This document shows, one piece after another, positions 1 through 45,897 of a stretch of DNA of 45,897 nucleotides. The stretch spans positions 1 through 45,897 of the forward strand of contig JBDRNJ010000069.1 in the NCBI GenBank assembly GCA_043811375.1, given 5' to 3'. This DNA comes from a bacterium (lineage in GTDB: Bacteria; Zixibacteria; MSB-5A5; GN15; FEB-12). Both the position numbers and the translations under genes were made by a program. Under the pieces are notes generated by a model. The model made no database searches. It saw only the letters and a program-made list of their open reading frames with translations, and had not been told where the DNA came from. Each line of letters begins with the position of its first letter. Within the stretch, counting starts at the first letter, position 1.

Positions 1-372
1 AGAAAGAGCCATAGAATGATTAAACCGGCGTTGCTGGACCAGGCCTTTCTGGCCGGGTTGGGTAATATCTATGCCGATGAGTCACTCTACCTGGCGCGGA
101 TTCATCCCCGAAGGTTGACGTCATCCATCTCAAGGCGCAAACTTACGGAGTTGCACGGTCACATTCAGGGCATACTGAAAAAAGCGATCCGACTGATGGG
201 GACATCGGTCGACAGCTACCGGGGAGTCAACGGCCGAGCCGGACGGTTTCAGAACTATCTGTTAGCATACGGCCGGGAAGGTTTGCCCTGCGGCCGGTGT
301 GGGACGAAAATTGTCCGGGAGAAAATAGGTTCCCGGTCGGCGCACTTCTGCCCCCGTTGCCAGCGACGTTGA
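1..372 (+). CDS. mutM: Formamidopyrimidine-DNA glycosylase, C-terminal part (5' truncated by window)
   Basis: H2TH motif LLDQAFLAGLGNIYADESL and C-terminal zinc finger CGRCG...FCPRCQ; frame open from base 1. Confidence 0.95.
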   Translation, partial: RKSHRMIKPALLDQAFLAGLGNIYADESLYLARIHPRRLTSSISRRKLTELHGHIQGILKKAIRLMGTSVDSYRGVNGRAGRFQNYLLAYGREGLPCGRCGTKIVREKIGSRSAHFCPRCQRR

Positions 373-388
373 CATTACCAAATCTATT

Positions 389-1222
389 TTACGATTTCGT
401 TTGCTTCAGGTCGACGGCAGTCGTCGAGTTCGAGATTCTCTTTCTCTGGTACAGGTAGATGCCAAGACCCAGCAGGAACAACGCCAGCGATATAATCTGG
501 TTGTAGGTGGGATGCATTCCGATGATCTGAAACTGCATAGCATCTTCGTAGAACCGCACGTACTCGATAGCAAAACGTGCCACCGCCTCAAGCATAAACA
601 TCAGGCCGACCACCTGTCCCACAAACCGGCGACGCTTCAGCAGGTAGTGAAGAACCAGAAACAGCCCCAACCCGTACAACGAGCTATAAAGTTGTGCCGG
701 ATGCAGGTGAGCGTCGAAGTATATGGCGTACGGTATTGACCCGACCGGGAAAGCTATTCCCCAGGGCAGATTGGTGGGAGTTCCGAAACAGCAGCCATTG
801 AAGAAACATCCGATACGGGCAATCGCCAGACCCAGCCCCAGGGTGGGAGCGAAGTAATCAAACAGATCCAGTACTGCCAGTTTCCTGAGTCGACAATAGA
901 CAACCGTTGCCCCTATTGCTATCAGTACCCCGCCGTACATATTGAGTCCGGCGATACCGAAGTGGTCGGAAGCGAAGGGATTGAAAGATGCCAACCAATT
1001 GTCGGTGAATTCTCCGAGGTGAAACAGGACATAAAAGAGACGAGCGCCGATAATGCCCCCGAAGATCATGATGTATGCCACTGACAGGTATTGCTCAAAC
1101 GGTTTGCCGTCGCGCCGCGCCACTATGCGGACATATATGACACAGGCCAGGAAAGCCAGGGCCAGCATCACGCCGTAGCTGCGGATGACTATCGGACCGA
1201 TATGAAATAGTTCTTCATGCAT
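389..1222 (-). CDS. lgt: Prolipoprotein diacylglyceryl transferase
   Basis: IRSYGVM, GARLFYV, RIGCFFNGCCFG and HPAQLY motifs; multi-TM. Confidence 0.93.
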   Translation of the reverse strand: MHEELFHIGPIVIRSYGVMLALAFLACVIYVRIVARRDGKPFEQYLSVAYIMIFGGIIGARLFYVLFHLGEFTDNWLASFNPFASDHFGIAGLNMYGGVLIAIGATVVYCRLRKLAVLDLFDYFAPTLGLGLAIARIGCFFNGCCFGTPTNLPWGIAFPVGSIPYAIYFDAHLHPAQLYSSLYGLGLFLVLHYLLKRRRFVGQVVGLMFMLEAVARFAIEYVRFYEDAMQFQIIGMHPTYNQIISLALFLLGLGIYLYQRKRISNSTTAVDLKQTKS

Positions 1223-2156
1223 GCTCTATTTCCCACACTGTGTGCTTCTGGTTTGATCCGGATGGGCAGCCCCACCCGGGATAGAATCTCCATACCAGCA
1301 GAGTGACCACCAGTCCGATAACACTTCCCACTATAACATCAGAAACATAGTGGAACCTGCCCCAGACAGTACCGATGGCCAGGCCGATATTGACAGGCAA
1401 CAACAGCCAGCCAATTCGTGCGAAACGCTTCAGACAATACATCATAATTACCAGTGCCACCGCCACGTGCGATGACGGCATACAACCGCCATGCACCGCA
1501 GCCTTGTCTATTACCAGGTTCACCATATCTCTAAACAACGGACCTTCAATTCGGTTCATGTACTGACCGGCAAAATACCACCGGGGACCCTCAATCGGGT
1601 AAAGAAAAAATAGAATATAAGAAAGAAAAAAGGTCAGGCAACATGCGGTCAGAAAACTCTTCAGCAGTTGATACTCCTTCCTGACATACAGCGCCAGCAC
1701 AAAAATCGGTATCATCAGGTAGTAACTGAAATAGAAAAAGGAGAATATTTCGTTGGCCCAGACCGACAGCAGGCGTTGATCGATATAGAGGGTCGGATTG
1801 ACTCCCAAAAGCGAAAGCTCGAAAGCGGTCAACTGGCCGTCAAAGAAGTGGTCAAAGACGATAAACATCAGCCCGCCGGTGTTGCGATAGAAAAAGGTAA
1901 ACAGCAGCACCGGGTAAACCAGACGCACCAGCGCCCACCGGCGGCTTTTCTGTTCATCTGCAAACCTTGCCATCAGGACGACCAGGATGATAGCAGTGGC
2001 ATAGAAGACTGCCTCATCGTAGTAGGCCGCCAGCGGTCGACCCAGCAACATGATCAGCAAAAGCATCGCCGCACAGTAACCCATTATCAGCCGGTCGAAG
2101 GGGTAGAATCTGCTCGGCGGCCTGCTGATCTCAGAAGTTGCTGTCATCGATAACAT
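1215..2156 (-). CDS. PAP2 superfamily membrane phosphatase/phosphotransferase
   Basis: GPRW, MPSSHVA and RFHYVSDVIVG motifs; multi-TM. Confidence 0.85.
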   Translation of the reverse strand: MLSMTATSEISRPPSRFYPFDRLIMGYCAAMLLLIMLLGRPLAAYYDEAVFYATAIILVVLMARFADEQKSRRWALVRLVYPVLLFTFFYRNTGGLMFIVFDHFFDGQLTAFELSLLGVNPTLYIDQRLLSVWANEIFSFFYFSYYLMIPIFVLALYVRKEYQLLKSFLTACCLTFFLSYILFFLYPIEGPRWYFAGQYMNRIEGPLFRDMVNLVIDKAAVHGGCMPSSHVAVALVIMMYCLKRFARIGWLLLPVNIGLAIGTVWGRFHYVSDVIVGSVIGLVVTLLVWRFYPGWGCPSGSNQKHTVWEIEHA

Positions 2157-2846
2157 CTAATCCTTTGTCTTGCCGCCGACAATCAGGACGATCTCACCCT
2201 TGACGGTCTTTTCAGCTGTCGCATCAACCAGCTCACTTAAGGAACCTCGCACAAACTGTTCGTATCGCTTGCTGATTTCTCGGGCCAGGCAAGCCTGTCG
2301 GTTGCCCAGTACCTGCAGCATGTCAGTCAAAGCCCGGCCGACCCGGTGCGGTGATTCGTAGAAGACTAACGTATGCTCCAGTTCTTTTAATCTTTCCAGA
2401 CGTTTCTGTCGGGCAACCGATTTGTGGGGCAGGAATCCCTCGAAGAAAAAGCGATCGGTCGGCAGACCGGAAGCCGTCAGGGCCGGGATAATCGCGCAGG
2501 CTCCCGGCAATGGTACAATCTCCACGTCGTCTCCGATAGCCGCTCGAACGATGCGATAGGCCGGATCCGAAATCCCCGGCGAACCGGCATCGGTGATAAC
2601 CGCAATTGACTCTCCCTGCCTGATTCTGCGTAGCAATTGTTCAGCCCGGGTCACTTCGTTGAAATCGTGATAACTGATCAGCTTTTTTTTCAGACCCAGT
2701 CGTTTCAGCAGCAACCCGGAATGACGGGTATCCTCACAGGCAACCAGATCGACCTGCTGCAGTATCTCCAAAGCACGCTGAGTGATGTCGCCCATGTTGC
2801 CGATTGGCGTCGCCACCAGGTACAGTTTTCCGGCAGATTCAGTCAT
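2157..2846 (-). CDS. rsmI: 16S rRNA (cytidine1402-2'-O)-methyltransferase
   Basis: LYLVATPIGN, ACEDTR, DAGSPGISDP, FYESPHR, REISKRYE; start placed at MTESAGK. Confidence 0.95.
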   Translation of the reverse strand: MTESAGKLYLVATPIGNMGDITQRALEILQQVDLVACEDTRHSGLLLKRLGLKKKLISYHDFNEVTRAEQLLRRIRQGESIAVITDAGSPGISDPAYRIVRAAIGDDVEIVPLPGACAIIPALTASGLPTDRFFFEGFLPHKSVARQKRLERLKELEHTLVFYESPHRVGRALTDMLQVLGNRQACLAREISKRYEQFVRGSLSELVDATAEKTVKGEIVLIVGGKTKD

Positions 2847-2856
2847 AGGGTACCGC

Positions 2857-3720
2857 TTACTCGCACAGTTCAATGCAATCGGGAATCACTACACGACCCA
2901 GCGAGGCGACATCGGGCAACCGCCGCTTAAAGGCGTTCCGGTTCAAAAGCGTAACCACCCGATTGATGCTGCCGGCCTCAAAACCTTCCTTTTCTAACGC
3001 CCTTCGGGATGTAATGCCGTCATCAATCAGGCGGCGCAGCAGCCGGTCGATCTCGTCATAGGTGACGCCGATTTCTCCTTCGTCAGTCTGCCCGGACCAC
3101 AGGTCGGCGGTAGGCGGTTTGTTGCGGATCGCCTTCGGAACTCCCAGCTCTTCGGCCAGCAGTCGCACTTCGGTCTTGTACAGTTCGCCAATCGGGTTGA
3201 CCGAGCAGGCTGAGTCACCATACCAGGTGGTGTAGCCCAGACATATTTCCGTACGATTACCGGTGCCCAGCACCAGGCAATTGGTTTGATGAGCAATGTC
3301 GAACAGAATCGCCATCCGTTCGCGGGACATTTTGTTGCCGGCGCGCAATCGATTGGACTTGTCGATGTCATCGAAATAGGCATCAATCATGGGCGAGATG
3401 TCCACCTGGCGGTGCTCGATCCCGAGCCGGTGAGCCAGCGCCAGGGCATCGGTCGCAGAGTCGGGGGATGAAGTCCGGTAAGGCATCATGACCGCCAGCA
3501 CTTTCCCCTGGCCTATGGCCGCCACCGCCAGCGCCGTCGATACCGCCGAGTCAATGCCGCCGGAAAGACCGACCACGTAACCGTCCAGACCTGATTGCCC
3601 GAGCTTCTCCGACAAGAAAGCCCGAAGTATGTTCGCTGCTTTACCGGGACTAAAATCGATCGTGGCACTACTCTCCTTTCCGGGTACAATCACAATATGC
3701 GATTGGTACGATCTCATCAA
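2857..3720 (-). CDS. nadE: NH3-dependent NAD+ synthetase (true start uncertain, probably near 3663)
   Basis: VGLSGGIDSAV, GTGNRTE, PTADLW.GQTDE motifs. Confidence 0.93.
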   Translation of the reverse strand: MMRSYQSHIVIVPGKESSATIDFSPGKAANILRAFLSEKLGQSGLDGYVVGLSGGIDSAVSTALAVAAIGQGKVLAVMMPYRTSSPDSATDALALAHRLGIEHRQVDISPMIDAYFDDIDKSNRLRAGNKMSRERMAILFDIAHQTNCLVLGTGNRTEICLGYTTWYGDSACSVNPIGELYKTEVRLLAEELGVPKAIRNKPPTADLWSGQTDEGEIGVTYDEIDRLLRRLIDDGITSRRALEKEGFEAGSINRVVTLLNRNAFKRRLPDVASLGRVVIPDCIELCE

Positions 3721-3778
3721 GGAAAATGTTCTCCCCCGATTGACAGAGGGTCACTGTGCCACTACTTTGCACCGCGGA

Positions 3779-4324
3779 ATGAGTCATCATATAGTCATCA
3801 CCGGTGCTCCAGCTTCGGGCAAAACGGAATTTCTCCATCGCTTGAAAGATCACCATTCCTTTTGCGATTTTGTTTTTTTCGACGAACTGGCCCGCCAGCT
3901 TCTTCTGGAGGACCCACAGTACCGTCAGGACCGGCGCCGCTTCCACAGTGAACTCTATCGCCGGCAGGTTGCCCGGGAAGAACATCTTGGCGAGCGCCCA
4001 TTCATAACCGACCGGGGCACCGCCGACGCTTTCGCTTTTCATCGTGAGACGATGCACCAGGTCGGCACCACCCTGGACAGGGAATACCGGCGCTACACGG
4101 CTGTTGTGCAGTTTGGCAGCACCGCCTCGCTGGGTGAAGCATATTATCAATGTGACGAAATTCGGCAGGAAACAATCGAGCAGGCCCTGTCAATCGAACG
4201 AGCTATCCGTAATATCTGGTGCGGACATCCCGGATATCGGTGGGTGGAGGCTCGTATTGATCCTGGGGCGAAGTATACAGACTGCCTCAAGTTGCTGACG
4301 GACCTGGTTAGACAGCCGGGATGA
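3779..4324 (+). CDS. AAA_28/NadR-like P-loop kinase/ATPase
   Basis: IVITGAPASGKT Walker A, E.AR, ITDRG motif; promoter TTGACA(3740)-17-TACTTT(3763) upstream. Confidence 0.8.
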   Translation: MSHHIVITGAPASGKTEFLHRLKDHHSFCDFVFFDELARQLLLEDPQYRQDRRRFHSELYRRQVAREEHLGERPFITDRGTADAFAFHRETMHQVGTTLDREYRRYTAVVQFGSTASLGEAYYQCDEIRQETIEQALSIERAIRNIWCGHPGYRWVEARIDPGAKYTDCLKLLTDLVRQPG

Positions 4325-4368
4325 ACCGCAGCCACCGGAAATGTACCCCGTATCGTCAAACAAACGTC

Positions 4369-4397
4369 TTGGATAATCTATTATCGGTAGTTATAAT
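4369..4397 (+). promoter_or_regulatory. Sigma70-type promoter of hflX (predicted leaderless)
   Basis: TTGGAT-17bp-TATAAT, ATG 6 nt after the -10. Confidence 0.65.
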
Positions 4398-4403
4398 AAG
4401 GTG

Positions 4404-5519
4404 ATGGTCATCGAATACGGCAAGACCGATACAGAAAAGGCAATTCTGATCGGGCTGGCGTTTAACTCCCTCCACCGTCGAGAGGTCACCGAATCCCTTC
4501 AGGAATTGGAGCGCTTGACCAACTCCGCCGGAGCTGTTGTAATCGGTTCCAGAATCCAGACGCGGGCCAGGCCTGATCCGGCTTTCTTCATTGGAAAGGG
4601 ATTGGTCAACGAAATAAAGGACCAGTTGGCCGACGGGGGCGGCAATTGTGTCATCTTTGACGATACTCTCAGCCCGGCCCAACAGCGCAACCTGGAAACA
4701 GCGCTTCAGGTCAAAGTTATTGACCGTCCCGTCCTGATTCTGGACATCTTCGCCACTCGCGCCCGTAGCAGTGCATCACGACTCCAGGTCGAGTTGGCCC
4801 AATTGGAATACACGCTGCCCCGATTGACCGGCGCCTGGATACACTTTTCCCGGCAGTATGGCGGTATCGGCGCCAAGGGACCCGGCGAAACGCAGTTGGA
4901 GATCGACCGCCGCCAGGTGGGGGCCAAAATTGCCCACCTGAAGAAAAAACTGGCGAAACTGTCACAGCAACGGGCCACCCAGCGCAAGAGAAGACAATCG
5001 TTATTTAAGGTGGCATTGATAGGGTATACCAATGCCGGCAAATCAACCCTGTTCAACCGGCTGACGAAAGCCCGGGTGAGAACGGCCGACATGTTGTTCA
5101 CCACCCTCGACTCCACTACGCGCGTAATGTCGGCCGGTTATCCCTGCAATATCATCTTTTCCGACACGGTGGGGTTTATCAAGAAACTCCCCCACCAGTT
5201 GGTGGAATCGTTTAAGTCTACTCTCGAAGAAGTCAGCCTGGCCGACCTGCTGCTGCACGTGGCCGACTGTTCGGATCCAAACCTTCTCGAACGAATCATT
5301 CAAACCCGACAGGTGCTTTCAGAAATCGGCGCCGACGAGATTCCCTACCTGATGATTTATAACAAAGTGGATATAGTGCCGGAATTTGTTCTTCCGCCTG
5401 AGAAAGGGGGCGGGGCTTTTGCAATATCAGCCCGGGACATAATCGGGATTTCGGCGCTGCAGGCTGAGTTGGTGGCGCAATCGACTCAATTCTCACGGCG
5501 GGGCGGTCGGGGGCGTTAA
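4404..5519 (+). CDS. hflX: GTPase HflX
   Basis: GPGETQLEIDRR, GYTNAGKSTL, FTTLD, DTVGF, NKVD. Confidence 0.97.
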   Translation: MVIEYGKTDTEKAILIGLAFNSLHRREVTESLQELERLTNSAGAVVIGSRIQTRARPDPAFFIGKGLVNEIKDQLADGGGNCVIFDDTLSPAQQRNLETALQVKVIDRPVLILDIFATRARSSASRLQVELAQLEYTLPRLTGAWIHFSRQYGGIGAKGPGETQLEIDRRQVGAKIAHLKKKLAKLSQQRATQRKRRQSLFKVALIGYTNAGKSTLFNRLTKARVRTADMLFTTLDSTTRVMSAGYPCNIIFSDTVGFIKKLPHQLVESFKSTLEEVSLADLLLHVADCSDPNLLERIIQTRQVLSEIGADEIPYLMIYNKVDIVPEFVLPPEKGGGAFAISARDIIGISALQAELVAQSTQFSRRGGRGR

Positions 5520-5565
5520 TTACCCAGTACTTAGGACCGATATAATTAGAAAGCAAGGAGGCTCG

Positions 5566-5922
5566 ATGAGTAAGCCGGTTCTTATAGTGGACGACAACCC
5601 CAACATGTCGTCGCTGCTTTCTGACATGCTGGAAGTGTTCGATTATCCGTCGGTTCGGGCGTCCGACGGTCAGCAGGCTCTGGAAGAACTGCAGAAACAG
5701 AACTTTGCCATGATCATCTCCGACTTGCGTATGCCCAATATGACCGGCCTGGAATTGTTGGAAAAAGTTAAGAGCCAATATCCCAAACTACCGGTAGTCC
5801 TCATTTCCGGGTACTCCATAGCCGAACTGGAAACCGAAACCGAGGGCTGCAAACCTGATGGTTTCCTGGCCAAACCTTTCATGATGTCCGACATCGAAAG
5901 ACTGCTGAACTCGCTTCTTTAG
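5566..5922 (+). CDS. Single-domain response regulator (CheY-like)
   Basis: LIVDD, SDLRMPNMTG, ISGY, KPF; SD GGAGG. Confidence 0.92.
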   Translation: MSKPVLIVDDNPNMSSLLSDMLEVFDYPSVRASDGQQALEELQKQNFAMIISDLRMPNMTGLELLEKVKSQYPKLPVVLISGYSIAELETETEGCKPDGFLAKPFMMSDIERLLNSLL

Positions 5923-6077
5923 CCGGTTGCTCCGTCCTCGCCATCACGTCAAACAAACCTGTCCGCAATGGGGTATGACTTAAGCACAGAACCCCGGCAG
6001 CACTGCAAGGGCAAATTCGAGCGGCAGTGCGTATGATGAGGATTAAAACCACACCATACGCAATTGCTACATAGATT

Positions 6078-8324
6078 TCAGCAGATCGGCTGGGGGCCGC
6101 CCTGGAACAAGTACTGAACCAGGTAAGTCAGATCGGCAACATCAATAAAGCCAGATCCATCAACATCGGCTGCGGCGAGAACCGGCGGCGGCGGACCACT
6201 CTGGAACAGGTAACCAACCAGGTACGACAGGTCACCCACGTCCACAGCAACGCTGCCGTCCACGTCACCGCAGATATAGGGGATAAAGGTTACTTCATAA
6301 ATCACTGACGATGACGAGTTGCCAACTCCGTCCCGGGCATCGACTCGCCAGTAGGATACAACCGAATCAGGCAGGGTATCAACCGGGGTGTAGTATGACT
6401 CGGGCAAATTGGCATAGACACGAGTGTCGGGTCCAGCGGGGAAGGTCGAATCGATGGAGACATACAGGTCGTAGACGACCGGCGAACTCAGCCTGGTGGA
6501 GGTGGTCCAGTCAAAGGTCGGCGTCGGCTCGTTGGTTACCTTGCCGTCTTCCGGTTCCAGCAAAGTCGGCACTTCGGGCGGTGTCCAGTCGACATCAAAC
6601 GACCAGACCTCCGAGTACTCGGAACTGTCGGTTCCGGCGGTGTTGAATGCTTTCACCCGCCAGTAGTGGAGACCTTCGGATGTGATGGTATCCTTGGGGA
6701 AGAAGTTGGTATCGACCACAGCTGAGATGACATCCGTCAGAAAAGTCGAGTCGGTAGATATCTCGATCCGGTAGCGATCCAGATTGTGTTTCCAGGAGGT
6801 GGACCACTCAAACGTGGCATAAGGGGGTAGATAGACACCATCCGGCGGTACGATCAATTTCGGCTCGAGTATTGGAAGATACCAGTTGGCGGTATAGACC
6901 TCGGAGTTACCGTCGCGGGAGTCGGTCCAGACAGCGTTTACTTTGTCATGGAAAGCCGTGACACCGATATACTCTCCGATCAGACCGGCTCGTCCGCTGA
7001 CACGAAGCGGGATCACGATACCGTTCTCATCAATTTCAAACAGCGGCCTCTGATCAATATTCTTCAGGTTGCCGGGTGACGACGAGACATCGGAGATACG
7101 ATGGTTGCTGGTGAACGTCAGACCGCCGTCAAACGAATAAGCAGCCATCATGTCAAACAGGTAATAACCAGGTGGGTCGTAACGCTGGTCGTAGAAGACG
7201 ACAATAATGACACCCTCATCGTTTACTACCAGCCAGGGATGGAAAGCATCGATAGCAACCGAATTGGGGTCGTCATTTATCTGGATGCGCTGTGACCAGG
7301 TGACACAATTGTCGGTGGAGCGAATGAAGTCGACATCGGTGTTGCCGGCATCTTCCGGTCCCTCGTTGGTAAAGGCAATGTACATGTTACCGCCAAAGGG
7401 TCCGCCGGTCAGATCGGCATCACCCACCGGCTGAGAGTAAGTGTTAATGCCGCCGTCAGCGGAAGTGTACCCCGAAACTGAGAGAACCGTGTCTTCGTAA
7501 GTGAAGATTTGCCCGCCATCAGTGGAGACGACATGCTTGATAGTTGTGACACCGGAGCAGGTGCCGCCGGAATCGAGAGCGTATCCCTGCCAGAAAACGT
7601 GAACATCACCGTTGGAGTTGACAATCGGAATCGAGAACTGCCCGGCGTCAATCAAACTGCTTCCGCATCCGGTTGAGGTCTGATTCGGACCGACTGTGAC
7701 CGTATCTTCGAATGATGCCGCTCCGTCAATCGAGCGCACAACCAGGATCCGATCAGGGGGATCGGCGGGACCATAGAAGCGTGTCCAGGAGCAGTAGACA
7801 TTACCGTCGTACGTGCCACCGGTGCGGTCGGCAGTGATAAACTGTTTGTCCTCGAAGAACTGATTCGAGGGGATTGTGTTGGGTACCGGGCCGGTCCAGG
7901 AGATGCCCTGGTCGGTCGATTTGTAAAAGGCGATCAGGGATTTTCCCGTGAATCCGAAGGCGTCCCAGTCGAGGTTGCACATATAAAAGTTTCCATACCG
8001 GTCGACAGTGAGAGTCGGGTCGGACTGTTGGGAATCGTAACTGAAGTACTGCATCAATTTGGCCACCAGCGAATCGGTCCAGGTCTGGCCGGCGTCAGTG
8101 GAGCGACCGATTCCGATCTGCCGGTAACCAAGCCGGAAATCGCGCCAGTTGGCGATAATAATGTTACTGTCGGTGGGGCAGATAAAAACCTGTTCCTCGT
8201 TGTTGAGTTCCGGGTAAACGGTGATTCGGATGTTGGTGGGCGGGGGGTAACTGCTGCCGGCCATAGCGGCCGTACCCAGGCAGATTACCAGCACCAGAGG
8301 TAAATACAGTTGGCGTAAAGTCAT
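6078..8324 (-). CDS. Secreted BNR/Asp-box (sialidase-like) propeller protein with two FN3/Ig-like modules and C-terminal dockerin
   Basis: Signal peptide; repeated S-T-D-x-G-x-T/S-W/F Asp-boxes; YWRV modules; duplicated GDVDGS..DV(G/A)DL.YLV.YLF. Confidence 0.85.
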   Translation of the reverse strand: MTLRQLYLPLVLVICLGTAAMAGSSYPPPTNIRITVYPELNNEEQVFICPTDSNIIIANWRDFRLGYRQIGIGRSTDAGQTWTDSLVAKLMQYFSYDSQQSDPTLTVDRYGNFYMCNLDWDAFGFTGKSLIAFYKSTDQGISWTGPVPNTIPSNQFFEDKQFITADRTGGTYDGNVYCSWTRFYGPADPPDRILVVRSIDGAASFEDTVTVGPNQTSTGCGSSLIDAGQFSIPIVNSNGDVHVFWQGYALDSGGTCSGVTTIKHVVSTDGGQIFTYEDTVLSVSGYTSADGGINTYSQPVGDADLTGGPFGGNMYIAFTNEGPEDAGNTDVDFIRSTDNCVTWSQRIQINDDPNSVAIDAFHPWLVVNDEGVIIVVFYDQRYDPPGYYLFDMMAAYSFDGGLTFTSNHRISDVSSSPGNLKNIDQRPLFEIDENGIVIPLRVSGRAGLIGEYIGVTAFHDKVNAVWTDSRDGNSEVYTANWYLPILEPKLIVPPDGVYLPPYATFEWSTSWKHNLDRYRIEISTDSTFLTDVISAVVDTNFFPKDTITSEGLHYWRVKAFNTAGTDSSEYSEVWSFDVDWTPPEVPTLLEPEDGKVTNEPTPTFDWTTSTRLSSPVVYDLYVSIDSTFPAGPDTRVYANLPESYYTPVDTLPDSVVSYWRVDARDGVGNSSSSVIYEVTFIPYICGDVDGSVAVDVGDLSYLVGYLFQSGPPPPVLAAADVDGSGFIDVADLTYLVQYLFQGGPQPIC

Positions 8325-8395
8325 ACACCTTCTCCTTATTGTGAGTTGCTGTCAAACATCGCGAGGCAAACAAGTAACAGTGAAGACGCTGTTTC

Positions 8396-8423
8396 AATAT
8401 AGTGCCTTTAGGCAGCAAGTCAA
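8396..8423 (-). promoter_or_regulatory. Sigma70-type promoter for the BNR-dockerin gene
   Basis: Minus strand TTGACT-16bp-TATATT. Confidence 0.55.
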
Positions 8424-8514
8424 ACGAAAATCCGGGCATGGTAGCCGTTAATCGAGTTGCCCGGCTGGATTATTGATTGTCGCCTCAACTCATCTCTACG
8501 TATATTGGTCCCGC

Positions 8515-8991
8515 ATGGATTCAGAAAGTTACCGGAACTTCATGAAGGTGGCTTTTTCGGAAGCCCGGCAGGCGTATGATAATGGTGAAGCCCCGGTGGG
8601 TGCGGTTGTCGTTTTCGAGGATCACATTATCGGCCGTGGCCACAACCAGACCCGGCAGTTTCACGATGCCACCGCCCACGCCGAGATGATCGCCCTGTCG
8701 GCTGCTTACGAACATTTCGGGGACTGGCGTCTTGAAAACTGCACCCTCTTCTGCACTCTGGAACCGTGCCCGATGTGCGCCGGGGCGGCGATGCTTTCGC
8801 GGATCAAGACAATTGTCTACGGCGCCGCCGATCCCAAGTTTGGCGCCTGTGGCTCGATACTTGATATACCGTCAGAAACGAGATTCAACCATCAGATTGA
8901 GATAGTCAGTAGCGTTATGGAAGCAGAGGCGGCAGAGTTGATGCAGCGGTTTTTTCGGCGGCTGCGAAAAAACAAAGAGGAGATCAACTGA
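8515..8991 (+). CDS. tadA: tRNA adenosine(34) deaminase
   Basis: EAPVGAVVV, HAE, TLEPCPMC, DPKFGACGS, FF.RLR. Confidence 0.95.
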   Translation: MDSESYRNFMKVAFSEARQAYDNGEAPVGAVVVFEDHIIGRGHNQTRQFHDATAHAEMIALSAAYEHFGDWRLENCTLFCTLEPCPMCAGAAMLSRIKTIVYGAADPKFGACGSILDIPSETRFNHQIEIVSSVMEAEAAELMQRFFRRLRKNKEEIN

Positions 8992-9446
8992 TGGAATGGG
9001 ATCAGGGACTACGCCGGGAGTTTCGCAAAACAGTGGTTCTGGCGGTCTTTATCCTGGTGGTTAATCCGGTTATCTTTCTTGCGCTGGCCGTTTTTCTGAA
9101 TATTTCTGCAAGAACTGGTGGCGAGGTTGATATGATGTTTTATATGCTGCTGATGGCAGCCATAGCTTCACCGGCGGCAATGCCGCTGATCGAACGGTTC
9201 CATATCAACCGCTATCGCTCGGACAAGACTTCAAAGATGAGTCCGGGGCAGTTGTTGACCAGTATCAGTATCGTGAAGTTCGCATTCGTGGAGGCGGCGT
9301 ATGTGTGTGGACTCATAGTGTACATCACATCCGGCGACATGGCCAGGATGCTCTGTTTCTACCCGATCGGGATTGCCTGGAGCGTATTTTGTCGGCCGCG
9401 CCGGTCACAGTGGGAAAATTTGATAAACAAGATGGGATCACCATGA
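8991..9446 (+). CDS. Hypothetical 4-TM membrane protein
   Basis: Four hydrophobic segments; TGATG overlap with tadA. Confidence 0.7.
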   Translation: MEWDQGLRREFRKTVVLAVFILVVNPVIFLALAVFLNISARTGGEVDMMFYMLLMAAIASPAAMPLIERFHINRYRSDKTSKMSPGQLLTSISIVKFAFVEAAYVCGLIVYITSGDMARMLCFYPIGIAWSVFCRPRRSQWENLINKMGSP

Positions 9447-9937
9447 AATACGAAAACGAAGACAAGTACGACCTGAGCCGGATGATTATCCAGCCGCTCT
9501 ATTTCGGACTGGTGGTGAACATCCTGATACCGGCCGGAGTCCTTCTCGTCTGTCACTATATCCACAGCAACTACACTCGCGGCAGCGCCATTGGCGACCT
9601 GGCCAACCCGTTGTTCTACGTGTTGTTGGTGCTGGCTCTATTGCAGGCCGGACTGGCGCTGTGGTGGCGATCCCAACGGCTGCAACGGCCGATGATCAAA
9701 TCGGAAACGACTATGGAATCAGACCTGACGACCGGTCTGTTGCATGTCTGTCGTCCGGTGTTTGTCCTTATTGCCGCCATATCCGGCTACGGTTTCGTCT
9801 ATTTCTTTCTGACAGGACGTTTCACCGAAACGGTTGTTTTTGTTTTTTTCTCTTTTGTCGTCTTCCAGGTGGTTCGCCCTCGCCACGGTTTAGTGCGCAA
9901 GTTTATTGCCCGGCAGCAACGGCTGTTTGAGCAGTGA
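9443..9937 (+). CDS. Hypothetical 4-TM membrane protein
   Basis: ATGA overlap with previous gene; four hydrophobic segments. Confidence 0.7.
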   Translation: MKYENEDKYDLSRMIIQPLYFGLVVNILIPAGVLLVCHYIHSNYTRGSAIGDLANPLFYVLLVLALLQAGLALWWRSQRLQRPMIKSETTMESDLTTGLLHVCRPVFVLIAAISGYGFVYFFLTGRFTETVVFVFFSFVVFQVVRPRHGLVRKFIARQQRLFEQ

Positions 9938-10190
9938 GTATAGTAATTCCTCGGATGCTCGGAGTCGGGAATAATGTCGCAAAATTGAAAAGAAGTCTAT
10001 TTGATAACCCTGACAATACCAGACCCCACCAGGGAGATGTTGGGTTTCTCATTCGTCCGTCTGACGCCGGACTCACCTGGAACGCCGACCTGCTGGATCC
10101 CAGCTACTCGTGGTGGGCGTACGTCCTCGTGCACCCACAATCGCGGCAGACGAGGAGAGGTTGTCTCAAAAGGTGGTTATTCTAACGCGC

Positions 10191-10260
10191 GTAGGGCGGG
10201 GGCTTGTCTCCCGCCAATAGAAGTGGCGATGCCACCGGCGGACATAAAGCCCGCCGCTAC
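10191..10260. repeat. GTAG-type REP doublet (REPIN-like)
   Basis: GTAG-GGCGGG.GCTTGT.TCCCGCC followed by inverted copy GGCGGACATAAAGCCCGCCG-CTAC. Confidence 0.7.
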
Positions 10261-10426
10261 GCGGGTTTACCGAATGACGATTTATTAGATGCAACGTTAA
10301 ATGTACCCAAAGCTGACTTGTGGGATGGCCTCAGGACGTCCACCGCGCACAAGATAAAGTGGCGATGCCACAAGACCTTATCTAACATAAAGTTATCGTG
10401 CCTCCTCACAAAAGTGGCAATGCTAC
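10221..10426. repeat. Three copies of palindrome AAGTGGC(G/A)ATGC(C/T)AC
   Basis: Copies at 10221-10235, 10357-10371, 10412-10426. Confidence 0.75.
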
Positions 10427-10470
10427 TTCATTTTTATTAAGCCCAAGGGAACAACTCTGATGTATATGTA

Positions 10471-10500
10471 GTTATAACAATAACAATTATTATTAGTATT
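10471..10500 (+). promoter_or_regulatory. Candidate Fur/PerR box overlapping the promoter of the fur-family gene
   Basis: AT-rich near-palindrome AATAACAATTATTATT (10479-10494) with ATAACA hexamer repeats just upstream of the regulator. Confidence 0.55.
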
Positions 10501-10506
10501 GCAAAA

Positions 10507-10917
10507 GTGACTCAGGATATGAAAGCACAGAGAAATACAAAACAGAGACAGGTGATCCTCCAACAACTGCGACAGCTCACCACGCACCCGACGGCCCGTG
10601 AATTGTACGAGATTGTTCGGCTGCAACTGCCAAGAATCAGCCTGGGTACGATTTACCGCAATCTGGATTTGCTGCACAAGAAAGGTGAGATTCAGAAACT
10701 GGCTCTGGGTGCTCGCGAAGCTCGTTACGATGGCAATCCGGATCGACATCAGCATGTGCGTTGCACCGAATGTGGTCGAATCTGTGATTTCATACAGCGG
10801 CCGAAAAGTGTTGCCGACATGGAGCTTGACGACGCCGATGGTTGGAAAATTGTCGGTCAGCGCACCGAGTTCATCGGTATCTGCCCGGAATGTCGGCAGC
10901 AGGGACAACCTGAGTGA
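10507..10917 (+). CDS. Fur-family transcriptional repressor (PerR-like)
   Basis: TKQRQVIL, HPTA.ELY, SLGTIYRNL, HQHVRCTECG...CPEC. Confidence 0.93.
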   Translation: MTQDMKAQRNTKQRQVILQQLRQLTTHPTARELYEIVRLQLPRISLGTIYRNLDLLHKKGEIQKLALGAREARYDGNPDRHQHVRCTECGRICDFIQRPKSVADMELDDADGWKIVGQRTEFIGICPECRQQGQPE

Positions 10918-10952
10918 TAATAACAGAACTAAAGAGATTGTAGGAGGAGTGT

Positions 10953-11390
10953 ATGACTTCAAAGGAAGTTCAACAGGAAATCGTCTCCAATATGAGACGC
11001 TGGCAGAAGATTGAAAATGCTTCGGTAGCCTCAACCGGTAATGTCATTGAGCGCACCGAGAACCCGATCGTCCGTCTCATTATGGAGATCATCCAGCGCG
11101 ATTCTCAGATGCACTATCGTGTGCAGGGTATAATCGCGGACAGTCTCGAGTCCAGGACTATCACATTGACTCCGGACGAACTGGGTGAAGTGTGGGGGCT
11201 TATCGAAAAGCATATCGAGTTGGAGAAAAAGACGGTTCAACTTGCCAATGAGGCTCTGGCAGCCCTGAAGGGCAAGAAGATGGTGGTCCAGGAATACCTG
11301 CTGAACTACCTGTTGATCGACGAGGAAAAGCACAACCGGGTATTGGAATCGTTGGAGACGATCAAGAAAGGGATGTATCCCTATGGTTAA
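10953..11390 (+). CDS. Uncharacterised ferritin-like four-helix bundle protein
   Basis: Two helix pairs with E...DSQMH and E...DEEKH; SD AGGAGG. Confidence 0.7.
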   Translation: MTSKEVQQEIVSNMRRWQKIENASVASTGNVIERTENPIVRLIMEIIQRDSQMHYRVQGIIADSLESRTITLTPDELGEVWGLIEKHIELEKKTVQLANEALAALKGKKMVVQEYLLNYLLIDEEKHNRVLESLETIKKGMYPYG

Positions 11391-11449
11391 GGTCTCAACC
11401 CTTCAAGGGGAAGTGATTTTGAAACTTTGAAACTGATACAGGAATCATT

Positions 11450-12037
11450 ATGTCAAGTCTGGTTACCAAAGAAGCTCCCGATTTCACTGCCCAGGCGGTG
11501 ATGGGTGACAATTCGTTTGCGGAACTGAAGCTTTCATCGTACCGCGGCAAATATGTGGTCTTGTTTTTCTATCCTCTGGACTTTACCTTTGTGTGCCCAT
11601 CGGAGATTATTGCTTTCGATAAAGCACTGGCGAAGTTCAGGGAGAGAAACGCTGAGGTGATCGGTGTGTCGGTCGATTCACAGTACTCGCATTACGCCTG
11701 GAAAAACACGCCGGCTAACCAGGGCGGTATCGGATCGATTAAGTTCCCGCTGGTGGCTGATCTGAACAAGAACGTCGCTCGCGACTACGGCGTGCTGTTC
11801 GACGAGTCGGTGGCGTTGCGCGGACTGTTCCTGATCGACAAGGAAGGCATTGTCCGCCACGCCCTGGTCAATGATCTGTCGCTGGGACGCAACGTCGATG
11901 AGGCACTGCGGATGCTTGACGCCTTGCAGTTTACCGAGAAGCACGGCGAGGTTTGCCCGGCCAACTGGCGCCAGGGTGATGACAGCATGAAGCCGACGGC
12001 GGATGGTGTCGCGGAATATTTAGCTGCTCACGCTTAG
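11450..12037 (+). CDS. ahpC: Typical 2-Cys peroxiredoxin
   Basis: FYPLDFTFVCPSE and GEVCPANW. Confidence 0.95.
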   Translation: MSSLVTKEAPDFTAQAVMGDNSFAELKLSSYRGKYVVLFFYPLDFTFVCPSEIIAFDKALAKFRERNAEVIGVSVDSQYSHYAWKNTPANQGGIGSIKFPLVADLNKNVARDYGVLFDESVALRGLFLIDKEGIVRHALVNDLSLGRNVDEALRMLDALQFTEKHGEVCPANWRQGDDSMKPTADGVAEYLAAHA

Positions 12038-12097
12038 TAGAAGTATCAACTATCGTGAGAGTCAAAAACAGTGGTGATGCAATAAGAGAGGATTGAG

Positions 12098-12619
12098 ATG
12101 AGCGAGAGATTAGGTGTTGTCAAAATGAAGGGTAATCCCCTGACGCTGGTCGGCAACGAAGTCAAGGTGGGGGATACTGCCCCCGACTTTGAAGTGTTGA
12201 ACGATAAGCTGGAACCGGTCAAGCTTTCCTCGTTCAAGGGAAAGGTGATGGTTCTTGTCTCTGTGCCGTCGGTGGATACGCCTGTCTGTAATCTTGAGGC
12301 CAAACGTTTCAATATTGAGGCCGGGAAACTTGGCGATAAGGTTGTGATTCTTACCATCAGTATGGACCTGCCTTTTGCCCAGGCCCGCTGGTGTGCGGCA
12401 GCAAATGTGCAGAATGTCAAGCTTCTCTCGGATCACCGTGATGCCTCCTTTGGGACGGCATACGGTGTGTTGATAAAAGAACTGAGGTTGTTGGCCCGAA
12501 CCGTTTTTGTCATCGACCAGGGTGGTACTGTCCGGTATATCCAATACGTTGAAGAGACGACCGACGAGCCTGATTACGCCGACGTACTGGGAGCCGTCAA
12601 TAAGGTTCTGGAGGAGTAA
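12098..12619 (+). CDS. tpx: Thiol peroxidase (atypical 2-Cys Prx)
   Basis: VPSVDTPVC, ISMDLPFAQARWC, LLARTVFV, EPDY. Confidence 0.95.
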   Translation: MSERLGVVKMKGNPLTLVGNEVKVGDTAPDFEVLNDKLEPVKLSSFKGKVMVLVSVPSVDTPVCNLEAKRFNIEAGKLGDKVVILTISMDLPFAQARWCAAANVQNVKLLSDHRDASFGTAYGVLIKELRLLARTVFVIDQGGTVRYIQYVEETTDEPDYADVLGAVNKVLEE

Positions 12620-12620
12620 A

Positions 12621-13124
12621 ATGACGCTCGAAGAAGCAATCACGATGGCTGTCGATTACGAAATCAGAGTCCGCGATGCCTATCTCAAATCTGTGGATAG
12701 CATCGACGACGAAACCGGCCGTCGCGTATTTAAGGTGCTTGGCAACGAGGAGCAGGGGCATATCGATTACCTGCAGAGCCGGCTTCAGCAGTGGCAGAAA
12801 ACCGGCCAACTGTCCCCGACCAAACTGGAGACGGTCGTACCCTCTCGAGAAGTAATCGAGGCGGGTGTCAGCAGACTGGCCGATCACCTGTCCCAGCGGG
12901 ACTTCGGTACCGAGCGGGAGATACTACAGAAGGCGCTGGCTATGGAACAGGAAACCACGGATTTCTACAAGAAGATGGTGGCCGAGCTTGGCGAAGAGGG
13001 GAAACTGTTCAGCCGCTTTCTTGAAATCGAAGAGGGGCACCAGGCGATTGTGCAGGCTGAACTGGATTACCTCAATCGGACCGGAACATTTTTCGATTTT
13101 CAGGAATTCACTCTTGAATATTGA
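12621..13124 (+). CDS. Rubrerythrin-family ferritin-like di-iron protein (no rubredoxin domain)
   Basis: E..EEQGH and E..EEGH motifs. Confidence 0.85.
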   Translation: MTLEEAITMAVDYEIRVRDAYLKSVDSIDDETGRRVFKVLGNEEQGHIDYLQSRLQQWQKTGQLSPTKLETVVPSREVIEAGVSRLADHLSQRDFGTEREILQKALAMEQETTDFYKKMVAELGEEGKLFSRFLEIEEGHQAIVQAELDYLNRTGTFFDFQEFTLEY

Positions 13125-13183
13125 CGGTGTAAAACAGAAAGACCGTCACAGGTTATTGTGAGAACATACTAAGGAGAAAACCG

Positions 13184-13561
13184 ATGGCTACTGAAAGACT
13201 GCAAGTTTACAAATGCCAGGTCTGCGGTAATATCGTGGAGGTTGTCCATGCTGCCGCCGGGAAGTTGGTTTGCTGTGGCAAACCTATGACATTGCTGAAG
13301 GCAGGCGAAGTTGACGCCGCTACCGAGAAGCACGTGCCGGTGATCGAGAAAGTCGACGGCGGTTACAAGGTGACGGTCGGTGAAGTCGCTCATCCGATGG
13401 AAGAGAAACACTACATCGAGTGGATCGAACTGATTGCCGACGGCATAGCCTATCACCAGTTCCTCAGCCCCGGCGACGTCCCGGAGGCTTTTTTCAAGTT
13501 GGCTGCCGCTGAAGTCAGCGCGCGTGAATACTGCAACCTGCACGGATTGTGGAAAGCTTAA
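13184..13561 (+). CDS. dfx: Desulfoferrodoxin / 2Fe superoxide reductase
   Basis: CQVCGN...[28 protein letters not shown]. Confidence 0.96.
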
Positions 13562-13582
13562 ACCGAAAGGGAGAAAACGAAG

Positions 13583-14032
13583 ATGTTTGATTCTGCCGAC
13601 AAAATTCTGGATTTTGCCATTCAAAATGAGCAACTCGCGGCCGATTTCTACACTCGCCTGGCCGACAAGATGAACGCTCAGAGTATGAAAGATGTATTTC
13701 TGCAGTTTGCCGAGGAAGAAAAGGGACACAAAGCCAAGCTGGAAAGAGTCAGGACCGGCAAGCTGCTGTTGGGCGCCGAGAAAAAGATCCTGGACCTGAA
13801 AATTGGTGACAACCTGGTCGAGATTGATCTGTCCGGCGATCTTAGTTACCAGGAAGCCCTCATTGTGGCAATGAAAGCCGAAAAGGCCGCCTTCAAGCTC
13901 TATACAAACCTGGCTGCTGCAACTGACGACGACGGTTTGAAGCAAATCTTTCTGGATTTGGCTCAGGAGGAAGCCAAACATAAACTTCGCTTCGAAATTG
14001 AATACGATGACAACATATTGACGGAGAATTGA
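13583..14032 (+). CDS. Rubrerythrin-family ferritin-like protein
   Basis: EEKGH and EEAKH di-iron motifs. Confidence 0.85.
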   Translation: MFDSADKILDFAIQNEQLAADFYTRLADKMNAQSMKDVFLQFAEEEKGHKAKLERVRTGKLLLGAEKKILDLKIGDNLVEIDLSGDLSYQEALIVAMKAEKAAFKLYTNLAAATDDDGLKQIFLDLAQEEAKHKLRFEIEYDDNILTEN

Positions 14033-14059
14033 CCCCCCACCAGTAGTGAGGTTTGCCGC

Positions 14060-14575
14060 ATGATAAGCAAGAAAATGCAGGATGCACTAAATGACCAGGT
14101 GACGGCCGAGTTTTACTCGGCCCACCTTTACTTGGCTATGTCGGCCTATCTGGAATCGATTGATTTGCCGGGGTATGCCAACTGGATGCGAGTGCAGTAC
14201 CAGGAGGAAGTATCACATGGAATGAAGATGTTTGACTATGTGATTGAACGGGATGGTCGAGCCCTGGTAAAAGCGTTCGAGGCTCCCCCTTCCGAATGGG
14301 ATTCAGCACTGAGTGTGTTTGATGCTGTCTATGAACATGAACAAAAAGTGACCAGCCTGATCAACAACCTGGTCGACATCGCTCTGTCTGAAAAAGATCA
14401 TGCTTCCCACATCTTCCTGCAGTGGTTTGTCAACGAGCAGGTCGAAGAGGAAGCCACAGCCAAGGGGATTGTTCAACAACTCAAGATGCTGGGTGATTCC
14501 AGGGCCGGCATGTTCCAGATTGATCGTGAGCTGGGGCAGCGTGTCTTCACGCCACCGCCGGCAAGTGCCGGATGA
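14060..14575 (+). CDS. ftnA: Non-heme ferritin
   Basis: LNDQVTAEFYSAHLYLAMS, EE.SH, LQWFVNEQVEEE, DRELG. Confidence 0.93.
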   Translation: MISKKMQDALNDQVTAEFYSAHLYLAMSAYLESIDLPGYANWMRVQYQEEVSHGMKMFDYVIERDGRALVKAFEAPPSEWDSALSVFDAVYEHEQKVTSLINNLVDIALSEKDHASHIFLQWFVNEQVEEEATAKGIVQQLKMLGDSRAGMFQIDRELGQRVFTPPPASAG

Positions 14576-14635
14576 AATCGCATGGAACTGCAGGCAATCT
14601 GTTGATCCGGTAGGATTTGTTGAAGGAAACTGTCA

Positions 14636-15328
14636 GTGAGTAACCAAACCGACAAAGCCGCCGTCAGGAACCTGCTGTTGCTGCGGGATGGGAAAGGCCT
14701 GCTGCAGTGGTCCGACAGACGACGCAACCATTACCGAGTTGTGATGTCTCTGACATATGACTCCGATGAATTGGTGCGCCGGCGGGCGATTGAAGCGATC
14801 GGCCGGCTGGCCGGCAGCCAGAGTCTGTATGACCTCGAGAAAGTCCGCGATCTTATCCGTCGACTGCTGTGGCTGATGAACGATGAATCCGGCGGACTTG
14901 GATGGCAGGCTCCGGAGATGATCGGTGAAATCCTGGTAAACGTACCGGTACTGATTGGCGAATACGCCCATTTGCTGCCGGCTTTTCTCGATGAAGAGCC
15001 GTTTGAAAGAGGAGCGCATCACGCGATTTATCGAGTGGCGACGGTCAATCCTCAGCCGTTTGCAGAGTCTGTCGGAAGATTGCGCGACTCTCTCAACGAT
15101 CCGGATCCCGCCACCAGGGTCTATGCGGCGCTGGCGCTGACGGCAATCGGGGCGGACACGAACGGTAATGGCTTCAAAGGACTCCGGTCAGACCCAGGCA
15201 GACTTTCGTGGTATGATTTTGGGACCGGTGAGCTCTGTCGGAGCACGGTGCGTAATGTGATGGAAAGTGTTTTAGAGCAGCGGGGTCCCTGTAATCGGGA
15301 TGGGAATCAAAGGATTCAACAGGAATGA
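14636..15328 (+). CDS. HEAT-repeat protein (DVU0298-like)
   Basis: RRLLWLMNDESGGLGW.APE.IGEI signature; HEAT-like repeats. Confidence 0.7.
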   Translation: MSNQTDKAAVRNLLLLRDGKGLLQWSDRRRNHYRVVMSLTYDSDELVRRRAIEAIGRLAGSQSLYDLEKVRDLIRRLLWLMNDESGGLGWQAPEMIGEILVNVPVLIGEYAHLLPAFLDEEPFERGAHHAIYRVATVNPQPFAESVGRLRDSLNDPDPATRVYAALALTAIGADTNGNGFKGLRSDPGRLSWYDFGTGELCRSTVRNVMESVLEQRGPCNRDGNQRIQQE

Positions 15329-15350
15329 GTGTTGCAATAAGGAGAATGTC

Positions 15351-15926
15351 ATGGCTGATCTGAAAGGATCACAAACTGAGAAGAACCTGCTGACCGCCTT
15401 TGCCGGTGAATCTCAGGCACGGAACCGCTATACCTATTTCGCCAGCAAGGCGCAAAAGGAAGGTTTCGTACAAATATCACACATTTTCGAAGAAACCGCT
15501 AACCAGGAAAGAGAACACGCCAAGAGACTGTTTAAGTTTCTCAAGGGTGGAGAAGTCGAGATTCAGGCATCCTTCCCGGCCGGAGTAATCGGCACCACGT
15601 CCGAGAACCTGTCCGCTGCGGCTGAGGGCGAGCATCATGAATGGGAGAGCATGTACCCTGAGTTTGCGAAGATTGCTCGCGAAGAAGGTTTTGAGACAAT
15701 TGCTCGGACTTTTGAGGCCATTGCTGTAGCTGAAAAACAGCACGGAAAACGCTATCTCGGCTTGAAGGCCAACATTGACGGTGGAAAGGTCTTCAAAAAG
15801 GAGAAGAAGGTCGTCTGGAGATGTCGCAATTGCGGCTATATCCACGAGGGCGAAGAAGCACCAAAGGTCTGTCTGGCATGCGACCACCCGCAGGCGCATT
15901 TCGAACTGCAGGCTAAAAACTGGTAA
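15351..15926 (+). CDS. rbr: Rubrerythrin
   Basis: AFAGESQARNRYTYFA, di-iron motifs, C-terminal CRNCGY...CLAC.HP. Confidence 0.96.
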   Translation: MADLKGSQTEKNLLTAFAGESQARNRYTYFASKAQKEGFVQISHIFEETANQEREHAKRLFKFLKGGEVEIQASFPAGVIGTTSENLSAAAEGEHHEWESMYPEFAKIAREEGFETIARTFEAIAVAEKQHGKRYLGLKANIDGGKVFKKEKKVVWRCRNCGYIHEGEEAPKVCLACDHPQAHFELQAKNW

Positions 15927-15976
15927 AGAAATTCGAATGACATTAAGGTTTAGATTAACTTCTGCTGGAGGCAACG

Positions 15977-16471
15977 ATGAATGTATTTGAATATGCCATG
16001 AAGATGGAAGAGGACGGCCGGGCCTACTACCTGGAACATGCTGAGAAGATAAGCAACCCGGCCTTAAAAAGAGTGTTGGTCGAATTGGCCGAGGATGAAT
16101 TGAAGCATTACAACACTTTCAAAGCCCTCAGAGACGAGCAGTCCGCCGAATACAAAGAATCCGAGAAAACCACGATTCTTTCTACTCTTAAGAATGTCTT
16201 TGAGACATTGAAAGCGGAGTCCGGTGAGCATAGTATTCCCTCAGACGCAACCAGGGTCTGGGAACATGCTCGTGATGTTGAAAAGAAGTCGGAGGCCTTT
16301 TACCGGGAGAAAGCGGCTGAGGTCGATGATGAGTCTCAGAAGCATATTCTCACTCGGATTGCGGACGAAGAACACAACCACTGGGTGGCCCTGGATAATG
16401 TAATACGTTTTCTCAATCGCCCGCAGCAATGGCTGGAAAATGCCGAATGGTCCCATCTGGAGGACTACTGA
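15977..16471 (+). CDS. Rubrerythrin-family ferritin-like protein
   Basis: DELKH and EEHNH; AMKMEEDG..YY. Confidence 0.85.
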   Translation: MNVFEYAMKMEEDGRAYYLEHAEKISNPALKRVLVELAEDELKHYNTFKALRDEQSAEYKESEKTTILSTLKNVFETLKAESGEHSIPSDATRVWEHARDVEKKSEAFYREKAAEVDDESQKHILTRIADEEHNHWVALDNVIRFLNRPQQWLENAEWSHLEDY

Positions 16472-16507
16472 ACTGAATGCCGACCTGTGGCAAAGTAAAC
16501 GGTCTTG

Positions 16508-17671
16508 ATGATGATTGATGTTATTTTCAGAATAATCACTGAGAGCTGGATGGTTCTCGGTCAGATGTCGCCCTATCTGCTGTTCGGCTTTGTAGCAGCC
16601 GGTGTCATGTCGGTGTGCTTGTCAACCGAGTGGGTGCAGCGCCATTTGGGGGGACGAGGTATGGGGCCGGTTATCAAGGCCTCTGTCTTCGGCGTACCCT
16701 TGCCGTTGTGTTCCTGCAGTGTTATACCGGTGGCGGTTTCAGTGCACAAGCAGGGTGCCAGTCGCGCTGCTACCACCGCCTTTCTGCTTTCCACGCCTCA
16801 GACCGGAGTAGACAGCATCGCTGTCACCTACGCCCTGCTGGGGCCGGTTTTTGCCGTTTTCCGACCGGTGGCTGCATTATTGACCGGATTGGCCGGTGGT
16901 GCGCTGGTCAGGTTACTGGGAGAACCGAACGGCCTCGGCAATCAACCAGGCCCGGCCGCGGCATCTTCCGGCAGTTGCTGTGAGTCAGCCCCACAACGAT
17001 CCGGCGTGCTTTCTCGCATCTTGCGCTACGGTCTGGTGACGCTTCCCCGCGACATAGGTCCGGCGTTGCTGGTGGGAGTTCTGATCGCCGGCACATTGAC
17101 CGCTCTGGTGCCACAGGATCAACTGGCGCCGTATATTGGCGGCGGGGTTTTGTCGATTCTGCTGATGATGTTGGCGGGAGTGCCGGTCTACGTCTGTGCC
17201 ACAGCTTCGGTGCCGATTGCCGCCGGTCTGATGCACCTGGGTGCCTCACCCGGCACCGCTTTAGCTTTCCTGATTGCCGGACCGGCTACCAACGCGGCTA
17301 CTTTCACAACCATCTGGAAAGTGCTGGGACGGCGAACGGCAGTATTGTTTCTTGTAACGGTGGGCATCAGTGCGCTCGGTACCGGTTTGCTTTTGGACTG
17401 GCTGATGCCGATGTTGGGGTCCACGTTACCGGATTTGGGCGCTGGACCGGTGCATTCGCATATGAACGGATGGTTTCATGTCGGAGCTGTCCTGTTGTTG
17501 GTGCTGCTGCTGGTTTCATTTGTATTCAGTGACCGTAGTCGATCCAGTGAAGACTCATTGGAGGCGGGCAGCGCCGGGTCAGCCGTACCTGCTGACGGAT
17601 CAGCGGCAACAACCGGGTCGTGTGCCTGTTGTTGCCATGAAAATGAAAACGGCAAAGAGCAGACAGGGTAG
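16508..17671 (+). CDS. ArsP/DUF318-type permease (SO_0444-like metal efflux family)
   Basis: GVPLPLCSCSVIP, FLLSTPQTGVDS, YVCATASVPIA, GPATN; Cys-rich linker and tail. Confidence 0.85.
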   Translation: MMIDVIFRIITESWMVLGQMSPYLLFGFVAAGVMSVCLSTEWVQRHLGGRGMGPVIKASVFGVPLPLCSCSVIPVAVSVHKQGASRAATTAFLLSTPQTGVDSIAVTYALLGPVFAVFRPVAALLTGLAGGALVRLLGEPNGLGNQPGPAAASSGSCCESAPQRSGVLSRILRYGLVTLPRDIGPALLVGVLIAGTLTALVPQDQLAPYIGGGVLSILLMMLAGVPVYVCATASVPIAAGLMHLGASPGTALAFLIAGPATNAATFTTIWKVLGRRTAVLFLVTVGISALGTGLLLDWLMPMLGSTLPDLGAGPVHSHMNGWFHVGAVLLLVLLLVSFVFSDRSRSSEDSLEAGSAGSAVPADGSAATTGSCACCCHENENGKEQTG

Positions 17672-17764
17672 CGGGGAAATGCTTATAATGAAATCACGTT
17701 CCGTCGCACGGTCAATCGTTGCCGGCGGACAGAGAAAACCGCTTCACCAGGGGAGGTGTCAACG

Positions 17765-18592
17765 GTGACCAGGGAACCAAACGCCATTGTCAGCCAGAGA
17801 ATCGAGATAACACCAAACCTGATAAAGCTCCGGGTGGTGCCGCAAGGATGGGAACTACCCGATTTCACTCCGGGACAGTACGTTGTGCTGGGTCTGCCGG
17901 GCTCGGCTCCTCGCTACCCCGGCGCCGAGGTCGAGGACCGTCCCCCCAAGGACCCTGACAAGAGCATCATGAGAGCCTATTCCGTAGCCTCATCTTCGAT
18001 AGCCAAAGAGTACCTCGAATTTTACATTGGCCTGGTGCATTCGGGCTCGCTTTCGCCCCGGCTGTTTAACCTTAAGGCGGGTGACAGTGTTTGGCTTGCA
18101 GAACGATTCAAGGGTATGTTCACGTTGTCAGAGGTGCCTAATGAGTTCAACATCCTGCTTATTGCCACCGGGACCGGTGTGGCACCATACATGAGCATGA
18201 TTCGAACCGAAATAACCCAGGGGTTGCAGCGCCGCTTCGCGGTGGTTCTTGGTGCCAACCATTCGGTCGACCTGGGTTATCACGAGGAGCTCAAGGCACT
18301 GGATTCGATCAGCGACAACTTCCATTATCTGCCCATTCTCAGCCTGGCCCATGAAGAGCCGGTTCCCTGGCCGGGACACCAGGGTTTTATTCAGGATCTG
18401 TGGCAAGGTGGTACTATCGACAAAATCTGGGGATTCCATCCGACATCGGACAACACTCATGTATTCCTGTGTGGTAACCCGATTATGATCGACATCATGG
18501 TTGATATCTTAAGTGAAGAAGGCTTCAAGGAGCACTCCCTTAAGCAGACCGGGCAGATTCACCTGGAGCGGTTTTTCACCAAAGCTAAATGA
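17765..18592 (+). CDS. fpr: Ferredoxin/flavodoxin-NADP+ reductase
   Basis: RAYSVAS, GSLSPRL, ATGTGVAPY, LCGNP.MI, ERFF; GTG 8 nt after GGAGG. Confidence 0.9.
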   Translation: MTREPNAIVSQRIEITPNLIKLRVVPQGWELPDFTPGQYVVLGLPGSAPRYPGAEVEDRPPKDPDKSIMRAYSVASSSIAKEYLEFYIGLVHSGSLSPRLFNLKAGDSVWLAERFKGMFTLSEVPNEFNILLIATGTGVAPYMSMIRTEITQGLQRRFAVVLGANHSVDLGYHEELKALDSISDNFHYLPILSLAHEEPVPWPGHQGFIQDLWQGGTIDKIWGFHPTSDNTHVFLCGNPIMIDIMVDILSEEGFKEHSLKQTGQIHLERFFTKAK

Positions 18593-18642
18593 GGTGGTAT
18601 AGACCACCGGTTCATGGCGTATGACGGAGGAAACCACGTACA

Positions 18643-19461
18643 ATGAATATCGTCGGCTGGTTTGAGGGACTGCACCCGGTGGTGCAAGCCCTGCTGGCTA
18701 CTTGCTTCACTTGGCTGATGACCGCTCTCGGTGCGGCGGTAGTCTTTTCTGCAAGAGATCTCTCCCGTCGCACGCTGGATGTCATGCTCGGTTTCGCAGC
18801 CGGAGTGATGATAGCGGCCAGTTACTGGTCACTGCTGGCCCCGGCCATCGAAATGTCCGAGGAAATGAATCTCCCTCCCTGGCTACCGGCGGTGGTCGGT
18901 TTTCTGGCCGGCGCGTTTTCCCTGCTGCTTATCGATCAGATTCTGCCCCATCTTCATCGCGGCAAGGCTACCGATGAAGCGGAAGGGGTCAGAACGAGTT
19001 GGCGGCGGTCGACATTGCTGGTGCTGGCCATTACGCTGCACAACATACCGGAGGGGCTTGCCGTCGGGGTAGCTTTCGGAGCCGTAGCGGTCGGATATCC
19101 ATCGGCGACGCTGGCTGGCGCGGTGGCGCTGGCTATAGGCATCGGCATCCAGAACTTCCCGGAAGGGACGGCGGTCTCAATGCCTTTGCGCCGAGAGAAT
19201 ATCTCCCGATTGAAGAGTTTCTGGTACGGCCAACTATCGGGTATCGTCGAGCCAATAGCGGGCATACTGGGAGCGGCCCTGGTGATTGTGGCACGACCGA
19301 TCCTGCCCTACGCTCTGGCTTTCGCCGCCGGTGCCATGATCTTTGTGGTGGTCGAGGAACTGGTTCCGGAGTCGCAGAGCGGAGGCCACTCGCACGCAGC
19401 TTCCATAGGAGCGATGCTTGGCTTTGCGCTAATGATGACGCTTGATGTAGCGTTTGGATAG
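18643..19461 (+). CDS. ZIP-family metal transporter (ZupT/GufA)
   Basis: ITLHNIPEGLAVG and IQNFPEG motifs. Confidence 0.92.
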   Translation: MNIVGWFEGLHPVVQALLATCFTWLMTALGAAVVFSARDLSRRTLDVMLGFAAGVMIAASYWSLLAPAIEMSEEMNLPPWLPAVVGFLAGAFSLLLIDQILPHLHRGKATDEAEGVRTSWRRSTLLVLAITLHNIPEGLAVGVAFGAVAVGYPSATLAGAVALAIGIGIQNFPEGTAVSMPLRRENISRLKSFWYGQLSGIVEPIAGILGAALVIVARPILPYALAFAAGAMIFVVVEELVPESQSGGHSHAASIGAMLGFALMMTLDVAFG

Positions 19462-19540
19462 AACCGATGCCATAGACCTGCTGATACGGGCGAAGGTTGT
19501 TGTTGCACGATAGTTCTAATCGATCTGACACGGAGGTTTT

Positions 19541-20881
19541 ATGAGTGCTGACACAGTGTTGCTGGCCAGGTTGCAGTTTGCCCTGACCATCGGCTTTCAC
19601 TTCATCTTCCCGCCGGTGTCGATCGGATTGGCTTGGTTGCTGGTGATAATCGAGGGAGTCGGCTGGAAAAAGGGAGATGAAATCTATCGTCGTATGGGCC
19701 GGTTCTTCGGCAAATTGCTGGCGATCACATTTGTGGTCGGTGTGGCCACCGGCATTGTAATGGAATTCCAGTTCGGCACCAATTGGGCGGAGTATTCCAA
19801 ATTCGTCGGCGACATATTCGGAGCTCCCCTGGCGGCTGAGGGCATCTTTGCGTTTTTCCTCGAGTCGACTTTCCTGGGCCTGTACATCTTCGGCAGAAAC
19901 CGACTCTCTCCGGGAGTGCATTGGTTTTCCATCTTGATGGTGGCGGTCGGAGCGACGATTTCCGCCTTCTGGATTCTGGTGGCCAACTCCTGGCAACAGA
20001 CTCCGGCCGGATATGTAATCCGGAACGGGCGGGCGGAGTTGACCAGTTTCTATGACGCCGTGTTCAATCCGTCCACTATGATACGATTTTTCCACACTAT
20101 GGATGCCGCGCTTATAACCGGCGCTTTCGTTATGGCCGGTGTGGCGGCCTTCCTCCTGCTCCGCAACCGGGAAAACCTGGTGGCCCGCAAGGCCTTGAAG
20201 TTGTCCATTGTTTTCGGTTTGATAGTCTCGGTGCTGGCGTTGTTCCCTACCGGCCACCAACACGCGGTGCAGGTAGCACAAACCCAGCCGGAAAAACTCG
20301 CCGCCATAGAGGGTCTTATTGACGGACAAACCAATGCTCCCATGGTGCTGTTTGGTATACCGATGGACAACCCGCCGGAGTTGAAATACGCCATCAAGGT
20401 TCCCGGCGTGTTGAGCTGGCTGGCGCACGGCGACACCAGGGCGTACGTCAAGGGACTGACCGATTTTCCCGTGGATGAACGCCCCCCTTTCCTGCTGACT
20501 TTTATTTCATTTCATAGCATGGTGGCACTGGGAAGCTACTTCATTGCGGCCATGTTGCTGGGAGTGTTGCTGTTGTATCGCCGGAAACTGTGGGACCAGC
20601 GCTGGTTCTTGCGGCTGCTGGTATGGTCGGTACCGCTACCGATTATCACCTGCCAGTTAGGGTGGATAACGGCCGAGGTGGGACGTCAACCCTGGGTGGT
20701 GTATCACATTCTGAAGACGGCGGACGCGGTTTCGTTGACGGTGTCGGCCGGAGAGATATTGTTTTCGATCATCCTGTTCGGGTTGATCTACCTGTTTCTG
20801 GGGGCAGTTTATCTTTACCTGGTAGTGCGGGAAGTGAGACAGGGAGTTGAAACCACGTTAGCCACGGAGGTGACGGTATGA
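19541..20881 (+). CDS. cydA: Cytochrome bd ubiquinol oxidase subunit I
   Basis: ARLQFALTIGFHFIF, EFQFGTNW, QPEKLAAIEG, EVGRQPW. Confidence 0.97.
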   Translation: MSADTVLLARLQFALTIGFHFIFPPVSIGLAWLLVIIEGVGWKKGDEIYRRMGRFFGKLLAITFVVGVATGIVMEFQFGTNWAEYSKFVGDIFGAPLAAEGIFAFFLESTFLGLYIFGRNRLSPGVHWFSILMVAVGATISAFWILVANSWQQTPAGYVIRNGRAELTSFYDAVFNPSTMIRFFHTMDAALITGAFVMAGVAAFLLLRNRENLVARKALKLSIVFGLIVSVLALFPTGHQHAVQVAQTQPEKLAAIEGLIDGQTNAPMVLFGIPMDNPPELKYAIKVPGVLSWLAHGDTRAYVKGLTDFPVDERPPFLLTFISFHSMVALGSYFIAAMLLGVLLLYRRKLWDQRWFLRLLVWSVPLPIITCQLGWITAEVGRQPWVVYHILKTADAVSLTVSAGEILFSIILFGLIYLFLGAVYLYLVVREVRQGVETTLATEVTV

Positions 20882-21897
20882 TTGACCTGAACACAACCTG
20901 GTTTATACTGGTGGGCGTCCTGATTACCGGGTATGCCATACTGGATGGCTTCGACCTCGGTGTCGGGGTGCTGCATCTCTTCGCAGACAATGAGCAGCAA
21001 CGTCGAGTTAATATGAATGCCATCGGACCGGTCTGGGACGGCAACGAAGTCTGGCTATTGACCGCCGCCGGCGCACTGTTCGCCGCTTTTCCACCGGTGT
21101 ACGCTACCATCTTTAGTGGCTTCTACCTGGCGATGATGCTCATTCTGGCAGCACTAATTTTCCGAGCGGTATCGCTGGAGTTTCGCAGCAAAGTTGACTT
21201 GTCGATATGGCGACGATTCTGGGACTGGTCGTTTGGGCTGGGCAGTCTGCTGCCGGCGCTGCTGTTTGGCGTAGCTGTGGGCAATTTACTACGAGGTGTT
21301 CCCATCGACGTCAATGGAGCCTGGGCAGGTAGTTTTCCGGGGTTGCTTAACCCGTACGCCTTGCTGGTCGGTGTCCTGAGTCTGGTCATGCTGGTGATGC
21401 ACGGCGCCGTCTATATGACGACCAGGACCGAGGGCGATCTGTGTCGGCGAATGAGTCAGTGGGCGCTGCGCGGATGGGTGGGATTTGTGATCGTCTATCT
21501 GCTGGTGACCCTGTATTCGTTCTTTGAGGCCGGTTATCTCTTTGAGGGACTCCTGGCCAATCCGTTGTTCTGGCTGTTTCTGGTAATGCTCCTGGCGGCG
21601 ATCAGCTACCTGCCGATAGCCCTGAGAGCGGCCAGGTATGGGCGAGCATTTTTCTCATCGGCGGTTATGATTGTCAGCGTGATTGCGTTGGCGGCGGTAA
21701 GTATGTATCCCCGACTGGCTCCTTCCAGCATCGACCTGGCCTACAGCCTGACCGCCTACAACGCTTCTTCAACGCCACGGACACTGACCGTGATGCTGAT
21801 TATCGCAGCGATCGGGATGCCGATTGTAATCGGCTATACTGTTTATATGTACCGCGTGTTCAAGGGCAAGGTGGAGGTCACATCGGAAAGCTATTGA
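20878..21897 (+). CDS. cydB: Cytochrome bd ubiquinol oxidase subunit II
   Basis: LDGFDLGVG, GPVWDGNEVWL. Confidence 0.97.
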   Translation: MIDLNTTWFILVGVLITGYAILDGFDLGVGVLHLFADNEQQRRVNMNAIGPVWDGNEVWLLTAAGALFAAFPPVYATIFSGFYLAMMLILAALIFRAVSLEFRSKVDLSIWRRFWDWSFGLGSLLPALLFGVAVGNLLRGVPIDVNGAWAGSFPGLLNPYALLVGVLSLVMLVMHGAVYMTTRTEGDLCRRMSQWALRGWVGFVIVYLLVTLYSFFEAGYLFEGLLANPLFWLFLVMLLAAISYLPIALRAARYGRAFFSSAVMIVSVIALAAVSMYPRLAPSSIDLAYSLTAYNASSTPRTLTVMLIIAAIGMPIVIGYTVYMYRVFKGKVEVTSESY

Positions 21898-21927
21898 GGT
21901 CGGCCGCCGCTACCGGAAATAAGAAAC

Positions 21928-22024
21928 GAAAAGGGTAACTCTTTTTAAGTCAACGGGACAGCAAGGTCGTTTCTCATCGACCCTGCTGCCCGCATCCATA
22001 ATGTCTTATAGCGGTACGGGGAAT
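21928..22024 (+). pseudogene. Decayed 3' end of a serine integrase paralogous to 34012-35652
   Basis: Reads KGNSF*VNGTARS/FSSTLLPASIMSYSGTGN versus EGTLFQINGTARPFSSALLPTSKMSHSGTGN; one stop and one 1-nt insertion. Confidence 0.8.
22008..22024. repeat. Left att direct repeat (copy of tRNA-Glu 3' end)
   Basis: ATAGCGGTACGGGGAAT identical to 35621-35637. Confidence 0.9.
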
Positions 22025-22308
22025 TGGGACATTATGGAAGTTGGTCTGGAGATTGAGTTCACGGTCTTGTCACGCCGCGGGCGCCGAAAAGCGACTGGCT
22101 GAATCGGAACCCCCGTCCCCTTTGAAACCCTTCTGAAAGTGGCCTAATTTGCTCTAAATCAGCCACTTATATATACACACCCCGGAAAAATTCCGAGCTG
22201 AGCACACACAGGGGAGATTTCGTTTCAGGTAGAACCAAGCGCCTACTCTACCCTGAAATGCACTCAGGAGCCGCTCCCCTCCCCACCAAACACTCCCCAC
22301 CAAATCCA

Positions 22309-22337
22309 TTGACTCCCAGGCACATTTTCGGTATATT
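22309..22337 (+). promoter_or_regulatory. Sigma70-type promoter for island cargo gene
   Basis: TTGACT-17bp-TATATT. Confidence 0.65.
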
Positions 22338-22374
22338 GCGGCGGTAGGGAATATGAAATGAATGGGGAGATTCT

Positions 22375-24702
22375 ATGAGAGTATTGATACTGGGCTGCGG
22401 CCTTATTCTCGCTACTATCAATCTCAATGCCGCCACCATCCATGTTCCAGCAGATCAACCAACGATTCAGTGGGTAAAGACCTACGGGGGAGATATAGGT
22501 GACAGAGCTTTCCGAATTATCCAGACGCCCGACAGCGGGTATGCTTTCCTGGGAGCCACTATGTCTTTCGCGGAAGGAAATGATGACTACTGGTTAGTGC
22601 GATTGAATCCAGACGGTGACACGCTCTGGACAAAAACCTATGGCGGCCCCGAAGGTGTGGCTCCTCGGGACATAATCAACACCTTTGACGGTGGTTTCAT
22701 GATCTGCGGCAACAACACCAATTACGGTTATGACAGCACATTCTTTGCCCTAAAAACCGATAGCTTAGGCACTGAAGAATGGATGGCGTCCGTGGGCTAC
22801 CGGAACTCGCACGCAAAGGCAGTAGTACAGAGTCCGGATTCCGGTTTTCTGTTCGCCTGTTTAGTCACCAATGCATCGGGCATCGGATATTGGTCGGTGT
22901 TGAAGATTGACAATGATGGTGACTCACTGTGGCTGCTGGCTTTCACAGCAGACTCTGCGGACATTAGTATCAGTGAAATAATTCGCGTAGATAACGACAA
23001 TTACATTGTATCTGGATCGCACAGTTATACGGGAGCATACCAATACGACGTGTTCGTGGCTAAGCTGGCCGATGATGGTTCTGTCTTATGGAGTCAGCAT
23101 TTCGGTTCAGGCACACGCCAGAGCGCGAATCGCTTAGCCCAGATTTCTGATTCAACCATTGTTGCTGCAGGTTCTCAAGATTATCACGCAACCTTTTGGG
23201 TGCTGGACTTGGATGGTGCACATCTCGATTCATTGCAGTTTGGGGACAGTGCAGAATACGCAGGAGACGTTTCAGCTACTGTCGATGGCGGATTCATTCT
23301 GTGTACTACCATAGAGGAAAGCCCTTTCCCAGATAAAGCTACCACTGCGAGAATTAGGAAATATGATAGTCTGTTCAATGAGCAGTGGGTTACAGCTACG
23401 GATAGCAGCTTTGACGAGGTTGAGGCGTATTCCATCCAGCAGACTTGCAACGGAGGGTTCATATTTGGAGGCCGAGCAAGCAATCATGCAACTTCGCCGG
23501 ACATCGATATGTACGCTCTCAAGATAGCGACTGAATTGCCGCATCTATCGCTGTTTCTAATAGACAACGAGAATCCGAATACGCATTGCATCACTGATAC
23601 TCCTATCTTTGAGTGGTCAATCATTGATCCCGAGGGAATTGGGCAGCAGGGGTATGAGATACAAGTCGGTCTCGACAATGACTGGACAGTAGCGGAAATG
23701 TGGGCGTCCGGGGAAGTAACAACATCAGATACTGCCGCCACCTATTCGGGCTTGCCACTCTCAGACGGAACCACATATCAGTTGCGAATCCGTGTCGCCA
23801 ATGTCCTTCATTGGTCGCCTTGGTACAGCACGTGGTTCAGACTCAACTCTATCCCCTCCGTCCCTACCCCGCTGAGTCCTATCGATGACGTTATTGTCGG
23901 CACGACACCCGCTCTCTGGGTCGAGAACTCCACCGACGCTGAGGGTGACACTTTGACATACGACTTCCTTGTGGATGTAGACACGCTGTATGGAGAACCT
24001 GATCCGGTCTTAGGCTATGGTATCCCGGAAGGTGAAGATTCGACCGGGTGGCAGGTAACAGAGTCCCTGGACGAAAACAAGCGTTACGTGTGGATTGTAC
24101 GCGCATTCGATGGCTACGAGTACTCTGACTGGACAGGAGGCTATGAGTACACTTTCTTCGTCAACAACACACCAGAACCACCCACTACGCCACAGGCTCA
24201 ATTCCCGCCGGACACCAGCGGTTTGCCAGTGTTCGATATGCTACCGACGTTCCTGTGGGCCGAGTCTACCGATCCCGACCCGCTGGACACGGTCAGGTAT
24301 AAACTGGAGATAGCGGTTGATTCGACATTTATATTTGTCAACACCATCGACTCAATCGAATCCGTGCCCTTCACACTCGACGATTCGCTTTCGTTCGGCA
24401 CTCGTTACTGGTGGCGCGTGACGGCCTTCGATAAAACCGGCCTGTCTACTCTCTCACCGAACACACCCGACTACTGGACCTGGACGCTCGGTGACGTGGA
24501 CCATTCGCATGACGTTTCAGTTGGCGACTTGACATATCTGGTCGCTTATCTGTTCCAGGGTGGACAACCGATTTACCCGCTGTTTGTTGGTGATATTGAC
24601 GGCAGTTGCGCAGTGGACGTTGGTGACTTGACGTATCTTGTAGCATACCTGTTCCAATCCGGCCCACCGCCGAAGGTGGGGTGTGAAAAGAGGATAGAAT
24701 GA
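22375..24702 (+). CDS. Secreted beta-propeller-like protein (W.KTYGG repeats) with FN3/Ig-like modules and C-terminal dockerin
   Basis: Signal peptide, WVKTYGG/WTKTYGG repeats, YWWRV modules, duplicated dockerin motif. Confidence 0.85.
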   Translation: MRVLILGCGLILATINLNAATIHVPADQPTIQWVKTYGGDIGDRAFRIIQTPDSGYAFLGATMSFAEGNDDYWLVRLNPDGDTLWTKTYGGPEGVAPRDIINTFDGGFMICGNNTNYGYDSTFFALKTDSLGTEEWMASVGYRNSHAKAVVQSPDSGFLFACLVTNASGIGYWSVLKIDNDGDSLWLLAFTADSADISISEIIRVDNDNYIVSGSHSYTGAYQYDVFVAKLADDGSVLWSQHFGSGTRQSANRLAQISDSTIVAAGSQDYHATFWVLDLDGAHLDSLQFGDSAEYAGDVSATVDGGFILCTTIEESPFPDKATTARIRKYDSLFNEQWVTATDSSFDEVEAYSIQQTCNGGFIFGGRASNHATSPDIDMYALKIATELPHLSLFLIDNENPNTHCITDTPIFEWSIIDPEGIGQQGYEIQVGLDNDWTVAEMWASGEVTTSDTAATYSGLPLSDGTTYQLRIRVANVLHWSPWYSTWFRLNSIPSVPTPLSPIDDVIVGTTPALWVENSTDAEGDTLTYDFLVDVDTLYGEPDPVLGYGIPEGEDSTGWQVTESLDENKRYVWIVRAFDGYEYSDWTGGYEYTFFVNNTPEPPTTPQAQFPPDTSGLPVFDMLPTFLWAESTDPDPLDTVRYKLEIAVDSTFIFVNTIDSIESVPFTLDDSLSFGTRYWWRVTAFDKTGLSTLSPNTPDYWTWTLGDVDHSHDVSVGDLTYLVAYLFQGGQPIYPLFVGDIDGSCAVDVGDLTYLVAYLFQSGPPPKVGCEKRIE

Positions 24703-24890
24703 GCAGAAAGATGTACTTGATAGTCTCAGGCACAATCTTTGGCCTTGTGGCATGTTTACACTTGGCAAGGTTGATGTTTGGGGGGCAGGCTCAGGTCGGT
24801 ACATGGACAGTTCCGTTTTGGCTATCGTGGGGCGGACTTGTGGGTGCAGGAGTGCTCTGCATTTGGGCGTTCCGGCAGGTAGGGAAATAG
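24699..24890 (+). CDS. Small 2-TM membrane protein
   Basis: ATGA overlap with upstream gene; two hydrophobic helices, HLARL..G, PFWLSW. Confidence 0.7.
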   Translation: MSRKMYLIVSGTIFGLVACLHLARLMFGGQAQVGTWTVPFWLSWGGLVGAGVLCIWAFRQVGK

Positions 24891-25007
24891 GTTGGGGCCA
24901 ATTTCTGTTATTTATGGCGCAGCGCCGGCTGATTGCACGTGACCGGCTAAAACACCTAAGATGAGTTGAGTGAATTTGATAGATTAGCGAAGATAAGGAA
25001 TCATGAT

Positions 25008-25352
25008 ATGAGTTCTAATGGAACAAGTGACTCAGGCGAATTTCCCTCAGCTGAAGCGGTCGAACTCTGTGATATGGTCTCATACCAGAATGGTTCGATA
25101 GTGAGTCGCACTATGATTAAAAAGAAAAGCGGTTCCCTTACGCTTTTTGCGTTCGATGCAGGGCAATCCCTGTCTGAACACACGGCACCATATCAGGCAT
25201 TTGTACAAGTAATTGATGGGGAAGTTGAACTAATTGTTGATGGTAAAAGCATTGTTGCGGAAAAAGGCAAGACTGTGCTAATGCCCGCTGATATTCCTCA
25301 TGCGGTTCACGCTCATGAGCGATTCAAGATGTTACTTATCATGATCAGATGA
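25008..25352 (+). CDS. Cupin domain protein
   Basis: TLFAFDAGQSLSEHTAP, MPADIPHAV, FKMLL. Confidence 0.9.
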   Translation: MSSNGTSDSGEFPSAEAVELCDMVSYQNGSIVSRTMIKKKSGSLTLFAFDAGQSLSEHTAPYQAFVQVIDGEVELIVDGKSIVAEKGKTVLMPADIPHAVHAHERFKMLLIMIR

Positions 25353-25385
25353 ACTCAGTGATGCAAAGAAAGGCATGGGCACTAA

Positions 25386-25541
25386 GTTGCTTTCATTTGT
25401 CAAGGCGGGCAGCCAATCTATCCGCTGTTCGTCGGCGACATAGACGGGAGTTGCGCTGTCGACGTAGGCGATTTGACGTTTCTCGTCGCGTACCTGTTTC
25501 AATCCGGCGCAGCACCGAAGGTGGGGTGCGTGCCGAAGTAG
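25386..25541 (+). pseudogene. Orphan dockerin fragment (3' end of a lost paralog)
   Basis: Translates VAFICQGGQPIYPLFVGDIDGSCAVDVGDLTFLVAYLFQSGAAPKVGCVPK*, nearly identical to the C-terminus of 22375-24702; in-frame TAA just upstream and no start. Confidence 0.85.
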
Positions 25542-25599
25542 GTCTGACAGTAATATATAGGGTTATGGGTACTGGGCTTAATGTGGAGGGAACGTCGGA

Positions 25600-25950
25600 A
25601 TGAAGTTCAAGGATATCGTTGAAGGCGACTTGGTTATTGTTAACCTGTACGGCAAGATTCTCGGTGGACAGGAGACCGCCATTTGCCATAGTCGAGTACA
25701 CGAGCATCTCAATTCAGGCCGGAAGCACTTCGTGATGGATATGGGGAATGTAGAGTGGACAAACTCGCAAGGTCTCGGTATGTTGATAGGGTGCTACGTT
25801 TCTATCAAGAAGGCAGGAGGTCGAGTGGTTCTGGCAAGGATGGACAATGTTAAGAAGTTGCTGACCATGACGCGCCTTATACAAGTGTTTGACTGCTACG
25901 ACAGCGTGGAGGAGGCCAAACAGGCGCTGATCGAGAGGTCACCCAACTGA
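25600..25950 (+). CDS. STAS-domain anti-sigma factor antagonist
   Basis: VMDMGNVEWTNSQGLGMLI, LTMTRL..VF..YDSVEEA. Confidence 0.88.
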   Translation: MKFKDIVEGDLVIVNLYGKILGGQETAICHSRVHEHLNSGRKHFVMDMGNVEWTNSQGLGMLIGCYVSIKKAGGRVVLARMDNVKKLLTMTRLIQVFDCYDSVEEAKQALIERSPN

Positions 25951-26063
25951 GCATGGGCGGCCCAACCCCGGCAGCGTGTCCATAACTGTACGACCATTAG
26001 TGTGCTGCAATCGGTTGGCTCAATAGCCAGGCGGTTGGTTGAATCTACAGAAGGGAGTGAATA

Positions 26064-26912
26064 ATGAAGCGTATGGCCTGGTTGGCAGCGTTGCTGACAG
26101 TGTGCCTTCCTGGACTCGGTCACCATTACTGCGGAAGGACCCGCAGAGGCATCGTAGCTTGGGTCTTGGTGGTCGTCATAGCGAACGCTTGTTTTGCCGC
26201 TCTGCTCTTCGTCGATGCGGCGCCTTTGAACGTCATTCTGCCTTTGGTACTTGGGCTCGCAGCAGGTGTAGCTGTAGTAGTGGATTCCGTAAAAACCGCC
26301 AAAGCTGTCGATACCAGTTTCAGGTCAACTAAGTACCACAGATGGTACGTTTATATTGTCATTATCGCTGCGTGGATCATCCTGGGCCCACGTCTTGTCC
26401 CCATGTTCGGAACATACGAATCATTCAAGGTGCCCTCCACGGCTATGGAAAACACAGTGTTAGCGGGGGACTACTTCTTGGCTGACATGAGTGCCTACAG
26501 GTCAGCAGCACCCCAGCGCAACGATGTTGTTGTATTCATTTACCCGGTGGACGGCGTGACCAAGTATGTGAAGCGGTGTGTCGCTCTCCCAGGCGATACT
26601 GTCGAAGTTAGGGATAAAGTGGTACTGGTCAACGGCAATCGGTTTGAGGACCCTGCACAGGTGAAATACATAGATACGACAGCGGACGGAGGGCCAGTAA
26701 TACAGCCGCGACGGGCCGGCAAACAGGACAGCAGGGACAATTTCGGACCATTCGTCGTGCCGAGGGATTGCTATTTCATGATGGGAGATAATCGGGACAA
26801 TTCCTATGACTCGCGGTACTGGGGAGCGGTGCACAGGGACCTGATACTCGGCAAGGCGGTTAGGATCACCTGGAGTCAGACTTTTGATCGGGTCGGGATG
26901 TCAGTGAAATAG
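26064..26912 (+). CDS. lepB: Signal peptidase I
   Basis: PSTAMENT (catalytic Ser), YVKRCVALPGD (Lys), MGDNRDNSYDSRYWG; N-terminal TM extension. Confidence 0.92.
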   Translation: MKRMAWLAALLTVCLPGLGHHYCGRTRRGIVAWVLVVVIANACFAALLFVDAAPLNVILPLVLGLAAGVAVVVDSVKTAKAVDTSFRSTKYHRWYVYIVIIAAWIILGPRLVPMFGTYESFKVPSTAMENTVLAGDYFLADMSAYRSAAPQRNDVVVFIYPVDGVTKYVKRCVALPGDTVEVRDKVVLVNGNRFEDPAQVKYIDTTADGGPVIQPRRAGKQDSRDNFGPFVVPRDCYFMMGDNRDNSYDSRYWGAVHRDLILGKAVRITWSQTFDRVGMSVK

Positions 26913-27282
26913 GGGGCAATTGCGTTAAGGGCAAGGCCAATTCTGAAAACCCGTCGACACTTCTGAGCGATGGGAACCCAATATCCATAAATGGGTCCCA
27001 TCTAAAGGGGGGTGGTGGTGTTGTGCATTTGCCGGTGTGCTGTGCTTCTCGACTCACCAAATATCACCTTAAGGGCCAGCCCAATCAGGGCTGATTCCCG
27101 GCGTTTACCCCTGTTAATACTGCTATTACAGGCGATTCAGTATAATATCCTGATAACAGGATCATATAACTTTAAGTATAGTACCACTTGACTAAATATA
27201 AAAGATATTGAATACTTACAGGCAGGATAGTAGAGAGTTACTACCAAACAGTTACTTGAGCCTATTAGGTATTGTTGAGGTA

Positions 27283-27705
27283 ATGAGCAGTCAGCGAGAA
27301 TCGAGCCGGTGTGAACACGTCAAAGCCAGCGGGGACAGGTGCAAGGCAAAGCGCATCTCCGGTTCACAGCATTGCTTCTGGCACGACCCGACGAAGAGTG
27401 ACGATCGCAGGGCAGCCGGCCAGAAAGGCGGCAGTCGCCACCGGGCGAGGAGCTTGCCTAAAGAGGCCGCAGAGTTTGAAGTCAAGAAGTCTGAGGACGT
27501 GGTCAAACTGCTGAGCGTGACCATCAATCAAGTTCGCAGAGGCGAGATCGACCCCAGAATCGCAAACTCAGTTGGCTATCTGTCCGGGATTATTCTGAGA
27601 GCACGCGAGCAGGGGGACATCGAAGAAAGGCTGACACAAATCGAACAAATTGTTCAAAAAGGGAGGACAGGCGATGTCACAACGATTTCAGCGTCGGCTC
27701 ACTGA
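27283..27705 (+). CDS. Hypothetical mobile-element protein with N-terminal CCCH zinc knuckle (HGGxSTG-like)
   Basis: RC-x8-C-x10-CFWHDP...GQKGG; C-terminal EERLTQIE; SD GAGGT. Confidence 0.65.
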   Translation: MSSQRESSRCEHVKASGDRCKAKRISGSQHCFWHDPTKSDDRRAAGQKGGSRHRARSLPKEAAEFEVKKSEDVVKLLSVTINQVRRGEIDPRIANSVGYLSGIILRAREQGDIEERLTQIEQIVQKGRTGDVTTISASAH

Positions 27706-28084
27706 GCTTGAAGACAATCTCCAGGTGGGCGGTGACCGTGAGCAGTTCGAGCGGGACAGACGTTTCTTCTACAACCTTCAGAATCTCTCCAACCTGGCAA
27801 TCATAATCCTGATGCGTGCCACGGTGGATGAGATGGAGGTGCCGGAGTGGCTTGCCGCAGAGGTGCTGAAACCGATACCGCCAGATGCTCCAAAGGAGCT
27901 GGTTTTAGAGGCAACGAAACGTGCTGAAGGAATTGAGTCGCTTCATGGCGCCGACCAGGATCAACTAATCAGTGAGATAGATCAGGTAATAGACTTCTAT
28001 GCCGAGCGGTCACGCCAAACAATGGGTTCGCTGGCTGACGTACAGGCCTATCTGGAGGATCAGAGTATACCAGCGCTGGTGTAA
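27674..28084 (+). CDS. Hypothetical protein
   Basis: SD GGAGG, overlaps previous gene, helical composition. Confidence 0.6.
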   Translation: MSQRFQRRLTELEDNLQVGGDREQFERDRRFFYNLQNLSNLAIIILMRATVDEMEVPEWLAAEVLKPIPPDAPKELVLEATKRAEGIESLHGADQDQLISEIDQVIDFYAERSRQTMGSLADVQAYLEDQSIPALV

Positions 28085-28268
28085 GGGATAGCTGCGTAGA
28101 AGCCAACCCTGTTAATCCACCGCATCATTCACTAAAGCACGACCGTTGTACTTGCCTGCTACGATGATGGTCAACAGCGTTCACCACCGTTCACCACCGT
28201 AGTATGTGATAAAACTGACCTACCTGTCGATTATTCGCTTGACATTCGTTCAACAATTGTCGATATTA

Positions 28269-28409
28269 CTTATGCTCACTGACACGTCGCGTTTTTTTGT
28301 GTCAGATACATAGTGCCCGTAAGACGACTCTAATGCGTCCCTCAGCGTTCGTGTTAGTGAGCGAGTTGTCGAGCGGGCACGTTATTCTGGAGTTTCTTAT
28401 GCTCACTAA
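28269..28409 (+). ncRNA. Candidate C4/P4-CI-like structured antisense leader RNA
   Basis: Direct repeat CTTATGCTCACT (28269, 28396), internal complement CGTGTTAGTGAGC (28350-28362), long stem 28313-28380; TTGACA at 28239. Confidence 0.5.
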
Positions 28410-29097
28410 GAAACACTCTCCCAAATCAGGCCGACTTGTCGTCGGCTACGTCCGGGTATCCACTGCCAGACAGGCCGCCGAAGGCCAGAGCATTGATGCC
28501 CAGGTTCAACGTATCCATGCTTACGCCAAAGCAAATGATCTCACTGTGGACAAAGTCTACACTGAGAACGGAGCCAGTGGCAAGAACACCGACCGACCTG
28601 TCTTAACCCAACTGCTGGCAGACCTGGACGACATCGGTGTCGTGATCGTCTACAAGTTTGACCGGATCAGCCGATCAGTGGTCGATCTGTACAGCCTCCT
28701 GGAGCGTTTTCAGACAGCTGGGATCACCTTCAAATCAGTCAGTGAGGGTGTGGACACCGGCTCGGCCGTTGGCAAGTTCATGATGAACGTACTGGCCGGA
28801 CTCGCTCAAATGGAGCGGGAGTTGATTGGCGAACGGACAAAAGACACTCTGGCCAGCAAGCAGGCCCGCGGTGAACATTGCGGCAGGATACCCTTCGGCT
28901 TTCGCATGGGCGACGACGGTCACCTGGAGCGGGACCCGAGTCAGCAGCTGGTGATTGCCAGGATTAAGAGACTGAGACGAAATGGCCGGTCCGAACGCGA
29001 CATTTCGGAGCGGTTAAGCCTGCCAAAATCGACCGTTCATATTGTCGCGAGCCGACGGAGAAACTGCCGTAACGGTGTGTCACAGTGTCCGTTATGA
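28399..29097 (+). CDS. Small serine recombinase (resolvase/invertase family)
   Basis: VGYVRVST..Q, SGKNTDRP, DRISRS, AQMERELIGERT; C-terminal HTH. Confidence 0.92.
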   Translation: MLTKKHSPKSGRLVVGYVRVSTARQAAEGQSIDAQVQRIHAYAKANDLTVDKVYTENGASGKNTDRPVLTQLLADLDDIGVVIVYKFDRISRSVVDLYSLLERFQTAGITFKSVSEGVDTGSAVGKFMMNVLAGLAQMERELIGERTKDTLASKQARGEHCGRIPFGFRMGDDGHLERDPSQQLVIARIKRLRRNGRSERDISERLSLPKSTVHIVASRRRNCRNGVSQCPL

Positions 29098-29237
29098 GGA
29101 AAAGGTGCCCATAAAACGCTCCCTTTCTGGGCAAAACATTGTCTGAAACTTCTTGAAAAGATGCGCAGACCGCGCATATTAGGATAGATACTGAAACAAT
29201 ACTGAAGTGAAACTGAAACGAATAGGCAAGTGCTTCA

Positions 29238-30890
29238 ATGGCCCGTCACGAGCAGATTGACATTACGACCGCCGACATCGAGAGCATCGCATACCACAAC
29301 ATGCGAATCGGCGACATACCGGTACGTGACATGCAATTGGAAAAACCAAGTCTCGGCCTGACAGGTCGTTTTGACCCCAGCAGCATCATGCCTTGGGAGT
29401 TCGATGATTTTGCCTACCAATTCCGACTTAGCACCGGATACGAAGCGACCGCGGACAGTAGTACCATTCCTTCCGCTTGGGTGGAGCGGAATTTCCAGAG
29501 ACCTTGGCATCTTAGCGTTGATTGGCCCAGCAAGATTCGCAGTGGTCAGCGGATTCGCGTGCTGTTGCTTCCCCATAGGACGATGAGAGACACGAACGGG
29601 TGTGATCAGTTTCCCGAATACAACTTCGGATATGAGTTGCCACACCTGCTCCTATCTGAACAGTTGACGCTCAACACTGCTGACCGGCTTATGAATGTAC
29701 TCCCCGCAATCATCCGAATAATGAACTACTCCTGTCTCGGAGATAGTGCTGAACTCTTCGCGCTGAGGATGTTGATGTTTCTCCATCTGATCGAGTTAGA
29801 GGGCAAGGCCCTCCGATTTGGCTACTCTCCCATTTCCTCCCGCAGATCGCTCAGCAATTGTGGTTTAACGCTGGATCGATTGCGTATGATCGCGTCATTG
29901 GATGACGAGAAGAAGGAAAAATTAGAGCTGTCACTGAACCTACCGAGTTGCCGAATTGAGGATCTGCTCCAATCGTGGGAGGAATTTGGGCAGCGAATGG
30001 CCGTATCGTTTGCAGACGGCATACCTGAGGATGAGAGTATCTTGAACTGCGAAGTGATTCCACCCATTCCATTATCATTTGACAGGATTCAGCAGGTGAT
30101 GAAAGATCGAGGGCAAGATTGGGAGATGCCGGATATCAGTATCCCCTATAAACAATCCAAGTTGATCACCAAGGTTATGGAAGCTTTCCAGGCGCGAGGT
30201 GCTGGGTCTGAGATGGCCACAAACGGTATTGAGGATTCAGTGATAGAGACTCGTGCAGCGTCCAACAAGGAACTGAGCGTTTTTGAGAATCGGGACAGCT
30301 ACTGGATGACTGCCTTTGCAAGTATTGCTGTGAGGGTTCCAGATGTCAAGGGGATGTCATATATACACTTTCTGTTGGGCCACCCTTCCGAACCAGACAA
30401 GTCATATGAATACCACGTCCTTGATCTCGTCGGGCTGGTGGAGGGGCGTCCCCTCGATGCAGTAAGTGAGGCTTTGAGTGGTTTGACCCGAGAGAAGTTG
30501 GGTGAGGCTGGTCTTGACCGTAGCTGGCTGGAAAAACCGGAGAGGATGATTGACCGTCAGACGCAGCGGGAAATCGGACAATGTATCATGGAAATTGAGG
30601 ATCGACTGGCAGCAGGCAATTTCGCTGACCCGACTGAATCCTTGAGGTTGCAGCAAATGCTCACCCAACTGAAGAACTATCAAAAGGCCGCGCTCCGTTT
30701 CCGGGGTGGTACGAGAACTGACGCCTCAGTCACGGAAAAGGCAAGATCAAGCGTTACAAAACTGATCAACAAGGCCAAAGAGAAAATAAGAGAATACAAT
30801 AAAGGCCTTGGGACACATCTGGACAAAAGTCTCCACACGGGGATACACTTTCATTACAGCCCGGAGTACCCAATCGATTGGCAACTGTGA
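29238..30890 (+). CDS. Hypothetical protein with C-terminal putative DNA-binding regulator domain
   Basis: KGMSYIHFLL.HP ... EKARSSVTK.I ... HLDKSLHTG..F.Y.P resembles the C-terminus of large ATPase-type regulators. Confidence 0.6.
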   Translation: MARHEQIDITTADIESIAYHNMRIGDIPVRDMQLEKPSLGLTGRFDPSSIMPWEFDDFAYQFRLSTGYEATADSSTIPSAWVERNFQRPWHLSVDWPSKIRSGQRIRVLLLPHRTMRDTNGCDQFPEYNFGYELPHLLLSEQLTLNTADRLMNVLPAIIRIMNYSCLGDSAELFALRMLMFLHLIELEGKALRFGYSPISSRRSLSNCGLTLDRLRMIASLDDEKKEKLELSLNLPSCRIEDLLQSWEEFGQRMAVSFADGIPEDESILNCEVIPPIPLSFDRIQQVMKDRGQDWEMPDISIPYKQSKLITKVMEAFQARGAGSEMATNGIEDSVIETRAASNKELSVFENRDSYWMTAFASIAVRVPDVKGMSYIHFLLGHPSEPDKSYEYHVLDLVGLVEGRPLDAVSEALSGLTREKLGEAGLDRSWLEKPERMIDRQTQREIGQCIMEIEDRLAAGNFADPTESLRLQQMLTQLKNYQKAALRFRGGTRTDASVTEKARSSVTKLINKAKEKIREYNKGLGTHLDKSLHTGIHFHYSPEYPIDWQL

Positions 30891-30937
30891 TCGTACTCCC
30901 ATTCTCTTTTTCTGAAAATTCGTGACATTTCCGCAGA

Positions 30938-30976
30938 TGTAACCCCAAAGGTTACATTGTAACCCCAAAAGTTACA
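30938..30976. promoter_or_regulatory. Tandem palindromic operators TGTAAC-N7-GTTACA
   Basis: TGTAACCCCAAAGGTTACA (30938-30956) and TGTAACCCCAAAAGTTACA (30958-30976). Confidence 0.7.
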
Positions 30977-31068
30977 CCTCTTACAGTAGAGACAATAAGA
31001 TGGCGCGTTGGCTGCGATGCATTCACTCGCGGCCCGCCGCCTTCACAATGCTGAAAGAGGAAGCCATA

Positions 31069-31266
31069 ATGGCCGCTGATAGGCCTATAACAGACGGTTC
31101 AGCCGGGTTCCATGGTCTGATCGACCTGGTGGCTGAACTCATAGTTCAGCAGCGGTTCTCTGAGATTGAATCGCAGATAAAAGGAGGCGCAGATGAACGA
31201 GAACTCCCCCTACAAGACAGAGAAGCTGATCCTGGCGGCCTATCTGATTGCCGCCGGCAAGTGTGA
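31069..31266 (+). CDS. Small hypothetical protein
   Basis: SD GAGGA, ATG; first ORF after the operators. Confidence 0.4.
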   Translation: MAADRPITDGSAGFHGLIDLVAELIVQQRFSEIESQIKGGADERELPLQDREADPGGLSDCRRQV

Positions 31267-31456
31267 ACTGATCGGGACAGAGCCAACGCCCGGCTCACGC
31301 ATGGTGACGTTTGTACTGTCCAAACAGCCATCGGATGAAGACGTGTCGGCGTTCTTCACCGGGTCGGCAGTGATATCGGCTCTGCGGTATGCAGAAAGCA
31401 TTAATTCCTGTAAAGGGGTGGCATATGAAGCCCGCAAGCGTAGCCAGCAAGCCTGA
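31193..31456 (+). CDS. DUF5659-like small mobile-element protein
   Basis: Y.T.KLILAAYL, V.FV, F.G...ISALRY pattern; SD AGGAGG. Confidence 0.65.
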   Translation: MNENSPYKTEKLILAAYLIAAGKCELIGTEPTPGSRMVTFVLSKQPSDEDVSAFFTGSAVISALRYAESINSCKGVAYEARKRSQQA

Positions 31457-31682
31457 CCTGCCCGTGGATCTCGAATCCTGGGACAGTAAGACACTGGAGC
31501 AATACCTGGCAGAACACGGGATTAGACGTGGGCCACTTCCGTGCAGGCGTGACGTGGACCAGCCGGAGGTGGAAGACTGGGAAGAGTATGAAAAGGCCAA
31601 GAAGCTGATCCAGAGGCTCAACCCCACGCACGAGCAGGAGTTTCTCTTTCGCAATTGGGCAGCGGACTACTTGGTGGTGTGA
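31425..31682 (+). CDS. Hypothetical protein
   Basis: Overlapping ORF in operon-like string. Confidence 0.55.
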   Translation: MKPASVASKPDLPVDLESWDSKTLEQYLAEHGIRRGPLPCRRDVDQPEVEDWEEYEKAKKLIQRLNPTHEQEFLFRNWAADYLVV

Positions 31683-31699
31683 AAGGGAGCCTATACACT

Positions 31700-32296
31700 A
31701 TGGCCAATTTCAATCAAGTATTGGAACGGCTCACCATCCGTGACATCCTGGCCGATGCGGGCTACCACCTGCGAGGTAACCGGCTGCCCTGTTTCTTGCA
31801 TGATGGAAAGAACCCTACATCACTCGCATTTACCGAGCACACTTTCTATTGCCATTCTTGTGGCGCAAGCGGTGGTCTGCTCGACCTAATAGGTTATCTG
31901 CATCATTGCAGTCGAGAGGGCGCGTGCCGATACGCTCACGACTTGGCCGGTCTGCCGTTTGAAGACAATCAAGCCGATCCGCCGCCGGAGTCCTTTCGAC
32001 TGCGGCCGCCCTGTCGAATCAACCCACTGTTGTCAAACGAAGAGTACCTGGCCGCTAAGAATCGACTGGAGTGGCTCACGACCATCCATAAGGGACTCCA
32101 CATATATCTCCAGATCATACGGCGCAACGTGCAGACTGGCAGGATACCACTGGAGGATTTCTACCGGAGAGAGGAAGTCATACTGTACCAGCTTGAGGAA
32201 CTGGATTCGATAGTAAGTGAAGCAAAATGGGAGCTAAGTGAAACAAAAAGGAAGGCAAGAACCTATGACAATACCGAAGCATGTTGCGGCGGCTGA
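31700..32296 (+). CDS. CHC2 zinc-finger (DnaG N-terminal-like) protein
   Basis: CFLH..KNPTS...FYCHSCGASG. Confidence 0.85.
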   Translation: MANFNQVLERLTIRDILADAGYHLRGNRLPCFLHDGKNPTSLAFTEHTFYCHSCGASGGLLDLIGYLHHCSREGACRYAHDLAGLPFEDNQADPPPESFRLRPPCRINPLLSNEEYLAAKNRLEWLTTIHKGLHIYLQIIRRNVQTGRIPLEDFYRREEVILYQLEELDSIVSEAKWELSETKRKARTYDNTEACCGG

Positions 32297-33902
32297 GTTC
32301 GGCTTGGACCACCAGATGAATGAGGTTGGGACCGCCGATCCATTTGAGCAGAAGATATTGGCGATAAATCCCGACCTCTCGCCAGTCGAACGAGCCACGA
32401 CTCTCAGGACGATCATACAAGGACTTGCGGACCTGGACGTCGCGTATGGAGAGGCTGTGCTTTCCCATACGGTCAAAGAGCACTTCGGCCTGACTGCGTC
32501 AGAACTCAAATCTTATCGCGCTGATCTGAACAGATACCGGAAAGATGCCACCAAGCGGACGAACGGCAAGGGTGATGAGCAGACCGGTCAAAAGCGGCCA
32601 GCTTACACAGCCAGGTTCGAGGGCTTGGTTGACGTCGTGGAGCATGATGGCAAGGCGGCGTTCCTCGTGAAGAATGATGATCGACTTGAAATACAGACCT
32701 CTGTTGATATCGATGGCACTAGCCATCACCCACCGCCAGCCAGACAAATTCCCTGGGAGCTACCCCGGGGAAAGAAGGTGGTAGAGATTTACAATGATGA
32801 GAGCCAGATGCGACCGGGAGAGGCGGATTGGGCGACATTTGGAGAGGTTGTTTCCTATCTCAAACAGAACTCCCAGCTTCCAGCCGATGGGCACTATGAT
32901 CTACTGGCTGCCTGGATTCTCCATACATACTGCCTGGAGCAATGTCAGTATTCCCCTGTTATATGTCTCTTTGCTGTGCCCGAACGGGGCAAGAGCCGAA
33001 CTGGCAAGGGTGCCATCTACGTAGCTTACCGTGGTATTTACGTGGAATCTCTGCGGGACGCTTACATGGTCAGGGTGGCCAATAACTTCTGTGCAAGCCT
33101 GTTCATAGACGTCCGGGACGTCTGGCGGCGAGCTGAAAAGGCTGGAAGCGACGATATCCTACTCCTGCGTTACGAGAAAGGAGCCAAAGTCCCCAGAGTC
33201 CTCTACCCCGAAAAAGGCCCATTCTGTGACACTGTGTATTACGATATTTTCGGCCCGACCATAGTCGGTACTAACGAGGGGGTCCACAAGATACTGGAAA
33301 CCAGGGCGATCCAGATGAATATGCCACAGACCGCCAAACGCTTTGAGAACGACATTACACCTGAAATCGCCCTTCCCTTGAAAGAAAAGCTCCTGGCATT
33401 CCGAGCGAGACACCTCGGGGAACCCTTTCCAGATATTGCCAAACCTGCTTTTGGTAGACTCGGGGATATTCTGAAACCGCTCCAGCAGATAATTAGGGCG
33501 GTCAGCCCCGAGCGAGAGAAGAGCTTCCTCGAACTCGTCCGGGACTTGGAGCGAGAGAGGCTGAACGAGAAAGCCGACAGTCTCGAGGCCAGGATTCTTA
33601 CTGTTCTTGAGAGCCTCAGGAACCAGGTGGATAAGGGCAAGTTGGCTATCAAGGATATTACAGACTCCCTGAATGAGGGGAAAACCGAAAGGAACCAGAT
33701 CAGATACCAAACGATCGGCCGAAGGCTATCGGCGATGGGTTTCGAGAAAGCCCGAATGGGCAACAACATGGGCATAGTATGGAACGAGGACCAGATCGAG
33801 CGGTTCCGGAGTGCCTACGGCCTGAAACAAACACACGAAACACACGAAACACACAAAACTGTTGCGTCCCAACGGAGTTTGCTGAGTTCAGAAACTGTGT
33901 GA
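32265..33902 (+). CDS. DUF3631-like replication/helicase-type protein
   Basis: LAAWILHTY, SP.I...PERGKSR (Walker A-like), GP.IVG, LETRAI.M.M, GRL.D..KPL. Confidence 0.65.
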   Translation: MTIPKHVAAAEFGLDHQMNEVGTADPFEQKILAINPDLSPVERATTLRTIIQGLADLDVAYGEAVLSHTVKEHFGLTASELKSYRADLNRYRKDATKRTNGKGDEQTGQKRPAYTARFEGLVDVVEHDGKAAFLVKNDDRLEIQTSVDIDGTSHHPPPARQIPWELPRGKKVVEIYNDESQMRPGEADWATFGEVVSYLKQNSQLPADGHYDLLAAWILHTYCLEQCQYSPVICLFAVPERGKSRTGKGAIYVAYRGIYVESLRDAYMVRVANNFCASLFIDVRDVWRRAEKAGSDDILLLRYEKGAKVPRVLYPEKGPFCDTVYYDIFGPTIVGTNEGVHKILETRAIQMNMPQTAKRFENDITPEIALPLKEKLLAFRARHLGEPFPDIAKPAFGRLGDILKPLQQIIRAVSPEREKSFLELVRDLERERLNEKADSLEARILTVLESLRNQVDKGKLAIKDITDSLNEGKTERNQIRYQTIGRRLSAMGFEKARMGNNMGIVWNEDQIERFRSAYGLKQTHETHETHKTVASQRSLLSSETV

Positions 33903-33932
33903 TTGGTGGGTTTCGTGCCTTTCGTGTGTTTT
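33829..33932. repeat. Iteron-like 9-bp direct and inverted repeats (candidate origin)
   Basis: AAACACACG x2 + AAACACACA (33829-33855); inverted GTTTCGTG and TTTCGTGTGTTT (33910-33932). Confidence 0.65.
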
Positions 33933-34011
33933 ATGCAGTGTGTGGGTAATGGATATTGACAATTCAGCCAGTTCTGGTTACTCTGCACAGAAGCGGGGAG
34001 TAGGTGAAACA

Positions 34012-35652
34012 ATGCGCTGCGCCATTTATAGCAGATATTCGATTGAGACTCAGAGCCCGCGTTCGCTGGTTGACCAGATCAGTGAGTGCCAATCGCTTGC
34101 CAAGCAAAAAGGATGGATTGTACTGCCGGCCCACATTTACCAGGATGCCGCTGTCTCGGGATCGGATGTCAACCGGACGGCCTACGGAGACTTGAAGCGG
34201 GCGGCTCTAAACCGCGAATTTGACTGTATCCTTGTGGATGATCTATCCCGCCTGGGCAGGGACATGGCCGAGTCAGCGAGCATATTCAGGGATCTATCCA
34301 ACATCGGCGCCAGAATAGTCAGTGTCTCAGATGGCATTGACACCAACAACCCTGCGGCTAAGATACCGTTCTATTTCAAGGGTATCATGAATGAGATGTT
34401 CCTTGATGATCTGAAAGCGAAAGTCATCAGGGGACTCAAGGGGCAGGTTCTGCGTGGGTATTCTGCGGGTGGGCGAGTCTACGGATACAATACCAAGCAA
34501 ATCCTCGATCCTTCCGGTGCCACGGACAAGTTCGGCAGACCCAAGCGAATCGGATGTGAGATTACTATCTATCAGGAGCAGGCCCGGATCGTGCAGGAGA
34601 TATTTAACCTTTCAAAATCGGGTTTTGGGTGCAGATCAATTGCTGAGTCACTGAACCAGCGCAAAGTTCCATCTCCTCACGCCTCTGTGGCAGGAAGAAG
34701 TGGATACTGGGGTAGGGGGACTGTCTACTCGATCTTGCATCAAAGGAAGTATCTTGGTGACTGGACTTGGAATAAGTCCAAATGGCTCAACAGGACTCAG
34801 AGTGGAAAACGGATCAAGCAGAAACGTCCCGAATCCGAGTGGGTTCATCACCAGGATGAAGAACTACGGATTGTGTCTGACGAGCTTTGGCAGAGCGTGC
34901 ACCCCGGAAACACTACTCGGACCCGGGTTAGCAGTGGTAGGCGCAGCATTTACCCGTTGTCCGGTGTGCTGAAATGTTCGTATTGTGGTGCCTCACTGGT
35001 CGTTCAAAACAGCGGCAAGTACTCATGCTATATGTGCAACGGCTACCGCAATGGTGGCCGGACCGTCTGTTCAAACAACCGCCGTATCTTACGTGATCCT
35101 CTGGAAAAGTCCTTCTTCGCTGAACTGAATTTGGCTTTTATGAACCCCACTATCCTACAGCAGGTGAAGGAAAAAGCGGAAAATGCGCTCAAGGCACGTC
35201 TGGCTGACTGGCGGCAATCGTTTGAGTCGGCACGATCCAGAAAGCGGGACCTATCGCGACAACTTGACAATTTGATGAAGTTCGTTGAGGATGGTGACAG
35301 CTCCCCGGCAATCAGAGAGAGGATTGCACAAAAGGAAGCAGAGTTGGTCTCCGCTGAGGCGCTGCTTGAAAGAGGTTCCAGACACCGGTGTTTAGATCAC
35401 AACATATCAGTGGAATACCTTGAACGTCACCTTGGGCAACTGGCGACCCTTTTCAAACAGAACAAGCGTTACACAGTGCGCCTGAAGCAGGAAATCAAAA
35501 ACCTCTTCCCTGATGGCTTAGCAGCCGTTCAGGAAGAGGTCGATGAAGGCACACTATTTCAAATCAATGGTACAGCAAGGCCATTTTCATCGGCCCTGTT
35601 GCCCACTTCCAAAATGTCACATAGCGGTACGGGGAATCGAACCCCGGCTTGA
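34012..35652 (+). CDS. Large serine recombinase (integrase)
   Basis: CAIYSRYS..Q, DDLSRLGR, recombinase domain (YGY, YLG), zinc ribbon LSGVLKCSYCG...C...C, coiled coil. Confidence 0.95.
   Translation: MRCAIYSRYSIETQSPRSLVDQISECQSLAKQKGWIVLPAHIYQDAAVSGSDVNRTAYGDLKRAALNREFDCILVDDLSRLGRDMAESASIFRDLSNIGARIVSVSDGIDTNNPAAKIPFYFKGIMNEMFLDDLKAKVIRGLKGQVLRGYSAGGRVYGYNTKQILDPSGATDKFGRPKRIGCEITIYQEQARIVQEIFNLSKSGFGCRSIAESLNQRKVPSPHASVAGRSGYWGRGTVYSILHQRKYLGDWTWNKSKWLNRTQSGKRIKQKRPESEWVHHQDEELRIVSDELWQSVHPGNTTRTRVSSGRRSIYPLSGVLKCSYCGASLVVQNSGKYSCYMCNGYRNGGRTVCSNNRRILRDPLEKSFFAELNLAFMNPTILQQVKEKAENALKARLADWRQSFESARSRKRDLSRQLDNLMKFVEDGDSSPAIRERIAQKEAELVSAEALLERGSRHRCLDHNISVEYLERHLGQLATLFKQNKRYTVRLKQEIKNLFPDGLAAVQEEVDEGTLFQINGTARPFSSALLPTSKMSHSGTGNRTPA
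35621..35637. repeat. Right att direct repeat
   Basis: ATAGCGGTACGGGGAAT, overlaps tRNA 3' end and integrase 3' end. Confidence 0.9.
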
Positions 35653-35693
35653 TGGCTGAGAACCATCTGTCCTAACCCCTAGACGATACCGCC
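35622..35693 (-). tRNA. tRNA-Glu(CTC), CCA not encoded
   Basis: Acceptor GGCGGTA/TACCGCT+A, anticodon arm GATGG-TTCTCAG-CCATC, T-arm CGGGG-TTCGATT-CCCCG. Confidence 0.96.
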
Positions 35694-35731
35694 AGATTTA
35701 TCTTACAGCATCCAAAGGACACATCAGTCCA

Positions 35732-35759
35732 AATATATGACGTTGGTTGTCTTTGTCAA
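35732..35759 (-). promoter_or_regulatory. Promoter of tRNA-Glu
   Basis: Minus strand TTGACA-16bp-TATATT. Confidence 0.7.
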
Positions 35760-36079
35760 GCCCTGCCAGACGATTGCAGCCCGTTGGTCCGGCCGCCACA
35801 CCAGTAATTCAATGGCACTGAATTAATTAGGCCGTGAATCGGGCATGGCGGTCCGGCAACGGTCGATGCTATCAGTGAGAGTTGGGTGTGACTGTGGTAC
35901 GGCCTGCTTTCAGTAGTCTGAAAGTATGAGTGTGAGTCGTTTTGATTGCTGTGCGAAAACAATCCACTCGTGAAAACTCGCTGCCGGCGTGCGGAAGCAG
36001 GCTTCTGAATATCGGATAGTGGTCCTTTTTTTCCCATTTGCTGTTGACATTTACCGGAATTTCGCTATATAAAGCTGAC

Positions 36080-36169
36080 AAGAAAAGCCCCCAAGGAAGC
36101 CCTGCCTGCCCCCCCTCCCGTGTGCTCAAGCCCATCAGGCAGGGTTTCTCCTTCCCTGGGGGCTTTTTT
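36080..36169 (+). ncRNA. Candidate ~90-nt structured small RNA
   Basis: TTGACA(36044) and TATATA/TATAAA(36066-36073) promoter, long hairpin AAAAGCCCCCA..GCCCTGCCTG / CAGGCAGGGT..TGGGGGCTTTTTT. Confidence 0.55.
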
Positions 36170-36298
36170 GGATGGCTCGCTCGGTTCGATTCTTCCGGTT
36201 AAAAAAACCCGCTGATTTGGGTTTCACAAAGCCTGATTCCGACGGCCAAACGGCAGAAAGAGCTTGACAGACAGCGCTTTCGCCGATTATTTAGTCGG

Positions 36299-36904
36299 AT
36301 GTCTCACGATAAACATCAGATGTTCTTTGACCAGTTGGCGACTGAATGGGACCTGAAGTTCACCGCCGAGGACCTGGAGCTGCTTTCGCACGTTGTCGAT
36401 AAGCTTCAAGTCCGGGAAGGCATGGATATCCTTGATCTGGGCTGTGGCACCGGCATCCTTTTTGATATGCTGCGCCGCAAAGTCGGCCGGAACGGCTCCG
36501 TCACCGGGGTAGACTTCTCAATCGAAATGGCTGAGAAAGCACACCGCAATTTCCCCTTTGCCAATGTCAACGTAGTCGATGCCGACGCTACCGATTTGCC
36601 TTTTGCTGATTCCACATTTGATATGGCGGTGGCGTTTTCGGCCTTCCCTCATTTCTCCAATCAGCAGCAGGCGATGGACGAAACTCACCGCATCCTCAAA
36701 CCCCGGGCCAGGTTCTACATTATTCATCTGGTTTCCTCCCGGGAACTTTCGCAGTTGCACCACAAGATCGGGGGGGTGGTGAAGCACGATGAAATCCCGC
36801 CCGAGGCCAAACTTCGCCAAATGTTTAACCACAGCAAGTTTGTTGATGTTGTTATCGATGACCACCCTGGCCGTTACCTGGCCAGTGGGGTAAACTCCAA
36901 GTAG
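36299..36904 (+). CDS. Class I SAM-dependent methyltransferase
   Basis: ILDLGCGTG, GVDFS.EM, DATDLPFADSTFD, FSAFPHF. Confidence 0.9.
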   Translation: MSHDKHQMFFDQLATEWDLKFTAEDLELLSHVVDKLQVREGMDILDLGCGTGILFDMLRRKVGRNGSVTGVDFSIEMAEKAHRNFPFANVNVVDADATDLPFADSTFDMAVAFSAFPHFSNQQQAMDETHRILKPRARFYIIHLVSSRELSQLHHKIGGVVKHDEIPPEAKLRQMFNHSKFVDVVIDDHPGRYLASGVNSK

Positions 36905-36921
36905 CCGTCAGGCAACGCCTG

Positions 36922-37449
36922 ATGACAGATTCCTCTTCCAAAGTCAGATTTGTTGCCCACACGGCGTTGTATCTGGCCATAGCTGTAATCCTGCCGGTGG
37001 CTTTTCACTCTCTGGGTGTGGCCGGAAGGGTTTTCTTGCCGATGCATATCCCGGTTCTTATGGCCGGTTTCCTGATGGGTGCGCCGGGGGGGGTGCTGGT
37101 GGGACTGCTGGCGCCGGGGTTATCTAATCTCCTGACGGGAATGCCGCCGGTCTACGCGGTGCCGCTGATGTCGGCTGAGCTACCCGTTTATGGCCTGGTG
37201 GCGGGGATTGCTTATCGGAGATTACATCTGAATATCTATTTGTCGCTACTGGTCGCGATGGTTTTCGGCCGTATTATGTTCGGCCTGAGCCTGCTGGTGC
37301 TGGGGCGATTCATTGATTTGCCGTACACGGCGGCAGCCTTCTTCTCCGCCGGTGGCGCCATGCTGACCGGCCTGCCGGGGGTTGCTATTCAAATAGTGCT
37401 GGTACCTGTTATTGTGGCTGCCGTCAGACGGCAACGGGGGGTCGGGTAG
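36922..37449 (+). CDS. ECF transporter S component
   Basis: GRVFLPMHIPVL, GMPP, EL.VYG; multi-TM. Confidence 0.8.
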   Translation: MTDSSSKVRFVAHTALYLAIAVILPVAFHSLGVAGRVFLPMHIPVLMAGFLMGAPGGVLVGLLAPGLSNLLTGMPPVYAVPLMSAELPVYGLVAGIAYRRLHLNIYLSLLVAMVFGRIMFGLSLLVLGRFIDLPYTAAAFFSAGGAMLTGLPGVAIQIVLVPVIVAAVRRQRGVG

Positions 37450-37536
37450 AGGTTGTTCCAAAAGGCTCTACATGCTGTTCGAGATGCCAGGGTAATCACG
37501 GTGAGCGGAGTCGAAGCATGGCAGCTATCGGGTATC

Positions 37537-38418
37537 TTACTCCTCCACCCGCAGACTGAAATCAGAGGCCGGGGCGGAATGGGTCAGGGCGCCAATTGAT
37601 AGATAGTCCACCCCGGTAGCGGCGATAGCAGCGACGTTATCCAGTGACACATTCCCAGACGCCTCCAGCTTGATATCCGGATTCAACTGCCGGGCCAGCT
37701 TTACAAGATGCTGTATTGACTCAATCGTCTGGTTGTCCAGCAGCAGCCGATCGGCACCGGCCTTGACAGCCTCAGTTACCTGTTTGTCAGATGTGACTTC
37801 CACCTCTATATCAACAGCCTCCGCCCCCTGGCCGAATTGCAGGTGAAACTCGTCAGAGATAATATACTGTTTTGCCATATTGATCGCCTGAGTCACTGAA
37901 CCGGCAGCAGTGATGTGGTTGTCTTTGATCAGGACCATATCATACAACCCCAGCCGATGGTTAACACCGCCGCCGTGTACCACGGCTGCTTTCTCCAGCA
38001 GTCGCCAACCCGGTGTCGTTTTGCGGGTATCGAGGATACGACAGGCGGTACCTGATATCCTGTCCACGAATTCTGCCGTCAAAGTGGCGATGCCACTGAG
38101 GTGAGCCAGGAAATTCAGAGCGGTCCGCTCGGCAGTCAGGATTGTCTGGTCAAATCCCTCGATACTGACGATTGTTTTCCCGGCATCAAACCGGTCGCCA
38201 TCGGCCAACAGCGGGTGAACAACCGTCGCCGGGTCCACCATCATAAAGGCCAGCTTAGCCGGTGCCAGCCCCGACAGAATACCTGCCGATTTGGCTACGA
38301 TCACCGCTTTGATCGGACGGGGTTCCAGGCAGGCCAACGAGGTAATATCTCCGCGACCGATGTCTTCCTTCAAGGCCGCTTTTACCAGTTCAACTGTGGC
38401 TTGCTTGAGTGGATTCAT
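37537..38418 (-). CDS. nadC: Nicotinate-nucleotide diphosphorylase (quinolinate phosphoribosyltransferase)
   Basis: ERTALNFL..LSGIAT, DTRKTTPG, HR.GLYD..LIKDNH, LLDN, EASG. Confidence 0.97.
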   Translation of the reverse strand: MNPLKQATVELVKAALKEDIGRGDITSLACLEPRPIKAVIVAKSAGILSGLAPAKLAFMMVDPATVVHPLLADGDRFDAGKTIVSIEGFDQTILTAERTALNFLAHLSGIATLTAEFVDRISGTACRILDTRKTTPGWRLLEKAAVVHGGGVNHRLGLYDMVLIKDNHITAAGSVTQAINMAKQYIISDEFHLQFGQGAEAVDIEVEVTSDKQVTEAVKAGADRLLLDNQTIESIQHLVKLARQLNPDIKLEASGNVSLDNVAAIAATGVDYLSIGALTHSAPASDFSLRVEE

Positions 38419-38439
38419 AACTGATAATTAACAGCAATG

Positions 38440-38468
38440 TTGGCATTCGTCAAACAGGAAGTTATACT
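38440..38468 (+). promoter_or_regulatory. Sigma70-type promoter of ilvC (predicted leaderless)
   Basis: TTGGCA-17bp-TATACT, ATG 6 nt after the -10. Confidence 0.65.
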
Positions 38469-38474
38469 AACTCT

Positions 38475-39428
38475 ATGACACCAGGGAAAACAGGCGGCAG
38501 GAAGATAGCTGTCATCGGCTACGGTTCGCAGGGTCGAGCACTGGCTCTCAATCTGCGTGACTCCGGTTATGACGTGATTATCGGGCTGCGCAGCGGCTCC
38601 AGGTCGCGTCGGTCGGCAAAGAAAGATGGCTGGCGACAGATTGGCACTATCAGGCAGGCAGTAGCCGGTGCGGACATAATCTGCTTCGCATTTCCCGACC
38701 ACCTCCACGGCCGGGTCTATGACAGAGAGATACGAAAGTACGTTCGGCAGGGTTCGACGCTCTGGTTTCTGCAGGGGATGTCGGTTCATTTCGGTTTTGT
38801 CAAACCACTCGCCAAATGCGACGTTATTCTCATCGCGCCGCACGCTCCCGGCTCGGCGATGCGGGAGAGGTTCAGTTCGAAGAGATCGTTTTCGGCATTT
38901 TATGCTGTTTACCGGGACTATTCCGGCCGGGCACAGAAAACAGTGAAGTCTCTGGCCCGGGCTATCGGAGTTAACCGTAAAGGGCTAGTGCCGACCTCTT
39001 TCGAGGCTGAAGCAATCGGCGACTTTTTTGGCGAACAGGCGGTTCTGTGCGGGGGGATGGCAGCCTTGATTAAAAACGGTTTTGATGTGCTGGTAGAAAA
39101 CGGCCTGCCAGCTGAAAACGCTTACCTTGAAGTAGCCTATCAGCTTGATCTGATTATTGATCTGGTAAAACAGCACGGAATTGAGGGAATGCTAAGGCGG
39201 ATATCGGTGGCGGCCCGTTACGGCTCAGTACAAGCCGGACCTGAGATCATCAATAATTCAGTCAAAAAGCGGATGCAGCAGATCTACCGGAAGATAGAGT
39301 CAGGTCGTTTTTCGCGGCAACTAAACCGTTTGAAATACCAGGACATTACTAGCTTGAATCGTGAACTTAAAGCTCTCAGCTCCCCGGCACTGGAAAAAGC
39401 AGCTCGGAAATTCAAACCGGAGAGTTGA
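38475..39428 (+). CDS. ilvC: Ketol-acid reductoisomerase
   Basis: IAVIGYGSQG.A.ALNLRDSG, D.FGEQAVLCGG, AYLE, S..ARYG. Confidence 0.92.
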   Translation: MTPGKTGGRKIAVIGYGSQGRALALNLRDSGYDVIIGLRSGSRSRRSAKKDGWRQIGTIRQAVAGADIICFAFPDHLHGRVYDREIRKYVRQGSTLWFLQGMSVHFGFVKPLAKCDVILIAPHAPGSAMRERFSSKRSFSAFYAVYRDYSGRAQKTVKSLARAIGVNRKGLVPTSFEAEAIGDFFGEQAVLCGGMAALIKNGFDVLVENGLPAENAYLEVAYQLDLIIDLVKQHGIEGMLRRISVAARYGSVQAGPEIINNSVKKRMQQIYRKIESGRFSRQLNRLKYQDITSLNRELKALSSPALEKAARKFKPES

Positions 39429-39578
39429 CTATTTTTCGGCGATTATGACTTAAGTAGCGACTTTCTGGCCCGGAACCGATTTATAGCGGCAATTCGAGGC
39501 TGCCGACTGTCGGCGGGGTGGGTATCGAATTAATGGTTTTGTTAAATCCGGGTGCCGTTTCTGTCGATAATTATAACC

Positions 39579-40361
39579 ATGAAATATACATGCCTGAGAA
39601 CATTGTACTTGCTGTGTCTGCTGAGTCTGGTGATGCTTATGCATACCGGTTGCGGCGGTGGTCCGGGTCAGTCACAGCAACCGGAAATCTTCACCTATCG
39701 GATTGAAGGAACGCTGATTAAGGACCTCAACACCGATTTTGCCCATGCTGTAGCGACCATAACCCGCGACGACACCACCCTGGCTACGGCCGAATTGAGA
39801 CTCGATGGCGATTCACTGGCCCACCATCAGGATTCAATATACTACCGGTATGTCCTGCCGGCGGGAGACTATGCTGCTGGTACCCACGAACTTGTGATCC
39901 GGGACTCCTCGTGGTTTCTCGATACTCTGCTGATATCGCTGCCGGGCAACTTTGCAATTGACAGTGTCCTGCCAACTACCCGTCAGAAAAGAACAGTCGA
40001 TCACGTCAGTCTCAACTGGTCAGGTTCAGCCGGAACCGACCGCTACGTGATAGCCGCAGTCAAGATGGATTCTATCTACGCAGGTCTCGGCTTCACTCAG
40101 TATGTAACTTCACTGACAACATCCGAAACGTTTCCTGACAGCGCCTTTGCCCTGCCCGGTGGCGACCCGGACACCGGCTGGTTTTATGTCTATGTCTATT
40201 CGTACACCGGTACGCCCGACAGCGCCCTGTCAGCGACACTGTTGCCCAGTCCGATGCCCAGCCAACTCGATGACAACATCTCCGGCCAGAATATTGCCGG
40301 CCGGTTGGGGGCGATAGTGGTAGCCGCCTTTGACTCCATCCGGGTTGTTACCGAACCGTAG
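39579..40361 (+). CDS. Putative lipoprotein
   Basis: Signal peptide ending HTG-C. Confidence 0.65.
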   Translation: MKYTCLRTLYLLCLLSLVMLMHTGCGGGPGQSQQPEIFTYRIEGTLIKDLNTDFAHAVATITRDDTTLATAELRLDGDSLAHHQDSIYYRYVLPAGDYAAGTHELVIRDSSWFLDTLLISLPGNFAIDSVLPTTRQKRTVDHVSLNWSGSAGTDRYVIAAVKMDSIYAGLGFTQYVTSLTTSETFPDSAFALPGGDPDTGWFYVYVYSYTGTPDSALSATLLPSPMPSQLDDNISGQNIAGRLGAIVVAAFDSIRVVTEP

Positions 40362-40445
40362 CAAATGCCGGGTTAGACGACTCAGTAAACATCGCCGTTC
40401 TTTTTGAGTTGCCGTAAGGACGAGGTCTGTCTACTTTTAGTCGGT

Positions 40446-41357
40446 ATGACCAAGCACGATCGACTTATCAAGCAGCTTTCTCAACTGGGAACGGAGCAGG
40501 CCAACCCCGACACGATCGATATTGACCAACTGTCAGCAGTTGAGATAGTCGCAAAGATTAATGCCGAAGACGAAAAGATCGCCGGTGTGGTTCGGCAGGC
40601 CCTGCCGGAGATTGCTCAGGCAGCCGAGGTTTTTGCGGCGATACTCCGTAAGGGGGGGCGTGTTTTCTATATTGGCGCCGGAACATCCGGCCGACTGGGA
40701 GTGCTGGACGCCGCCGAATGCCCGCCCACGTTCGGCTCCGATCCGAAACAGATCATCGGAATCATCTCCGGAGGCTACGACACGCTGGTGTTGTCACGGG
40801 AAGGGGTGGAGGATGACCGCGAGGCGGCAGTCAACGATCTCAAGCGGCTCAACTTCGCCAAAACCGATTTCCTGATCGGTCTGGCGGCGTCGACACGAAC
40901 GCCCTACACACTATCCGGGTTGGAATACGCTCACTCGCTGGGCAGTAAGACCGCTTTTATTATTTGTAACGAAACAGCCGACATCCCATCATGGATAGAC
41001 ATAGCTATACTACTGCCGGTAGGGCCGGAGGTAATCACCGGTTCGACCCGGATGAAGTCCGCCACGGCGCAGAAGATGACTCTCAACATGATTTCCACCA
41101 CGGCCATGGTGCTGCTGGGGAAGACGTACGGCAACCTGATGGTCGATCTTCAGGCGCGCTCAGAGAAACTGGCTGCCCGATCCCGCAAGATACTTATCGA
41201 TCTGTTCGACCTTTCCCTGTCACAGGCCGATGATCTGCTGGATCGATCCGGCGGTTCGGTCAAAACGGCGATCGTGATGCACCAGTTCAATTGCAGCCGG
41301 GAGGAAGCGCTGGAGAAGCTTCAGCAGGCGGGCGGGTTTATTTCCAAGTGCCGGTAA
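40446..41357 (+). CDS. murQ: N-acetylmuramic acid 6-phosphate etherase
   Basis: GAGTSGRLGVLDAAECPPTF, EGVED, GPEVITGSTRMK, GNLMVD. Confidence 0.96.
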   Translation: MTKHDRLIKQLSQLGTEQANPDTIDIDQLSAVEIVAKINAEDEKIAGVVRQALPEIAQAAEVFAAILRKGGRVFYIGAGTSGRLGVLDAAECPPTFGSDPKQIIGIISGGYDTLVLSREGVEDDREAAVNDLKRLNFAKTDFLIGLAASTRTPYTLSGLEYAHSLGSKTAFIICNETADIPSWIDIAILLPVGPEVITGSTRMKSATAQKMTLNMISTTAMVLLGKTYGNLMVDLQARSEKLAARSRKILIDLFDLSLSQADDLLDRSGGSVKTAIVMHQFNCSREEALEKLQQAGGFISKCR

Positions 41358-41366
41358 TCAGTCCAC

Positions 41367-41437
41367 GTAGGGCAGGACCCCTTGTGGTCCTGCCATTGGA
41401 TCAGCATTGGCGGAACCGCTAAAGGATTCCGCCCTAC
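41367..41437. repeat. GTAG-type REP doublet between convergent genes
   Basis: GTAG-GGCAGGACC.CTTGT.GGTCCTGCC and inverted GGCGGAACC.GCTAAA.GGATTCCGCC-CTAC. Confidence 0.75.
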
Positions 41438-41443
41438 TATATA

Positions 41444-42680
41444 CTAACATGGCGGGGGCGCGGGGCCGCCGAGGAAGAGATAGGCCACCAGATATGTCAG
41501 GTCACCGACATCAATACCACCACTGCCGTCGACATCACCCTCTTCCGGGCACGGTGGTGCCGGACCGCCCTGGAAGAGATAAGCCACCAGGTAAGTCAGA
41601 TCACCTACGTCAATTGCGCCGTTGCGGTCAACATCGCCCCCGTATGTCACAACAATATAGAATAGGAAAACAGTGGGGGCCATCCCAGGCAGGTAAAACT
41701 TTGATATTGCCTTCAATGATCCCTTCTCGCTTCGCCCATAGCCAGTCACCACCGGGTGGGAACCAGCATGAGTCGAGACAGATTTCGCCACCAGAGAAAC
41801 TATGATCAACAGGTCCTACAGTGATCGTATGAGTAACAGAGTCAAAACCAATGGGTAGCCCCTGGTAAAAGAAGACAACACCATAAAATCCTACCGTGTC
41901 CGCTCCATTGCCGGTAATGCTGAATGTCCTGGTCCCGGCAGCTCCGTCGAAATACTGTTTCATATTGCAGACTTCCTCGATCACGGTCGTGTCCCAGCAT
42001 GCACCGGTTGGAGAATAGACACGGAACCCGTTGGTAATCCCCTCGGGTCGATAGTCGGAAAAGTTGGCTACTCGCAGGTGGAAGGTAATGACCTGACCGG
42101 TTGGGATAGTATCATTGCCCAGCAGCCAGTCGACATGATCGAGGCTAATGGCGCTGGTGTCAGCTAACGGTGTGCACTCCAGTTGATGCTCGCAACGCAA
42201 GTCAGGCCCGGGAGGTATTATGAAATGAATCATCCAGACTAAGTCATGCACGTTGATACCAAGACAGCCGCCGGTGTTGGCCGACATCAGTACGGGAGGC
42301 GGCGGGCCGTCCTCAAACAGCCAACCCAGATACCAGGTCAGGTCACCAACATCACACCAGTGTTCGTCATTATTAACATCGCCGCAATCAACATCACAGA
42401 CATCGCCGATACCATTGCCGCTTGAGTCGGCCTGATCCGGATTAAAAGCTAAAGGGCAGTTATCACACGAATCGCCAACAGTATCGAGGTCTGTGTCGAT
42501 CTGATCTGGATTGTAGTCATAGGGGCAGTTGTCCAGCGAGTCTTCGATACCGTCACCGTCGGCATCACTTCGCTGACTGGTGTATTGGTCAGTGGCTGCC
42601 TGCACGACTGTATCGTTGGTGGTGACAGAGAGGGTAAAGACTAACCCCGTGACAACCGCAAAAGCTATCAAAGACTTCAT
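41444..42680 (-). pseudogene. Secreted protein: TSP3 repeats, internal dockerin, beta-sandwich (cohesin-like?) domain, C-terminal dockerin; frameshifted at 41637-41641
   Basis: ORF ends YCCDIRGRC* while the dockerin [13 protein letters not shown].. continues in another frame; removing one G from G5 gives YCCDIRGDVDRNG. Confidence 0.8.
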
Positions 42681-42786
42681 AACGTTCCCCACATAGATTG
42701 ACAGCCAACCGGCCCGGCCCCGGTGGCCTGCCCGTAGGGGCGTAGGACCATTGAAGCGATTTACCTGACTTGACCGGTCGTATATC

Positions 42787-45522
42787 TTAACAAATCGGGT
42801 CCGGTCCTCCCTGGAACAAGTAGGCTACCAGGTAGGTGATGTCGCCCACGTCAACACTTCCACCACCGTCGACGTCGGCGGCTTCCATGTTCGGCGGTGG
42901 CGATCCGCCTTGGAACAGGTAGGCGACCATGTAAGTCAGGTCTCCCGCATCCGGAGCTGTCCCGGAACCGTCGATATCGCCGCAGATCACATCACACGAA
43001 TCGCCGATGCCGTCCAGATCGCTGTCCTCCTGCAGGGGATTGGGTGTTTCCAGACAGTTGTCGCAACTGTCACCGACACCATCTGCATCCAAATCTTCCT
43101 GTAGAGCATTCGCAAACTCAGTGCAGTTATCGCAACTATCACCGATAGCGTCACTATCGAGATCTTCCTGGGATGGATTGGCTGACAGAATACAGTTGTC
43201 GCAACTGTCGCCGACAGCATCGCTGTCGAAATCTTCCTGAGCCGGATTAACAGTCAGCAGGCAGTTGTCGCAACTGTCGCCAACAGCGTCGCTGTCGAAA
43301 TCCTCCTGTAGCGGGTTGTAGATTGTGGGGCAGTTGTCGATGCTGCTGGTGATACCGTCACCGTCCGGGTCGTTATTGAGAGACGGGAATAATATATAAT
43401 CCACCCAGCCACAGTCACTGCCGCCGGATAACGAGCCGTCTTTTTTGTAGGTCCAGCGGAATATGTGACTGCCGGCCGTTACGGGGTAGGTTGCCTGAGT
43501 CCAGTCTATTTCACCGGACCATTTATCCTGTTCGTTGCCGTCGATGTAGAACTTCAGGAAATCCCAACCCGATTCCGAGGACACCTTGTAGTAAAACGTG
43601 ACGTTGCCGGCCTGCGTAATGTCAAGAGTCAGCGACATCACGGATGAGTCGTAATGCGTAATGCTGCCGGATTTGGCACTGTAACTGCCTTCATAAACGG
43701 GGTCGGTATCGATTATCCAGGCGGCATCACCACTCATCTGCCAGGCAAAGGAGATGAAGTCGCCGCTTTCGAAATCCTCGATCTGCTGTCCAACCGTAAT
43801 GCTGAATGTAACGGTGTCATTATAGCCGCCGTCTGCAGTTACCGACAGAGTGAAACTTATCTGATGTTCCAGGGGGCAGTCCGGCGAAACCGTCATCTCG
43901 TAGGTGCTGACAGAAGCTCCGGTACCACCCAGGGCGCTGATGACCGGAAAGGAAGATGTGTTCTGAGTAACAGTTACAAACGTATCCGACGTATACAGAC
44001 TTCCCTGGAGATTGGTGGCATCACCACCACCGTTGTTGACCAGCGTAATGTGCATCGCAACCGAATCGCCCGGGTCGACTGTGCCCGCGCTGTGACCGAC
44101 GAACTCCATGTCCGGTTCATAGGATAAGGGTACCAATTGAACGTTGATTATTGTGGCAGCACCGGCTGAAACAGTTATCCCATTGATGGTCTGGGAGTAA
44201 TAGCCGAGAGCGTCGAAACGCAGATCATATGTCCCGGCTTCTATCATGCGATGGTAATCGCCGACATTCGGATCAGTATAGACCTGCGTACTGTCCACGT
44301 CGTGGTCCAGCACAGTTACCATAGCCGCCACCGGCAGGCCACTGTTCTGATTGGTTACAATGCCTCTAATCCCATAGAGAGCATGTTCGAGATATTCCAG
44401 GAAGGAAATACGATTGTAAACCCAGTGCGCCGGAAGCTGCGAAGCCGGCAGCAGCTTGGTATTGGACAGCTCCAGGGTGATCTCCCGGCAACCGTGCCAG
44501 TAGTTCATGTAGTCCTGTCGACCGCCGTTGACTTCGTACCAATCCCAGCCGTTGGTAATGCCGTCGTTGAAACCGTCCAAGTAGGTGGATGGGCTGTTAT
44601 TCTGAGCGGAATCGGCGTACTGGTGACAGACCAATTGCCACCAGGTGTCATCGGCGTGCCGCTGCGACCAGGTATCCCAGGGGTAGTTAACTACTTCCGC
44701 GCCGCCATGGTGATTGGCCGAGATAACGAAACTGTGCGAGTCGGCCAGATTCATCATGGCGATGGTCTCCGGTTGCCAGCTTCTGCCGTCGGGATGAGGG
44801 CCATCCTGTGGGTCAGGGAAATTGCGGTTAAGATCGACGCCGTTGGCGTTATAGCGCTGAGCGCCGCTTACAGAACTGTTACCGGTGATGTAAGTACCGT
44901 CGGGATTTGCTAAAGGGTTGATCCAGATTTCCAGGCTGTCAACCATAGCTGTTATCTTCGGATCAGTCCCGTAGGACGATAATAGCGAATCAATCAACCG
45001 CAACATCAGAATATAGCAGGTGGTTTCGTCGCCGTGCATGGTGGCGGTGTGCATCACCTCAGGCTCGTCCTGTTCCACGTCAACACTGTCGGATATTTTA
45101 GCAAAAAGGATTTCTCGCCCCTGAACGGAACTGTCTATACAGTACACCCGGCACAGGTCCGGGTAGTCAGTTTGGAACTGGTACATCATGGCTACATACG
45201 CCTCGTAGCTGGGGTAACTGTCCCAGTTCTGCAGGTCCTTGAGGTTGTCCGACATGGTCGGCTCAATAAGCGTTCCCGGTGCCGGCAGCATAGTATAGTC
45301 GTAACCCAGGTTCCTGAATTCCGATAATTCCTGATCGTTGGCATAAGCATACACCGTATCGCCGCGCACGTCGTCGATTGATATGACCCGCGTCAGTTTG
45401 CTCAACTGTTCGCGATCGTCAATGACGAATTTGAAGTAGTACTCTGCTGCTGCCACCGGCGCCGCCATCACCAATATCAACAGCAATGCTGTCAGCGCTG
45501 TTATTCTGTTTATAAACTGCAA
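42787..45522 (-). CDS. Secreted M14 zinc carboxypeptidase with regulatory-like/Ig-like domains, TSP3 repeats and dockerin
   Basis: HGDE zinc motif, DLNRNFP, HHGG..VVNYPWD, EITLELS; [14 protein letters not shown] repeats; dockerin. Confidence 0.92.
43000..43375 (-). repeat. Coding tandem repeat, 69-bp period (thrombospondin type 3 repeats)
   Basis: CAGTT(G/A)TCGCAACT at 43055, 43124, 43193, 43262. Confidence 0.85.
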
Positions 45523-45578
45523 TTTATCAACGACCTTTCTTTATCATTCATGTATGCTCATTGCAACTACGATCCCTC

Positions 45579-45897
45579 TTACGGGCAGGTGAGGGGGGGG
45601 CCGCTCTGGAAGAGGTACTGCACCAGGTACATGATGTCACCCACGTCCAGCACCCCGCCGGAACCGTTCACGTCGGCCGCAGCCATCACCGGCGGCGGCG
45701 GACCACCCTGGAACAAGTATTGCACCAGGTACATCAGGTCACCCACATCGGGACCAAGATCGTCACCGTTGACGTCGCCGCAAATATAACTGCCGCCGAC
45801 CGTCAACTGCGCCGACACTATAACCGGATTGTCGGCCGGATCGGGATCGTTGCTGCCCACGACAATGTTGGCATCGTACACACCGGTGTCCAGACCG
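45579..45897 (-). CDS. 3' part of a dockerin-terminated secreted protein (5' outside window)
   Basis: Y.ANI.V.SNDPD Ig-like strand then ICGDVNGD..DVGDLMYLVQYLFQGGP duplicated. Confidence 0.85.
   Translation of the reverse strand, partial: GLDTGVYDANIVVGSNDPDPADNPVIVSAQLTVGGSYICGDVNGDDLGPDVGDLMYLVQYLFQGGPPPPVMAAADVNGSGGVLDVGDIMYLVQYLFQSGPPLTCP

Follow-up and report, generated by a model that had tools for sequence, protein, structure and literature searches.

A serine integrase element at a tRNA-Glu gene

The 45,897-nt stretch of DNA analyzed here (the window) contains a 13.6-kb mobile element inserted at a tRNA-Glu(CTC) gene, which lies on the reverse strand at 35621–35694. The element is delimited by two forward-strand copies of a 17-bp att core, at 22008–22024 and 35621–35637, that corresponds to the antisense 3' end of tRNA-Glu(CTC). 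These are the only two matches to the core in the 3.56-Mb assembly when up to two mismatches are allowed. The tmRNA gene (ssrA) resides on another contig, and the target here is tRNA-Glu(CTC), not ssrA.

The element encodes a large serine recombinase of 546 residues in its integrated form (34012–35652, forward strand), with Resolvase, Recombinase and Zn-ribbon domains (PF00239, E 4e-23; PF07508; PF13408). Only serine-family domains are found, and the protein is not a tyrosine recombinase. Among 41 homologues, the catalytic residues Y6, R8 and S10 are nearly invariant and the Zn-ribbon cysteines C322, C325, C342 and C353 invariant. An alternative GTG start at 33940 gives 570 residues; the ATG at 34012 is preceded by a Shine-Dalgarno-like run, and homologues align from it.

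The remaining genes discussed here are likewise on the forward strand. Cargo genes at 22375–26912 encode a 775-residue Ig/fn3 protein, a cupin, a STAS protein and a signal peptidase I; the Ig/fn3 protein carries a predicted export signal, judged by eye. A second, small serine recombinase with a resolvase domain and a weak HTH follows at 28297–29097. A probable replication module (31655–33902) comprises a primase-type Zn-finger protein (31655–32296) and a 554-residue protein without a family match (32238–33902). The preliminary description of this DNA had recognized no recombination directionality factor (RDF) gene in the element, and none was identified here either. An 87-residue DUF5659-like protein (31193–31456), present in 12 sequences from the set of related loci and matching DUF5659 alone in an atlas search, is only a candidate RDF or excisionase.

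Immediately outside the element, positions 21943–22005 of the forward strand resemble the 3' end of a sister integrase, decayed by an in-frame stop and a 1-nt frameshift (51 of 63 columns agree; the score is 64, and 500 shuffles reached 25 at most). Judging from this alignment, the segment is the scar of an earlier tandem element. Because of this flank, the left end appears to be a junction of the attP type instead of a clean attR, and the tandem junctions here suggest relaxed att pairing. Three public DNA sequencing runs compared with positions 21500–36300 yielded short pieces of relatives and covered the integrase region only in small shares; no read joined 35637 to 22025, a result that at this coverage weighs neither way.

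Two forms of the integrase and the symmetry of attP

The right core copy lies within the integrase open reading frame, which has no stop before it. As first described, and as the reading frame and repeat coordinates agree, the integrated form ends SHSGTGN-RTPA*, with the antisense strand of the tRNA gene supplying its final four codons and stop. Joining position 35637 to 22025, as on an excised circle, yields SHSGTGN-WDIMEVGLEIEFTVLSRRGRRKATG*, namely a tail of 25 codons followed by TGA at 22100–22102 (22025–22102, forward strand). Excision would swap the RTPA stub for this 25-residue tail, and the isoforms counted from the ATG measure 546 residues integrated and 567 on the circle. The strand-like segment and basic patch previously ascribed to the tail were located as GLEIEFTVL (22043–22069) and a basic end, SRRGRRKATG, and the motif recurs in relatives. 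Around the start of the integrase and the end of the tail, scans for promoters and terminators returned nothing above shuffles.

The joined site is symmetrical. A P' arm inside the integrase coding sequence (35605–35618, forward strand, 12–25 bp from the centre), likely a DBD2 binding motif, is matched at 13 of 14 positions by an inverted repeat, the P arm (22028–22041, forward strand), which overlaps the first six tail codons. The centre of symmetry falls on the predicted crossover dinucleotide AC at 35629–35630. In 10 of the 14 sites examined the best-ranked centre, alone or in a tie, lies at the same tRNA position, which in none of the 14 ranks below third.

Conservation of the tail among related loci

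An integrase reading over att is found in 101 of 119 relatives, and by this count the layout in which the gene spans attP is a family rule. Their targets include tRNA-Met, Thr, His, Leu, Asn, Asp, Ser, Phe and others, compared with tRNA-Glu here, and deposited phage genomes carry the tail-bearing form.

Tail counts were made after removal of full tRNA copies, of 26–45 nt tRNA-fragment copies (L044 right, L288, L301, L302, L306, L307, L311, L325 and, in the window's own genome, C15 and C42) and of chance matches in other genes (L045, L314 and own C13, C53 and C74); no tyrosine integrase motif was found near the C15 fragment. Among 18 short copies, the frame of five was chosen by the motif; these were left out of the 13-site tests, three enter the pN/pS pairs and all five enter the 19-tail end counts. 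At the far ends of prophages no core was found in 8 of 20, and neither core nor tail was found in Mae-JY29.

At all 13 ends whose frame is fixed by the integrase, the gene being on the same contig in only 6, a stop lies 20–30 codons from the core, compared with 1 of 26 off-frame readings. Tails read in either of two frames, counted from the core, share the strand-plus-basic motif, and when each is compared with tails of the opposite frame class, the closest match lies in the integrase frame in 13 of 13, also with the att arm excluded. Set against each other at a 1-nt offset, the two classes show identities of 0.37/0.55/0.31 at the three codon positions, the signature of coding sequence with a compensating shift. 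Alternating hydrophobic runs reach 4–6 in frame and 0–5 off-frame. In six disjoint pairs, pN/pS is 0.57 in frame, compared with 1.07 and 1.28 off-frame, and beyond the att arm 0.64, compared with 0.97 and 1.61; values near 0.6 denote weak constraint over few codons, constraint is absent from two of the six pairs, and the kin are not independent.

These comparisons bear on a reading in which the tail is passive, a mere supply of a stop codon that is similar among relatives through common descent and constraint on the att-arm DNA. The overlap of the first six codons with the arm and the modest pN/pS favor it, as do five exceptions: a stop 5 nt before the tRNA (L030), a tail lacking the motif (L043, as in one of two L055 copies), a tail that ends without the basic part (L044), a premature stop (L329), and a nearest stored end without the motif in the frame of a damaged integrase, the motif lying in another frame (L057). 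Conservation nevertheless extends outside the arm, follows the integrase frame in both frame classes and peaks at the second position of codons, and the stop distance holds in frame and not off it. For the Zixibacteria group this reading is largely refuted by the sequence comparison, and we consider it highly improbable. The preliminary description had staked its proposal in part on the post-att tail being neither unconserved nor interrupted by stops in related elements, and it survives that comparison. As far as these alignments indicate, the tail is open, is kept in frame as protein sequence across relatives and is under protein-level selection.

Structure, terminus and proposed role of the tail

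A natural fused homologue, P0018 (43% identical), was modelled in place of the window's joined isoform. Its AlphaFold2 model contains a tail strand at residues 560–568 (block pLDDT 87) and a linker at 543–554 with pLDDT below 50, and it matches solved integrases (Foldseek E 1e-17) with a coiled coil inserted. Structural alignments to Bxb1, to LI and to the 535-residue integrase complexes of the 9DX/9Y66 entries, which we take to be SPbeta, end at model residue 531–541; the att core falls at residue 548, past the end of those alignments, and four phiC31 alignments reach residues 554–558. The canonical SPbeta, Bxb1, phiC31 and LI/A118 integrases share the fold, the domain order and symmetrical attP arms approximately 12–25 bp from the centre; to our knowledge, none of them has a gene split by attP. 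By these alignments, the canonical body ends before the att core, and the tail strand is a predicted extra. For phage locus L198 the short tail was modelled with pLDDT below 50, so strand docking is not general across the family.

The confident extra strand also fits an alternative that we find quite unlikely, in which the strand completes DBD2 for full activity and integration is a self-attenuation like that of Mx8, without RDF logic. In the Myxococcus phage Mx8, attP lies inside int and the 3' end gained on integration changes activity without abolishing it (available parts of PMC6070905 and PMC4383910), and McMurdie et al. proposed that the serine integrase DsiB is fully functional only when it is on the circle or lies downstream of a tandem island (PMC3146451, in its available portion). 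Against such attenuation, the short form retains the span that aligns with solved integrases, and excision requires active enzyme from the integrated gene.

The tail terminus resembles a protease tag in part. A C-terminal alanine ends 9 of 19 Zixibacteria tails, compared with 103 of 1833 of the genome's own open reading frames, and an acidic residue occurs among the last three positions in 1 of 19, compared with 594 of 1833. Automatic classes, which include some miscalls (L217, L219, L234, L109, L124 and L177), give alanine ends in 15 of 32 attP-type and 0 of 34 integrated genes; a set of 25 natural attP-form genes was picked by eye. Reconstructed prophage tails end in alanine in only 3 of 12, and two of the 12 are 53 and 67 residues long. 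The window's own tail ends ATG, not AA. ClpX and ClpP genes are present in the genome, and the degron of MuA, as given in the available text of PMC12723719, is CILEQNRRKKAI. By composition, we infer that the alanine-ended tails resemble protease tags.

These features raise the possibility that the tail is only a degradation tag, through which ClpXP or a similar protease destabilizes the circle form and makes integration conditional, much as for the BPs repressor; the strand-like pattern would then belong to the tag or serve as a site for an adaptor. In mycobacteriophage BPs, according to the accessible part of PMC4557955, a C-terminal protease tag exists only in the attP state and is removed by integration; there the split gene is a repressor and the tag is demonstrated experimentally, whereas here it is an integrase and the tag is deduced from composition. 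Tail ends that are rich in alanine, basic and free of acidic residues, the short and not confidently structured phage tails, and termini such as FVA (RR1-A) and IAA (Mae-JY30) speak for this explanation. Yet the Zixibacteria tails are best conserved in the internal alternating hydrophobic stretch, not in the last residues, AlphaFold2 pairs that stretch as a strand with high confidence in P0018, and the last residue of several tails is G, N, K, E or I. We regard a tag alone as unlikely.

Our preferred reading, to which we give an even chance, is that an integrase gene spanning attP forms a switch between a tail-less chromosomal and a tail-bearing circle state, with the tail as a two-part control element. 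Recombination would toggle the integrase, short on the chromosome and long on the circle. The first part would be a beta strand that, by prediction, packs against the enzyme, putatively on the edge of the DBD2 sheet, where most RDFs add a strand (PMC12286644, Discussion); in that position it would leave the circle form unresponsive to an RDF and bound to integrate. The second, a protease-tag-like end, would clear the long form after integration and leave the short form, whose open edge could accept an excision factor. Support for both roles, structural and in stability, is circumstantial. A bolder version, which we hold to be rather doubtful, makes the integrase its own directionality switch: the long form would integrate and the short form excise without an RDF, each reaction barring its immediate reversal, in a large cross-phylum family that targets tRNA genes.

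The att/integrase overlap itself is already in print, for DsiB (PMC3146451, seen in part) and for the tyrosine integrase of Mx8. The preliminary description had presented attP inside int as established for tyrosine integrases (Mx8, SSV1); this stands for Mx8, and the feature is present here, but the implied restriction to tyrosine enzymes falls with DsiB. In the available portion of their paper, McMurdie et al. (2011) describe in Dehalococcoides ssrA islands a serine integrase with the same overlap and no stop inside the island, a likeness of layout, and suggest that the overlap may regulate dsiB. They call the DsiB C-terminus divergent, and that portion presents no conserved circle tail. Its target is tmRNA, in contrast to tRNA-Glu here, and its six-gene module includes DsiA, RecF-like, ParB and Mom proteins; the small serine recombinase at 28297–29097, approximately 5 kb from the integrase, is alike in kind to DsiA, whereas the element's scanned open reading frames gave no match to ParB or Mom. 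Mx8 differs in being a tyrosine recombinase; here a serine recombinase exchanges 4 for 25 residues beyond the canonical body.

A second comparison is offered by the Ccr recombinases of SCCmec, which target rlmH/orfX. The integrase scores below the cut-offs of the NCBIfam Ccr models (best CcrB, 98.8 bits; others 65.5 and 35.2; cut-offs 900, 900 and 700). CcrA/B/C show extra DBD2 beta strands in models, have no known RDF and display relaxed att pairing, and their extra C-terminal strands could block the RDF site (PMC12286644, Discussion). The Ccr extension is permanent, whereas here it is switched by recombination. Searches of main texts, mostly outside the subscription journals, turned up the DsiB description but no paper with a conserved attP-encoded serine integrase tail. 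The main text of PMC10083194 contains neither "tRNA" nor "C-termin"; the available parts of PMC12884075 and PMC8627217 hold nothing bearing on the tail, and that of PMC11722253 holds RDF background only.

The family targets conserved tRNA 3' ends, long thought to lie outside the range of serine integrases: the available text of the 2014 Islander paper states that they were not known to target tRNA genes (PMC4383910), although PMC6536676 (available part) documents a Paracoccus prophage of the serine type at tRNA-Met. When an integrase is mined from an integrated element, its annotation is that of the short form, and genome-editing screens may therefore clone the wrong isoform. Direction control in serine integrases without a recognizable RDF is stated to be open (PMC12286644), and the natural isoform pairs of this family, set apart by one predicted strand and a tag-like terminus, make RDF-less direction control directly testable.

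Integrase gene and attachment site in the window

The window, contig C69 of a 3.56-Mb assembly, carries a large serine recombinase (LSR) gene at 34012-35652. The gene encodes Resolvase, Recombinase and Zn-ribbon domains and converges head-on with a minus-strand tRNA-Glu(CTC) at 35621-35694. The 17 terminal antisense bases of this tRNA form the att core and have a second copy at 22008-22024, with no other in the assembly. The C-terminus of the integrated protein reads SHSGTGN-RTPA*, and the 13,613-bp circle gives a predicted integrase end of SHSGTGN-WDIMEVGLEIEFTVLSRRGRRKATG*. The integrase is an LSR, and the preliminary description's claim that it reads through its own att site is confirmed: the gene overlaps the core, and the joined circle sequence yields an open tail. 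The predicted attP has its symmetry centre at 35629-35630 and arms at 35605-35618 and 22028-22041.

The element has a slightly lower G+C content than its flanks (0.516 vs 0.54). Apart from cargo, it holds a second serine recombinase, of the small type, and a probable replication module. A 36-nt imperfect inverted repeat of AAACACACG-like units (33822-33938), possibly an origin or regulatory hairpin, lies in the gap that separates the rep-like gene from the integrase; a similar pattern of unit repeats occurs 5' of the integrase at related loci L051 and L044. A 143-nt direct repeat (77%; 24541-24683 and 25386-25528) echoes the end of a 775-aa cargo gene downstream on the same strand, an end we take to be dockerin-like. 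This cargo gene and a STAS gene have close paralogues on contig C4 of the same assembly.

The gene logic resembles that of DsiB, the Dehalococcoides ssrA-island serine integrase, and of the myxophage tyrosine integrase Mx8; the window integrase falls outside the ssrA-island, Ccr and Mx8 families by their defining features. In the accessible text of McMurdie et al. 2011 (PMC3146451), dsiB always overlaps attL, its stop lies beyond the island and DsiB may reach full function only in the circular state; that text presents no conserved tail, whereas here the tail is conserved among relatives. For tyrosine integrases, an attP lying within int is already established (PMC6070905, PMC4383910), and so is, for the BPs repressor, a degron tied to the attP state (PMC4557955). 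A literature search covering few subscription journals found no published description of a conserved attP-encoded tail on a serine integrase.

Distribution of the layout and tandem junctions

A search of 285 genomes in the phylum gave an integrase homologue (E 1e-20 or better) in 44, and an antisense tRNA stands at the integrase end in 23 of the 30 best loci; these 23 include four disrupted genes and one, at L030, whose stop lies 5 nt before the tRNA. We also examined 160 metagenome and viral loci, 119 of which had a full-length gene and stop. An exact match of at least 12 nt to an antisense tRNA 3' end fell within the last 150 coding bases in 101/119, vs 0/119 for an upstream control stretch. 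Overlap of the integrase 3' end with an antisense tRNA is thus a family rule, and relative to the tRNA the integrases use all three frames. Phages RR1-A and Mae-JY30, as deposited, have a core-like motif that leads into a non-tRNA tail with the end FVA or IAA.

The same assembly holds a second family member (C42 1638-3266 and C29, core at minus-strand 7666; integrase 55% identical), inserted in a 3' fragment of tRNA-Met. Its stored tail, on C29, is similar to that of the window, and a small resolvase (60% identical) lies on this contig as well. Three more distant LSRs with this layout are on contigs C70 and C28, their targets being a tRNA-His-like fragment, tRNA-Leu and tRNA-Asp; C70 also has a rep-like gene (88% identical). 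At L072, the end of a distant LSR overlaps a tRNA-Leu-like 3' fragment in sense orientation, opposite to the family rule. In the tRNA-Met type in the SGAG frame (L040, L048, L052, L049 and others), integration converts a TGC codon to TGA, homology stopping one base before the stop codon is complete.

To the left of the left core, a 63-base stretch (21943-22005) matches the integrase's own 3' end in 51 of 63 columns (score 64 vs at most 25 for shuffles), and its translation is a broken copy of that end; the left end of the element thus joins the scar that an earlier sister element left behind. Among 25 sites tested, similar scars exceed shuffles on C15 and at L328 and are marginal at L289, L300 and L283. 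Such tandem junctions imply an enzyme able to use an occupied site. Strict phage integrases are not known to use occupied sites well.

Scars directly precede att cores, with the remaining gene absent, in the window, on C15 (4412-4500) and at L289, L300 and L328. Arrays of two to four att junctions occur at L042 (627-7441), L057, and on contigs C2 of genome G098 and C52 of G199; the inner unit of L042, with a stored tail and two large predicted exported proteins, lacks an integrase and resembles an integrase-less cassette. Duplicates of the tRNA-Met 3' end also form a second, longer class of about 26-30 nt that lacks the tail motif, at L044 (18793), L288, L301, L306, L307, L311, L325, C15 (4501) and C42 (3249).

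Conservation of the tail as protein

Far ends came from upstream DNA of the loci and from scanning 40 genomes for the core pattern. Of 18 short-core ends retained, 13 have a frame fixed by an integrase, six on the same contig and seven elsewhere in the same genome. All 13 have an in-frame stop 20-30 codons from the core start, vs 1 of 26 off-frame readings with a stop in 20-32 codons, and three-frame scoring against tails of the other class chose the integrase frame in 13/13, also without the att arm. Relative to the core, nine ends share one frame class and four the next. Compared as DNA, the two classes reach an identity of 0.41 at a 1-nt offset and of 0.22-0.26 at others, and by codon position 0.37, 0.55 and 0.31; judged by these identities, a frame shift upstream of the core is compensated downstream. 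Six disjoint pairs give a pooled pN/pS of 0.57 in frame vs 1.07 and 1.28 off-frame. All these counts make the case look more certain than it is, since related tails are not independent of one another. In the tail motif, hydrophobic residues alternate over a stretch of the I-P-x-E-x-x-I type, basic residues cluster, and the last residue is small.

These patterns indicate that the tail is selected as protein. The expectation of an open, conserved tail in relatives held, with exceptions: the basic end is missing from L044, L329 stops prematurely, the damaged integrase end of L057 and the motif in its stored ends are in different frames, and the motif is absent from L043 and one L055 copy. A tail without function is highly improbable, and some function very probable. 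The reconstructed tails of L259 and L253 (far ends L263 and L264) are much longer, at 53 and 67 aa, with a common LGTWQIAL segment.

Possible role of the tail

Compared with 1833 ORFs of the genome, a background that includes shadow ORFs, 19 Zixibacteria tails more often end in Ala (9/19 vs 103/1833) and carry at least two K/R in the last eight residues (16/19 vs 657/1833), and less often have an acid in the last three (1/19 vs 594/1833). In a wider set, terminal Ala marks 15/32 attP-type ends vs 0/34 integrated ends, but only 3/12 reconstructed prophage tails. The tail ends share the flavour of the MuA and ssrA degrons as described in PMC12723719, and clpX and clpP are present in the host genome. 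That the tail is a tag only is nevertheless unlikely given its predicted strand, although in phage member L198 the model has a four-residue strand with pLDDT <50 and does not support docking.

The strand is predicted for P0018, in which an integrase of the Zixibacteria type is naturally fused to such a tail and which was folded from a 113-row alignment; the same end occurs in L042 at a tandem junction. The model has a mean pLDDT of 90, a linker (543-554) below 50 and a strand at 560-568 (block pLDDT 87), whose columns few alignment rows cover. Alignments of the model to most solved integrases stop at residue 531-541, before the core at 548, so the tail is an add-on; four phiC31 rows extend to residues 554-558. 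Even in its short form the enzyme is probably complete. That loss of the tail strand simply attenuates the enzyme we consider still less likely than a tag alone.

No RDF was identified in the element, where a DUF5659-like ORF (31193-31456) that travels with the replication genes is only a candidate. Most RDFs add a strand to the integrase's DBD2 sheet, and SCCmec recombinases may lack an RDF, their extra C-terminal strands potentially blocking the DBD2 RDF site (PMC12286644). These precedents favour a two-part tail, to which we give an even chance. The preliminary suggestion that the tail swap affects integrase control is supported as far as sequence goes, by the open, conserved tail; its mechanism we infer. 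On the two-part reading, the tail strand would shield the RDF edge of the circle-form integrase, and the terminal tag would shorten the life of that form.
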